From Octopus vulgaris (taxonomy: Eukaryota), in NCBI GenBank assembly GCA_951406725.2, contig OX597815.1, positions 46,066,001 to 46,130,000 on the forward strand: a stretch of 64,000 nucleotides of DNA, given 5' to 3'. How positions within the stretch are numbered: the first letter of the stretch is position 1; every line of letters begins with the position of its first letter. A program made the position numbers and the translations under genes. The notes under the pieces were generated by a model. It saw only the letters and a program-made list of their open reading frames with translations, was not told the DNA's origin and did not search any database. Positions 1 to 64,000 of this stretch are shown one piece after another.

Positions 1-163
1 TTACATCGACCCCCAGTGCGTAACTAGTACTTAATTTATCGACCCCGAAAGGATGAAAGGCAAAGTCGACCTCGGCGGAATTTGAACTCAGAACGTAACG
101 GCACTCGAAATACGGCTACGCATTTCGCCCGACGTGCTAAGGATTCTGCCACCTCGCCGCCTT
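1..163 (-). mobile_element. tRNA-headed SINE, family A (5' part, cut by the window edge)
   Basis: Reverse complement reads GGCGGCGAGGTGGCAGAA (A-box-like) ... GAGTTCAAATTCC (B box) ... GCCTTTCATCCTTTCGGGGTCGATAAATTAAGTAC. Matches the copies at 39453 and 58909. Confidence 0.85.
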
Positions 164-178
164 ATCAACGACAACAGT

Positions 179-619
179 AGAGGCGCAATGGCCCAGTGGT
201 TAGGGCAGCGGACTCGCGGTCGTAAGAACGCGGTTTCGATTCCCAGACCGGGCAATGCGAGTGTTTATTAAGCAAAAACACCTAAGCTCCACGAGGCTTT
301 GGTGGAGGCGGGGTGTGAACCCCGCTGTACTTATTCACCACAACTTTCTCTCATTCTTTCTTCCTACTTCTACCAGAAAGCAGAGGAACCATGGTGTAAT
401 CCACTATGGTGTGGTAAACTTTCGGACTCTAGTCTAGATTGCAAATCCTCTGTACCCCAGGATGGCTCAGCTCTCCATCCATTAAAAGCCACTATTTACG
501 GAATGAGGATAACAACGTAGCTTTCGCTCCCGTGCATCCGTCAATCTATCGCGTGTGGTGGATGAATCTTCAAGTTGCCACACGCATTCTTAATAGATGG
601 CTAATGGCGTGACCTTTTT
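179..619 (+). mobile_element. tRNA-headed SINE, family C, tail variant 1, ending in (GAA)n
   Basis: GAGGCGCAATGGCCCAGTGGTTAGGGCAGCGGACTCGCG...GGTTTCGATTCCCAGACCGGGC. The same head is at 37702, 39100 and 62108. Confidence 0.8.
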
Positions 620-712
620 GGAAGAAGAAGAAGAAGAAGAAGAAGAAGAAGAAGAAGAAGAAGAAGAAGAAGAAGAAGAAGAAGAAGAAGAAGACAACAA
701 CAACAACAATAA
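620..712. repeat. (GAA)n then (AAC)n microsatellite
   Basis: Directly visible. Confidence 0.95.
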
Positions 713-714
713 TG

Positions 715-1682
715 GTTTCAAATTTTGGCACAATGTGACCGACCCCAGTGCTCAAATGGTACTTATTTTTTTCGACCACGAAAGGATGAAAGGCAAAATC
801 AACCTTGGATCTTTTCCTTTCGAACGCCACTTTGTAACATAATTTCTAGGTAACTAAAAAGTTTTAAACTTCGTATACTGGTAGAATGTGTTTATAAAAC
901 ATCATTTTCTCTTGGCTTTATTGAGAAAATTCTATAGGTTGTAAGATATTTCGTCTTTAATTTCGAGCATTTCGGCAATTTTAACCAATCGCTGACCTCC
1001 ATTTAGGTAAATAACATTCTGTGCATAATGAATATGTCCCTCCTTTAAGAAACAGATTGGGTTTATTTACATTTGTGAAGAAAAAAAGATACCCTTACCC
1101 AACCCCTAACCCTAACCATAGTAACCCTAAATCTAAAATAGATTGAAATGCAATAGATCGATACTAGGGTCATAATTATGGGTGACATTTTCATTTGACA
1201 CCGCTAGAAAAAATCCCATTTTCCGTAGCGGTGTCGTATGAAATTGTCACCCATAATTATAACCCTAGCATCGATCTATTGCATTTCAATTTATTTTAGA
1301 TTTAGGGTTAGAGTTAGGGTTAGGGTTACATTCATAAATGTAAATAAACCTAATCTGTTTCTTAAAGGAGGGACATATTCATTATGCACAGAATGTTATT
1401 TACCTAAATGGAGGTCAGCGATTGGTTAAAATTGCCGAAATGCTCGAAATTTCAGACGAAATATCTTACAACATGTACAATTTTCTCAATAAAGCCAAGA
1501 AAAAAATGATGTTTTATAAACACATTCTACCAGTATACGAAGTTTAAAAGTGTTTAGTTAACTAGAAATTGTGTTGAAAAGTGCCGTTCAAGAGGAAAAG
1601 ATCCTTAACCTTGGTGGAATTTGAACTCAGAGTATAAAGACAAACGAAATGCGACTAAGGATTTTGTCCGGCGTGCTAACGT
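715..1682 (-). mobile_element. SINE family A copy split by the foldback insertion (715-806 and 1605-1682)
   Basis: AAAGGATGAAAGGCAAAATCAACCTT on the left resumes as GGTGGAATTTGAACTCAG on the right of the insert. Confidence 0.8.
807..1604. mobile_element. ~800-bp foldback / long-TIR non-autonomous DNA element
   Basis: Two ~400-bp arms are reverse complements (GGATCTTTTCC...GGAAAAGATCC), centre near 1216. Flanked by TCAACCTT (799-806) and TTAACCTT (1605-1612), an 8-bp TSD with one mismatch. Confidence 0.9.
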
Positions 1683-1790
1683 CTTTCATCTTTTCGAGGT
1701 CGAAAAATAAGTACCAGTTGAGCACTGGGCTCGATGTAATCGACGTACCCCCTCCCCGAACTTACTAGCCTTGAACCAAAACTTGAAAAC
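1683..1790 (+). mobile_element. SINE family A 3' fragment
   Basis: CTTTCATCTTTTCGAGGTCGAAAAATAAGTACCAGTTGAGCACTGG matches the family A body. Confidence 0.75.
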
Positions 1791-1798
1791 AACATTAC

Positions 1799-2064
1799 TA
1801 TTGGGTTGTCCGGAAAGTTCGTGCCGGTTTTTATAGGAAAGAAAAAGGTCAATAAATACTTGCCATTACATTTTTAATCAACCAAATATGAACCATTTTG
1901 TTGCACAAAGCGTCTCCGTCTTTCCTTTAACTTGAAAATACACTGTTCTCAGAATTGAGGTGGTTTCATGGCAAAGAATTCATCAAGGAATCTTTTTATG
2001 TCATCCAAGGAATTGAAACTTTTACCATTAAGACTATTCTGCAGAGACCTGAATAAGTGGAAAT
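1799..2064 (-). mobile_element. mariner transposon 3' fragment with TIR
   Basis: Minus strand translates FHLFRSLQNSLNGKSFNSLDDIKRFLDEFFAMKPPQF*...QQNGSYLVD*, a mariner C-terminus. TIR TATTGGGTTGTCCGGAAAGTTCGTGCCG. Confidence 0.85.
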
Positions 2065-3644
2065 TAGTTACAGATACATTCCGTTATTCCGCGGATTAAT
2101 TAAGAGTTAAAAATGATGGCATTTTCTCACAAGATTCCAAGAAAATAAACCATCAGATCAGAGAAAATGAAATAAGATACTTCTTCACAATTTTACGAGC
2201 TACACATTTCAAATAGTGTTTTTACTTTCTGTCCAACCTTCTTTAAGGCTACAGAATTTCATGTATTTCATGTAATTATTGAATCAACTATTAATTTCAT
2301 ATGCCATATTTGCATTTACAATAAATCATTTCTCTTTTAGATTGAAGCAACAGTATGAATATGTAAATATCAATCTGATGTAAGCCATCTTGCGTCTGGG
2401 AAAAGCGTCTTGGAAAAATAACTGTCTCTGGATTTCTTCAATGCGTCAACCTATTTCTAGCCGTGGAAGTATAGATTTTCAGAGTTATCCTCAGTTTAAA
2501 TCTAAACGTCACACCAGCAATAAAACTAACCGCTAATTCATAATCACCATATTTGAAATACATACGTCTCGTCTACTTCTGCTGTAGAGCCAGTTCCCGA
2601 GACGTGGGGGTGTTATACTATTGATTATGTGAAATATGACTGTGATTACAATCGTACAATCTGTGAGACACTATCTCTGTTATTCACTGAGATCAAAATA
2701 ATGTATCATGTTGCATAACACTGTGAAGAAATGGGCTGATGATTTTAGATCTGCAACTTAAATATGTCTCAAACAATATGATTTCAATACAGTTAACAGA
2801 AATATCAGTAAGAATAATAATTTTTCTCTCAAAATTAATCGTGTGCACGATTTCTGTATACTGCAGGTATTTAGTTCAGTGACTCTTCAAGTCTCCCTTT
2901 TCAGGTGGTAGGAGGACAGTTTTTTCTTCTCTCCCTGAATTACCTATGTACTTGCAACTCTTTCATTTCGCATTCATTATTCTATATGCAATACTTCGTA
3001 ATAAAATAAGTGTGAGAAGGGAGCAGGGGTGCAGATCATAAATCTGAAATGCAGAAGTTTAGTCACGATATTCGTCTGCCGAAAACACCTCCCAGCGCCT
3101 CCGTCGCCGCCGTCTCCATGTGGTAGACATTGGATTATGGTGCAGGACTGCTTGTCTCATACATTTCAAAATACTTCACCACCCTTACACGTGCGTATTT
3201 TAAAATTCCCTGGACATTAGGTTAAACTCACTGAATTAACTGTATCTGTGGCACGAGAAATCAGACTATATTACAAACATTCGGATATGTGTCTGTCCCA
3301 GATATTCACGTCAGAAATACATGCAATATACAGCAACAAACATTAACAGATAATAGACACACACCATCTTGCTCTTATTCTTATATGTAGCTATTTATGT
3401 ATCTATTTATCAGTAAATCTTTCATGCTTATCCTCCCTTCTCTCTTTTTTCTATTTTTGTCCTTTTATCTACACATATGAACACATATGTGCACACATGT
3501 ATACGTGAAAGTTAGTAGGAATACCCATGCGTGTGTACACATGTGTGTGACTATGGGTAGTTGCAATCCTGTACTGTATCGTCCTGTGTCATTCTTGATC
3601 TTTCAATTAACCCTTTGTGGTTAATAAAGAAAGCATTTCACACA

Positions 3645-3718
<74 letters not shown>

Positions 3719-4439
3719 CACACACACACACAACACACACATAACCAAACATATGCACACAAGCATACACAAACATACATTTATGTGTGTTTATAGTACG
3801 TAAAAGGGGTGAGTTAGTGGAATTCAGGCAATTACCTCTGTCAGCTCTCATGAGAACCTCCGGTTAACAGGATGTACAGAAGGGAAAATCGGTCCAGTAA
3901 ATTCAAACTATTTCGCAAAAACTGAAAATCCGGGTATTTTCTTCAATCTCAGCGTATAACAATAAAACAAATAAAAGAATGAAGATAACACATTTATTAC
4001 CTGGTTACGGTCGTCTCAATAACAAGTGAAATGTGATAAATTATTGGACATACTGGAACAAATATAAAAACTGATTTTCTAGCTTCATGCTATATTAAGT
4101 ATTACTCAACCTGCAATTTCATCAAGATCTTCAAATGATGCAATAGGCCTGTATGTGGATGGTCGCATCAATGCAATCAGTGGAACTTCTAATATGATAA
4201 CCTGAACATAATCAATCTTACATGTTCAAGGAAAGATCCAAAGTAAAGAGGTTGAACAGACAGAAGTATGTATTCTACAAGATAAAATCGATTGTGACGC
4301 AATAGCTTTTGGTAAGATAAAAGATTGACTATGTAGTAGTTTTGCCTCAGACAGGGGCATGCTATTCAGTTGCAAGTAGATGTGAGTGATTTTCTAGCAG
4401 AACCCTACTAGACAGTTCAGGACGAGTATTGGGTCGGTG

Positions 4440-5225
4440 TGAGTAGTAGCGACTCTCGGAAGAAAGGATGGCCTGTTGTAGAAGTTCAACAACGACATCT
4501 CAAACACAGAAGACCGTGAGCACGAACTGCGCAGTTTGCATGATCTTATTTGATGACCTCCTGATTGACTACCTCAGTTTGCAGCAGAACTGAAAAATTT
4601 CCCTCGCTTCCAGCAGGTGAGTAGCAGGGGTGTTAAGAAAGGACACCATGCCGATAAGGGAACACTGCTAATAAATTTCGACCCATAAATTTGCTGAACA
4701 CAAAGTTTAAGAGTTGGGTTATGGAATTAGGCAAAATTTTGGTGCATGTCATTGCTAGCCTGGCGTAGGAAGCGCGAGCGTAAGTGACCCCGAGCAGATA
4801 CATCCACGAAAACTCCATCTCATGCGATGCCTTATTGAGGGAGTTGGGAATAAACCTGGCCTGGATGTGAACTTTATTGATTGGGGTCAGAGAAAAGATT
4901 TCTATAAGGTCAACCATTGTTACCTGTAACTGTGTTCGAACGCATTTTCAGAGGCTAGATCACAGCAATGCACAGCCGCATCTGCTCAGAACTCAAAACA
5001 TACGTTTCGGAACCATTTCACATCACTAGCTCTTGCTTGTTCTGTATGTGCTAGATCTCTAGCAAATGATGCGGAAGCAAGAACAGTTAAGAGGCATCCC
5101 CTTAGAACTGGGATGCAGAAAATTGATGTCATTGTATGTAGTCGACGTCGCGTCATGCTGTAGGACACATCCGATGTGGAAGAAGTCGTCACTATCCCGA
5201 AAGAATAAAAGGCGGTAGCATAGAT
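4440..5225 (+). mobile_element. Heavily decayed Tx1/L1-clade LINE reverse transcriptase fragment
   Basis: Broken plus-strand frames give KFRPINLLNTKFK, PSRYIHEN, QRKDFYKVNH (cf. DQSKAFDRVDH), and LRGIPLELGCRKLMSLYVVDV (cf. SAYADDV), in the expected RT motif order. Confidence 0.7.
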
Positions 5226-6822
5226 TGTCGGTTATGTATTGTGCTGTTTGTTATTTTAGTGGGTGGCGATTCTATGAAGATCATTATTCTGCTATCCTCT
5301 GGGGTACGTTCAAACCACTTACTAGAGTCTACATTTTGGCGATAACAAATTTTGCGGTGTGAGTATACAGTTGTTCAGTGTCAGTTTGAACTAGACATCC
5401 CGCAAGTAGTGCACGCGCAGTTGTTTCGTCCAATTGTTCACACATGCAGTAGTTAGCATCTCCTGGCGTTTTATTATTGCGTTTGGTGTTGATACAATTG
5501 TCTTGTGTTGCATCTCTCAGCTCTTCTGTCTCTATTTGTTGAATGAGACTAATAAGTCATACCAATCCGATTCTTCTTATCAGCTCTCTAAAGATATTTC
5601 TTGTGGAGATTTTCGTGCTTGGTTTTACTAACACAATATTGTTTTTACTGAATTTATTCCTGCTATTTTTACTTTTATTTTTCCCTTCACTGAATTCATC
5701 ATCACTGATATTTATAAATTTCCATAATAATTTATCTCTCTATCAACTACAAATAACTTGTTTTTCTTTTGTTATCGGGCTTGTAAATTGCATTTACTAG
5801 CTTGTTTCAATGTTGCAGATAATAATCCATTTCAACAGTAGGTGTCTTGTAACCTATTGCTCTTTGCATAAGTCAGGTCAAAAGTATATAGTCTTCCGTT
5901 GTACATATGCAATGAAAACAAATAGAATAAAATCTGAAAACAAAATGATGTGTCAGTTAATAATAACCTAATTTGTGTCTCTATTTTCGCGAAAATTCTC
6001 TTGTGTTAACCCGAACCAAATCAATAATTCATCTCGAAAGAAAGACTGTGTAATTTTGTACTGGAGTATAATACTGATATCATTTTCTGTCTGCAGCAAA
6101 AAGGTTAGAAAGAATGTATGTCATGCTATCAGTTGATCTCACAAAACCCTTCCATATTGGCCGAAATTTTTATAGTTTTTCATGCCGGATGAAATGACGA
6201 ATGTGAGCCGATCACGCATAGTAGCTACTACCTAGGCTAAAAGCAAATTATCCGATATCTTTCTTACAAAAAAAGAGGCTCTTGCACCTGTTCTTATATT
6301 GCTCATACTTCTACTAGATGGTCCTTTTACGCTGGCAATTCTGTGGTCTTCCAATTCCAGTTTAGTGTTGATTTATTTAACTCACAGAGACTTTGAGCAA
6401 TGGTTGCATTGTCAAAATGCAAAATGTATAATGACTCTAGCAACTGTTGACTATCTGTTAACTATCCGCCAATACCCCATAAATGTGTATTGACGGCCTA
6501 TGCTGCAAATATTACTGATCTTTTCTTATCTCCAATCAGTGAAATCCAGCACATCCATCCTTTATAACGATCAGCCTGTATCTGTAGTTAAAACTCGTTT
6601 ATCTTTTGGTAGAGTCTCTGTCCAAACATATGCAGTAAAGCCACAGCATCGAAAAAGAAACAAAATTGGTTGTATACATAGGTGTTTTGTAGTCACCGTT
6701 ATTATACAGGACAGGATATTGAATTTCGTCAGAGTGACAACAATGTTTTTGGAGAGCTCTTACATGCTTTGCTTAAATATACGATTTTGAAGTATTTTAA
6801 AAATGTTATTAAATTATAAACC

Positions 6823-6975
6823 ATGGCTATGTGCTAAGAAGTTTGCTTCTCAACCACATAATTCTAGGTTCAGTCCCACTGCGTGGAACCTTGAGGAAGT
6901 TTCTTTTACTATAGCCTCAGATCTAACAAAGCCTTGTGAGTGGATTTGCTAGAGGGAAACCGATAGAATTCCGTT
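6823..6975 (+). mobile_element. SINE family B, decayed 5' half
   Basis: GGTTCAGTCCCACTGCGTGGAACCTTGAGGAAG...AAAGCCTTGTGAGTGGATTTG matches the copy at 46108. Confidence 0.75.
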
Positions 6976-7104
6976 GTGTGTGTGTGTGAGCGTGTGTGTG
7001 TCATGTATGTACGTATATATATATATATACACATACATATATATGTACACACACACGTATATATACATACGCATACACACACACGCGCACACATACACAC
7101 ACAC

Positions 7105-7440
7105 ATGTTCGTCTTTGTCCATCCTCTTAAATTACATTTTTTAACTTTCCTATGTCCACTACGTGTTGTTTTGCTTGCTCGAGACTCGACATTCTCTGCG
7201 GATTTCGCAAGCACCATCATTATGGGAAGTTCTCAGTCTTATCATTAATGGTGCGAATCTCAGTATTACCATTTTAGTTGATAACTAATGGAAATTTAGG
7301 GACCCTTTGTGTCTGTCTCCCGTCCGGTTGTACACTCAGTATATGTATATGTTTTTTTTTTATGTTGTTTATTTACAATGCATTTTTTCATTTATTAAGT
7401 AACAGTACACGACGCACATCCGACTTTTATTAACGGCAAG
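7105..7440 (+). repeat. Unclassified ~330-bp repeat ending at (TA)n, diverged copy of 11400-11718
   Basis: Colinear shared blocks: TTGTTTTG..TGCTCGAG, CAGTCTTATC, GATAACT, TTAGGG, TTTGTGTCTGTC, CATTTTTCATTTAT..AGTAAC. Confidence 0.65.
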
Positions 7441-7453
7441 TATATATATATAC

Positions 7454-7539
<86 letters not shown>

Positions 7540-7595
7540 ATGTGTGTGTGTGTGTGTGTAATATAATATGTGACAATTATTCGGTTGCCATAATA

Positions 7596-8384
7596 TTGAG
7601 TTGGCAACTAAGTTCCCGCGGTTTTTTAAATTTTGGAATCTATGTTTTGGGGAATTCTATTTTTGAATCATTTTGGAATCTATTTTGCTTTTTTTTTTCG
7701 AGTTAATTTTAGTTATTTTTTGTTTATTTTCAGATCATTAAAATGGAATATGAAGTTAAGAACAACGAGCATTTTCGACACCTCCTTTTTGCTTTTAATC
7801 AAGGTTCTAAGGTCGCAAAAGCTACTCGCGACATTTGTGCTGTGTATGGAGAGGGTGCCATAGCTGAAAGAACCGCTCGTGGTTGGTATGCCAAGTTCAA
7901 AAATGGAAATTTTGACCGCAAAGATGCACCTCGCTCTGGCCGTCCAGCTGAGTTCGATGAAGCGCGATTAATTCAACTTTTGCACGAAAATTCTCGTCAA
8001 ACGACACACTGCTATAGAGAAGCATCTTCACTCGATGGGAAAGGTTCAGAAGTATGGAGCATTGGTTCGCATGCTTTAAGAGACAACAACAAAAATCAAC
8101 GAGCCACAATCTCCGCTGGTTTGCTTCCTCATCACCGCTCAACTCATGGACACAAGCAATGATTTCTTTACCAAATCGTTACTGGCGACGAAAAATGGTG
8201 CCTGAACATCAATATGAAGCAGCGTAAGGAATAGCTTAGCCCCGGTAAACAAGCGACACCGCGCATGAAACAAGATCTTCATCCACGTAAAACGATGTTA
8301 TGCGTATGGTGGGACTGGGAAAGGATTATCCGTTACGAATTGCTTGAACGGAACCAAACGGTCAACGCGGAACTCTATGTTCAA
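7596..8384 (+). mobile_element. mariner transposon, 5' TIR plus decayed transposase, 3'-truncated
   Basis: TA then TTGAGTTGGCAACTAAGTTCCCGCGG. ORF from 7743 MEYEVKNNEHFRHLL...DAPRSGRP, later IVTGDEKW and LCVWWDW...NQTVNAELY, with frameshifts and stops. Confidence 0.92.
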
Positions 8385-8700
8385 ACAAAAGAGCTATTAG
8401 AATGACCGTTAAATAAGGGAAAAAACACTTATTTAACTGTCATTCTAATAGCTCTTTTGTCTTAATAAAGGTCAATTACATAGTAGTTTCCCTTTGTTTC
8501 ACGGTCATTTTCATAGCATATTTTAATTGTTTCGATAACTGAAGAGATGCCTGTGCAGGTTTCCGCCCCGACATCCGAAACTCGGAGTTTTATTATGGCA
8601 ACCTAATAATTGTTACATATTATATTATAAATAAATTCCTCTATTTACATAATATCGAGGTCTCTTTCATTCTTTTGTTGTCTTACCATTAGCATTACTA
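8385..8700 (+). mobile_element. Penelope-like pseudo-LTR remnant with hairpin and hammerhead motif
   Basis: 33-bp hairpin at 8385-8460, hammerhead core at 8535-8593, AATAAA, ends in (TA)n. An inverted partial copy lies at 7559-7595. Confidence 0.6.
8535..8593 (+). ncRNA. Type I hammerhead ribozyme-like motif
   Basis: ATAA-CTGAAGA-GATG...CATC-C-GAAA-C-TCGGA-GTT-TTAT. Stems I, II and III are present, with one extra C before GAAA. Confidence 0.65.
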
Positions 8701-9060
8701 TATATATATATATATATATATATACGAGAAAAACGGCCTCTGTCCAAATGGACGGTGCTGAGTTGTCAAACATTTAAACCAAATTTTCTTAAAACAACTT
8801 GTCCGACCATCCCATAGGCCTCCCCTTTGAGAAACACTGATTTAACCTAAATTTGAGACACCAGCAAAAGAAGAAATAAAGATTGGCTTTTTTCTATTCC
8901 AAAGGAAAACGATTTTATTCACACAAATATGCAGGTCGCTTCAACCGTGTTTCTGACGCGAATTTGCTACTCTGGTATCGGTTCAACGAATTTTCCATGC
9001 TGACGATAAACATAGGATAATTCATTCACCTATTGATATATATATATATATATATATATT

Positions 9061-9875
9061 ATAAAATGAGATAGGGGTTGAAAATTCAACCCACCATGGG
9101 ATAATATATATCCAATATACTGCTAGATAGGTACCCAACAAAATTAATACATAGATGTTAAAAATTGTCAAGCAATCAGTTCATCTATTGTATTAAATGG
9201 GTAAAGGTAATAATATTACCGTAAATTAATACTACAAAATTAGAGAATGGAGAAACATACTTAAATCAGTAAAACATCAACTATTCGATGATACTCAATC
9301 CATACTTTAATACACCATTACATATGAGTAAAGGCAATATATAAAATGAAATGAGATATACAGTAATAGTAAAAAGATAAAGAGATATAAGTAAAAAATT
9401 TCAAATATAATATGCAAATAAATCAAAACTGACAGCTGTTTCGGCAGTGAGGACAGTCATACCTCATTTAACCTATAAGCCATAAAGGCAGGTATAAATG
9501 AGGCATTAACAAGGATGCCCCACGGCCTCTTCAGAGAATTAAATTAAATTTGTTATAATAGTGAAAAATATTATATAATCATATACATATAAATATAAAA
9601 ATATAAAAATGTAAAATATAAAAACTTATACACCATAATGCTACACTTATATAATATAATACACATTTGTACAAAAAGGAAGGTAAACAGAACAAAATAA
9701 AACAAAATATATAACAGTGTATATATTAATATTAATAAGTACCGATATTATACATATTTGGCTAATAGTTTTTTTTATAAAAAAAAGGCTAACACATATG
9801 GAGATGAAAAATAATAATTAAATCCGTGGTACAGTTCATAAAATTCTAAAGCTATAAAAGTTAATAAAAATTACT

Positions 9876-9945
<70 letters not shown>

Positions 9946-9960
9946 TAATAAAAATAGATA
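9061..9960 (-). mobile_element. Probable Penelope-like element remnant (AT-rich pseudo-LTR)
   Basis: Abuts (TA)n and carries a hammerhead with a palindromic stem III. 9231-9349 recurs at 11924-12040. Boundaries are approximate. Confidence 0.45.
9425..9540 (-). ncRNA. Type I hammerhead ribozyme-like motif with very long stem II
   Basis: CT-CTGAAGA-GGCCGTGGGG...ATGCCTCATTTA..TAAATGAGGTAT...CCTCACTGCC-GAAA-C-AGCT-GTC-AG. Stem I is weak. Confidence 0.7.
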
Positions 9961-10000
9961 CAGTTAAGTTAGCACCAAGTCCATCCTTTCAAGATCGAAA

Positions 10001-10554
<554 letters not shown>

Positions 10555-10576
10555 TAAAGGATGTTGACTGGGACAA

Positions 10577-10645
<69 letters not shown>

Positions 10646-10766
10646 CATGATGAAAAAAAAAAACACAGCTGATGTACAAACAAATAATCGCATTCTCACA
10701 ATCGATTTTCGTAAAAAACACAACACCTACGTATAAAAAAAAAAAAAACACACACACAAAAGAAGA

Positions 10767-10870
<104 letters not shown>

Positions 10871-10927
10871 AATATATATATACATATATATGTACATATA
10901 TATACATATATATATATTTACATATAC

Positions 10928-10961
<34 letters not shown>

Positions 10962-10980
10962 TTCTATACATACATACATC

Positions 10981-11039
<59 letters not shown>

Positions 11040-11139
11040 TATATATATACATATATATATATACATTTACATATACTCATCTATATATATACATTTCTAT
11101 ACATACATACATACATACATACATACATACATACATACA

Positions 11140-11174
<35 letters not shown>

Positions 11175-11258
11175 GTATATATATATATAAACACATTACG
11201 AAAATATAAACAGGAGACTGACTGCTTATTAATCTCCCCAATTAATTTTTAATTTAAA

Positions 11259-11335
<77 letters not shown>

Positions 11336-11399
11336 TAATTCTTTTTTTTTTATATATGTCCATTGAGGATATCTTCCAGGCGTTACCAATCATATTCGT

Positions 11400-11718
11400 G
11401 TTTGCAGCCGAAAGGCTTTATTTATTGTCTTCGTCTATTGTTTCAATTTACATTTGTCTGCTTTCGTACGACCACCCTGTATTGTTTTGTTTGCTCGAGC
11501 CCTAATTCTACGGAAATCTTGCGAGTGCCGCCGATATACGAAGTGCCCAGTCTTATCGTTAAAAGCACGAAACTGGGTATTAGTAATTTTGGTCGATAAC
11601 TGAGGAAGGATTAGGGTCCTTTTGTGTCTGTCCTACGTGTACGTTTTGTAGTATGTCATGCATTTTTCATTTATGGAGTAACTGAACACCACGTATCCTG
11701 ACTTTTCTTAGCAGTAAG
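11400..11718 (+). repeat. Unclassified structured repeat, better-preserved copy
   Basis: Homologous to 7105-7440. Contains several long complementary pairs (see findings). Confidence 0.65.
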
Positions 11719-11720
11719 TT

Positions 11721-11790
<70 letters not shown>

Positions 11791-11875
11791 CACATATGTG
11801 TGTGTGTGAGAATGTGTGTGTGTGTGCATGCATGTATGCAATCATACGTATATATATATATGACATGAATACATA

Positions 11876-11925
<50 letters not shown>

Positions 11926-12038
11926 TACAAAATTAGAGAATGGAGAAACATATTTAAATCAATAAAACATCAACTATCCGATGATACTCAATCCATACTT
12001 TAATACACCATTACATAGGAGTAAAGGCAATATATAAA

Positions 12039-12238
<200 letters not shown>

Positions 12239-12250
12239 AAAATAAAAAAA

Positions 12251-12335
<85 letters not shown>

Positions 12336-12380
12336 AATAAAATAAAAATATAAAAAAATAAAAAAAATAAAAAAATAATA

Positions 12381-12439
<59 letters not shown>

Positions 12440-12899
12440 CAGTACATATATAATAAAAAAAAAAAAAAAATAAAAAAAAAAGATTCTTCTTTGAATTTAA
12501 TATCTATGGTCTCAGATCTCTTGAAAACATATATGTGCTGAAGCGACCTCTGAAACTGAAACTTAGGTATATAGTTGTTGAAGTTGAACACCTGATTATC
12601 TCTTGCATTTATAATTCTAAGAAAATATATGTGTTTATATGCAGAATTTAGGGAACGAAACAAGTCGGTAACATGTCTAATTTCTCATTCTGTTCTACGT
12701 TACCGCATAGTTTAAGATATAAGCCTATTCTTCATAAAACTACTCTTCCAACTTTAACAGCTAAGATTTTATTAAATTATTATACACAAGGGACTTTACG
12801 GAAGAGATGATATATAAAAAAATAAAGTTTTTTATTTTAAATAAATAGTCCTGGACCTTTTTGATACCACCTCGTAAAATATGAAACAAATGAAGGTAA

Positions 12900-13510
12900 A
12901 GAGAGTAAAGAGGAAAATGAGGCTGTAGAGGTTTTGAAGGTGGGATATGAATTTAGCAGTGTTTCGAATGACATGGGCGCTTTAAAAAGCGGAAGAACGA
13001 CTCTGGAAGAGCGATGGGCAATCTAGAAGACCTGCCACATATGTCACCCTCGAAGATGTGATATTGTGCATCAAAAATTCGTCCCCCCAGAGCCTGACCG
13101 TCAATCGAGAGTTCTACCGCGACTTTTTGAAGCGCTTGAAGGAGGACCTTCTATGAAAGCGACCGGATCTGTGGAGTGTGAACAATGGGATTCTTCACGC
13201 CTACAATGTCTCCTGTTACTGAGCTGTCCTCACTCGTGCGCTTCCCGCCAAAACAGCATGGTATCGCTTCCGCACCCGCCCTATTCACCAGATTTAGCAC
13301 TTGCCAGCTTCCATCCCTTCCCCAAGATGAAAATGCAGCTCAAAGGTCACCATTTTAACACCGTTGTCGAGATCCAGAGCAAATAGCAGAAGGTCTTCGA
13401 CTCGCTTACGGAAACGACAGATTCCATAAGTGGCAGGAACGCTGGGACCGGTGTATTGCTGCGCAAGGTGACTGTTACGGAAGAGATGATATTAAAACCT
13501 AGGTAAATAA
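12900..13510 (+). mobile_element. Internally deleted, decayed mariner transposase
   Basis: FKSGRTTLE, HQKFVPP, LPHPPYSPDLA, FPKMKMQLKGHHF, KWQERWDRCIAAQGD. Confidence 0.9.
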
Positions 13511-14256
13511 TTTTTGTTGTTACAAATCATTTGTGTGAGATTTTGTTTTTATCTATCTATATATATTCCACACTACAATCTATATTGGTAAAAGACAAAG
13601 GAAATTTAAAAATATATAAAATTACTTAAAATTATATGCATATGTGCACACAATTAGATGGCCGTTGACTCTCATGAGTTCCTCCGCCCTTTAATGGATC
13701 TTGTTTTTCCTCCCGTAGTGTTGTTCAAAATCCTCCCCCTTACCAGCTTGGTGGGGGTTACCGGTTCAGTCGCCAACGATCCGACCATGTGACAGGTTGT
13801 ACTGGGTTACATACAGTAGCACTCATAACAATAATACATAATAATAATAATAATAATAATAATAATATATATATAAATGCATAAACACATATGTGGCCAT
13901 GTAAAGCTATACTCAGAGGATTTCCAATCGTGCGGGTCTCGTTTTGGTTTCAAGCGGAGTACATCAAAGAATACATTATCCATTATGGTCTCGTGCTGTT
14001 GTCAGACAGCGGTGAATCATTTGTGTGAGATTCGGTTGCTATTTTTAGCAGGAATATCTTGCAGTATTTCCCACCCTTCGTCATCGTTATTGGTAGCTAT
14101 AGTGGTGGTGGTGATGATGGAGATGGTGCTGGAGGTAATAAGAGAAGTAGGAAAGTAATTCTAATATCACACAGAGGTAATTTTAATAATAGTAACAACA
14201 ATGACGACGACGTCGATGATGATGGTGATAATAATAATAATGATAATAATAATAAT

Positions 14257-14362
14257 GCATGTGCCTGGTGCACCCTTATCAGACGGGTAGTCATGACGGG
14301 TGTATTTGGCTTCATATATTGTACTCATGTGTCACTTTGATGGAATGCACTGCTCACTCACT

Positions 14363-14363
<1 letters not shown>
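14257..14363 (+). mobile_element. 5'-truncated copy of the (AAT)n-targeted non-coding element (duplicate at 16795-16902)
   Basis: Matches the last ~105 bp of 17868-18420, with AAT repeats on both sides. Confidence 0.8.
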
Positions 14364-14399
<36 letters not shown>

Positions 14400-14606
14400 T
14401 TCTATTAAAGGCATAAGGCCTCAAATTTGGTAGGAGGGGACTAGTCGATTACATCGACCCCAGTGTTTCACTGGTACTTAATTTATCGGCCTTGTAAGAA
14501 TAAAAGGCAAAAGTCGAGCTCGATGAAATTTGCAATCAGCGTAGGTCGGGCGAAATGCCGCTAAGCATTTTGCTTGGCGTGCTAACGATTCTACCAGCCA
14601 GCTGCC

Positions 14607-14607
<1 letters not shown>
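14400..14607 (-). mobile_element. SINE family A
   Basis: GTCGATTACATCGACCCCAGTG...GAAATGCCGCTAAGCATTTTGCTTGGCGTGCTAACG. Confidence 0.8.
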
Positions 14608-14673
<66 letters not shown>

Positions 14674-14689
14674 TAAAAATAAAAATAAA

Positions 14690-14721
<32 letters not shown>

Positions 14722-14725
14722 TAAA

Positions 14726-15115
<390 letters not shown>

Positions 15116-15184
15116 AATAATATTAATAATAATAACAACAACAACAACAACAACATCATCATCATCATCAACAACAACAACAAC

Positions 15185-15228
<44 letters not shown>

Positions 15229-15239
15229 TAATAATAACA

Positions 15240-15425
15240 ATCCCTTCTACTATAGGCACAAGACCTGAAATTTGGGGGAGGGGGAAATTCAATTACCTCG
15301 ACTGATGTTTCACCAGTACTTAATTTATCGACCCCGAAAGAATGAAAGGCAAAGTCGTCCTTCCTGAAATTTGAACTCAGAACATAAGTAGGACGGCCGC
15401 AACAGGCTAACAATTCTATCTCCCC
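15240..15425 (-). mobile_element. SINE family A, decayed
   Basis: AGTACTTAATTTATCGACCCCGAAAGAATGAAAGGCAAAGTCG...GAAATTTGAACTCAGAAC. Confidence 0.75.
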
Positions 15426-15471
<46 letters not shown>

Positions 15472-15799
15472 CCCTGATGCAGTACCAGGCAGTGGCTCTC
15501 ATGGCTTCTGATCTTAACTGATTGGAAGTGTTATCATGTACATTGTTTTGTCTTGGTATAAAAGATGGGCTACAGCAAAAAATAAAATGAGCTTTCCCGC
15601 GGGACCTTAACCAGTTGAGCATGTCTCTTAGTGGCTGACGATATGTGCATCTCTGATCACGAGCAGAAGTAGTGGGGAGCATCATAGCCATGTGGTGAGA
15701 GGGATTCTTTGGGGTTTGAATAATTCACCTCTGGAAACATGGGTGGTTCTTTCAGCATCCTTAAACAACCCTTATTCAGGGACCTTTTGAGCGGGATAT

Positions 15800-16028
15800 A
15801 TTTTAACACCGTTGTCGAGATCCAGAGCAAATAGCAGAAGGTCTTCACGACTCGCTTACGGAAACGACAGATTCCATAAGTGGCAGGAACGCTGGAACCG
15901 GTGTGATTGCAAATAGCGCAAGGTGACGACGACATTATTACGGAAGAGATGATATTAAAACCTAGGTAAATAAGTTTTTTTGTTATCAAACGTAATTAGT
16001 CCTGGACCTTTTTGATACCACCTCGTAT
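15800..16028 (+). mobile_element. mariner 3' end with TIR (duplicate of 13352-13510)
   Basis: Ends TAGTCCTGGACCTTTTTGATACCACCTCG followed by TA. Confidence 0.8.
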
Positions 16029-16145
16029 ATATATATATTTCCAGTTTTACATACAGAAGTACAATCTATGCGTATTAAAAGACAAAGGAAATTTAAAAAT
16101 ATATAAAATTACTTAAAATTATATGCATATGTGCACACAATTAGA

Positions 16146-16328
16146 TGGCCGTTGACTCTCATGAGTTCCTCCGCGCTTAATGAGATCTTGTTTTCCTCCC
16201 GTAGTGTTGTTCAAAATCCTCCCCCTCACCAGCTTGGTGGGGGTTACCGGTTCAGTCGCCAACGATCCGACCATGTGACAGGTTGTACTGGGTTACATGT
16301 TCCAGTAGCACTCGAAGGCGACCAGACA
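16146..16328. repeat. Unclassified GC-richer interspersed repeat (also 13659-13822, related fragment near 3835-3875)
   Basis: GACTCTCATGAGTTCCTCCG versus CAGCTCTCATGAGAACCTCCG at 3842. Several internal hairpins. Confidence 0.5.
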
Positions 16329-16901
16329 CACATACACACGTACATCACGCACACACACACATACATTCATACATTACATATACACACGCGCATATATATA
16401 TTTGTGTGTGTATATGCATAACAGACATATGTGGCCATGTAAAGCTATACTCAGAGGATTTCCAATCGTGCGGGTCTCGTTTTGGTTTCAAGCGGAGTAC
16501 ATCAAAGAATACATTATCCATTATGGTCTCGTGCTGTTGTCAGACAGCGGTGAATCATTTGTGTGAGATTCGGTTGCTATTTTTAGCAGGAATATCTTGC
16601 AGTATTTCCCACCCTTCGTCATCGTTATTGGTAGCTATAGTGGTGGTGGTGATGATGGAGATGGTGCTGGAGGTAATAAGAGAAGTAGGAAAGTAATTCT
16701 AATATCACACAGAGGTAATTTTAATAATAGTAACAACAATGACGACGACGTCGATGATGATGGTGATAATAATAATAATGATAATAATAATAATGCATGT
16801 GCCTGGTGCACCCTTATCAGACGGGTAGTCATGACGGGTGTATTTGGCTTCATATATTTGTACTCATGTGTCACTTTGATGGAATGCACTGCTCGCTCAC
16901 T

Positions 16902-16944
<43 letters not shown>

Positions 16945-16991
16945 TTCTATTAAAGGCATAAGGCCTCAAATTTGGTAGGAGGGGACTAGTC

Positions 16992-17054
<63 letters not shown>

Positions 17055-17104
17055 TAAAAATAAAAAATAAAAATAATAATAATAATAATAATAATAAAAA
17101 TAAA

Positions 17105-17221
<117 letters not shown>

Positions 17222-17786
17222 CCTCTCAAGTACGAAATAGCCCGACTATGGAAAATGAAGGGGAATTATCGTTGGGTCCTCGGGAACAATATCAGAAGGC
17301 ATCAAGATGAATATAAAGGAAATTGGAATAAAGTACCCAGTAGAACTGTTACAAAAAGTTTGCTTCCTTGACACAACCAGAATAATCAGGAAAGTATTAG
17401 ATAGCTGAAAAGAACGAATTATATGGTACCGTAGGCTGCAGGTGGTAATCCCGTTACGCATGCAAGACTTCAGGTGTTCCAAGAAAGCCTGTGATAAAGA
17501 GAAATAATATTAATAATAATAACAACAACAACAACAACAACATCATCATCATCATCAACAACAACAACAACAACAATAATAATAATAATAATAATAATAA
17601 AATAATATAATAAGATAATAATAACAATCCCTTCACACACAAGACATGGTTGTGCGTGTGTGTGTGTACTCAATTTCCTAGTGCACCAGTATTAATTTAT
17701 GGAAAGAATAAAGGCAAATTCCTTCCGAAATTTGAACTCAGAACATAAGTAGGACGGCCGCAACAGGCTAACAATTCTATCTCCCC

Positions 17787-17849
<63 letters not shown>

Positions 17850-17867
17850 CATAATAATAATAATAAT

Positions 17868-18420
17868 GCCCTGATGCAGTACCAGGCAGTGGCTCTCATG
17901 GCTTCTGATCTTAACTGATTGGAAGTTTTATCATGTACATTGTTTTGTCTTGGTATAAAAGATGGGCTACAGCAAATATTCTGCTCAATCCCACAGATTT
18001 GCTTGTCAGTTGTTTGACCTTAACCAGTTGAGCATGTCTCTTAGTGGCTGACGATATGTGCATCTCTGATCACGAGCAGAAGTAGTGGGGAGCATCATAG
18101 CCATGTGGTGAGAGGGATTCTTTGGGGTTTGAATAATTCACCTCTGGAAACATGGGTGGTTCTTTCAACATCCTTAAACAACCCTTATTCAGGGACCTTT
18201 TGAGCGGGATAGGCTACTCAACCTGAAGAAAATTCTAACTGGGCCCCACCTGCAGGGTCATGTGCTGTTTATCTTAATATGAGATCACCATGTCGCGCAC
18301 ATATGGTTGTGATGCATGTGTCTGGTGTACCCTTATCGGACGGGTAGTCATGATGGGTATATTGGGGTTCGTATATTTTACCCCAGTGTCACTTTGATGG
18401 CATGCACTGCTCTCTCACTC
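17868..18420 (+). mobile_element. ~550-bp non-coding (AAT)n-targeted element, full-length copy (partial copy 15471-15798)
   Basis: GCCCTGATGCAGTACCAGG...CTCTCTCACTC with (AAT)n on both sides. A second full copy is at 30558-31101 on the minus strand. Confidence 0.88.
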
Positions 18421-18444
18421 AATAATAATAATAATAATGCTATA

Positions 18445-18655
18445 TGGCATTTGAGATGGCAGAACTGTTAGTGTGTCGGACAAAATGATTAGCATCATGT
18501 CTTCCAGCTCTTTACGCTCTGAGTCCAAGCTTCACCGAAGTCGATTTTGCCATTTATCCTTTCACGGTTGATAAAATAAAATACCAGCCATATATACTGA
18601 GGCCGATGCAATTATCTACCATTCCTTCCAAATTTCAGGCTTTCTGCCTGTAGCT
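18445..18655 (+). mobile_element. SINE family A, old and decayed
   Basis: GATGGCAGAACTGTTAGTGTG...GTCGATTTTGCCATTTATCCTTTCACGGTTGATAAAATAAAATACCAG. Confidence 0.65.
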
Positions 18656-19042
18656 GAATGAGTTATTATTATTGTTATTGACGATGATGATAATTATGAT
18701 AATGATGAGGATGATAAGGTCATGATGACGACAACGACGATGTTTATATTTGCTACAAAACAACGTAAATGTATACAAGCCGCTTAATTTCCCTTGTGAA
18801 GAGAAATACTTTTGAGGGGCGTGCAAAAAATACAAAGGCTATATATATATATAAACACATGTATATATATGCATACATATATGCATTTATACACACGTAT
18901 ATGTATACATACATATGTATATATATCTGTGTATGTATATATATGTATGTGTGTATATATATATATGAATATATGAGTATATATGTATGTGTGTATATAT
19001 ATATATGAATATATGAGTATATAAATATGCATAAATATACAC

Positions 19043-19090
<48 letters not shown>

Positions 19091-19117
19091 TTGTATATAT
19101 ATATATACATGTATATA

Positions 19118-19202
<85 letters not shown>

Positions 19203-19660
19203 GCATGTATACGTGACAATGAAAAATAAATAGATAAATAAACAGAGGAACGAGAAAGAAAAAAATGGCTAAACAACCAATAAACAAAGAACAAAATAAA
19301 TGCATGACACCGAATGCAACAAAAATAATTGAAATATCAAAATATGTATATTTTCTTTGGGAAATGAAAATAATAAATGTCTGCACCCTGATGCTACCCT
19401 TATGCACACCAGCCTCTCCCGATACGTACGTACTTACATACAGCATATTACATTATATATACCCACTTTACCCTCTTAATTAAGGCAACAATCATTGCGA
19501 TAATAGCACAAATAAAAACACGTCTGTGGGAGAGTTGTTTAGAGAACAGCAAAGTCAACGAGGAAATCAGTTGTTATTATGGCAGCAGGGTTTCCGCTTT
19601 GTTAGACATACATACGTGCGCACGCACACAAGGCACGCAAAGCACACGTATACACACACA

Positions 19661-19694
<34 letters not shown>

Positions 19695-20004
19695 ACACAC
19701 ACACACACACGTACGCACGCATGTACACATATGCATAGACTCACGCACACAAGCACACATACACAAAAACACACATATGTGTGTGCTGGGTACATGTGTG
19801 TATTTCTATAGGTATGAATATCACACACACAAACGCACGCACGCACACACACACAAACATATACACTTATATACATACATGTATATATGTACATACATAT
19901 ATATATATACATTTATATGCATATATATATATACATACACATATATACATATATACATATATGCATACATATAGACACATTATATATATGTGTATACATA
20001 TATG

Positions 20005-20047
<43 letters not shown>

Positions 20048-20592
20048 ATATATATATATATATGTGTGTGTGTATGTATATATATGTCTCTCTCTCTCTA
20101 TATATATATATATATGTATATATATGTGTGTGTATATATGCACGTACATATGTGTATGTGTGTGTGTGTGTATTTATATATATATGGAACAGCTTTTTAT
20201 GTAGATGTAATGCACCGTAGACACGACTATGTTCTAGTTTTATGGGATTATTTTATTTATATTCCACAAAATTCCACACAAAAATAGACAATTAATAATA
20301 ATAATAAATAAAAAAAAACAAAACAAACGAAGCACAATGCTAAAATAAACACACGTGACATACATTGGAAAGAAGAGAAAAGCAAGAATAAACACCTGAG
20401 GGATGACGTTGAACATCAAAACAGCGTTAACGGTCAAAATTCAAATTCCAGCGGTAACGTATACGTTCAGCACATTGTTCCAACATTCTACATACGAAGA
20501 AACCTCTACATACGATGACAATATTCTATCTTGGAGTTGAGACTACGAAGCTGAAGAAATTTTATATATATATATGTATATATATATACGTA

Positions 20593-20857
20593 GGTGCGTG
20601 CTGGGGTCGTTGCGTGGAAGGAAGTTTGTTTCTCAATCACATGATTCTGGGTTCAGTCCCATTGTATGGCATCTAGGACAAGTGTCTTCTTCTATAGCCT
20701 CGGGGCGACCAAAGCCTTATGAGTGGATTTGGTAGACGGAAACTGAAAGAAGCCTGTCGTTACAATAGGTAGCAGGCTGAAGCCGATTTATCTGACTAAA
20801 CCCTTTGAGTCGGTGCCCTAGCATGGCTTGCAGTCCAATAACTGAAACAAGTAAAAG
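20593..20857 (+). mobile_element. SINE family B, internally deleted
   Basis: GGGTTCAGTCCCATTG...GAGTGGATTTGGTAGACGGAAACTGAAAGAAGCC...ACTGAAACAAGTAAAAG. Confidence 0.8.
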
Positions 20858-21055
20858 ATTACACACACACACACACACTCACACACATATACATGGTGTG
20901 TGCGTGTGTGTGTGTACTCAATTTCCTAGTTACCAGTATTTATGTTATGGAATTCATGAGGATAAAAGGCAAATTCAACCGCAGTTTAATGTGAACTGAG
21001 AACATGAAGGAACCCTACTAAATACAGTAAACATTTTCTACGGCACCTGGGGACG

Positions 21056-21156
21056 GTAGTAGTAGTAGTAGTAGCAGCAGTAGTAGTAGCAGTAGTAGTA
21101 GTAGTAGCAGCTGCAGCGGCAGTAGTATTAGTAGCGGTAGTAGTAGTAGTAGTAGC

Positions 21157-21188
<32 letters not shown>

Positions 21189-21211
21189 TAGTAGTTGTAG
21201 TAGTAGTGGAG

Positions 21212-21246
<35 letters not shown>

Positions 21247-21590
21247 TATAATTGTAGTTATAGTTATAATTGTAGTAGCGGTGCTCGTTCTAATGGTGTC
21301 AGCAGTGTTCGTTCTAGTGATGTTGATGAAGATGATGATAGTGTTGGTGTTGTTGTTGTTGTTGTTGTCGGTGGTGGATATGGTAGTGATGATATTAGTG
21401 GTGTTGACGATTCTTCTAACACTGATGGTCATAAGGATAACTTCTTTCATAATAATAGGCGCTGCGGCGGCGGTGACGGTGGCGTTGACGACAATGGAGA
21501 TGATGATGATAATGCTGTTGCTGATGATGATGTTGCTGATGCTGGTGCCACTGCTGCTGATGACAATGATGGCGATGGCGATGGTGACGG
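21056..21590. repeat. Compound trinucleotide tract (GTA/GCA/GTG/GAT/GTT)
   Basis: Directly visible 3-bp periodicity. Confidence 0.9.
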
Positions 21591-22526
21591 TATTTAGGGA
21601 ACGTGAAGTCGATGTGAAAACATCTTTCAGTGTCAGTCCGTCTACACAAACGATACATATGGTACGGAAGATTGCACCCCGAATGGGCCCTGCTGGGATT
21701 TTGGACGATATTTGTCACATGTGTTGATATTAGAACTGATATTGCTATTTCAGTTGTTGTTGCTGTTGTTGTTAGTGTTTCTGACCTAGTTGTTATCGTT
21801 AGCTAAGTTAATATCAAACTCGGTCCTTTGTACAGTTTTGTGCTCGTACTCTCATGTTGCAGTGTTATCGCACCAAAGTTGACCTTTAACGTTGCTGAAA
21901 GTGTTAGCGGGTCGTTGAAATATTACTGTAGAGTTTCTGATTGTCTAGAAAAAAAAATGGGGGAGTAATCCAGCCTGATTTAGTCTATTTCTCAGCATCT
22001 AAGACCTGTAGAGACTCTAAGTACGAAAATTAAAAACACGTAAAGAAAGAAAGTGAAAAAGTATAGTCGTAGGTATGGCTGCATTGTTTAAAAAAACTCA
22101 GCGTTTTAAGACTTCTAATATAAATCTGGGTCGACCAGTTTTGTGAATTAAATTGATAGAATCTGTGTGGAAATACATCGTATGTGCATGTGTATCTTTG
22201 TGTCTGAGTTTGTTTCCCCCTACCGATTGACAACTGGTGTTGCTGTTCACCTCTCCGTGACTTAGTGGCTCGACAAAAGAAAAAAAACCCCAAAACTCAA
22301 AAGAAAACCAACAGAATAAGTACCAGACTTAAAAGAATAAATAAATACTGAGGTTGATTTATTCGTCTTAAACTCAACATGGTAGCCCATCATGGCCGCA
22401 ATCCAATGACTGAAACAAGTAAAAGAAAAAAAAAGATATTTCAACTGGGGACATTTCAACAGATTCATTTGTTGGGAGATTACTAGCTTCCCCAGTAAAT
22501 AAGAGATCTCTGAAATATATATATAC

Positions 22527-22910
22527 TTTTTTACTTGTTTCAGTCATTTGACTGCGGCCATGCTGGAGCACCACCTCAGTCGAGCAAATCAAATGAACCC
22601 CAGGACTTATTCTTTGTACGCCTAGTACTTATTCTATCGGTCTCTTTTGCCGAACCGCTAAGTTACGGGGACGTTAACACACCAGCATCGGTTGTCAGGC
22701 GATGTTGGGGGGACAAACACAGATACACAAACAAATACACACACATACATATATATATATACATATATACGACAGGCTTCTTTCAGTTTCCGTCTACCAA
22801 ATCCATTCACAAGGCTTTGGTCGGCCCGAGGCTATAGTAGAAGACACTTGCCCAAGGTGCCACGCAGTGGGAATGAACCCGGAACCACGTGGCTGGTAAG
22901 CAAGCTACTT
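22527..22910 (-). mobile_element. SINE family B, near full length
   Basis: Reverse complement of the 46108 element. Confidence 0.9.
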
Positions 22911-23017
22911 TGGAGTTGGTTTGCAAGACGTAACGAAAATTTTAGGAAAATGAAAATAAGAAATGAGTGTGTTAAATTTTAAGCACAAAAAGAAAATGAC
23001 TCTCCCCAGGCACAACA

Positions 23018-23061
<44 letters not shown>

Positions 23062-23192
23062 TTTAACAATTATACCGAATCATGTTGGCTGCTTATAATG
23101 TCCTGGAAAAAAATCAAACAAAACAATGAAACTTGTAATACTTGCAATATATCAACATATATATGCTCATTGAAATGTCTGAATCTAATTTA

Positions 23193-23380
23193 TATGTGTG
23201 GTCTGATCAATAAGTATCCGGACTGTTGTCATAGTAATGATGCTAAAGCACACAGAGTAAAGCTGCTTGGCACGAATAGACCTTGAACTCTGCTGTGCAT
23301 GCGCACCAAGTTTTAACGTTCTAGCTCACTTCCGCTGTTTACAACAGTGCTTGGAAGGAAGGTGTATAGCGTGTGATTGC
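23193..23380 (+). mobile_element. Probable mariner-type terminal fragment
   Basis: TGTGGTCTGATCAATAAGTATCCGGACTG resembles mariner TIRs. No coding remnant recognised. Confidence 0.45.
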
Positions 23381-24084
23381 TACAAAGTATTTAGTAATAA
23401 ACGAAGTACTTATATATAAGAAAATACACTGAGGCCTAATATATTCTCTTCTTGATAATGAGACTGTGAAAGTCTAGAAACCTCGAATATGGATTTAGGA
23501 ACTTTACTCTTCCAAATCAAGTCTAAAAATGCTACGAAAATATGAAAAAAAATGAAATAAAACAATAAATACATGTGTATATGTTCCTATGTGTGTCTTG
23601 AGAGAGAAAGAGAGAGAAAAAAGAAAAATTAAAAAAGAGAGAAAAAAGAAAAAAGAAAAAGAGAGAGAAGAAAGAAAAAAGAAAAAAGAAAGAGAAAGGT
23701 TCATCATAAGAGAATAGGCAGTGCTTATGCTCTTCTTTTATATAAGTTCTGGAAATGACAGGGAGAAAAGGAGGAGGACGTTTGATATTCCATGGCAGGA
23801 ACATTCGGATCCGAATGAAGAAGCCATTCTTCGCTAAAGACACCCAGTATCCGGGTGAAGACAGCAAGACGTCTTGTTAATATTTAACCACAGGACAAAT
23901 CTTGTTAATGTTCAACCACAGGACAAGCATACTTCAGCAATAAGATTTATGAACAAAATCCTTCCTGCCATAGCAATCCCACCTTGATAGTGATATTTAG
24001 AATTACAGTTTCCAGTGTCGCCTTCTCTTAACTTAGTAACTGTTTATTTGGGAGAGATCATACTTGTGTGTGAGTGCGTGTATA

Positions 24085-24148
<64 letters not shown>

Positions 24149-24614
24149 AACACACACACACATATGGTAATTAAATGATGACTACATGCTCCCTACAAGT
24201 TCAGAATCCCCAGAGGTAAGGCAGCTCCTCTAGATGAAAGATGCTCTGACATAAAACTTGAAGTCAAAAAAGTAGCAGCCATCTTGCGATGCTTGTCACT
24301 GAAAACTGTTATGGCGACCGAGAGAGTGGTAAAAGTGTTGTATAAGTGTTTGTCACTTAAATCCAGTAGCGTGCAAATGTTTCACTATCATTTCATGTCT
24401 TGATCCATTTATATTTTATAGTTTTATAGCAATGGATGCGTGGCGTGAAAAGTTATATCCGCAGACGAACAATCAAGCTGAATGTGAGACGGCTATCATC
24501 TGACAAAATGAGGCAATCATCATTTATATACATGTGTGTGTGTGCGCGCGTGCGCGTGCGTGTGCGTGTGCGCGTGTGTGTGTGTGCGTGCGCGTGCGTG
24601 TGTGTGTTGCCTGG

Positions 24615-24778
24615 TGTTTGCGCGCCTTGCAAAATGCATTGCAGCATTTCGTCCGTGTTACGTTTTGAGTTCAAATTCCGCCGAGGTCAACTTTGCCTTT
24701 CATTCTTTCGAGGTCGATAAAATAAGTACTAGTTGAGTTCCGGGATCGATGCAATCGACTAGGCCATTCCGCAAAATT
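24615..24778 (+). mobile_element. SINE family A
   Basis: GAGTTCAAATTCCGCCGAGGTCAACTTTGCCTTTCATTCTTTCGAGGTCGATAAAATAAGTAC. Confidence 0.85.
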
Positions 24779-24833
24779 ATATCTGATGAGACCGGTGCCT
24801 CTTATACACGCACGAAACTTTAAGTCATGCGGA
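24779..24833 (+). ncRNA. Decayed hammerhead ribozyme-like motif
   Basis: AT-CTGATGA-GACCGGTGC...GCAC-GAAA-C-TTTAA-GTC-AT. Stem III loop is identical to that of the 42454 motif. Stem II lacks part of its 3' strand. Confidence 0.55.
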
Positions 24834-24926
24834 GCAAAGTTAAACAGTGTCATTAAAATATATGTAATTCTTACCAAGTGCGTTGACTTGTTACTTTCCT
24901 TCGTTTGTTCTCTCAGTCACATGTAC

Positions 24927-24978
<52 letters not shown>

Positions 24979-25328
24979 CGGGTTGTGCGACCACAGAAAG
25001 TATCCCTTATTGGTTAGCTATATTGATGTTGTGTTCATCTTGTTGATTTACATATTGTTATTGCAGGTTTTCCTCCTTCCACCACCCTGCCCATGAATAT
25101 GCATGTGTGCGTCTATTGATAGTAAATCAACACTAGGTGCTAGAGCTGAATTAACCGGAAATAAGTCTGCGCCCAACTCTCAGCGAAAAAGTGTTCCTTT
25201 GTTGCAGTATGATGTGTTGTGCGTGCTGCGTGCTGTATGCATATGTATCTATGTCTACGCTCTATGCATGTGTATTTATGTGTATGTCTGTGTGTCTATG
25301 TTAATCTACGTGCATGTGTGTGTGTGTG

Positions 25329-25367
<39 letters not shown>

Positions 25368-25504
25368 ATGTATGTATGTGTGTGTGTGCTTGTGTCTGTG
25401 AAACAGACCGAACTGATTTAACATATTGTGTTACCAATGACCGCCTTCCACAACATGCCAAACAGTGAATGTGTCTGAGGAAGCAGAGAAAAGGTAAATT
25501 GCAT

Positions 25505-25537
<33 letters not shown>

Positions 25538-25538
25538 G

Positions 25539-25591
<53 letters not shown>

Positions 25592-25736
25592 AACAAATAA
25601 ATGATAGAATATAGGAAAAATGAAAGAAAGGTGGTTGAGAATTAGGGAGAGAGTAAGAGAGTGGAGAATGACATGTAATAAGGAAAAGAACAAGAGGATT
25701 GATAGAAAATGAACGAGAAGGGTTTTTACAGGAGTG

Positions 25737-25774
<38 letters not shown>

Positions 25775-26210
25775 TGAGAGGTGAGAGAAAAAGAAACAAA
25801 TAGAGAGTGAGAGAGAGGAGAAACAAATGGAAAAGATTAAGGGAACGAAACTCTGTGTGTGTGAGAGAGAGAGACGGAAAGAGAGTAAAAGGGAGAGGAG
25901 ACATAGGGAGAGAGAGATAACAGAGAGAGAGGGGGGGGGCAAACGGAAAAGGAGAAAAAAGAAAAGGAAATAACAGGGAATGAGAAAGATAATGTAACAG
26001 GTATAGAGAAGGAAAGAGAGTGGAACAGAAATAGAGAGAGAGAAGCGAAAAAAGAGAGAGTAGAGAAAGGGAAGAAGAGAGTGTGAGAGGAAGAAAGAGA
26101 GAGGGGAAAGGAGAGAGGGAGAGGAAAGGAGAAATAGAAGTTTATAACAGAACGGTATATGGTAGGGAATAGAGAAAGAGATAATATAATAGGTAGAACG
26201 AGAGGGGGCA

Positions 26211-26259
<49 letters not shown>

Positions 26260-26646
26260 AAGAAAGGAAGGAAGAGGCAGAGAGAAAGGGAAAAGAAGAG
26301 GGAATGAGAAAAGAAAGTGGCAGATAGAAGTAGAGAAGAAGAGACTGAGAGTGGAAAAGTGCGCGAAAAGGAAACTGCAAAATTCGTCTAATAAAGATAC
26401 TGCAAAGTTAATTAATTTCTTTGATTTATGATCGGGGAGAAAAATATATCATTTAGAGATAAAAGATGGCGATGGTGGGTCCCTTTACATGGTGCTAATA
26501 ATAACATCCTGTTTAGATATAATTAACGTTAATAACCAATTAGTGGTCATGTCATTTCATTTACCGCTGACAGTTGTTTTTTCATTTATTTATTATTGTA
26601 ATTGGTTTTGTAATATACATATTCCTTACACACATATACACTCACG

Positions 26647-26732
<86 letters not shown>

Positions 26733-26903
26733 GTCTGTCTGTCTGTATGTCTGTCTGTCTGTCTATCTATCGATATATTTTCCTCTTTGTCATACACACA
26801 CATATATACATATATATATACATACATACGTCATACATACACTCTCACACACACGCACACATATTTGCCTACGTAAATATACGTGTGTATATATATATAT
26901 ATA

Positions 26904-26946
<43 letters not shown>

Positions 26947-27057
26947 CTATATATGTGTGTGTGTACGCTTGTATGCATACATATTTATATACACATTGTG
27001 CATATCTGTATATCTATCTATCTAATGTGTGTGTGTGTGAATGTATATGTATAGATC

Positions 27058-27107
<50 letters not shown>

Positions 27108-27820
27108 CATGTAAATATATATATACATGTATACATACATACACACACACGCACATACACATGTATACATCATATATTCTGTTATTTAGATTTAGATGTA
27201 GCGATAACAGTGTAATGGATTCGTGTGATATTTATTATTGGGTGATGTCAGTGAATCTACGTGTTGGCATTATCGATATATTGTCTTCTCTTAATAATTA
27301 TATTGTTATCAGTAATCTATATACAGCTATCAGATGTTGTAGCGACTGATGCGATCTTTGAATGTTCTCTGTGTGTGCCTGTTTGCGTAGAAGAGTCTCT
27401 GTATGTGTGTATAAATACTGTATGCGTGTGTGTGCGTGTGTACTTGTGTATTTGAGTGCATATTCATGATGGCTTAGCATACTGGTATATGCCTCTGTGT
27501 CGGTAAATGTAATTGAAGCGTAGCACACACACAAAGCTCAAAAATACAAATCAAACCAGAGAATGATAAGATTACCAAAATGAAGAAACAGTATCACTTG
27601 CGAGGGAAATTTAGATAACAAAATTAAATAATGGAAGCTAAGAACGGTGGAATGAAGTTCTGTTCTTTTGCTTTGTTTTTGTTTTGTTTAGTAAGACTAG
27701 AGCTGTACGGGCTTTACTTTCACATTTTAAGAGACTAGAGTATATATGTCTATATGCGCATGCACCTACACACACACACACACACACACACGCGCATATA
27801 TATATATATTTACAAACACG

Positions 27821-27852
<32 letters not shown>

Positions 27853-27874
27853 CATATATATACTCTTTACTCTC

Positions 27875-28240
27875 TTTTACTTGTTTCAGTCGTTTGACTG
27901 CGGAGCACCGCCTTTTAGTCGATCAAATCGAGCACAGGACTTATTCTTTGTAAGCCTAGTACTTATTCTATCGGTCTCTTTTGCCGAACTGCTAAGTTAC
28001 GCGAATGTAAACACACCAGCATCGGTTGTTAAGCGATGTTGGGGGAGAAACACAGACACACAAAGACACATATATAAATACACATATACATATATACGAC
28101 GGGCTTCTTTCAGTTTCCACCTACCAAATCCACTCACAAGGCTTTGGTCGGCCCGAAGCTGTAGTAGAAGATACATTGCCCAAGGTGCCGCGCAGTGGGA
28201 CTGAAACCGGAACCATGTGGTTGGTAAGCAAGCTACTTGC
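27875..28240 (-). mobile_element. SINE family B
   Basis: Reverse complement of the 46108 element. Confidence 0.9.
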
Positions 28241-28314
28241 CTACATATATACATATATACACAAAAATGTAGATATATTTACATATGCCTATATGCATGC
28301 ATTCATACACACAC

Positions 28315-28367
<53 letters not shown>

Positions 28368-28425
28368 CATACATATATTATATACTCTTTTACTATCTTT
28401 TACTTGTTTCAGACTGCCCTATATA

Positions 28426-28466
<41 letters not shown>

Positions 28467-28987
28467 AGGGCAGTCTTCCGTGTACAAAGTTGTATTAGCA
28501 ACTTGGTACACAGAAAGGATTGTATTATTAGCACGGTGGGACTGAACTTGAAACTACGTAATTGTAAGGTGAACTTCTTAACCATAGCCAATCAATATCG
28601 AAAGCTAAAGGAAGTTAGAATTTGATACGATGCTTTGGAGGGTTGTCTAAACTATTAATCTGTATTGGTTTATGTAGAAGCCTTCCTTTTATTAATGCTG
28701 AGTTTATATCAACACTGGGGAGAGCATTTAAGCATGTAGATTGGAAACCACAAGATATATCACAGATACAACAATAAACAGCAACTATGTTTCCAGTACT
28801 ATTCAAGTATTCCATCTGATGGTCAAACGTTTTGATGAGTGTTAATTAAAATAATTTATGTGAACTCTCAATGAATAAAGAAAAGATTCTTCTTCTTCTT
28901 CTTCTTCTTCTTCTTCTTCTTCTTCTTCTTCTTCTTCTTCTTCTTCTTCTTCTTCTTCTTCTTCTTCTTCTTCTTCTTCTTCTTCTT

Positions 28988-30462
28988 GCCTTTGCACAGC
29001 TTCTAACGCTGGAGATGTACTACAGTGTCAGCTGTTCACTACCAGTGAACTAAGGTAACACCTTATTTTTCGAGCACCTTCCGGAGTATTCGAGCGGCTC
29101 CAAGCAGTGCTATTTTCTGCAAGTGCTCCATCGTTATTGCAACCCCTATTTGTTCCACGTACTTCTCCAGATGTTTTCTCACTGTTCCCAGTGGTCCGAC
29201 AATTATTGGTATTACTGTTACCTTTTTCATCGACCACAACTGCTTTACTTTCCAAGCTAACTTTTCAAGCAACTTTTCTTTCTTCCTTATCGCATACCTT
29301 GTTGTCAGCTGGACGGGCTATATCAATGATCCAGCATAGTTTGTTTTCTTTCTCCGTTAAGACTATGTCCGGCTTCCTATTCTCTATCCCATGGTCGCAC
29401 TGAATCATAAAATCCCATAGGATCTTTGCATTTCTATTTTCGACGATGACTTCAGGTTTGTGGTCGTACCAATTTTTTTCATTATCAAGTCCCTTGTTGC
29501 AAAGTGTCCATATTGTCGTGGCGTCTCTTATATTCCTTCTGGGCGTGTGACGTACAATGGCTGGTAGTATGCCATACGGTTTCACCGTTTTGTCCACAGA
29601 TTCTGCAATTATCACTTTCTGATGTGTTGTCTATTCTGTAGTTTATGTAGTTTGTTCTTAGCGCTTGCTCTTGGGCAGCATAGATTAGAGCCTCCGTTTC
29701 AGGTTTTAAATCACTTTTAGTCATCCACAACCATCTTTTTTCTCTGTCTGTCTTATCTTCAATATCCCTATGAAATTGACCATGCATTCTTTTCTTTACC
29801 CACCTATTTTTAGTTTCATTCGTTCTCAATTTCTTGTATAGTGCTTTATTTTTATAATCTTTCATCCTACACACACCTGATCTTCTAATAATAGCGGTTC
29901 TGTGGCATTTTTTACATACCATACTATATTGCTTTCTTCTGCTCTAATGCTGGGTTCGCATCCAATAAGTTCTCTTCCCCCTCTTTTTCTTGGTATATAT
30001 AGTCTGCCTGTGTCACTTTTTGAGTGGAGTGACCTATATCTAGTTAGCAACTTCTTTGTCTTTCTGTTTAAGCTGTTTTGTTCTTCTACTGTACATGCGA
30101 TTACTCCTGCTCCATATCTAAGGAGTGAAACCGCCCAGGTATTGATAGCTTCGATCTCATTCCATCCGTTTAATTTCGACTTAAGGATCATTCTTAGTCT
30201 GCGCAAGTACTCCACCTTAAATTTTTCTGTCATCTCTTTCTCCATCAATTTATCAATTTCCAAAATCCCCAAGTACTTATAGCCCGTCTCTTCTATCTGC
30301 TTCTTAGCCTTCCCCGACGGTATCGTTAACCCGTCCATACATTTGATTTTGCCTCTCTTCAAGACTAACACCCCACACTTCTCAGTCCGAACTCCATTCT
30401 GATATCAGTACTGAAGGTATACACCGTATCAACGAGGGAACTGACTTGGGCTTCATCATAAA
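28988..30462 (-). mobile_element. 5'-truncated R4/Dong-clade non-LTR retrotransposon, family 1 (RT end, zinc knuckle, RLE), frameshifted
   Basis: DIRMEFG, YKYLG, AINTWAVSLLRYG, LYIPRKRGGR, MHGQF, AAQEQALRT, CRICG..ETVWH, RRHDN, KILWDF, RKPDIVL..IIDIA, IIVGPLG, ARILRKVL*. Microsatellite on both sides. Confidence 0.93.
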
Positions 30463-30463
30463 T

Positions 30464-30543
<80 letters not shown>

Positions 30544-30557
30544 TTATTATTATTATT

Positions 30558-31101
30558 GAGTGAGAGATCAGTGCATGCCAACAAAGTGACACTGAGGTAA
30601 AATATACAAAGCCCAGTATACCCATCATGACTACCCGTCCGATAAGGGGCACCAGGCACATGCATCACAACAATATATATGCGCGACAAGGCGATCTGAT
30701 ATCGAGATAAACAGCGTTTGACCTTGCAGGTGGGGCCCAGTTAGAATTTTCCTTAGGTCAAGTAGCCCAATGCTCAAAAAGTACCTAAATAAGGGTTGTT
30801 TAAGGATGTTGAACGAAATAGCCATGTTTCCAGAGGTGAAGTATTCAAACCCCAAAGAATCCCTCTCAACACATGGCTATGATACTCCCCCACTACTTCT
30901 GTTCGTGATCAGAGATGCACTAAGGTCATCGTCAGCTGCCAAGGGACATGCTTAAATGGTTAAGGTCAAAGAACTGACGAGCAAATCTGTGGTATCTGCT
31001 GTAGCCCATCTTTTATACCAAGAAAAATATATACTCGATAACACTTCCAATCAGTTAAGATTAGAAGCCATGAGAGCCACTGCCTGGTACTGAATCAGGG
31101 T
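30558..31101 (-). mobile_element. ~550-bp non-coding (AAT)n-targeted element, second full copy
   Basis: Reverse complement of 17868-18420, flanked by ATT/ATC repeats. Confidence 0.88.
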
Positions 31102-31121
31102 ATTTATCATCATCATCATCA

Positions 31122-31173
<52 letters not shown>

Positions 31174-31185
31174 TATTATTACTAT

Positions 31186-31256
<71 letters not shown>

Positions 31257-31361
31257 TTATTATTATTATTATTTTTATTATTATTATTGTTGTTGTTGTT
31301 GTTGTTATTATTATTATTATCATTATCATTATTTTTATTGTTGTTGTTGTTATTTTTGTTG

Positions 31362-31443
<82 letters not shown>

Positions 31444-31445
<2 letters not shown>

Positions 31446-31942
31446 GTTTGACTTTTGCTTTATATTTGTACAAGTTGGCTCCAAGTCTCACCCGGAGACC
31501 TCAAGAGACAACAGGTTGGAAGTTCACGTTGTTGTTATGCCTAGTGTGCCATATATTTGGTTGTTTTTTGTGTTGTACTGGTGGATGTCTAAAAAAAAAT
31601 GTTTGTTTTAAACCTTGATATTACATAGAAAGTATTTTGCGTAGGATATGAGCAGCTCCCATGAGCACTATCTTTTGAATTTCTGCCATATTTGGGTTTC
31701 CTGGTATCTGAGTTAGGTAGCTATCAGCCCCTTTTGTTATCATTCTCAGGGCACCTATGACAACAGGTATTGTTTTAGTCTTCAGGTTCCACATTTTGCT
31801 GATTTCTATTTCAAGATCTTTATATTTGCTCAGTTTTTGGTAGGTCTTGACAGATACGTTTATATCGATTGGGACAGTCATATCAATGAGGAGGCATGTT
31901 CTTTGTTTGAAGTCTTTCAATATGATGTCTGGCATATTTGCA
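31444..31942 (-). mobile_element. R4/Dong LINE 3' fragment, family 2 (RLE domain plus 3' UTR)
   Basis: PDIILKD..CLLIDMTVP..KLSKYKDL..IPVVIGAL..AHILRKILSM*. Flanked by (ATT)n and (ATC)n. Confidence 0.92.
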
Positions 31943-31943
31943 T

Positions 31944-31987
<44 letters not shown>

Positions 31988-32001
31988 CATCCTCATCCTC
32001 A

Positions 32002-32037
<36 letters not shown>

Positions 32038-32167
32038 GTATTAGTATTACTATTATTATTACTATTATTATTATTATTACTATTATTATTACTATTATTA
32101 TTATTATTACTATTATTATTACTATTATTATTATTATTACTATTATTACTATTATTATTATTATTAC

Positions 32168-32228
<61 letters not shown>

Positions 32229-32495
32229 TTACAGTTATAGTATTTTATGAAGCAGAATAGGGAATCTGGACCAGTTATGTTCACTTGTTGATCTGATTAA
32301 ACGAGAAGTCTTAATGGACGAGCAGATAATTCCTATTGCCACCTTTAACATTTTCCAATAAAAATACTATCACTACCACCAAGCACAGCCACACCCCCCA
32401 CCACCACAACGCTCGTTGCAGCCGCCGTAGTCGACGCCATCATCACCATCTTCAGCAATATCGTTATCATCGTCATCATTGTCATCATCACTACG

Positions 32496-32531
<36 letters not shown>

Positions 32532-32753
32532 GTCGTCGTCGTCTTTATCGTCAATAGCAGAAACATAAATTCTATCTGCAGCATCTCAGCATCACGAAGC
32601 ACATTTCATGCGGATGAAAGATGTGAGGTAAGGAGGAATTTGTTACACATCAACAATCCCCGTTTTCCCCAATTCTACTTCACAGCAGAACAGGTAAGAA
32701 GACAGATAATCATGGCAGAGATTGATAGAAGGATAGCCCGGTCGATCTCCCCC

Positions 32754-32854
<101 letters not shown>

Positions 32855-32935
32855 TGGATAGCTAGACAGATAAAGAAACAGAGTTTTATACACAAGTAGA
32901 CACACACATACACACACATATATATAAAGAGAGTA

Positions 32936-33021
<86 letters not shown>

Positions 33022-33347
33022 AGAGAAAAACAATGAGAGGAAATAAGAGAATAAAAAGGGAAGAATATATGATCGATATATTGGCGAGATAACCCGAGGA
33101 GAATATAAGAAATATTTTTAGGCTGGGAAACAGGAAGATGATAGATTAGCAGACACGAGAATTGAACTGAATAAACTTGTAGAAGAATTCAATAAAGGAA
33201 AAGAACGAGTGATTTAATGGAATACTAATTGACCTAATTAGAAACTGAACGACCTAGAGAAAAAAACGACCTACTAACGGTGCAGAAGTCTGCAACAAGA
33301 GATATCCATTGTAATAGTTGATCTTCTTAAGAGTGTTAGATATCACA

Positions 33348-33559
33348 GCAAGGGTATTCCTCCTCACTTGTATCCTTGGGACAGGAACCTAATTCTATGG
33401 TTTCACAACATTTGAAAACTTTGTTGTTATTAATATTGACATTGCCTTAATCATATGTGTGTGTGTGTATGTGCATATATATATATATATATATATAAAT
33501 ATATATATAAATATATATATAAATATATATATAAATATATATATAAATATATATATATA

Positions 33560-33595
<36 letters not shown>

Positions 33596-33714
33596 TGTGA
33601 GTGTGTGTGTGTGTGTGTATACATACAAGGGTATTCCTCACTTGTATCCGTGGGAAAGAACCTAATTCTATGGTTTCATATTTGAAAACGTTATTATTAT
33701 TAATATCGACATTG
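33348..33714. repeat. ~95-bp direct repeat pair (33348-33444 and 33625-33714)
   Basis: Both read CAAGGGTATTCCTC..ACTTGTATCC.TGGGA.A..AACCTAATTCTATGGTTTCA..ATTTGAAAAC..TTATTAATAT.GACATTG. Confidence 0.85.
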
Positions 33715-33744
33715 TGATACACACACACACACACATATATATAT

Positions 33745-33817
<73 letters not shown>

Positions 33818-34096
33818 CAAATATATGTAAGTATGTATGTCTGTACACAGACACACACACACATATATATATATTTATTCATTAGGCGTTGTGATTCTTA
33901 TGTATTATTTATAAGTCTGTTTACACAGTCATTCGATGCTAAATCGTTATTTCTTCACTTTCATGTTTCATGTTTCATGTCTTTTCAGGCAATTTATCTG
34001 TTGATTATTGATGTTGCATGTTTTATGCACCCCAGTGCACCTCTCATGTATATAATTACATACGTATTGAAGTACTTATGTATCTATTATCATTAC

Positions 34097-34222
<126 letters not shown>

Positions 34223-34228
34223 CCTTAC

Positions 34229-34297
<69 letters not shown>

Positions 34298-34330
34298 CAT
34301 TATAATTATCATTATTATTATTATTATTCT

Positions 34331-34705
34331 ATGTTTGACTTTTGCTTTATGTCTGTACAAGTTGGCTCCAAGTCTCACCCAGAGACCTCAAGAGACAACA
34401 GGTTGGAAGTTCTGTGCCATATATTTGGGGTTTTTTTTTTTGGTGTTGTACTAGTGAATGTCTAATACATAAAAATAAAATTGGAAAAAAAAAAAAAAAT
34501 TATATAAAAAAAAGTTTGTTTTAAACCTTGGGATTACATAGAGAGTATTTTGCGTAGGATATGAGCAGTTCCCATGAGCACTATCTTTTGAATTTCTGCC
34601 ATTTTGGGGTTTCCTGGTATCTTAGTTAGGTAGCAATCAGTCCCTTTCGCTATCATTCCCAGGGCACCTATGACAACAGGTATTGTTTTAGTCTTCAGCT
34701 TCCAC
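34331..34705 (-). mobile_element. R4/Dong LINE 3' fragment, family 2, shorter copy
   Basis: Highly similar to 31444-31790, flanked by (ATT)n. Confidence 0.9.
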
Positions 34706-34725
34706 TATTATTATTATTATTATTG

Positions 34726-35050
34726 AGTGGATTTGGTAGCCGGAAAATGAGAGAAGCCCGTCGTATATATGTATATTTATATATGTATGTGTGTGTTTGT
34801 GTGTCTGTGTTTGTTTCCCCCCCCCCCACCAACATCACTTGACAACCGATACTGGTGTGTTTACGTCCCCGTAACTTAGCGGTTTGTGGAAAGTGATCAA
34901 TAGAATAAGTACTAGGCTTACAAAGAATAAGTACTAGGCTTACAAAGAATAAGTCCTGGGGTCGATTTGCCTGGCTAAAGGCGGTGCTCCAGTATGGACT
35001 AAACCCTTGAGATGGTTGCAGTCAAATGACTGAAACAAGTAAAATAGTAA
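34726..35050 (+). mobile_element. SINE family B, head missing
   Basis: GAGTGGATTTGGTAG...AATGACTGAAACAAGTAAAA, with an internal tandem duplication of AGAATAAGTACTAGGCTTACAA. Confidence 0.85.
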
Positions 35051-35060
35051 AAAGGGAGAG

Positions 35061-35310
35061 TATATATAAAACTGAGAATGTGTGTCTGTCTGTCTGCATC
35101 TCTAAAACTCGAGAACTACCCGACCGATTTCATTCAAATTTTGCACATGCCTCACTTAAGGTCCATGCAGCATCATGGGCCCCAATAATTTTTAATCTCT
35201 TATCTCTTACAGTATTCAATGTTACGTGTCAAAAGTGAAACATTAGCATCTCTATTGTAATGTGAGATGATACTTTTAATCTTAATTGTGTAACTACTGA
35301 TACTTTCACT
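35061..35310 (+). mobile_element. Possible Helitron-type non-autonomous 5' fragment
   Basis: TATATATAAAA...(GTCT)n...CCGATTTCATTCAAATTT layout. No 3' terminus identified. Confidence 0.35.
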
Positions 35311-35348
35311 ATGATATATTTATTCATGTATATGTATGTATATGTATG

Positions 35349-35455
<107 letters not shown>

Positions 35456-35790
35456 ATGTATGTATATATATATATATGTATATATATATATGCATATATA
35501 TATATAAATATATATCTGTATATGCGTGTATATATATATATATATATATATACATATTTACCTATGTATATTTATGTGTATATATATGTGTGTGTATATA
35601 TGTATATATATGTATATATATATTTATGTATATATGTATATATATATATGTATGTATATATGTGTATATGTATATATATATGTATATGTATTATATATTT
35701 ATGTATATATGTATATATATATATGTATGTATATATGTGTATATGTATATATATATGTATATAGGTGTATACATATATATATGTATATAT

Positions 35791-36008
35791 ATAAAGTTAA
35801 TCCAAACAAGAAAGCACAAAAAAACACAACAACGCGAGGGCGTGGAACAAATATAGTATTATTGGACGCTCAGGAAAGAAGGAAAGAAGGAGGGTTTAAC
35901 GTTTCGAGCGGAGCTCTTCGTCGGAAACATAGGAGAAGGGAAGATCCAGAGAAGGGAAGACAGAGGAAAAAAAATCGTCAACGGTACACACGAGGCCACA
36001 TTTTGAAA
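35791..36008 (-). mobile_element. Short Penelope-like pseudo-LTR element in (TA)n, with minimal hammerhead at 35894-35928
   Basis: GTTT-CCGACGA-A-GAGC-TCC-GCTC-GAAA-C-GTT-AAAC. Related to 55933-56140. Confidence 0.7.
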
Positions 36009-36489
36009 TATATATACACACACATATATATATAAATATATATACACATTATGTATATATATATGTGTGTGTATATATATGTATATAGACATATGTATAT
36101 ATATATGTATATATATATGTATGCATATATATTTTTTGTTTTCATTTGTCTCAGTCATTTGATTGCGGCCATGCCGGAGCACCGCCAATAGTCGACCGAA
36201 TTAACCCCTATACTTATTCTTTATAAGCTTAGTACTTCTATATGGAGAATCTCTGTATCTCACTTGTGAACTATATATATATATATATATGTGTTTGTGT
36301 GCATGTACGCGCGCACGCATGAGTATGTGCTTGAATATATATATAGATGTGTGTATTTGTGCGTGCGTGCGTGGCAACTATGTGATCGACATCACCGTGC
36401 GATATCTTACGCAAATATATTTTACGGCTCAAATTCCAGAAGTTTTTAAAGACATTTTCAGGAGAAACATTAATTAATTTTGAAGAAAT

Positions 36490-37460
36490 ATATAACTCTA
36501 ATATCCTTCAAAGTAGAATCCTTTCACTTGAATGCATTTGTTGCGTTCCAGCCACTTTGAAAAGGCCTCGTTGAAGTCTTTCAAAGTGAAGACGTCCAGC
36601 TTCCTTCATCTTCATCTTAGAAAACAACCAAAGGTCACAGGGAACACGGTTTAGACTGTATGGAGCGCGCGGGATAGTTTTGATGCCCGTCTCTATCAAG
36701 TAGTTGGCTATCAGGATGGAATTGTGGACTGGCGCGTTGTCCTAGTGTAGGTTCTCTGGCGTTTAGCAACGAAATCTCTTCCCGAACACCCTCAAAACTT
36801 CCACAAAGTACCGTAAATCCTCGAGTATAATCCGCATTTGTTTCCCAAAATTTCAAGGTCAAAATCCCTAGTGCGTACTATATACGAGGTTAAAAATGAA
36901 AAATATTTTCTAAGCAATGTCCGAGTCTCTATTTGCTCTCCGGCAATGTTTATTCAGACGCATTTTGTGATGTGGGCGCGAAAATACTTTAAGCTAAGCC
37001 TGAAAGCAATGAAGTCATAAAAGAATCATCCATAACTTGCAGTAAGCAACATTTATTAAAATAAAAGTATTCAGAACACAGAATAAACATGTAACAAAAA
37101 CAATTTGCAAACGTATTTATATTCCCATATAACAGTTAAGCACATCCCCATAATTGTATTACGCATGCGCGAAAGTGTTTGCTCGACTAGGTGCTGCTGG
37201 TTTAATTACGCACGACTCATGTTAGAGAAGTGGTGCGTATTATACACAAGGTTTAGGTTTTTCAGGGGTACAGTCCCCTAAAAAAAACCCTGCGTATTAT
37301 AATCAAGGGCGGACTATACTCGAGGATTTACGGTATTCTTTGTTTAACGTCTGTCAAAAAGGAACCCAGTGAATATAGATGGTGACTTTGCTGTCGAAAA
37401 AGGAATCATCATCAACCTCTCTGGGGACTTGCTCTGTGTGGCCTCTGGTGCCAGTGAACA
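36490..37460 (-). mobile_element. Decayed mariner transposase split by a MITE
   Basis: LMMIPF, IHWVP, TLNKEY | FVEVLR, DNAPVH, PYSLNRVPCDLWLFSKMK. Confidence 0.85.
36811..37333. mobile_element. 523-bp MITE, Tc1/mariner superfamily (pogo/Tc2-like CCGTA ends)
   Basis: TIRs CCGTAAATCCTCGAGTATA / TATACTCGAGGATTTACGG, TA on both sides, subterminal TGCGTA(C/T)TATA repeats. Confidence 0.92.
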
Positions 37461-37701
37461 ACAGATGTTCGGCTCATACAAGTTAATAAGTAATATGGAG
37501 CATTTCATAAATTTTTGTATGGTTTTGCCGAATTTAACACAAAATTATTGCGTAGCGAGCTTCAAAATTGACTTCACGTCCGATTGCATTCTGCAAACTA
37601 AACTTTGACACGCATTATTTAGCAAGGTGTGTTAACAGTGCTATTACAGCAATCTGGAATAACAAAACTTGGCATATCAGCTTAACAGATCTATATTAAT
37701 G

Positions 37702-37998
37702 TGGAGGCACATGGCCTAGTGGTTAGAGCAGCGGACTCGCAGTTGAGGGATCGCGGGTTCGAATCTCAGACCGGGCGATGTGTGTATTTATGAGCGAAAC
37801 ACCTAAGCTCCACGCGGCTCCAGCAGAAGGTAATGGCGAACTTCTGCTGACTCTTTCGCCACAACTTTCTCTCACTCTTTCCGCCTGCATCTTGCAGCTC
37901 ACCTGCGACGGACCGGCGACCCGTCCAGGTGGGGGAACCTATATGCCAAGGAAACCGGGAAACCGGCCCTATGAGCCAGACATGGCTTGAGAAGGAAC
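37702..37998 (+). mobile_element. SINE family C, tail variant 2, full length with 13-bp TSD
   Basis: A box TGGCCTAGTGG, B box GGTTCGAATCT. TSD ATCTATATTAATG at 37689-37701 and 37999-38011. Confidence 0.95.
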
Positions 37999-38733
37999 AT
38001 CTATATTAATGATATTCTTAAATTATTATAATCTAGGACAGTTTTAACTGCCTCTCCTAAATATATCTCAAAACTTCTGGAATGCACTTTGTATCTTTGC
38101 TGCGATCTTTGTGGCGACCCAAACAAATTCTGTGAGTCAAACTTGGTTGACGTGAACAATATGAAAACCCATCAGATTTATCTGTAGTCAAATCTTAACA
38201 AACTGTATGACGCTGACTTTACCCGAAGATTTCATTAAAGATGCATGTGTCAGCGGAATACTCAGTCATTCAAACTATCAAAAGATGAGAGATCCCATCA
38301 TCATCGTCATTATCACCCTCTGCCACTTCCATCGCCTCGTCCACATCATTACCATCGTTATCCTCATCTTCGTCATAAACTTATGCACAATAAACTTGAC
38401 TCTACATTTGGTTTTGAGTCACCTGCATTAATAAATGTTCTGTTGTTATTCTTCAACTTGGTTTCAAATAAGAATCTTATTTTAACATCTGCTGCCAACA
38501 CCTGGCTACGGTAAAAGGTAAAATAAGCTTGAGCGAATCTGGAAATGAGAATGTTAAATCATTACCACAAAATACCTTGAATTTCCTTAAAACAAATATG
38601 TCCTCCCCCCCACACACATATACGCACATACACTCGTATGTATGTGTGCATACATGTGTGTATGTATAAATGCATATATGTATGTATATGTGTACATATA
38701 TATATACATATATACATATGCCGTATACATACA

Positions 38734-38769
<36 letters not shown>

Positions 38770-38805
38770 TATATACATGTACATAAATACAAATATATAT
38801 ACATA

Positions 38806-39100
38806 TCATCACGTCATCACGTGGCTGACCAGTCCATCAGATGTAGTTACACATCGCTGGTCACAATGCGTTCGCATTGTTTTAGCCTTCGAATGACGCT
38901 ACCCCGCTGGCTAAGCGAGCAGGCCAACAGAAGAAAGAGTGGGAGAAAGAGTGGTGAAAGAGTACAGCAGGGATCACCACCCCCTGCCGGAGCCTCGTGG
39001 AGCTTTTAGGTGTTTTCGCTCAATAAACACTCACAACGCCCGGTCTGGGAATCGAAATCGCGAGTCCGCTGCCCTAACCACTAGGCCATTGCGCCTCCAC
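38806..39100 (-). mobile_element. SINE family C, tail variant 3
   Basis: Same head as 179 and 37702. Near-identical to 61818-62108. Confidence 0.9.
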
Positions 39101-39147
39101 ATATATATATATATATATATACATATAGACATACATATATACATACA

Positions 39148-39231
<84 letters not shown>

Positions 39232-39381
39232 TACACTCACACGCACGCAAATGTATGCATATATTTATGCGTGTGTTTCTGTGCATGTGTCGGCATGTGT
39301 ATGTGTGTGTGTGTATGTCTGTATTCATGTAGACACACACACACACGCACACATACGCACACATACGCACGCACACACCCG

Positions 39382-39441
<60 letters not shown>

Positions 39442-39452
39442 AATAAATATTT

Positions 39453-39684
39453 AGGCGGCGAGCTGGCAGAAACGGTAGCACGCCGGGCGAAATGCGTAGC
39501 CGTATTTCGTCTGCCGTTACGTTCTGAGTTCAAACCCCGCCGAGGTCGAATTTGCCTTTCATCCTTTCGGGGTCGATAAATTAAGTACCAGTTACGCACT
39601 GGGGATCGATGGAATCGACTTAATCGCTTTGTCTGTCCTTGTTTGTCCCCTCTGTGTTTAGCCCCTTGTGGGTAGTAAAGAAAT
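39453..39684 (+). mobile_element. SINE family A, full length
   Basis: GGCGGCGAGCTGGCAGAA...GAGTTCAAACCCC...GCCCCTTGTGGGTAGTAAAGAAATA. Confidence 0.92.
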
Positions 39685-40429
39685 ATATATATAAATAAAT
39701 ATATACGCATTTGTGCATATAATACACATAAATATATATCATAGACTTATGCATACATATATACATCACAATCCGTATTGCATATGCACATATATATTGT
39801 ATTTACATAAAAATATGCAACCTGTCCAAGCAGCGCTAATGACCCACGAACGATGGAATATCGAAGATACTGCTGATAACTTTACAACACTCTACCGACA
39901 TATACATCTCGAGCTTTATGTAGGTAATCGCCATGGTCATTGATAATATAGTTTATATAATAAGTTTACATATATAATAAGAGGTAGATAGATTGACAGA
40001 CACACAAAATGAATGTATTAACACATACATAACTACACACACTGAATCTCGCATACAACCCAGACTTAGAAAACGAGTATGAACGAGTGCGTACCTCTCG
40101 AGTGCACAGATGTATTTTGGCACTGGATAATTCAGTGAACCAGCTAATGGCATCTTTGACCGACCTCACTTCGACTATCCAGTGAAGCATGTGCGTGTGT
40201 GTGTCTTTATGTATTTATGATATGCTTAAATGTATATATATATATGTATATATATATATACTTATATATGCTTATGAGTATATGTTTAAATATATTTGTA
40301 TATGCATATGGGTATGATGATGCAAACAGGAAAAAAAAGAAATCAGAATATGAATGTATGGATATTTTCATTAATATTTAGCAGAAACAACAGAGTGACT
40401 GAAGGGTCGAGAGTTTCATGCGTTGCCAC

Positions 40430-40508
<79 letters not shown>

Positions 40509-40651
40509 CGGTAAAACTTACTTGGAAAGGGATGAGCGGCGTTCGATCATATAATAATATAAATAATATATAAATATATACATATATACATACATATATG
40601 TACATACCTACATATATATGTATATATACATGCATATATGGGCACAGGACA

Positions 40652-40692
<41 letters not shown>

Positions 40693-42453
40693 TCATATAT
40701 ATATATATATATACATATATATATACATTCATATATATATACTCAGGTATGTATGTGTGTGTCTATGTATGGGTGTGAGAGTGTGTGTATGTGTGTGCAT
40801 TTGAGGGAGAGAGTGAAGGAAGAAGCGAAAGGGCATATATGTATGCGAATATCTTTTCTGTAAGTCAATTTTCTTACTGTATGTTTCATACATATACATA
40901 TACATTTTATTTTTTGTATATATACATATATATTTTATTTTTTTTCTTCTTAAACACAAGAAATAAACCACAAACTAAAAAGTAATAACAATCAAAAAGG
41001 TGAAAGTGTTGAATTTCTATGTTTCTACTGGAAACACCGAAATTTTAGACTTTCATCTTCCCTCAGGAGGGAAGTAAAATCCACTTGCTAAACAAAGCGC
41101 TTAATAGTCTTTTTCTGCTTGTTTAACTTGCGTGAGACGTATTCCTTTTGTGTAGTTCAACACTTTATATACGTATATATACAAATTTAAAAATTGAATA
41201 TGCGACCGGTAAGTTCAAAGGCAGAAATTTTTTGTAATATATGTAAGAATCAGGTCTTTACGATTGACTTATTGTTTCAGTAGGTTTCATGTCATTCATG
41301 TTCTATATACGTATTTTCTATGAACTCCACCGTCTACATATAGAACTCAATCACTTAGCGTTACTATAAAAATCTTTTTATGTTTGTTTTCGCTCCTTGA
41401 TCGATGTACTAGTCATTTTGACATCAATGTGTGCATGTTCATCAAAATACATTTTCATAGTTTCTATGAAATTCATTGCCTGCATACAGACCTCAGTCAC
41501 TTAAGTGTTGCTATTAAGATTCCCTTTTTACATCTTTGTCCCTTGACTGTTGTGTTGGTCATTTTCATATCAATGTGAAAATGTTTATGAAAATATGGTG
41601 TTTGTCGACTCTATGGCGTAAACTATTATATTATCCTTCTTTAAATGCTACCATTCTTTCTACAAATCATTTCTTTAAACAGCAACATAGTCAAGAATAT
41701 ACCAACCCATTTTACAAGTCGCTTATACTTTCAACGGAATTAGAAACCAGATACCTTTTTCATTTCAATTATCTGCAGACATAGTTACATAAGCGTGCGT
41801 ACACAAACATTCACTCACACACACACACATGCTCGCACACATACATGCACTCACACAATGACATACATGCATAGTAGTTTTCATTGTAATTACACGAAGA
41901 ACTTTTTTTCTTTTGCAAGGTATACATGTCTTGGAAATTTAACCTGTATGTTAAAAAATTCACTCTCTGTTTTTTTTCGCTCTATTGCTGAACAATTAAC
42001 GATCTATGAAGGGAGAAAAAAACATAACATGACTGCTTTTTAAACTGTCAAGTATTTTCTTTGTAAGAATTGTCTAACTTCGTGAAAATGTTTAATTTAG
42101 CAACAATCTTTTGTTATTAGTTATGTCGTACTGACGATTTCAAAGAAGGATGAAATAGTGCTATACACAGCTGCCAACGACTAGAAATTTTAAGCTCTTT
42201 ATAACGTGCAAAAAATTAATATTGAATGTGTATATCCTGTACACTTTTAGACTTTGATTTAAGCTTCAATCTTTCACACACGCCTCAATTTGGAGGACAT
42301 CGCACATGCATATAAACAAAATCACACACACACGCGCACGCACACCCACGTACAGACACACACATACACATATGTATGAGTGAGTGGACAAACGAAAGAA
42401 AGAGATACTCCATAAATTTAGGAGTTATACGTATTGTTACTTAAAAACACTTT

Positions 42454-42529
42454 CATCGGTCCTATGCAACTTAAAGTTTCGTAGGCTCGGCGCACGTTAC
42501 CTAGCTCGTCAGGCGCAGGCTACCGAATG
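42454..42529 (-). ncRNA. Type I hammerhead ribozyme with extended, bulged stem I
   Basis: TCGGT-AG-CCTGCGC-CTGACGA-GCTAGG-TAACGTGCGCCGAG-CCTAC-GAAA-C-TTTAA-GTT-GCATAGG-ACCGA. Confidence 0.8.
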
Positions 42530-42752
42530 CTGCGAAAGGGGAAGTCCAAGATGACTACTGGAAATTAATATGTTACTGATTAAGGCCGGTCACATGATGT
42601 TGTTGAAAATAGTTCTGAAATATCAGCGACATCAATTATATCAAAATAAAGATCCCAATCTGTAGTCCATGGACCATGTCACTGGCTGGAAAGGATGTTG
42701 GCGATGTTTCACTGGGTAGAAAATATATAAATATAAAGATAGTTAGATAGAA

Positions 42753-42788
<36 letters not shown>

Positions 42789-43475
42789 GCATACACACAC
42801 ATACAGACACACACAAAACACACACACACATATATATATAGGTAGACACACAGACAAATTGCTAGATAGGTAGATTGGCAGATAGACATAGACACAACAT
42901 TTATTCGTCCATAACTTATAGACAGAATATGTGTTATGATTTAAACTGAGCTGTTAAACGGATTACACAATAATTTAGATTTTGTTTAGTTAACATACAT
43001 TGCTCCAAGCCTACTTTATAAAGTACCTTACGGGATTCCTACTTTAAAATGCTTTCCTGATATATTTTGAAGAGTAATTATATTGGAACCCTGCATGCAG
43101 CTAAGATTGTACTTGTTAACACACTACTTTAGTTAGTCTACACATAAATATGGGAAATTTGAATTCTGTGACGTTTCAACCGAATTTTGACCCCTCATGG
43201 CTATAGCATTGTTGATATGAGTATATATAATCTGGGTAAATTCGAATTTCTCTTACTTATTTCCGGTTGATGACAGTTCTAGTTGTGTCTCTACGAATGC
43301 AACCAGTTACCGGAAATACAATTTGTGCCCCACTTACGTACGTACGAATGTATGTATGTATATATATGTACGCGCGCGCTCACGCACACACACACATATG
43401 CTTATATATGCTTATATATTTTATGTTGTCTTTTTTTCAGTCTACTTATTATTCCAGCTTTAAAATGCATCATTG

Positions 43476-43538
<63 letters not shown>

Positions 43539-43572
43539 GTGTGTGTGTATACACGTACATACACACACACAT

Positions 43573-43621
<49 letters not shown>

Positions 43622-43668
43622 AAACACATATGTGTATGTATCTTCATATATATGACTATGTTTATACA

Positions 43669-43717
<49 letters not shown>

Positions 43718-46107
43718 AACATAGACATATATATGAAGATACATACACATATGTGTTTTATATATATGTGTGTGTGTATTAAAATTTTATATATATATAT
43801 ATATATATAATGGAGAGAGAGAGAGAGGGAGGGAGGGAGGAAAGAGAGAGAATAAATGAGTGAAGGAGTGGGAGAGGTAAAAAGAGGGTAAGGCAGTTTG
43901 TCATACAAACTAGAAGAGCGAAAGACTGGATGAGGAAGGGTTCGTGGATTAAAGATATTTTTTTTTATCTGTGTATACAGGTGTGAGATTATAACACACA
44001 CACACACACACACACGCTCACAAACATATATGTTATATATGTTTTATATTATGAACACCGGTGGGGCAAATAGTGCAAAGAACATTTTAACTTAGCTGAG
44101 TTGAACTGAATAACCGAATTTAGACAACAGCAGCTGTAACAACAATAATGCTAGCACTACCGCAATTTACCATTGCTAAATATCACAATTATAAAACACC
44201 ACCACCACCACCACCACCACCACCACCGACGGTCAACGATCAGCACCACCACCTCCAACATCAACACCAGCACCACCAGCAACAACAACCACAAGAACAA
44301 GAATAACAACAACAACAAAGAACAACATATCTCACCCGCCATCTCCGCAACCGTAACGATAATAAATTCAAAAACACGGCTATTAAAGCAATTGTAATAA
44401 TATTCATAGAAAGCAATGGAAAGCAATTCCAATAGTCAATTATTATTTTTTGTTTATGTCTTTCTTTTTTTTTTTTTAATTTATTTATCCTCCTGTTTAG
44501 CGGAAGTGGCACAGCGCAACGTGTAGAACATGTGCGAGATTTGGACTAGCAATTTGACGGATATAATAGACTGTGTGAAAACTACCACGATAATTTCCAT
44601 TTATAATTCTGTACTCCAAATTACAGGGATTTGTGCCGATGTTATACATTATTACTGTTGTCTAACCAATGAGGAAATCTGTACATGGTCGCTTACCTGG
44701 TAGAAATAGAAGCGAAATCTCCCTGTAATCACATCTTAAATCGCCATTTGGCAATTTAATAAGAGTTCTGACTGTTATTTCAAGCAGGTAGACATACTTA
44801 CTATGTCATTTGATTAATTTTAATCCCTCGGCTATTTAATGCTATTTTTAGGCCTGCTATCGCCTGTGTCATTGATTGTTATTATCATGTTTAAAATATT
44901 TACATCGGATAATAATAGAATTAATGACACCTTCGCAAATAAATTTTTCTTGAATTATTTTTCTCGTAAATTGTATCGAGATTATTTTACACTGGTGGCT
45001 GCTGTTATTTCGGCGCAAAACGCATCAGTTGCAGCATAGACTTCAAAACGATGGGTTAAGAATCTCTAATCATGGTAACGCGTGCTGAAGAAGCTAAGGC
45101 TTATTTTGCCAGTGCAGAAACCGGTCCACGTGAGTCCAGATACTTAAATGTATGTTAGTAGATTGTCTTAACTTGATTTTGCCTTCGTTTGATTTCAATT
45201 GTTTGAGACAGTTAAGAAAAAGTATGTAGCGTCATAAAGGTCAGCTGTCCTGCTGATGCGAATATCTCCTTGTAACTATGGACAATGCCCTCAATATGTC
45301 GTACCTCATGTCACTTGAAAGATTTAATCATAACTATATGACATACAAAGGAGTATGTCGGAGATGTTATACTGATGATTCCGTTTAATTTTGGTATTGG
45401 ACCGGTAATACTCAAGTGAAGGACCAAGTCGATTAGATTCACCCCAGCACTTGACTGGTACTTTCCTTCTGGTTTTGTAAAGTCAGGTTTATCAATACTG
45501 GTACCGAGACACTTAAGTAATCAATTTCCTCGATAACCATAAGTATGAATTAGAAGTTATGGTCCGGTTGAATATGCAGATTTCTCCTTGGTTATCGATA
45601 AATGTGTATATTTATGTATTATGCATCTATGTTTATGCTGACTGTTATGTGAATTATATAAATATATATATCATGCATGAATGATAATACATATCATTCA
45701 ATATGGATGACATCCGTACCCATCGATTTCAAACCGACTATAAATGTATGTGTGTATGTATGTATTCTTATCTGTTTTTAATTATTTAAATTTTTCCTTT
45801 GAAGGCGGAGCTAGCTTCTGATAAAGATACAAAACTCCATCATTGGAATGTTGATAACGAAAACAATGTCACATTTTAAACCTGAGAAAAGTCTTGCATA
45901 GTTTTATTGTTCCGCTTACTTGTATTTGTAATGTGTGAGTCGGCTGATTTCTTTTTCTGAAAATCCAAGTTTATCCAGACTGACAGTTAGGCATTTACTT
46001 ACAAGCGCGTGTCATAACCACACAGCCATACCTGAGCCTATATATTGTACATGCATATTAGAAGAATATGTTTGTACCTATACCGATCATAAAATATTAT
46101 CGGTATA

Positions 46108-46278
46108 GGCGCAGGAGTGGCTGTGTGGTAAGTAGCTTGCTAACCAACCACATGGTTCCGGGTTCAGTCCCACTGCGTGGCATCTTGGGCAAATGTCTTC
46201 TACTATAGCCTCGGGCCGACCAAAGACTTGTGAGTGGATTTGGTAGACGGAAACTGAAAGAAGCCTGTCGTATGTATG

Positions 46279-46311
<33 letters not shown>

Positions 46312-46524
46312 TTGTGTGTCTGTGTTTGTCCCCCCTAGCATTGCTTGACAACCGATGCTGGTGTGTTTACTTCCCCGTCACTTAGCGGTTCGGCAAAAAG
46401 AGACCGATAGAATAAGTACTGGGCTTACAAAGAATAAGTCCCGGGGTCGATTTGCTCGACTAAAGGCGGTGCTCCAGCATGGCCGCAGTCAAATGACTGA
46501 AACAAGTAAAAGTAAAAGTAAAAA
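46108..46524 (+). mobile_element. SINE family B, full length, internal TA/TG microsatellite, GGTATA TSD
   Basis: A box TGGCTGTGTGG, B-box-like GGTTCAGTCCC, (AGTAAA)n tail. GGTATA at 46102-46107 and 46525-46530. Confidence 0.93.
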
Positions 46525-46689
46525 GGTATAAATATAAATTTGCATCCACATGTAGAAGCTGGAAATATTGAGGGTAATGTCCATAGTTACAAAGAGATAT
46601 TCGCATCAGGACAGCTGATCTTTATGACGGTACATACTTTTTCTTAACTGTCTCAAACAACATCTACGTGGATATGCTTACACTTGATA

Positions 46690-47089
46690 TATATGTGTGC
46701 ATGTATGCATGTATGTATGTATGTATGTATGTATGTATGTGTGTATGTATGTGTGTATGTATGTATGTATGTATGTATGTATGTATGTGTGCATGTATGC
46801 ATGTATGTATGTATGTATGTATGTATGTGTGTATGTATGTATGTATGTATGTATGTATGTGTGTGTGTATGTATGTATGTATGTATGTATGTATGTGTGT
46901 ATGTATGTATGTATGTATGTATGTATGTATGTATGTATGTATGTATGTATGTATGTATGTGTATGTATGTATGTGTGTATGTATGTATGTATGTATGTAT
47001 GTATGTATGTATGTATGTATGTATGCATGCATGCATGCATGGATGTATGTATGTATGTATGTATGTATGTATGTATTACACATACACAT

Positions 47090-47165
<76 letters not shown>
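46690..47165. repeat. (ATGT)n then (AC)n microsatellite
   Basis: Directly visible. Confidence 0.95.
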
Positions 47166-47984
47166 TTCTGATATTATTTTTCAAATCGTTTCAATGTATG
47201 AATGTATATATATATATATTTACATGTGTGTGTCTTTGTGTTAGCATCTGTATACCCCCCCCCACACACACACACAAACATCAGCGCTTGACATCCAGGT
47301 TGGTTCGTTTACATCCCCAAAACGTAGCGGTGTGGAGGTTCGGCACAACAGTTCAATATAAAGAGTGCCACACTTAAAAAACAAAAACAGAACCAAAACA
47401 AAATAAACACACAAGTGGGGCCGACTTGTTCGACTAAAACCTTAAAATACAGTTTCCGAGTAAATAAATGATAACCTCTATTACAGCCTGTGTATATGCG
47501 AACATGTTTAGGACAAAAACTGTTTAGGGCCCGACCAGATAAAATAATTGCACTCACAACACGTCCGAAACGCAATTTGTTAGAAATATTCAACAAACGT
47601 TTCAAAAGAAAACATAAAATGAAGAAATTTATCCTTCATTAAAATAACAGTGAAAAATAAAACTTACACAAAACGAAACAAATACGAAACAAAGAGAAAC
47701 AATTAAATAATAACACAAAAACGTAAAAGAGAGAAGTGAAATTTCTAAGCAATTAGCAATGACTTATTTCTTTCTTGTAGGTTAGATTTACTTCTGTTTC
47801 TTTGATTTTTCTCTACGGCTTTAGGTTTTGTTTCTTCTTTACTTTTGTTTGCTCTTTTCCCAACAATGATTGACTTCACTAATCTTGAATTACCAATTTA
47901 CTACATAGTCAGGCCATAACTTTTGATAGGTGAAGCAAAACTAACACGATACTTCTTTTTTTCATTCCGTACACAAACACGCAT

Positions 47985-48042
<58 letters not shown>

Positions 48043-48109
48043 TATGTGGGTATATACATACATGATGCATACAGACTTTTATACATACGGATACATACAT
48101 ACATATGTG

Positions 48110-48158
<49 letters not shown>

Positions 48159-48256
48159 TATATATATATATATATATGTGGAAAGAGAGAGAGAGAGAGA
48201 GAGAGATAAATGTATCGATAGATAAAGATATAGATATATATAGCACCTAGATATAC

Positions 48257-48322
<66 letters not shown>

Positions 48323-48343
48323 TTGTATATATATATGCATATG

Positions 48344-48464
<121 letters not shown>

Positions 48465-48615
48465 ATGTGTGTATGTAATACTTATATACATGCAAGCATG
48501 TACATATATAACAAATTTCAGTGAATTTACTTTTCTATATCTAATCGTTATTGATGTAATTTTTTTCATTATTTTATCGGCATGGATTCAACAGCTCCTG
48601 CTACTACTGCCGCTG

Positions 48616-48669
<54 letters not shown>

Positions 48670-49060
48670 GCCTACAGTTGTTGCGGTTGTAGTTTACATC
48701 AACATGGCTCTGTGAGGGTGGATGTATGTATTACTTATTTTGTGAAAATGATCAGAAAAACAGAATTTCAAGCAAGAAAACTAATTTCTAACTCTTACTA
48801 TGCGAGAAATTGGAGGAGATGTGTATATAGTGGTGAACAGATCATTATATAAACATGAGTGATACTTATTTTATCAACGATTGTAGGGTGTAAAAGGTAG
48901 GTTGATATTACCGGGAAATAAACCCAGATTGTAAAAGGATCACAAGTAAACGCGGCAAAATATTTTATGGGTCGCTATCTTGATTCTACTATTCCAACAT
49001 TCTCAGTTATATTGCTTACAGCAATGTAAATTTCTAAAAAGGTTAATTTATATTTCGATA

Positions 49061-49602
49061 CAGGGTGTCTCAGAATGAACTATCTTTCAATGAAATCAAG
49101 CAAATTAAAAAAAAAAAAAAAAAAAAGCTGGCCGAATTTTATTTTTAGTACTTAATTGGGATACCAAAATAAACAGATTTATAAATCTTACATCAAAACT
49201 TTATTGAAAATATTCAATATCTGCTGCATCTATATCCTTGCAAATTTCAGTTCTACCCTTAGTGTTGCGAAACACGCTTTGAAGCTTTTCAGGGGTTATC
49301 TCCTGCACTGCTAACTGAAAGCGTTTTTTAAGTTCAGCTAAACTATTGCTCACTCTTGGGGATGAAAGTAGAGTAAATGATTGCAGCCAAATTGAAAACA
49401 AGCTGTCGTGGACAGATGAGTGGGATCTTACAGTAATGAAAATAAAATTATAAAAAGAATTATAAAGATTATAAAATTATAAACAAAATTTAAAATTTAT
49501 ACACTTTTAACGCATATTAATATGATAAACATAAATAAAAGTGAGGTTTTAAAAGAATTGTCCGATTTCACTAAAATAGATAGTTAATTCTGGGACACCC
49601 TG
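49061..49602 (-). mobile_element. Internally deleted Tc1/mariner-superfamily element
   Basis: TIRs CAGGGTGTCTCAGAATGAACTATCT / AGATAGTTAATTCTGGGACACCCTG, left TA. Remnant SLAELKKRFQLAVQEITPEKLQSVFRNTKGRTEIC resembles a transposase C-terminus. Confidence 0.85.
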
Positions 49603-49761
49603 TGTAAGTACAAAATATTGTATAAATGACCAAGTGTACGAGGTGGCCGGTACGTTCACTATGAAAATTGAAAGTACTTAGAGCATACTTCACTGGCTTT
49701 TATACAATGAATATAGAATAAAGGATTTGTTCAGAGTTGTTTTATATGACCAAGGCGGAAA

Positions 49762-51367
49762 GTTTAGTTTTCTTATATTGTACTCTTACTGTTTAATTTC
49801 TCTTTACTACAAACCTATTATATTGTGACACGTTGTTTGATAAATATACAAATAAAAAACTAACACTAAACATACAAGTTTATAGTATCCCTTTAAGCTT
49901 TCTTTGTTCAGTAAATTTTTTCTTTGGTTTTATTACGCTTTTATGCACCAGTATAAAATGTATAACATAAATACTTTCGCTCCCTCAAAAGTAACAAATC
50001 CTCGCCTCTCCAACAAAAACTATCAGCGTTTAAGAATTTTGAAACAGAAATAAGTAGGTTGCGTGTATGACAGTGACACAATACCATTAATAATTGGGGG
50101 TTCAAAGTAGAACATTGAAAAGAAATCAATAAAAATCATACGAGGGCTCACAATTCGACGCACAGGCTTCATTCCCCAAAAGAGCGGTGCTAGGCAACGT
50201 GCACGCCTTATGTAAAGCAGTTTCAGTCCAACTGCACAACTCAAGCGATCCACTTTTTGCACCGCTGACACATAACACATGCTTTCAGCAATAAATAAAA
50301 TAACACGATTCATACCACATATATTTTATTTTATTCACACCAATAAATTAACATGAAAAATACACTTATATAATCCACGGAACAGTTCCTTGGATACTTA
50401 CATTTCACACTGTTGTTACCCTATAATATAATAAAATTCAACGTAAAGTGTACTAGCCATCTGAATGTGGCTTGCCACTGGGAGTGGGGTGTTACTGACG
50501 CTTTTAGCCCCAGGAGATCGACGTCTCCAGCTGGCCTTAGACACAATTCCAGTGCCCTTGTGTTATTTGCAAAGGGAGGTCATCCTCCCTCGAAAACCTA
50601 AGTGATACATACGGACTATAGTTTCAAGGTTTTTGCCTCTCGTCAACGTATGGTAAACACCGGCTTTCGATGAAGGAGACCTTTGCAAATAATATTTAAC
50701 GTTTTTCCCAGCAACCACAGTCACTGATTTAGAAAAACTGTCTGAAAGCATTAATAAATCTCCGAACGAGATATACAACCCAAACAACAGAAACACTACA
50801 TAACCACCTGACTTTGAAAAGAATTCGGCGGAATGTGAACTCAGAACGTAAAGAGCCAGAGGAAACGCTGCTAAGCAACTCTGTCTGGCGAGCGCTGGTG
50901 TAGGCATGTGGTGAGTATGAATAGGAACAGTTGCATAAAGAAGTGCTATCACTCAAGGATACAATATCAGATCGTATCATCAATGCAACTGGAGCTAATA
51001 CTACTGTAAGCCTATCATACTAAATTTCTGATATTGAATATTGTTACTAAATTCGTAATATTGTTACTAAACTCGTAAAAAAGCATTGATGTAGCCGTGT
51101 TTTTCTTGAAATATTTCATTGTAAACAAGGCGTAGGAGTGGCTGTGTGGTAAGTATCTTGCTTACGAACCACATGGTTCCGGGTTCAGTCCCACTGCGGG
51201 GCACCTTGGGCAAGTATCTTCTACTATAGCTTCGGGCCGACCAAAGCCTTGTGAGTGGATTTGGTGACGGACGAAACGCATATATGTATATATATATATT
51301 ATATATATATATATATAATATATATATATTAGTTTTGGTAGACGGAAACTGAAAGACGCCCGTCGTA

Positions 51368-51438
<71 letters not shown>

Positions 51439-52480
51439 ATATGTTTGTGTATCTGTGTTTGTACCCGCCAACATCGCTTGACAACCGATGCTGGTGTGTT
51501 TACGTCCCCGTAACTTAGCGGTTCGGCAAAAGAAACCGATAGAATAAGTACTAGGCTTACAAGAATACGTCCTGGGGTCAATTCGTTCAACTAAAGGCGG
51601 TGCTCCAGCATGGCCAATCAAATGACTGAAACAAGTAAAAGAGTAAAAGAATAAAAGAGTAAGGGTATATGTAAGACTAATAAACTTTGAACATTTTACA
51701 GAAACTTCTGAAAAATTATGTTTACAATACCAAGAGATAAATTCTGTAAATCAAATGCCTGAATTGTCAATAGATTAACACAACAATTATTGCTAATATT
51801 TGTTACAGTCTCTAAAAACGTGTGAGAGCTAACAGGTTTAGATAATACTATTAAAATTTGGAAGACGGGTCTGTCTCTAGCTAGATTGGGGAGTTAGTTT
51901 GATAATATGTACGCAAAGTCGCTAGCCCATTGCCAAATCATTTCACTTTCTCTTTAAGGATGTGCGTGAGTGACATTACAATGGCGTCAGAAGTGTCTAG
52001 AAAGAAATAAAATATTGATAAAGACTTCCAAGTGTTCGTTAGTTTCTCCTGTAGTTATTGTTTGGCGTCGGTCTTTAGGTGTTGACATCTCTCCACCCAT
52101 GATAATCGGATTTTTACTGTGATTTTATTAGTAAATGCTAGTCTCTAGACATGCTTAATAGATTCCAATGTAGGTAATGACTTAATGAAATTTACTTCTT
52201 ACGCCCCTTTCCACCGCGAGCTCAGTCGCTATGTCCCACTCTGCATTCAACAGATGGCGCCACTCATTCTCTCAAGAAACTTATTTGTTCAGAATTGTTC
52301 TATCAGATCAAGACATAAGGTTTAGTTCTCTTACATTGTACTCTTACTGTTTAGTTTCTCTTTACTACAAGCCTCTCACATTGTGACATCTTGATTGATA
52401 AAAATACGGATGAAAAAGTAACAATAAAACTACAAGTTTATATTATTCCTTTAAGCTTTCTTCGTTCAGAAAAACTCTTT
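49762..52480. repeat. Diverged ~160-bp direct repeat pair (49762-49920 and 52320-52480)
   Basis: Shared GTTTAGTT.TCTTA.ATTGTACTCTTACTGTTTA.TTTCTCTTTACTACAA...TACAAGTTTATA...CCTTTAAGCTTTCTT.GTTCAG. Confidence 0.8.
51129..51662 (+). mobile_element. SINE family B with locally duplicated TTTGGT(A)GACGGA segment
   Basis: Matches 46108, with a (AAAAGAGT)n tail. Confidence 0.9.
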
Positions 52481-52912
52481 CTCTTTTCTTTATATTATTT
52501 TTTAATTTTTAACAGGCTAAATCTAGTTCACTCTCTTTCACTAAATCTTTTAGCTGATATAGTTACCTCTACTAAGAACAACAACCAGATTTAAATATAA
52601 TCTTGTTCAATTTTCTATGAATAGTAAATGTCTCCTACTTAGAGAATTATTTATTCCTTGGTCTCTGTAAACTAGAGAAGTACTTTGTCCCTAACACATA
52701 CAAGACCTGAGCAAATAATCAAGACGTGTAATTGAATAAACCGAAACTCAATACAGTCTGAATGCTCTCTCTGATTTGGAAAATCACTTAAAAGCGCTCA
52801 TATGGCGCCAAGATTTCTTTCGCTTCCTTCTGTGTCGCAGTTGTACTTTGACATTAGTGTTCGGATATTTTAATTGGATTTTTTTTTTCTGGAAATCTAT
52901 CTATTTATCTAG

Positions 52913-53050
<138 letters not shown>

Positions 53051-53330
53051 TTATCTATCTATATATGTATATATGTGCATATGTATTTATATATATGTGT
53101 CTACATCTATATACATGTTATGTATAAATAAAATATATATATATTAAATATGTATTTAATATATATTTGTAAGTGTATACCCGTATACATAAGTGTACAT
53201 GACCACACACAAACTTATACACACATACACATTCTTACACATACACACTCTTACACAGATACATGTGTGTGTATGCATGTGTATATATATACATATATTT
53301 ATATACATATATATATATACATATATATAT

Positions 53331-53364
<34 letters not shown>

Positions 53365-53428
53365 CTTTTACCTTTTACTTGTTTCAGTCATTAGACTGTT
53401 GTCCCTATTATTATTATTATTATTATAT

Positions 53429-53501
<73 letters not shown>

Positions 53502-54089
53502 CACATACACACTCGTTTTATATATACATACGTATACATACATACACATGTATATATGTTATGCTCCGTAAAATATTGAATTTAGAATAAGGCTCTATGT
53601 GAGCAAATATATATTTCTGAGAAACCAGGCTAAAAGGGACCTTGTACGAAGTCTCTCGATCTGCTAGAAATAGGAGGTATATATCTCTCAAATTATTCTC
53701 TCTTGATATTGAAAGAAAATGAGATGGACATAACTTTAGGGCAAAATACAAACAATTTCCATTTGTCTGTACGTAATTAGAAAACTATAGAATAAGAAAA
53801 TGATGATTTTTGGCAATTATAAAAGAAAATTCATTTGAAATCATAACAGAGATGACATCAATTTGCTGCAGTATTTGCAAGTGACAATATCTCTGATGGA
53901 CGCGTTGTGTTTAAAAAGACAGAATATATATGAGGGAGACGAAAACCGTCACAGCAGCGGTAAGCGAGAATGTTTGGGGCATTCAGTGATGCAGCCTATT
54001 TTCTCTAAGCCTTTTGGGTGTCTCAATGTACTGCTTACTCATCTACATTCCAGAAAAATCAAAGAGAATGACGCCTTTGTTATATTACA

Positions 54090-54430
54090 AAACAGTTACC
54101 TCGACTGACTTTCTGCACTGATCGCTGGTTCTTGAACGTCTTAGGCCGGGTAGAAGAAGTGTAATGCCATTCCGTGGACTGAGCCCTTGTTTCAGGCTCA
54201 TGAAGTTACGCCCATGTTTCGTCCCCTGTCACCAGATTGGAAAGATACGTCTTCATTAGCTTCAAGAAACATCAAGCAGAGTAGAGCTGATATCCACCAC
54301 ACTCTCCTTCAATTCAAGTGTGAGATGCTGCGGCAACCCCTTTGCATATTATTTTCAGATACAAAAGTCTTTCCTCATCGTTTGTAATGCATTGTGACCA
54401 TAGACTAATTGCCCACGTGAATCAGTTCGT
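54090..54430 (-). mobile_element. Decayed mariner transposase fragment
   Basis: LVTGDETWA*LHEPETRAQSTEWHYTSSTRPKTFKNQRSVQKV. Confidence 0.82.
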
Positions 54431-54631
54431 TCATTCGATGGTGATTCGTGCAAATGGTCGCAGTTAATGTTCTTTCACTGTGTAGTTTGTCTTTAATGCT
54501 GCTTTAACCGCTGTTTAAAGTTCTTCATCCATCTTTGCACATTGCTCTCGCCAATGGTGTCACTTCCGTAAATAATCTGTAGCATTTTATGGGAATCGAA
54601 CAGCCTGCACCCCTATACCGCCGTGAACACA

Positions 54632-54712
54632 ATGACGGCGAACTTTCCTTGCGGTGAATTGATAACGGCGAACTTTCCCTGCGGGGTATTCATAACAACG
54701 AACTTACCGGAT
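54632..54712. repeat. Short 30-bp (2 x 15-bp) tandem repeat
   Basis: ACGGCGAACTTTCCTTGCGGTGAATTGATA / ACGGCGAACTTTCCCTGCGGGGTATTCATA / ACAACGAACTTACC. Confidence 0.8.
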
Positions 54713-55932
54713 ATGGTTTGAAATACCCGAGACCTATATCAATTTCAATAAAAACTTTCGTGACCACTTTTACGTTAGTTTTGGCGCAACCCGTGTATTT
54801 GAGATGTTGTAGTAATCCCTGTTGATGTTATTTTACTATTGTTGTCAGTGTTACTTCTGCTTCTGTAATGGTTGTAGTTGTTGTTGTTTCATCTAAGGTC
54901 ATAACTGACATCGAATAGAGTTACGATCAATGGCATTTCATCCGTTACTACCCATATATGGTTATTTCTTCTCAACACATTGTATTTTCATGCTATCTCT
55001 ACTTGGACACTAACGGCTCACTTGTTTATCTTCCTCTATCATCCACGTTATGTGCAACACTCTACGTCACACAATAACCACAACTCATAGCATTTTCTCC
55101 CCAGAACATCCACTCTTCAAGATTCCCTCTCAGTTCATGTTATTCCTGCAAGTGTTACTTGAAACGTTGATAAATTTAATCTCATCAGTCTTTGCGGGAA
55201 GCTGCGAAGGCCATAAAAACTTTCCCTTCTCCAGGACTCCAAAAATGAAAATATATCTCCAACATTAGTTAAATACTTATAAATGTGCGGCCCTATTGTT
55301 CTTATGTGAGCCAAGTCAGCTCTGGGCGCGATGAAAAAAAAATCAACGTTTTGGACACCTGTCCTATTCAGAAAGGGAAAAATCCTAAAGTCCAATTTTG
55401 GAGTTGGCCTTCATAAGCTCTTTCTCTCCTTCTCTCTAACTTACTTTCTCTCTCTTTTCCCACCTCTCTCTCTAGAAAAATATGTATCCAAAACGTTAAC
55501 TAAATCTGTTTTTGTATCTACTAACTTCCACGGATTATCTTCGACGAGAAAGAAAACCATCACTACGTGCTTTGTTCTTATCTGAACACGTTATTTAACG
55601 AAAATGAAAGGTTAGATGAAATTTGCAGAAGATTTCACCGCTAATTTTAGCACATCGAACATCCACACGAACATTACATCTTTGGTCCTTGACACCAAGG
55701 TTTTAGTACTTATGAGCAGCAATAATCCATTTTTGCGATCTCATCCACAGCCAAAGAGGAAGAATGAAACAACTACATATTGCACAAATCAAAACAGAGC
55801 AAAATGCATATATTCACACACGCGTATGCACGAACAGGTACCTTCCGTCACCTCCACCACCACAAACAATAATACTAATACAACATCTAGTTTACTGAGA
55901 TAACTATCTGCTATATATATATATATATATAT

Positions 55933-56140
55933 CTAACGGGAGGTTTACGAAAATAAACAAAAGACGAAGGCAGGTGGAGTACAAACAACAATTGTATTAG
56001 TATGACGCTCAGGATTAGAAATAAAACAGGTTTTTACGTTTCGAGCCTACGCTCTTCGACAGAAAGATACACAGAAAAGAAACAAGGAGAGAAACAAGGA
56101 GAGAAAAAATGCGTGTAGGAGCTAACGGTCCATCATGGCG
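55933..56140 (-). mobile_element. Short Penelope-like pseudo-LTR element, with minimal hammerhead at 56031-56066
   Basis: TTT-CTGTCGA-A-GAGC-GTAG-GCTC-GAAA-C-GTA-AAA. Shares GTATTA...GACGCTCAGGA with 35791-36008 and abuts (TA)n. Confidence 0.7.
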
Positions 56141-56141
56141 T

Positions 56142-56239
<98 letters not shown>

Positions 56240-56858
56240 TGAGTATATATATGTATATATGTGACACACACACACACACACACACATATATATGTATATT
56301 TATATATAATGCAACATTGAATAGATGTTATTATTTGCATTAACCAATTTGTTTCATCCGTTCATCCATCGCATGGATACCCTTTTCATCATCTGTAGAC
56401 AGAGTAACAGTAGATTAAATCAGGAAAAAAAACCCCATTCTAATTAGTGATGCACTGTTTTATGATATAGCAGTGGTGGTGGTGTGGAGTAGGATATGGT
56501 GTATGGGGAGTGTATGGCACAGCCGAATGTAAAGTACTCGTTAATAACACTGAACAATAAGGGATTGTGCAGTTGGTTACTGATCAACAATTTTCGCCAA
56601 TATGTTCTTTATAATACTTGCCATAATCGATAGCTTTCCATGTAGAACTGAGTGACAGGAAAAGTGGGTGAAGTGAAGAGTGAATGAGAAATATGGAGAG
56701 AGAGGTAATAATGAGATAGAAGAGATTATGCATGGGAAGACAGACTGGGTGGGGAATGAATAAAGCTGTTTGGATGTGTGTACATACATAAATACATACA
56801 TTCACAATTATACATATAAGTATATATATATATATATACCTATAAATATTGGTGTCTG

Positions 56859-56920
<62 letters not shown>

Positions 56921-57346
56921 TATGTATAGGTGTGTGTTTATGTATATATATATATGTATATATGTATCTATATGTATGCATATATATGTGTATATATGTA
57001 TGTATGTACCTATGCATGTATATATATATATAAATGTACGTACATAGAAAAAAGTAAGCGAGGGAGAGAGATAGGGATACGCACACATCTATATGTGTGT
57101 AAAAGAGGGGTGCGTCGATTTCTGAAAGCAAACGAGTGAGAGAGAGAGAAAGAGGGAGAGCAAAACAGAAAAAGAAAGAGAGAGAGAGAGATGGAGAGAA
57201 AGGGTTGCTGAAGTGAGAAAAACGTGAACCAATAGAGAAAAAATGTGCAAGTACAAGTGTGTATGTGTGTGTGTGTGTGTGTGCGTATACTTATATACAT
57301 ATAAATGTATATATACATAGATGTGTACGTATTCATGCATATTTAC

Positions 57347-57403
<57 letters not shown>

Positions 57404-57615
57404 TGTATGTATGTATATATATATACGCATATACGCATACATATGCATAAATACCCATATACATGCATCTATCCATCTATATATATATATATATATATAT
57501 ACATATATATACATACATATATATATATATGTACGTATATATGTATACATACGTATATATATTTATGTTTACTTTGTTTATTTTGTTTATATATGTATAC
57601 ATATATATATGTATA

Positions 57616-57662
<47 letters not shown>

Positions 57663-58412
57663 ATATATATATATATATACATACACATACACACATATAT
57701 ACGTGCTAACATACACACATGCAACTAACTGAACTGAAAACGGGAACGAGAAAGTGTGACGGACAGATAATCTATGAATGAGCAAGTATTTAACAGGAAG
57801 AAGGAAGGAAACAAACGCAAAAGAGTGAAATAGGAAAGTGAAAGTGTTTATGTGCGCATGCGTTTGCATATCAATGTGTGTTACTCTTAGGATTGCAACG
57901 CTGTGTGATTTCAGATGTGTTTTGCGACATGCATCGTTGCTTTGTAGGTATACGGAAATAAAAAACAAACAAACAATGAATTGTGAAGATAAATAAAACA
58001 ATATGAATAATAAAGGTATGGAAAATAAAAAGTGAGCTTTGGAGGAAATCTGCTCTACTTCAATATAACTGTTTGTGTTTAGTGATAACATATCACGCCC
58101 ACAACAATGGCAACTGGAGAAATAACGTAGAGCAACAATAGCTATAATATCAACAACGACTCTCAAGAACAATGACGGCCATTACTAAAAATTAATAATT
58201 TCCCTCGCAATATGAATAAATATAAACGACGATAAAAAAAGAAAAACAAGAAAAATAACAACAGCAGCAGTAACAGCAGCAACACCAGCAGCAATGAAGA
58301 TAAAGAACATTGACATGAGCTTGAGCATGAACAAGAACAGTGACATCATCAACAACAACAACCACAGCGACGACCCGTAGAACCTTTCAGAATCATCAGA
58401 AATCGTCCCCAT

Positions 58413-58420
58413 TACTAACG

Positions 58421-58476
<56 letters not shown>

Positions 58477-58704
58477 AGTCCTGCTACTACGACTACTACT
58501 ACTGCTGCTGCTGCTTGAACTACTACAACTACTACTACTACTACTACAGTCCCCACCGCCACCGTCGCCGCCACCGTCGCCGCCACCGTCGCCGCCACCG
58601 TCGCCGCCACCGTCGCCGCCACCGTCGCCGCCACCGTCGCCGCCACCATCGCTGTACCGTCGCCGTCACCGCCGCAGCCGCCGCCGCTGCTGCTGCTGCT
58701 GCTG
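58413..58704. repeat. Compound tract: (ACT)n, 12-bp (CCGCCACCGTCG)n, (CCG)n/(CTG)n
   Basis: Directly visible, about seven 12-bp units at 58556-58648. Confidence 0.92.
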
Positions 58705-58908
58705 AAGACAACATCCTCTCTTTGTATTCAAGAAAGTTGTGTAACCAATAGAGGATGCTACATTGTGCGAGATAAGAAGTTTCTTCAACAATGCTCAAAA
58801 TCGGATCAATAAAAGATACTATTTTTGTTGTTGTTTGAGCAGGCTTATTATGATCAAAGATGTTCCAGTTAAGACCATCCTATCTCTTTTCAATCAACGC
58901 TTATGTAA

Positions 58909-59298
58909 TACTATAGGTACAAGGCCTGAACTTTTGGGAGAGGAAGCCTGTCGATTAGATCGACCCAGAATGTAACTGGTACTTACTTTATCGACCCCGA
59001 AAGGATGAAAGGCAAAGTCGACCTCGGCGGAATTTGAACTCAGAACGTAACGGCAGACGAAATACCTATTTCTTTACTATCCACAAGGGGCTAAACACAG
59101 AGAGGACAAACAAGGACAGAAAAACGGATTAAGTCGATTACATCGACCCCATTGCGTAACTGGTATTTATTTAATCGACCTCGAAAGGATGAAAGGCAAA
59201 GTCGACCTCGGCGGAATTTGAACTCAGAACGTAGCGGCAGACGAAATACTGTTAAGCATTTCGCCCGGCGTGCTAACGTTTCTGCCAGCTCGCCGCCA
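58909..59298 (-). mobile_element. SINE family A with a tandemly repeated body and two different tails
   Basis: The GAAAGGATGAAAGGCAAAGTCGACCTCGGCGGAATTTGAACTCAGAACG block occurs near 59000 and again near 59185. Confidence 0.9.
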
Positions 59299-59775
59299 TA
59301 TTCTCTTTAAGGGATATTTCGCTGCTGCGATATAAAGTAGTTTGACCATCGATATGTTCAATCAGAACTCACTTGGAACTAAAAATGGAGATAAGTTAAA
59401 CTGTCTGTGTCATGAAGTTTTGGACTATTATAAGGCAAATAGGATGTCAAGTCATTTATTCCGACTGAGAGGCAATTGAAATAAATTTTCCATTCGAGAG
59501 AAGAGCAAAAAATAGCAGCCATTATGCACAGAAGTGGCCATTGTTTTATAACATGAAGTGAAATGTATTAAAATTGTAAAACAAACCAACCAGGAACATT
59601 AGTTCATAAACACGCAAATAATATTCAGAATCATCAATCAATAATAGAGCAAAACTGGCGCCCGCTTTGATAACATAACCCTACAAAAGAAAACTTCTTT
59701 TCGAAGAGAAAATTTATTTTTTAATAAAGGCCTATATATATATGTACACACCCATATATATACGCAAATATATAC

Positions 59776-59838
<63 letters not shown>

Positions 59839-60734
59839 AACACACACATACACGCATACATACACACACAAATCGATATTGTACCTGTATATATATTTGC
59901 TGTAAAATGGTACGCTACCAGCGATTTGACCTCTGTCTCTGATCTGTTTATGTTTCATGTGTATATTTCCACCCATTGCTAGTTGGAACTTAATGTTATA
60001 TTAAAAGAGAACAATCATGAAAATAAAAAAAAATATAATCCTTTGATCACATAAAGAGGTAAATTAAATAATATGAAAAAACAGTTTCAGTTCAACAGCA
60101 GTAGGCTATTCAGTTATACAGTATAATTGAATATTGTTTAAAAGTGCTTCTCTGTCCTCTAGGATGCGGAAATAAAAGAGTTGGTAATGAAATAGGCTTT
60201 CAAAAGAGAATTTCATGGTTGTCTAATCAGTGAATGTTTTGTAGCGAAAGAAAAAAAAAATGGATTTCAAATATACAATTATAAGCCAAAAGCTACCATA
60301 ATGAAAGTTAGTTTAGATAGATTTGTAAGAAAAACAGACTTATTAAACAATAATTCTGAAAGAGAGTGATATAAGTGAAGGAATAGCAAAAGAAATAACA
60401 TTTTAAACAAAATTATTGAGGGATGATTTTTGCGTCGTAACTCAAACAGGATTACGTGTGTGAGATTAAACAATACAAAACCGAATGCTAGAAATTGAAT
60501 GCGAGGTTTATGCCTTCGATAACAATAAAATGTGGACAGTTTACAATCACGAAAGCGAGAATTAAAAGCGTCCAGAGCGAACCGTTTGTCTGCTGTAGAA
60601 ATACGTGTATTGCGTGCGCGCGTGCGCATATATATGTGGTGGTGGTGGTGGTGGGTGCGCGCGCGCGTTTCCGTACACATGCATACATACGTACACACAT
60701 ACATAATGAATGAGTCACAAGCACTCAAGCAAAC

Positions 60735-60819
60735 TGAGTCCTCAACTTGTTCCATTTGCCAAAATGTCTACAAAGCACCAGCAGGTCTCATGAGACGCAT
60801 TCGTGTCAATCGTACATGA
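60735..60819 (+). mobile_element. Possible RTE-type LINE 3' tip (decayed C2H2 finger)
   Basis: TCSICQNVYKAPAGLMRRIRVN* fits CxxC...AGL..H.R.H with both His residues mutated. Confidence 0.45.
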
Positions 60820-60877
60820 TTAACATTTTATTTTACTGAACTCGTATTTGTCGTTCACGACAAGAGAATCCGTTATC

Positions 60878-60917
<40 letters not shown>

Positions 60918-61486
60918 TTACATGTGTGTGTGAGTGTGTGTGTGTGTGTGATGCGTGTGCATACATACATATATACATCCATATATATATATATGAACTT
61001 TAGATTGCTTAAATTCTGTTTGTGACATAGTTTAACGTCGAAAGGCAAAGTGGAGAGAAAATACACTAATTCTCTCTCAGAGTAAAAGTAGTTAAAGCAC
61101 CATACCTGTTCAGTGCTACCTTCTATCGGATTACCAGACAACCATTTCTTTATTTTTAGCCTTCCTCAATGTTAAATACCAATGAAAGAGATCCTTGGAC
61201 AAATTCAAAGCCATAGCTTTAACTAGAAACCAATTTTTATACCGTTTACTATAAAAAAATTGTTCTCTACGATAAAACTACAGTGAATTTGCCTTTCGAA
61301 GTTATAATATACCAGAAACATACTTTAACTAACCTCAAGTTTGTTTATTTCTAATCACTGCTTAGCATATATATGCATGCATGCATACATACATATATGC
61401 ATACATACATACGTACATACATACATACATACATAATGCACACAGATATATATATATATATATATATATATATGCTTACATATATA

Positions 61487-61702
61487 CGAGAGGCGCTGAA
61501 ACGTTCCTCTCTTTGGGTAAAAGAAAATATAGGAGGATCATTTAATTATGATTTTATTCAACATATTCCCCTCTCAGATTCACACACCTATGGGAGTAGC
61601 CCTTCAGTTTCACTAAGCTCTTTAAAAGAACTAGGTAGGTTGCGCCTCCAACTAAGCCTTTCGCGATACACTTAAAGCCAGGAACTTTTCAGCAGCCCCT
61701 CA
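61487..61702. mobile_element. ~215-bp mariner-type MITE
   Basis: Imperfect TIRs CGAGAGGCGCTGAAACGTTCCT / AGGAACTTTTCAGCAGCCCCTCA, TA on both sides. Confidence 0.8.
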
Positions 61703-61757
61703 TATATGTATATATGTATGTTTGTATGTATTTATTGTATGTATATATGTGTGTGTG

Positions 61758-61817
<60 letters not shown>

Positions 61818-61824
<7 letters not shown>

Positions 61825-62104
61825 ATCATGTGACCGACCAGACCATCAGATGTTGTTACACATCGCTGGTCACAATGCGTTCGCATTGTTTTAGCCTTCG
61901 AATGACGCCGCCCCGCTGGCTAAGCGAGCAGGCCAACAAAAGAAAGAGTGGAAGAAAGTGTGGTGAAAGAGTACAGCAGGGATCACCACCCACTGCCGGA
62001 GCCTCGTGGAGCTTTTAGGTGTTTTCGCTCAATAAACACTCACAACGCCCGGTCTGGGAATCGAAACCGCGAGTCCGCTGCCTAACCACTGGGCCATTGC
62101 GCCT

Positions 62105-62108
<4 letters not shown>
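61818..62108 (-). mobile_element. SINE family C, tail variant 3
   Basis: Near-identical to 38806-39100. Confidence 0.9.
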
Positions 62109-62192
<84 letters not shown>

Positions 62193-62642
62193 TAATATAA
62201 ATATATTCATATAAGTACACACACATATGCACACACTATATAAACAATTGAAATAATAACAGAAAATAAACTATTGATTTTTCTAAACCCCCATTACGTT
62301 CCTTTCGATAATCTTATAAATTCCATATGTTTATATCTATATAATTTAATATTTACAAATCCATCCCATCTATAAAATTATCCAAATATCAATAGCTGTT
62401 TTCTGTCATTATTTTCATTTTATGAGACCTCTTGTCAGTGTGTACCCTAACTCGAGATATACGCAGCTTTACGGCTTGTTTAGTGTGCAATATTGGAAAA
62501 TAAGGAATTTAATGCATTCTTATGGTAATGTGTCGTGCATTTAAAGCCCATCATAAAATTTATATGTGTATGTATGCATATTTGTGTGCGTACACCCCAC
62601 CACATGCATGCACACTATATACATACATATAAACTTACGCAG

Positions 62643-62696
<54 letters not shown>

Positions 62697-63932
62697 ATAT
62701 ATATATATGTTATAGTGATGTAATCGGATGCTATATATTTATGCATTTATATAGGAAAAAATAGTTTTCTGTTTGAGTGTATTTATATAATTGTGTATGC
62801 ATGCATACATATATACACACATGCATTCCTATATATGTGCGTGTGTGTGGTGGGGGAGTGTGTGTGTGTGTGTCGAGTCTATGTATGTATGTAGTTAAGT
62901 GAGCATGTTCGTTGTATGTGTGTTTATAGATCTTTAAATAATGTACACATGTATACACACATATCCATATATACATGATTATCCACTATAATCAATACAT
63001 GACTATCCCTAAACAGAATTAAAGTGTTTATTTAAAAGCAATAAAAATAATTTTAAAAAAAACGAAGTATTATATTTGATATTCATTAAAAATGCTTGTT
63101 ATGAGACATCAACAAATACATACAGTTCTGTATTTTGTTATCTCATGGTGGACCAATGTGAAATATATTTTATTTTACCACTTTATCTTTACACAGCAAT
63201 GGCTTCTAAACTTTTAGTCTGTGTTCCCATTGACTGCCTAGAGAAATCGTTATTTAAAGGGAATACTACTTATATCCCTTTGCCCGTCCAAATGATTTGC
63301 AAAAGTTTATCCTAAACGTCCATAACTTGTTTTCAGACATTTAGTTAGCCCTTGCTTCACGTTTTGCGTAATTTAAAACTTTCCTTTCATAAGTCTCAAG
63401 CTACTCTCGTTGTTGGAAAATGCGAAACTGTATGTCATACTTGATGCATGGATGTCAGGGAAATATGTCCTGTGTATTACATCTGATATATAGGGAAGAC
63501 AAAGGGATATGTATATTCACGCATAAACACACATGCAATAATGAAGGTCACTTACACGCACATTCATATATGTACGCGATTATTCACTAAACCTTATTTA
63601 AAACCGTATATCGTATTTTAAAAAAAGTGAAATGCATATTAAATATCTCCACTGTACATTATTTTGTGTATCGCTAATGTTGGTGACAAAAGACCTCTCG
63701 TATTTTCTGAATGTAAGGGCCTTTCTCCAGGGAGAATACGTTTGTGAATAAACTACGATATATTAACGAAAGATTTCTCGCGTTATTCACAGTGAAATGG
63801 TTTTGCTCTAGTGCTTATTATTTGTTTTGTTAAAAAAAAAACTGTTTTCGACAAAATAGTTTCCACATATTTCAGAGTGGTAGAATTTTGTTTCTTCTTT
63901 CCTATCATATATTTCTTTGTGCGTGAAGATAT

Positions 63933-64000
63933 TGCCGAGTGTCTTCTACTATACCCTTACGCCGACCAAGGTTTTGTAAGTGGATTTGGTAGACGGAGAC
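63933..64000 (+). mobile_element. SINE family B fragment, cut by the window edge
   Basis: GTGTCTTCTACTATA...CCGACCAAGG...GTGGATTTGGTAGACGGA. Confidence 0.75.

What the first reader, a model, noticed from the sequence alone, without database searches (positions are those of the whole stretch)
17868..18420. Non-coding passenger of R4/Dong LINEs: same target, same 3' stem-loop
Seen: a ~550-bp element with no credible ORF and no tRNA head occurs as two full copies (17868+, 30558-) and a 5'-truncated copy (14257+, duplicated at 16795). Every intact end abuts (AAT)n-type repeat in the same polarity as adjacent Dong fragments. Near its 3' end (18321-18366) is CTGGTGTACCC-TTA-TC(A/G)GAC-GGGTA-GTCATGA-T-GGGTATA(C/T)TGG: outer stem, TTA bulge, inner stem, 5-nt loop. 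The Dong family 1 3' UTR (29024-29062, minus) has GGTGTTA-CCTTA-GTTCAC-TGGTA-GTGAAC-AGC-TGACACT, and family 2 (31474-31512, minus) has GTTGTCTC-TTGA-GGTCTC-CGGGT-GAGACT-TG-GAGCCAAC. The fold is shared while stem sequences differ. Known: Dong is an R4-clade RLE element targeting TAA repeats, and LINE proteins recognise 3' structures. Inference: a site-specific non-autonomous retroposon whose ~50-nt hairpin defines a Dong recognition signal, with a ~450-nt 5' body of unknown origin.
Basis: partly seen in the sequence, partly recalled or inferred. Interest (0 to 1): 0.78.

Follow-up and report, generated by a model that had tools for sequence, protein, structure and literature searches.

The report
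Non-coding passenger of Dong retrotransposons
This is an abundant, roughly 555-base non-coding repeat that sits in AAT microsatellites like the genome's Dong retrotransposons and is likely copied by their enzyme, because its tail is predicted to fold into the same small hairpin as theirs although the letters differ.

Summary
Observation confirmed and extended. The ~555-nt element is a discrete, high-copy family (0.69% of 600 kb sampled at fixed positions; roughly 50-60 thousand fragments by extrapolation) with sharp ends. It has no credible ORF and no tRNA, 5S, U2 or Rfam head. It lies in (AAT)n tracts in Dong polarity (95 of 103 intact 3' ends; background 0.4%), is more often 5'- than 3'-truncated, and shows tandem 5'-end duplications like the youngest Dong family. 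It is not a LINE 3' UTR: upstream neighbours vary. The hairpin generalises: ten Dong 3' UTR families and the element fit one stem / 3x1 internal loop / 6-7-bp stem / mostly NGGNN loop, 32-77 nt from the 3' end (92 of 99 core pairs; registers set by eye). A Dong-only covariance model finds it weakly (9-17 bits). Within the family there is no compensatory change, and both full window copies carry a substitution that disfavours the fold. The 5' body matches none of five Dong 5' regions or the Dong ORF. Verdict: a non-autonomous retroposon likely mobilised in trans by Dong; closest to Entamoeba EhSINE1 and R2 SIDEs, but sharing fold rather than sequence. Trans-mobilisation and transcription are untested.

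The parts
17865..18420 (+). Full-length element (~555 nt; begins (A)AAT-GCCC, ends CTCACTC), between (AAT)n tracts
18322..18365 (+). 3' hairpin: outer stem ending CCC/GGG, TTA x T internal loop, 6-bp inner stem with one bulged A, GGGTA loop; this copy has an A>G change that disfavours the fold
30558..31101 (-). Second full-length, older copy (87% to consensus), between Dong F2 and F1 fragments of the same polarity
14255..14363 (+). 5'-truncated copy (last ~110 nt) inside an AAT tract
16793..16902 (+). Duplicate of the 14255 copy (segmental duplication)
15471..15798 (+).
28987..30461 (-). 5'-truncated Dong-type LINE, family F1 (RT end, CCHC knuckle, RLE-like PD..D); hairpin 29022-29064; followed by (AAG)n
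31443..31945 (-). 5'-truncated Dong-type LINE, family F2; hairpin 31472-31514
34359..34401 (-). Hairpin of a second F2 copy
17221..17510 (+). Dong-type LINE family F3 3' fragment upstream of the element, same polarity (duplicate at 14833-15120); hairpin starts at 17428 and 15041
13352..18211 (.). Tandem segmental duplication (13352-15798 / 15800-18211) that doubles two of the insertions

Best explanation
The element is a high-copy non-coding repeat in (AAT)n tracts that is likely a non-autonomous retroposon copied in trans by Dong (R4-type, restriction-like endonuclease) LINE proteins, which would recognise a predicted 3' hairpin by its shape. Shown here: discrete ends, no ORF, AAT targets in Dong polarity and 3' register, a lean to 5' truncation, tandem 5' duplications as in Dong F4, and one hairpin layout in ten Dong families and the element. 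Inferred: a ~555-nt RNA starting (A)AAU-GCCC is transcribed, probably not by Pol III (no A/B boxes, three internal T4 runs). A Dong protein binds its hairpin, nicks an (AAT)n tract and primes reverse transcription at the 3' end. Early stops give 5'-truncated copies, and re-priming at the 5' end gives the duplications. Because its copies span 0-25% divergence while single Dong families peak in narrower ranges, it has likely used more than one Dong family over time.
For: Target: 95 of 103 intact 3' ends and 64 of 81 intact 5' ends abut AAT; background 91 of 22,680 positions; 81 of 95 exact 3' ends continue |AATAAT, the register seen for the Dong families. The genome's abundant tRNA-type SINE shows the opposite polarity (ATT 19 times, AAT 0, in 112 hits). 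Polarity of loss: 7 5'-truncated against 0 3'-truncated among 12 copies in 60 fixed-position 10-kb stretches; inserts as short as the last 24-48 nt. 5' duplications in L021, L159, L162, L222, as in most of the 19 F4 5' ends seen. Hairpin: 92 of 99 core pair cells over 10 Dong families plus the element, against 27-36 of 100 when slid. Covariation among five Dong families 0.65, 0 of 500 shuffles. A model trained only on those five finds the element hairpin in register as the best hit in a near-consensus copy (11.9 bits, E 0.003 in 566 nt) and ranks two copies 4th and 5th in the window, right behind real Dong tails. Age overlap with young F4 and F2. One junction (L269) joins the first 19 nt of the element to a 5'-truncated Dong-type copy. 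Precedent: EhSINE1/EhLINE1 (PMC2996970), R4-N1_ED (PMC3747384), R2 SIDEs (PMC3414825); Dong targets TAA repeats (PMC3812793).
Against: No primary-sequence match to any Dong tail (profile search of 1.35 Mb), whereas known partners share real sequence. Model scores are low (9-17 bits). The 30558 copy, several other copies, and the F4, F6 and F8 hairpins were not reported, and a filtered search of the 600-kb sample found no element copy. The shape alone is common (894 of 1000 shuffles). With bulge and loop letters added it is 21 of 1000, but that descriptor and the registers were set after seeing the element. No double compensation within the family; one shared variant (9 copies) breaks an outer pair. 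Ten bystander copies truly lack the 3' end. Only 16 of 36 5'-truncated copies have AAT on the 5' side. Most loci were fetched next to Dong or element hits, which favours AAT clusters. F4, the youngest family, has the least similar hairpin (6-nt loop). No expression or mobilisation data.
Confidence: 0.78

Rival explanations
1. Same mechanism, ordinary origin: an internally deleted derivative (SIDE type) of a Dong family not sampled here, so that both ends and the hairpin are inherited sequence from one partner.
For: Precedent in R2 SIDEs (PMC3414825 abstract). 5' ends of F5-F9 were not recovered, and a published octopus annotation lists 51 Dong-R4 consensus sequences against 10 sampled here. 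F3 has a bulged A at the same place and an RGGTA loop.
Against: No similarity to F1, F1b, F2, F3 or F4 5' regions and bodies, to ten 3' UTR families, or to anything else in 1.35 Mb; no ORF remnant.
Confidence: 0.25
2. The copies are retroposed products of a constrained, host-maintained structured RNA gene that happens to carry, or evolved, a Dong-like 3' hairpin.
For: Whole RNA folds better than 100 of 100 shuffles (z -3.6) into three predicted domains. The consensus of 29 old copies (<93% identity) differs from the young consensus at only 5 of 554 positions.
Against: No Rfam match; several subfamily variants co-segregate as in ordinary retroposon lineages; no unique source locus was seen; two metagenome pattern scans found nothing.
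Confidence: 0.12
3. It is mobilised by another LINE (RTE, CR1/L2) that adds AAT tails, and the hairpin likeness is the generic LINE-tail stem-loop.
For: L2 tails also have a stem with an internal loop (PMC1636434 abstract) and a five-base loop (recalled); the shape alone is common.
Against: AAT lies on the 5' side too (64 of 81), which a tail does not explain; polarity and 3' register match Dong and oppose the tRNA-type SINE. RTE and CR1 tails of this genome were not compared directly, beyond whatever lies in the 1.35 Mb.
Confidence: 0.08
4. It is the long 3' UTR of an autonomous LINE, seen as 5'-truncated fragments.
For: Dong F4 is the commonest named upstream neighbour (14 of 84 5'-intact copies).
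Against: The 5' end is the same base in most copies. Upstream neighbours vary (F4 14, element 11, F2 5, five other families 10, unclassified 44). F4 has its own 3' end and hairpin, and many of those loci were fetched because of F4.
Confidence: 0.02

Closest known systems
EhSINE1 / EhLINE1 and R4-N1_ED / R4-1_ED (Entamoeba)
   Same: 500-600-bp non-coding element with no identified small-RNA precursor, paired with an R4-type LINE (PMC2996970 passages; PMC3747384 table; the R4 placement of EhLINE1 is recalled).
   Different: EhSINE1 shares ~70 bp of sequence with its LINE and inserts with only a T-rich preference; this element shares a predicted fold only, is confined to (AAT)n, and is in an animal.
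R2 SIDEs and R2/R1 hybrid SIDEs (Drosophila)
   Same: Site-specific non-autonomous passengers of a restriction-like-endonuclease LINE, 3' end needed for priming, template jumps at the 5' end (PMC3414825 abstract).
   Different: SIDEs consist of the LINE's own 5' ribozyme and 3' UTR and are rare; here no Dong-derived 5' part or HDV-like ribozyme was found and copies number in the tens of thousands.
Dong (Bombyx, Anopheles, Biomphalaria) and cephalopod Dong-R4 LINEs
   Same: TAA-repeat target (PMC3812793 passage); abundant and recently active in octopus (PMC13282606, PMC10294476).
   Different: Autonomous; Bombyx Dong has a 5' HDV-like ribozyme (PMC3774820 passages). No shared 3' hairpin for Dong and no Dong-dependent passenger turned up in the paper searches.
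UnaL2 / UnaSINE1 3' stem-loop (eel)
   Same: A stem with a flexible internal loop near the 3' end is required for retrotransposition (PMC1636434 abstract).
   Different: L2 clade, tail shared by sequence, tRNA-headed SINE (recalled), no microsatellite targeting.
SINEU (crocodilians) and Sadhu (Arabidopsis)
   Same: Retroposons outside the Pol III SINE definition; SINEU-3 inherits target preference from its LINE; Sadhu has no recognisable promoter (PMC4494074 passages).
   Different: SINEU has U1/U2 heads and Tx1 partners; U2 gave no match here.

Membership tests
Non-autonomous non-LTR retroposon | Discrete, interspersed, high copy, non-coding | tested here: met
Non-autonomous non-LTR retroposon | Fixed 3' end on a simple repeat, with 5' truncations | tested here: met
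   10 bystander copies lack the 3' end
Non-autonomous non-LTR retroposon | Target-site duplication | tested here: inconclusive
   both flanks are (AAT)n, so a duplication cannot be told
Non-autonomous non-LTR retroposon | RNA intermediate mobilised in trans | not testable with these tools
   needs an assay; no read data were obtained
SINE in the strict sense | Head from tRNA, 7SL or 5S RNA | tested here: not met
   own 5S gene 72 of 500 shuffles as good
SINE in the strict sense | Internal Pol III A and B boxes | tested here: not met
   no consensus match, three internal TTTT runs (box patterns recalled)
SINEU | Head from U1 or U2 snRNA | tested here: not met
   own U2 gene at best 21 of 300 shuffles as good; U1 only through the Rfam scan
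SIDE / internally deleted LINE | 5' part from the partner LINE's 5' end | tested here: inconclusive
   no match to F1, F1b, F2, F3, F4; F5-F9 5' ends not recovered
SIDE / internally deleted LINE | 3' part identical in sequence to a LINE 3' UTR | tested here: not met
   no match among ten 3' UTR families; only the fold fits
SIDE / internally deleted LINE | 5' HDV-like ribozyme | tested here: inconclusive
   no Rfam hit; own descriptor found none at the 5' end but had no positive control
Dong / R4 clade (the LINE fragments) | RT, CCHC knuckle, C-terminal restriction-like endonuclease, no AP endonuclease | tested here: met
   nearest solved proteins are R2; knuckle and PD..D read by eye
Dong / R4 clade (the LINE fragments) | Insertion in TAA repeats | tested here: met
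Dong / R4 clade (the LINE fragments) | Placement in the R4 clade on an RT tree | not tested
   no named reference sequences were at hand
MITE | Terminal inverted repeats | tested here: not met
   the two ends are not complementary as read; no repeat-finder run

The most novel reading that the evidence does not exclude
Dong proteins read a shape, not a sequence: a 3x1 internal loop hairpin kept across at least ten families with unrelated 3' UTRs. A structured RNA of non-LINE, non-Pol III origin acquired a mimic of that shape and has hitch-hiked on successive Dong families for tens of millions of years almost without changing. The 44-nt hairpin would then be a portable tag that sends any RNA into (AAT)n microsatellites.
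Probability: 0.3. Interest if true: 0.75.

Novelty: new variant of a known kind. Interest (0 to 1): 0.55.

Why it matters
It names a candidate cis-signal for R4/Dong elements, a clade whose 3' RNA recognition did not appear in the papers searched, and gives natural covariation to design mutants. It would explain a repeat making up about 0.7% of a 2.8-Gb genome, with more 3' ends in the sample than any single Dong family (8 against at most 3). A passenger that shares fold but not sequence would be missed by the usual tail-matching way of pairing SINEs with LINEs.

Tried and rejected
ORF remnant: element frames resembled the RT and knuckle motifs by eye, but a Dong profile scored 224 of 300 shuffles as well and a colinear-chain test 214 of 250; rejected. 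5S head: 72 of 500 shuffles. U2 likeness, suggested from recall: not significant against the genome's own U2. HDV-like or hammerhead ribozyme, A/B boxes, telomerase template, Sm site: no credible match (HDV descriptor without positive control). Dong 5' regions of five families: no match. Metagenome pattern scans: 0 and 0. Earlier findings of the scan: none by sequence or words. The window's sixth model hit (23824-23864) is not followed by AAT and looks like chance. No read data were obtained, so expression, start site and strand of the RNA are open. The 2015 octopus genome paper was not held. Repbase, Dfam and the deposited octopus repeat library could not be searched; the family may already sit there as an unclassified consensus.

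Full report
Observation. Self-comparison adds a 5' piece at 15471-15798 and shows that 13352-15798 and 15800-18211 are a tandem duplication, so the window has three independent insertions. No ORF of 120 aa overlaps the 17868 copy, there is no tRNA, and the only Rfam match is to the AAT flank. The host is likely an octopus; this rests on recalled repeats and on the 2.8-Gb size of G000, not on a name from a tool.

Family. A search of G000 gave 5,158 first-look candidates; the 40 best matches were near full length at 97-100%. In 60 stretches of 10 kb taken at fixed positions, 13 hits in 6 stretches covered 0.69% of bases, which extrapolates roughly to 50-60 thousand fragments. Among 138 distinct copies held, 95 of 103 intact 3' ends and 64 of 81 intact 5' ends abut AAT, against 91 of 22,680 background positions; 16 of 36 5'-truncated copies have AAT upstream; 81 of 95 exact 3' ends continue AATAAT. 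Many of these loci were fetched beside Dong or element hits. In the unbiased sample 10 of 13 hits have a clear 3' AAT and 9 of 13 a clear 5' AAT (read by eye). Of 12 distinct copies there, 3 are full, 7 are 5'-truncated (three are one tandem triple), none is 3'-truncated and 2 are internal. Among 85 bystander copies, 33 are full, 29 lack the 5' end, 16 lack the 3' end by BLAST and 7 are internal. Six of the 16 are 5' duplications, internal deletions or an interrupted copy, leaving 10. Upstream neighbours of 84 5'-intact copies vary, so it is not one LINE's 3' UTR. Tandem repeats of the first 14-136 nt restart at (A)AAT-GCCC, which places the RNA start and parallels the duplications at most F4 5' ends.

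The LINEs. The window's fragments encode an RT end, a CCHC knuckle and a PD..D motif; relatives carry RVT_1 and the nearest solved proteins are R2. No tree was built, so 'Dong' rests on this layout and the TAA target. 131 C-termini fell into ten families of two or more copies and 13 singletons that were set aside. F4 is the youngest (99-100% identity). Element tails span the ages of all families (median 6.7% from consensus, 10 of 44 at or under 2.1%, 13 of 44 at or over 10%).

The hairpin. All ten family consensus tails and the element can be written as a closing stem, 3 unpaired nt, a 6-7-bp stem, a 4-6-nt loop (NGGNN in seven families and the element), the stem again, 1 unpaired nt and the closing stem, ending 32-77 nt before the 3' end. 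92 of 99 core cells pair, with up to four pair types per position, against 27-36 of 100 when slid; I set the registers by eye. Five families that align without gaps give a covariation score of 0.65, 0 of 500 shuffles. A model built on them alone ranks in the window: F1, two held-out F2 tails (18 and 16 bits), the two truncated element copies (12.6 bits, E 0.18), two chance hits, then 18322-18365 (9.2 bits, E 2.6); it misses the 30558 copy and both F3 copies. In a near-consensus copy the hairpin is the best hit (11.9 bits, E 0.003). In ten other loci four element copies scored 12-17 bits, while other copies and the F4, F6 and F8 hairpins were not reported; a filtered search of the 600-kb sample reported no element copy. 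A shape-only descriptor is uninformative (894 of 1000 shuffles). With bulge and loop letters it hits the element once, at the right place (21 of 1000 tail shuffles, 27 of 300 whole-element shuffles), but it was written after seeing the element. Folding puts the hairpin at >=0.95 in the consensus and <=0.08 in the two full window copies. Within 101 copies four shared variants in the outer stem keep pairing, one breaks it, and none is a double change. The cross-family evidence is good; the element's membership in that fold is moderately supported.

The 5' body. It matched neither the genome's own 5S or U2 genes, nor Dong 5' regions and bodies of F1, F1b, F2, F3 and F4, nor other repeats in 1.35 Mb, nor the Dong ORF. 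It has no A/B boxes and three TTTT runs, and no ribozyme was found, though the HDV descriptor lacked a positive control. The whole RNA is predicted to be well folded (z -3.6, 0 of 100 shuffles), and old and young consensus differ at 5 of 554 positions, which hints at constraint beyond the tail.

Mechanism. Most likely the RNA is reverse transcribed in trans by Dong proteins at nicks in (AAT)n (0.78). Target, polarity, register, truncation lean and 5' duplications are shown; binding, priming and transcription are inferred. One junction links the element's first 19 nt to a truncated Dong-type copy; it is a single case and could be a deletion.

Known relatives and print. Closest are EhSINE1 and R4-N1_ED of Entamoeba (PMC2996970, passages; PMC3747384, table passage) and R2 SIDEs (PMC3414825, abstract; PMC3774820, passages). 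Also seen: PMC13282606 (parts 1-2 of 3 and a supplement search: Dong-R4 recently active, 1,279 unclassified SINE families), PMC9115989, PMC10294476, PMC3812793, PMC4494074 (passages), PMC1636434 (abstract), PMC5786205 (no occurrence of the terms). Nine searches showed no description of this family, of a Dong passenger, or of a shared Dong 3' hairpin; subscription journals, Repbase, Dfam and deposited repeat libraries were out of reach and may hold it.

Verdict. A real family; it works like a LINE-dependent SINE but fails the strict SINE test and, so far, the SIDE test. New variant of a known kind; interest 0.55.

Noticed in passing
L245:1176-1500 and L240-L258: Dong family F4 is very young (99-100% identity over 40 scored hits) with many full-length 5' ends; most carry tandem repeats of the first 20-30 nt and purine-rich or (AAG)n additions at the junction.
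   Followed up: partly
L266:1688-2600; L224; L223; L216:2270-2500; L076: Different Dong families share 5' leader modules: F3 with F1b (75-78% over 500-600 nt), and by eye F2 with F1. This suggests 5' UTR exchange.
   Followed up: partly
window 39454-39685 and copies: The abundant tRNA-type SINE also lies beside AAT/ATT tracts but in the opposite polarity to Dong (ATT 19, AAT 0, in 112 hits), pointing to a different partner that uses or makes the same tracts.
   Followed up: partly
L269 (minus strand, near 3497): First 19 nt of the element joined to a 5'-truncated Dong-type copy whose 5' region resembles that in L286; possible template jump between the two RNAs.
   Followed up: partly
window 13352-18211: Imperfect tandem duplication of about 2.4 kb (88-90% by BLAST, with differing microsatellite lengths); could be real or an assembly artefact.
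   Followed up: no
window 7713-8162 (+): Open frame resembling the N-terminus of a mariner-type transposase (recalled likeness), inside an inverted-repeat region.
   Followed up: no
L116:4180-4691: Three identical 48-nt 3' fragments of the element in tandem, each between AAT tracts, next to two longer copies.
   Followed up: no

Follow-up and report, generated by a model that had tools for sequence, protein, structure and literature searches.

A hammerhead ribozyme motif of Octopus vulgaris as a probable relic in the pseudo-LTR of an old Penelope-like element

The hammerhead motif and its repeat family

The window, by which we mean the whole stretch of Octopus vulgaris DNA analysed (64,000 nt), carries a hammerhead motif on its minus strand at 42454-42529. 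The cores CUGACGA (42512-42506), GAAA (42480-42477) and GUU (42470-42468) were found intact, and cleavage is predicted between 42468 and 42467. Proximal helix I pairs CCUGCGC with GCAUAGG at six of seven positions (one of them G-U) and continues past a 2-nt AG bulge into five distal pairs, UCGGU/ACCGA; helix II consists of 5 bp and a bulged C, with an extra U-G pair possible that sets the loop at 14 or 12 nt, and helix III consists of AC/GU enclosing UUUAA. An earlier sequence-only reading of the same DNA had described these cores, both longer helices, the UUUAA loop and the cut, and each was recovered as described. The GC-rich island that it had noticed was also confirmed, the 76-nt motif having a GC content of 55%, equalled by 38 of 1683 76-nt windows. 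CUGANGA, GAAA and an NUH triplet, the core criteria for type I, are all present in the window copy, the three helices, with helix I open, are backed by the family covariation described below, and GUU is given among the cleavable NUH triplets in the account of PMC3138052. The features of the locus are collected in Table 1.

Table 1. Coordinates of the hammerhead, the surrounding repeat and a sibling copy in the window
Feature	Position	Strand	Remarks
Second, independent family copy (GUC subfamily)	24764..24913	+	17.6 kb from motif, opposite strand
Putative solo pseudo-LTR (3' end; 5'-truncated) with the hammerhead, from an old Penelope-like element of Hydra-clade type	42382..42725	-	family profile; 72% identity to L175 pLTR
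pLTR part upstream of ribozyme	42530..42725	-	common to 19 other genome matches
Helix I, 5' strand	UCGGU 42526-42522, AG bulge 42521-42520, CCUGCGC 42519-42513	-	
Core CUGACGA (C3-A9)	42506..42512	-	
Helix II and loop II: G10.1-C11.1, bulged C, UAGG/CCUA, optional U-G	42481..42505	-	
Core GAAA, near-palindromic helix/loop III ACUUUAAGU, cleavage triplet GUU	42468..42480	-	
Helix I, 3' strand GCAUAGG-ACCGA	42456..42467	-	
AT-rich 3' tail of element	42382..42455	-	last ~30 nt resemble end of young intact Hydra-type PLE
AT-rich simple repeat with (TA)n, 5' side of insertion	42723..42788	.	

A loose core pattern was matched 21 times in the window, a number reached by 11 of 100 shuffles and thus not above chance alone. 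The Infernal check that the earlier reading had proposed gave no match of the Rfam hammerhead models in the window, either at the gathering threshold or up to E=10, and at the gathering threshold eight other family loci were likewise without a hammerhead match, so that the miss is due to the library and not to the window copy. Single-strand folding of the window motif gave a z-score of +0.67, that is, no signal. A tight core pattern, however, had 30 exact matches in the genome and its reversed control none, and this, together with the covariation described below, identifies the window motif as a genuine type I hammerhead motif.

The motif had been called solitary, a description that did not hold in the genome or in the window. 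A 131-nt query searched by BLAST against the 2.8-Gb genome returned 39 matches including itself, the others being 71-87% identical, and a sibling copy lies in the window itself (Table 1). The 191 nt upstream of the motif had 20 genome matches including self, and a pattern for the downstream part had 34, with none for its control. Once 10 duplicate loci had been removed, 90 loci were examined, and 9 of 116 candidate copies (eight reverse readings of the palindrome and one weak copy) were discarded to leave 107; at 7 of the 90 loci no hammerhead was detectable, leaving 83. The copy number that the earlier reading had wished to see checked thus stands at 107 hammerheads at 83 loci, which, like all genome copy figures from these searches, is a lower bound, while the tandem arrangement that it had also raised was absent, none of the 83 loci holding two copies on one strand no more than 400 bp from the centre. 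Opposite-strand pairs were present at 24 of them (the pair at L138 is doubtful). Based on the at least 30 core-pattern matches and the fewer than 6% of copies that are intact, the family likely exceeds 500 copies, an estimate and not a count.

A profile of 32 family copies, the window copy among them, set the boundaries of a common unit of about 345 bp, which corresponds to 42382-42725 of the window. The upstream part of this unit contains, in relatives, CATGTG, CCAAT and GCCATCTT words, which may be promoter-like; in the window copy the CCAAT and GCCAT words have changed. A mixed TG/TA tract follows its 3' end, and (TA)n is found some 30 nt from its 5' end, such repeats being everywhere in the window.

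The fold was assessed across the family in an alignment of 59 of the 107 copies, namely those with few indels in which the 5' core could be recognised. Hammerhead pairing was present in 70.8% of cells as against 31-40% when the pairing was slid, and helix II reached up to about eight pairs. Double-change cells numbered 135 against 78+-10 in shuffled alignments, none of 500 shuffles reaching 135, and two pair-count measures were weaker (12 and 13 of 500 shuffles), all of these covariation counts being inflated by relatedness and much of their signal being the division of the copies into GUU and GUC subfamilies. The subfamilies differ by G-C/C-G versus A-U/U-A at the base of helix I and by A-U versus G-C within helix II. 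Since the helices covary across copies, it is likely that the family fold was under selection in the past.

The parent element

The sequence-only reading had seen no recognisable transposon around the motif, and here the analysis departs from it. Judged from sequence, the repeat is the pseudo-LTR (pLTR) of a Penelope-like element (PLE) of Hydra-clade type, the clade assignment resting on motifs and BLAST. No ORF was found beside the window copy, so the link to an element runs through homologous copies. At one locus (L068/L175) a pLTR, a broken RT/GIY-YIG ORF whose first ~185 codons are unmatched, a CA-rich UTR of about 1 kb and the start of the next pLTR follow one another in one orientation, the second pLTR start being interrupted by another insertion. 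The same order, with the hammerhead in the pLTR and the CA-rich sequence as 3' UTR, describes the family unit, which at L178 is flanked by inverted repeats. Over 227 nt, the L175 pLTR that precedes the ORF shares 72% identity with the window copy. Truncation at the 5' end affects most insertions; many consist of the pLTR alone, and many have an inverted partner.

The association between ORF and pLTR was then measured from the coding side. A DNA search from the end of the L175 ORF gave 40 matches, 30 of which were analysed, 29 of them besides the query. A pLTR was present beside 17 of these 29 remnants (15 downstream on the same strand, 5 inverted upstream), or beside 16 of 28 when L186, first found through its hammerhead, is left out; at the other 12 of 29 none was found within 1.5 kb. 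None of 20 GIY-YIG control loci and none of 25 other PLEs of the same protein type had the pLTR, so that 17/29 compares with 0/45 (Fisher p 2e-9). With the window copy itself as query, 7 of the 29 remnants were matched. The remnants had a median identity of 70% to one another (429 pairs, 63-86%), and many contained stops.

As to the type of element, 29 of 30 remnants matched a 717-aa PLE by BLAST and none matched a 781-aa PLE, the 717-aa relative being intact and arranged in 2.6-kb tandem arrays in the genome. RWK, DKT, CxxC and CxCX5C were found in its protein, and CxH by eye; RWK and DKT were seen only in this young relative, which is 25-40% identical to the family. In the family remnants themselves the CxCX5C linker is intact at L044, L192 and L208 and decayed at L180, L186 and L191. 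RWK, DKT, CxCX5C, and CxxC with CxH in place of CCHH, are described as marks of the Hydra clade (PMC8557442). The Pfam GIY-YIG match on the intact 717-aa relative lay below the cut-off (E 0.014).

Two other parents were considered and rejected. The abundant 781-aa GIY-YIG PLE and its kin have different hammerheads and no similarity to the repeat. A PLE of the 574-aa type stands beside a family copy at L111, but that copy lies 1.7 kb past the ORF, beyond the end of the element, and this PLE is an unrelated neighbour. Three family loci also matched a stray fragment of an ORF that belongs to another type of PLE.

The family resembles Hydra-clade PLEs as these are described by Craig et al. 2021 (PMC8557442) in its type I motif near the 3' end of the element, its identical helix III, its CxCX5C linker, its inverted 5'-truncated partners and perhaps its (TA)n neighbourhood. 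In that description helix III reads ACUU-U-AAGU in Penelope-6, -8, -13, -14 and -15_HM, and U is often found at the cleavage site. The octopus family differs from the clade so described in being old and broken, in its longer, bulged helix I, and in its CA-rich 3' UTR, with which the unit would probably exceed 3 kb as against less than 3 kb for the Hydra clade. A Hydra family with a GUU hammerhead, Hydra-1_Obim, has already been published from Octopus bimaculoides (PMC8557442), but its hammerhead stems and loop, as tabulated there, are unlike those of the present family. The old octopus family was found neither in the literature searched nor in the tables of Craig et al., and other supplements may list it. 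Hammerheads in PLE pseudo-LTRs, the same helix III and an octopus family of the Hydra clade being already known, the find itself adds little beyond one old PLE family and proof that Rfam misses such motifs.

With the min-HHRs of metazoan PLEs (Cervera and de la Pena 2014, PMC4209133, here and in the next two comparisons as set out in that paper) the motif shares G10.1-C11.1 and an additional unpaired nucleotide at the base of helix II, a long helix II, a small palindromic helix III and high sequence variability. As there, most motifs occur singly and some as opposite-strand pairs 100-700 bp apart. Helix I, in contrast, is about 12-14 bp long with a bulge here and 4-5 bp there.

Most copies are short and without an ORF, and many share roughly one starting point behind a run of CA, so the short repeat might instead have spread alone, as a SINE- or retrozyme-like non-autonomous unit mobilised by PLE proteins. 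Non-LTR retrozymes, however, are described as tandem repeats of 150-450 bp (PMC7229834), whereas the 83 loci held no same-strand tandem pair; the inverted-pair form is a PLE signature; and the CA-rich upstream sequence is homologous to the 3' UTR of ORF-bearing copies, so that the common start may reflect simple-repeat decay. We therefore regard independent spread as very unlikely. The repeat is like the animal non-LTR retrozymes of that account in its type I hammerhead, its length of a few hundred bp and its low GC, and unlike them in lacking head-to-tail arrays at the locus and in being linked to a coding PLE body. The proposal of a retrozyme relic was thus correct as to a type I hammerhead derived from a retroelement and wrong as to the kind, given the link to an RT/GIY-YIG ORF in place of a tandem non-coding retrozyme.

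As the pseudo-LTR of a Penelope-like element, the window copy would have arisen by reverse transcription of an ancestral RNA into an AT-rich microsatellite, with synthesis starting at the RNA's 3' end and stopping after some 345 nt. While the element was active, its hammerhead may have cut a tandem transcript at GUU or GUC, cleavage probably being aided either by dimerisation of two motifs at the near-palindromic loop III, for which a self-pairing energy of -3.6 kcal/mol was predicted, or by the element's own protein. Dimers and weak in vitro cleavage are put forward for PLE hammerheads whose helix III is small and palindromic (PMC4209133), and a lizard PLE hammerhead is described as cleaving only with the protein of the element and as dispensable for in vitro insertion (PMC11167929). 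The window copy would have lost both partner and ORF.

State of the window copy

Identity of the window copy to the column majority of 31 relatives was 73% upstream of the hammerhead, 70% in its non-core part and 71% downstream. Its loop II departs from the family in three places, an A inserted at 42498 (present in none of 58 other copies), U changed to A at 42497 and A changed to C at 42490, a position occupied by A in 31 of 34 close relatives. The core was intact in none of 49 copies identified independently of it and in none of eight ORF-linked copies, and a perfect core is expected by chance in about 2-8% of copies, the other sequence being 27-30% diverged. A perfect core in so diverged a copy counts against a relic unless the family comprises hundreds of copies, as the estimate above suggests that it does. 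Its presence in the window may be explained by ascertainment, a reader seeking hammerheads being apt to pick such a copy from a large family. In run X9, which carries another organism label, a 346-nt contig covered the locus with seven differences (about 2% diverged), and the only listed change inside the motif, at 42470, breaks the C15.2-G16.2 pair of helix III in two contigs of low depth, a hint of decay. Taken together, the window copy is very probably a neutrally decaying relic in the lone terminal repeat of an old, broken PLE family.

Equilibrium folding predicted the active fold of the window copy at -11.3 kcal/mol against an MFE of -19.4 (about 8 above it), with a pair probability of about 0.01 for helix II, a calculation that discriminates weakly, since 0.5 or more is attained by only 5 of the 31 copies with an intact core. 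The model thus predicts that the window copy misfolds and cleaves poorly or not at all, and activity at this locus is unlikely, there being no same-strand partner or ORF nearby. The motif had been called well-formed, which is doubtful in view of its predicted fold. Fast cleavage through contact of helix I with loop II, as had been anticipated, finds no support in the window copy, where loop II has its three altered positions.

The copy might nevertheless be PLE-derived and exapted, cleaving a minus-strand host transcript under selection, for instance from within a very long intron. A fully intact core, not seen in the 49 unbiased siblings, helices I and II that can still be drawn, and a locus found in runs labelled as more than one organism would all fit this proposal, which the sequence-only reading had also made. 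No RNA run was listed among those containing the locus, which speaks neither for nor against its transcription. However, the non-core hammerhead has decayed as far as its flanks, the loop II changes are unique in the family, the core pattern is kept in at least 30 copies, and the change in run X9 breaks a helix III pair (again, two contigs of low depth). A scan of 150 of the 228 candidate ORFs revealed no convincing host exon in the 64-kb window, which is compatible with a very long intron; the only Pfam matches in these ORFs were mariner pieces and one sub-cut-off PapD-like match. The latter (44500-44661, minus strand) was rejected as a host gene, since neither the atlas (best 0.80) nor solved structures supported it. 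The conserved intronic hammerheads of amniotes are isolated type I motifs, as is the present one; unlike them, the window copy is multicopy, decays like its flanks and has no host gene shown. Exaptation is thus very unlikely; if true, it would give an invertebrate domesticated ribozyme with its parent element still identifiable. A chance resemblance to a hammerhead, with which the missing Rfam match, the lack of a folding signal and the commonness of the loose pattern would agree, is scarcely credible beside the double-change and pairing excess of the family helices and the agreement of position and helix III with published PLE hammerheads.

Other Penelope-like elements and features

At least four families of PLE, differing in their hammerhead variants, are present in the genome, and one of them is young and forms intact tandem arrays. 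For the question of whether PLE hammerheads need dimers or help from a protein, this is a better test bed than the relic. One locus of the young family (L172, G000:C1:57205500-57215400, minus strand) is a head-to-tail array of the intact 717-aa PLE with a period of about 2.6 kb and clear pLTRs, in which all three hammerheads seen have CCGAAGA in place of CUGAAGA. Many intact ORFs of the 717-aa PLE occur genome-wide. A fragment of the 3' end of this element lies in the window at 8534-8690 (plus strand, 80% identical over 158 nt) and has a hammerhead of its own, CUGAAGA ... GAAAC UCGGA GUU, the third in the window.

The abundant young 781-aa PLE (RT and GIY-YIG; L097, L099, L100, L112) has a pLTR hammerhead whose helix III is the palindrome ACAUGU and whose core carries the U3-A8 swap (UUGAUAA); such a swap is published for Schistosoma PLEs (PMC4209133). 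Another PLE family, with a 574-aa open frame, has a minimal hammerhead ending in GAAAGUAC (L106 at 4220-4250 and L109 at 3805-3836, both on the plus strand).

The window contains further repeats at a distance from the motif. A broken mariner transposase with HTH_48 and Transposase_1 matches lies at 7713-8402 (plus strand). Fragments of an apparent non-LTR retrotransposon RT and endonuclease, which had no Pfam match at E 0.001 and which we presume to be R2/R4-like, lie at 29268-30404 and 31624-31944 (both minus strand). Finally, 13877-15530 and 16418-17870 form a local duplication of about 1.5 kb, in which the same ORF text and repeat pattern occur twice.
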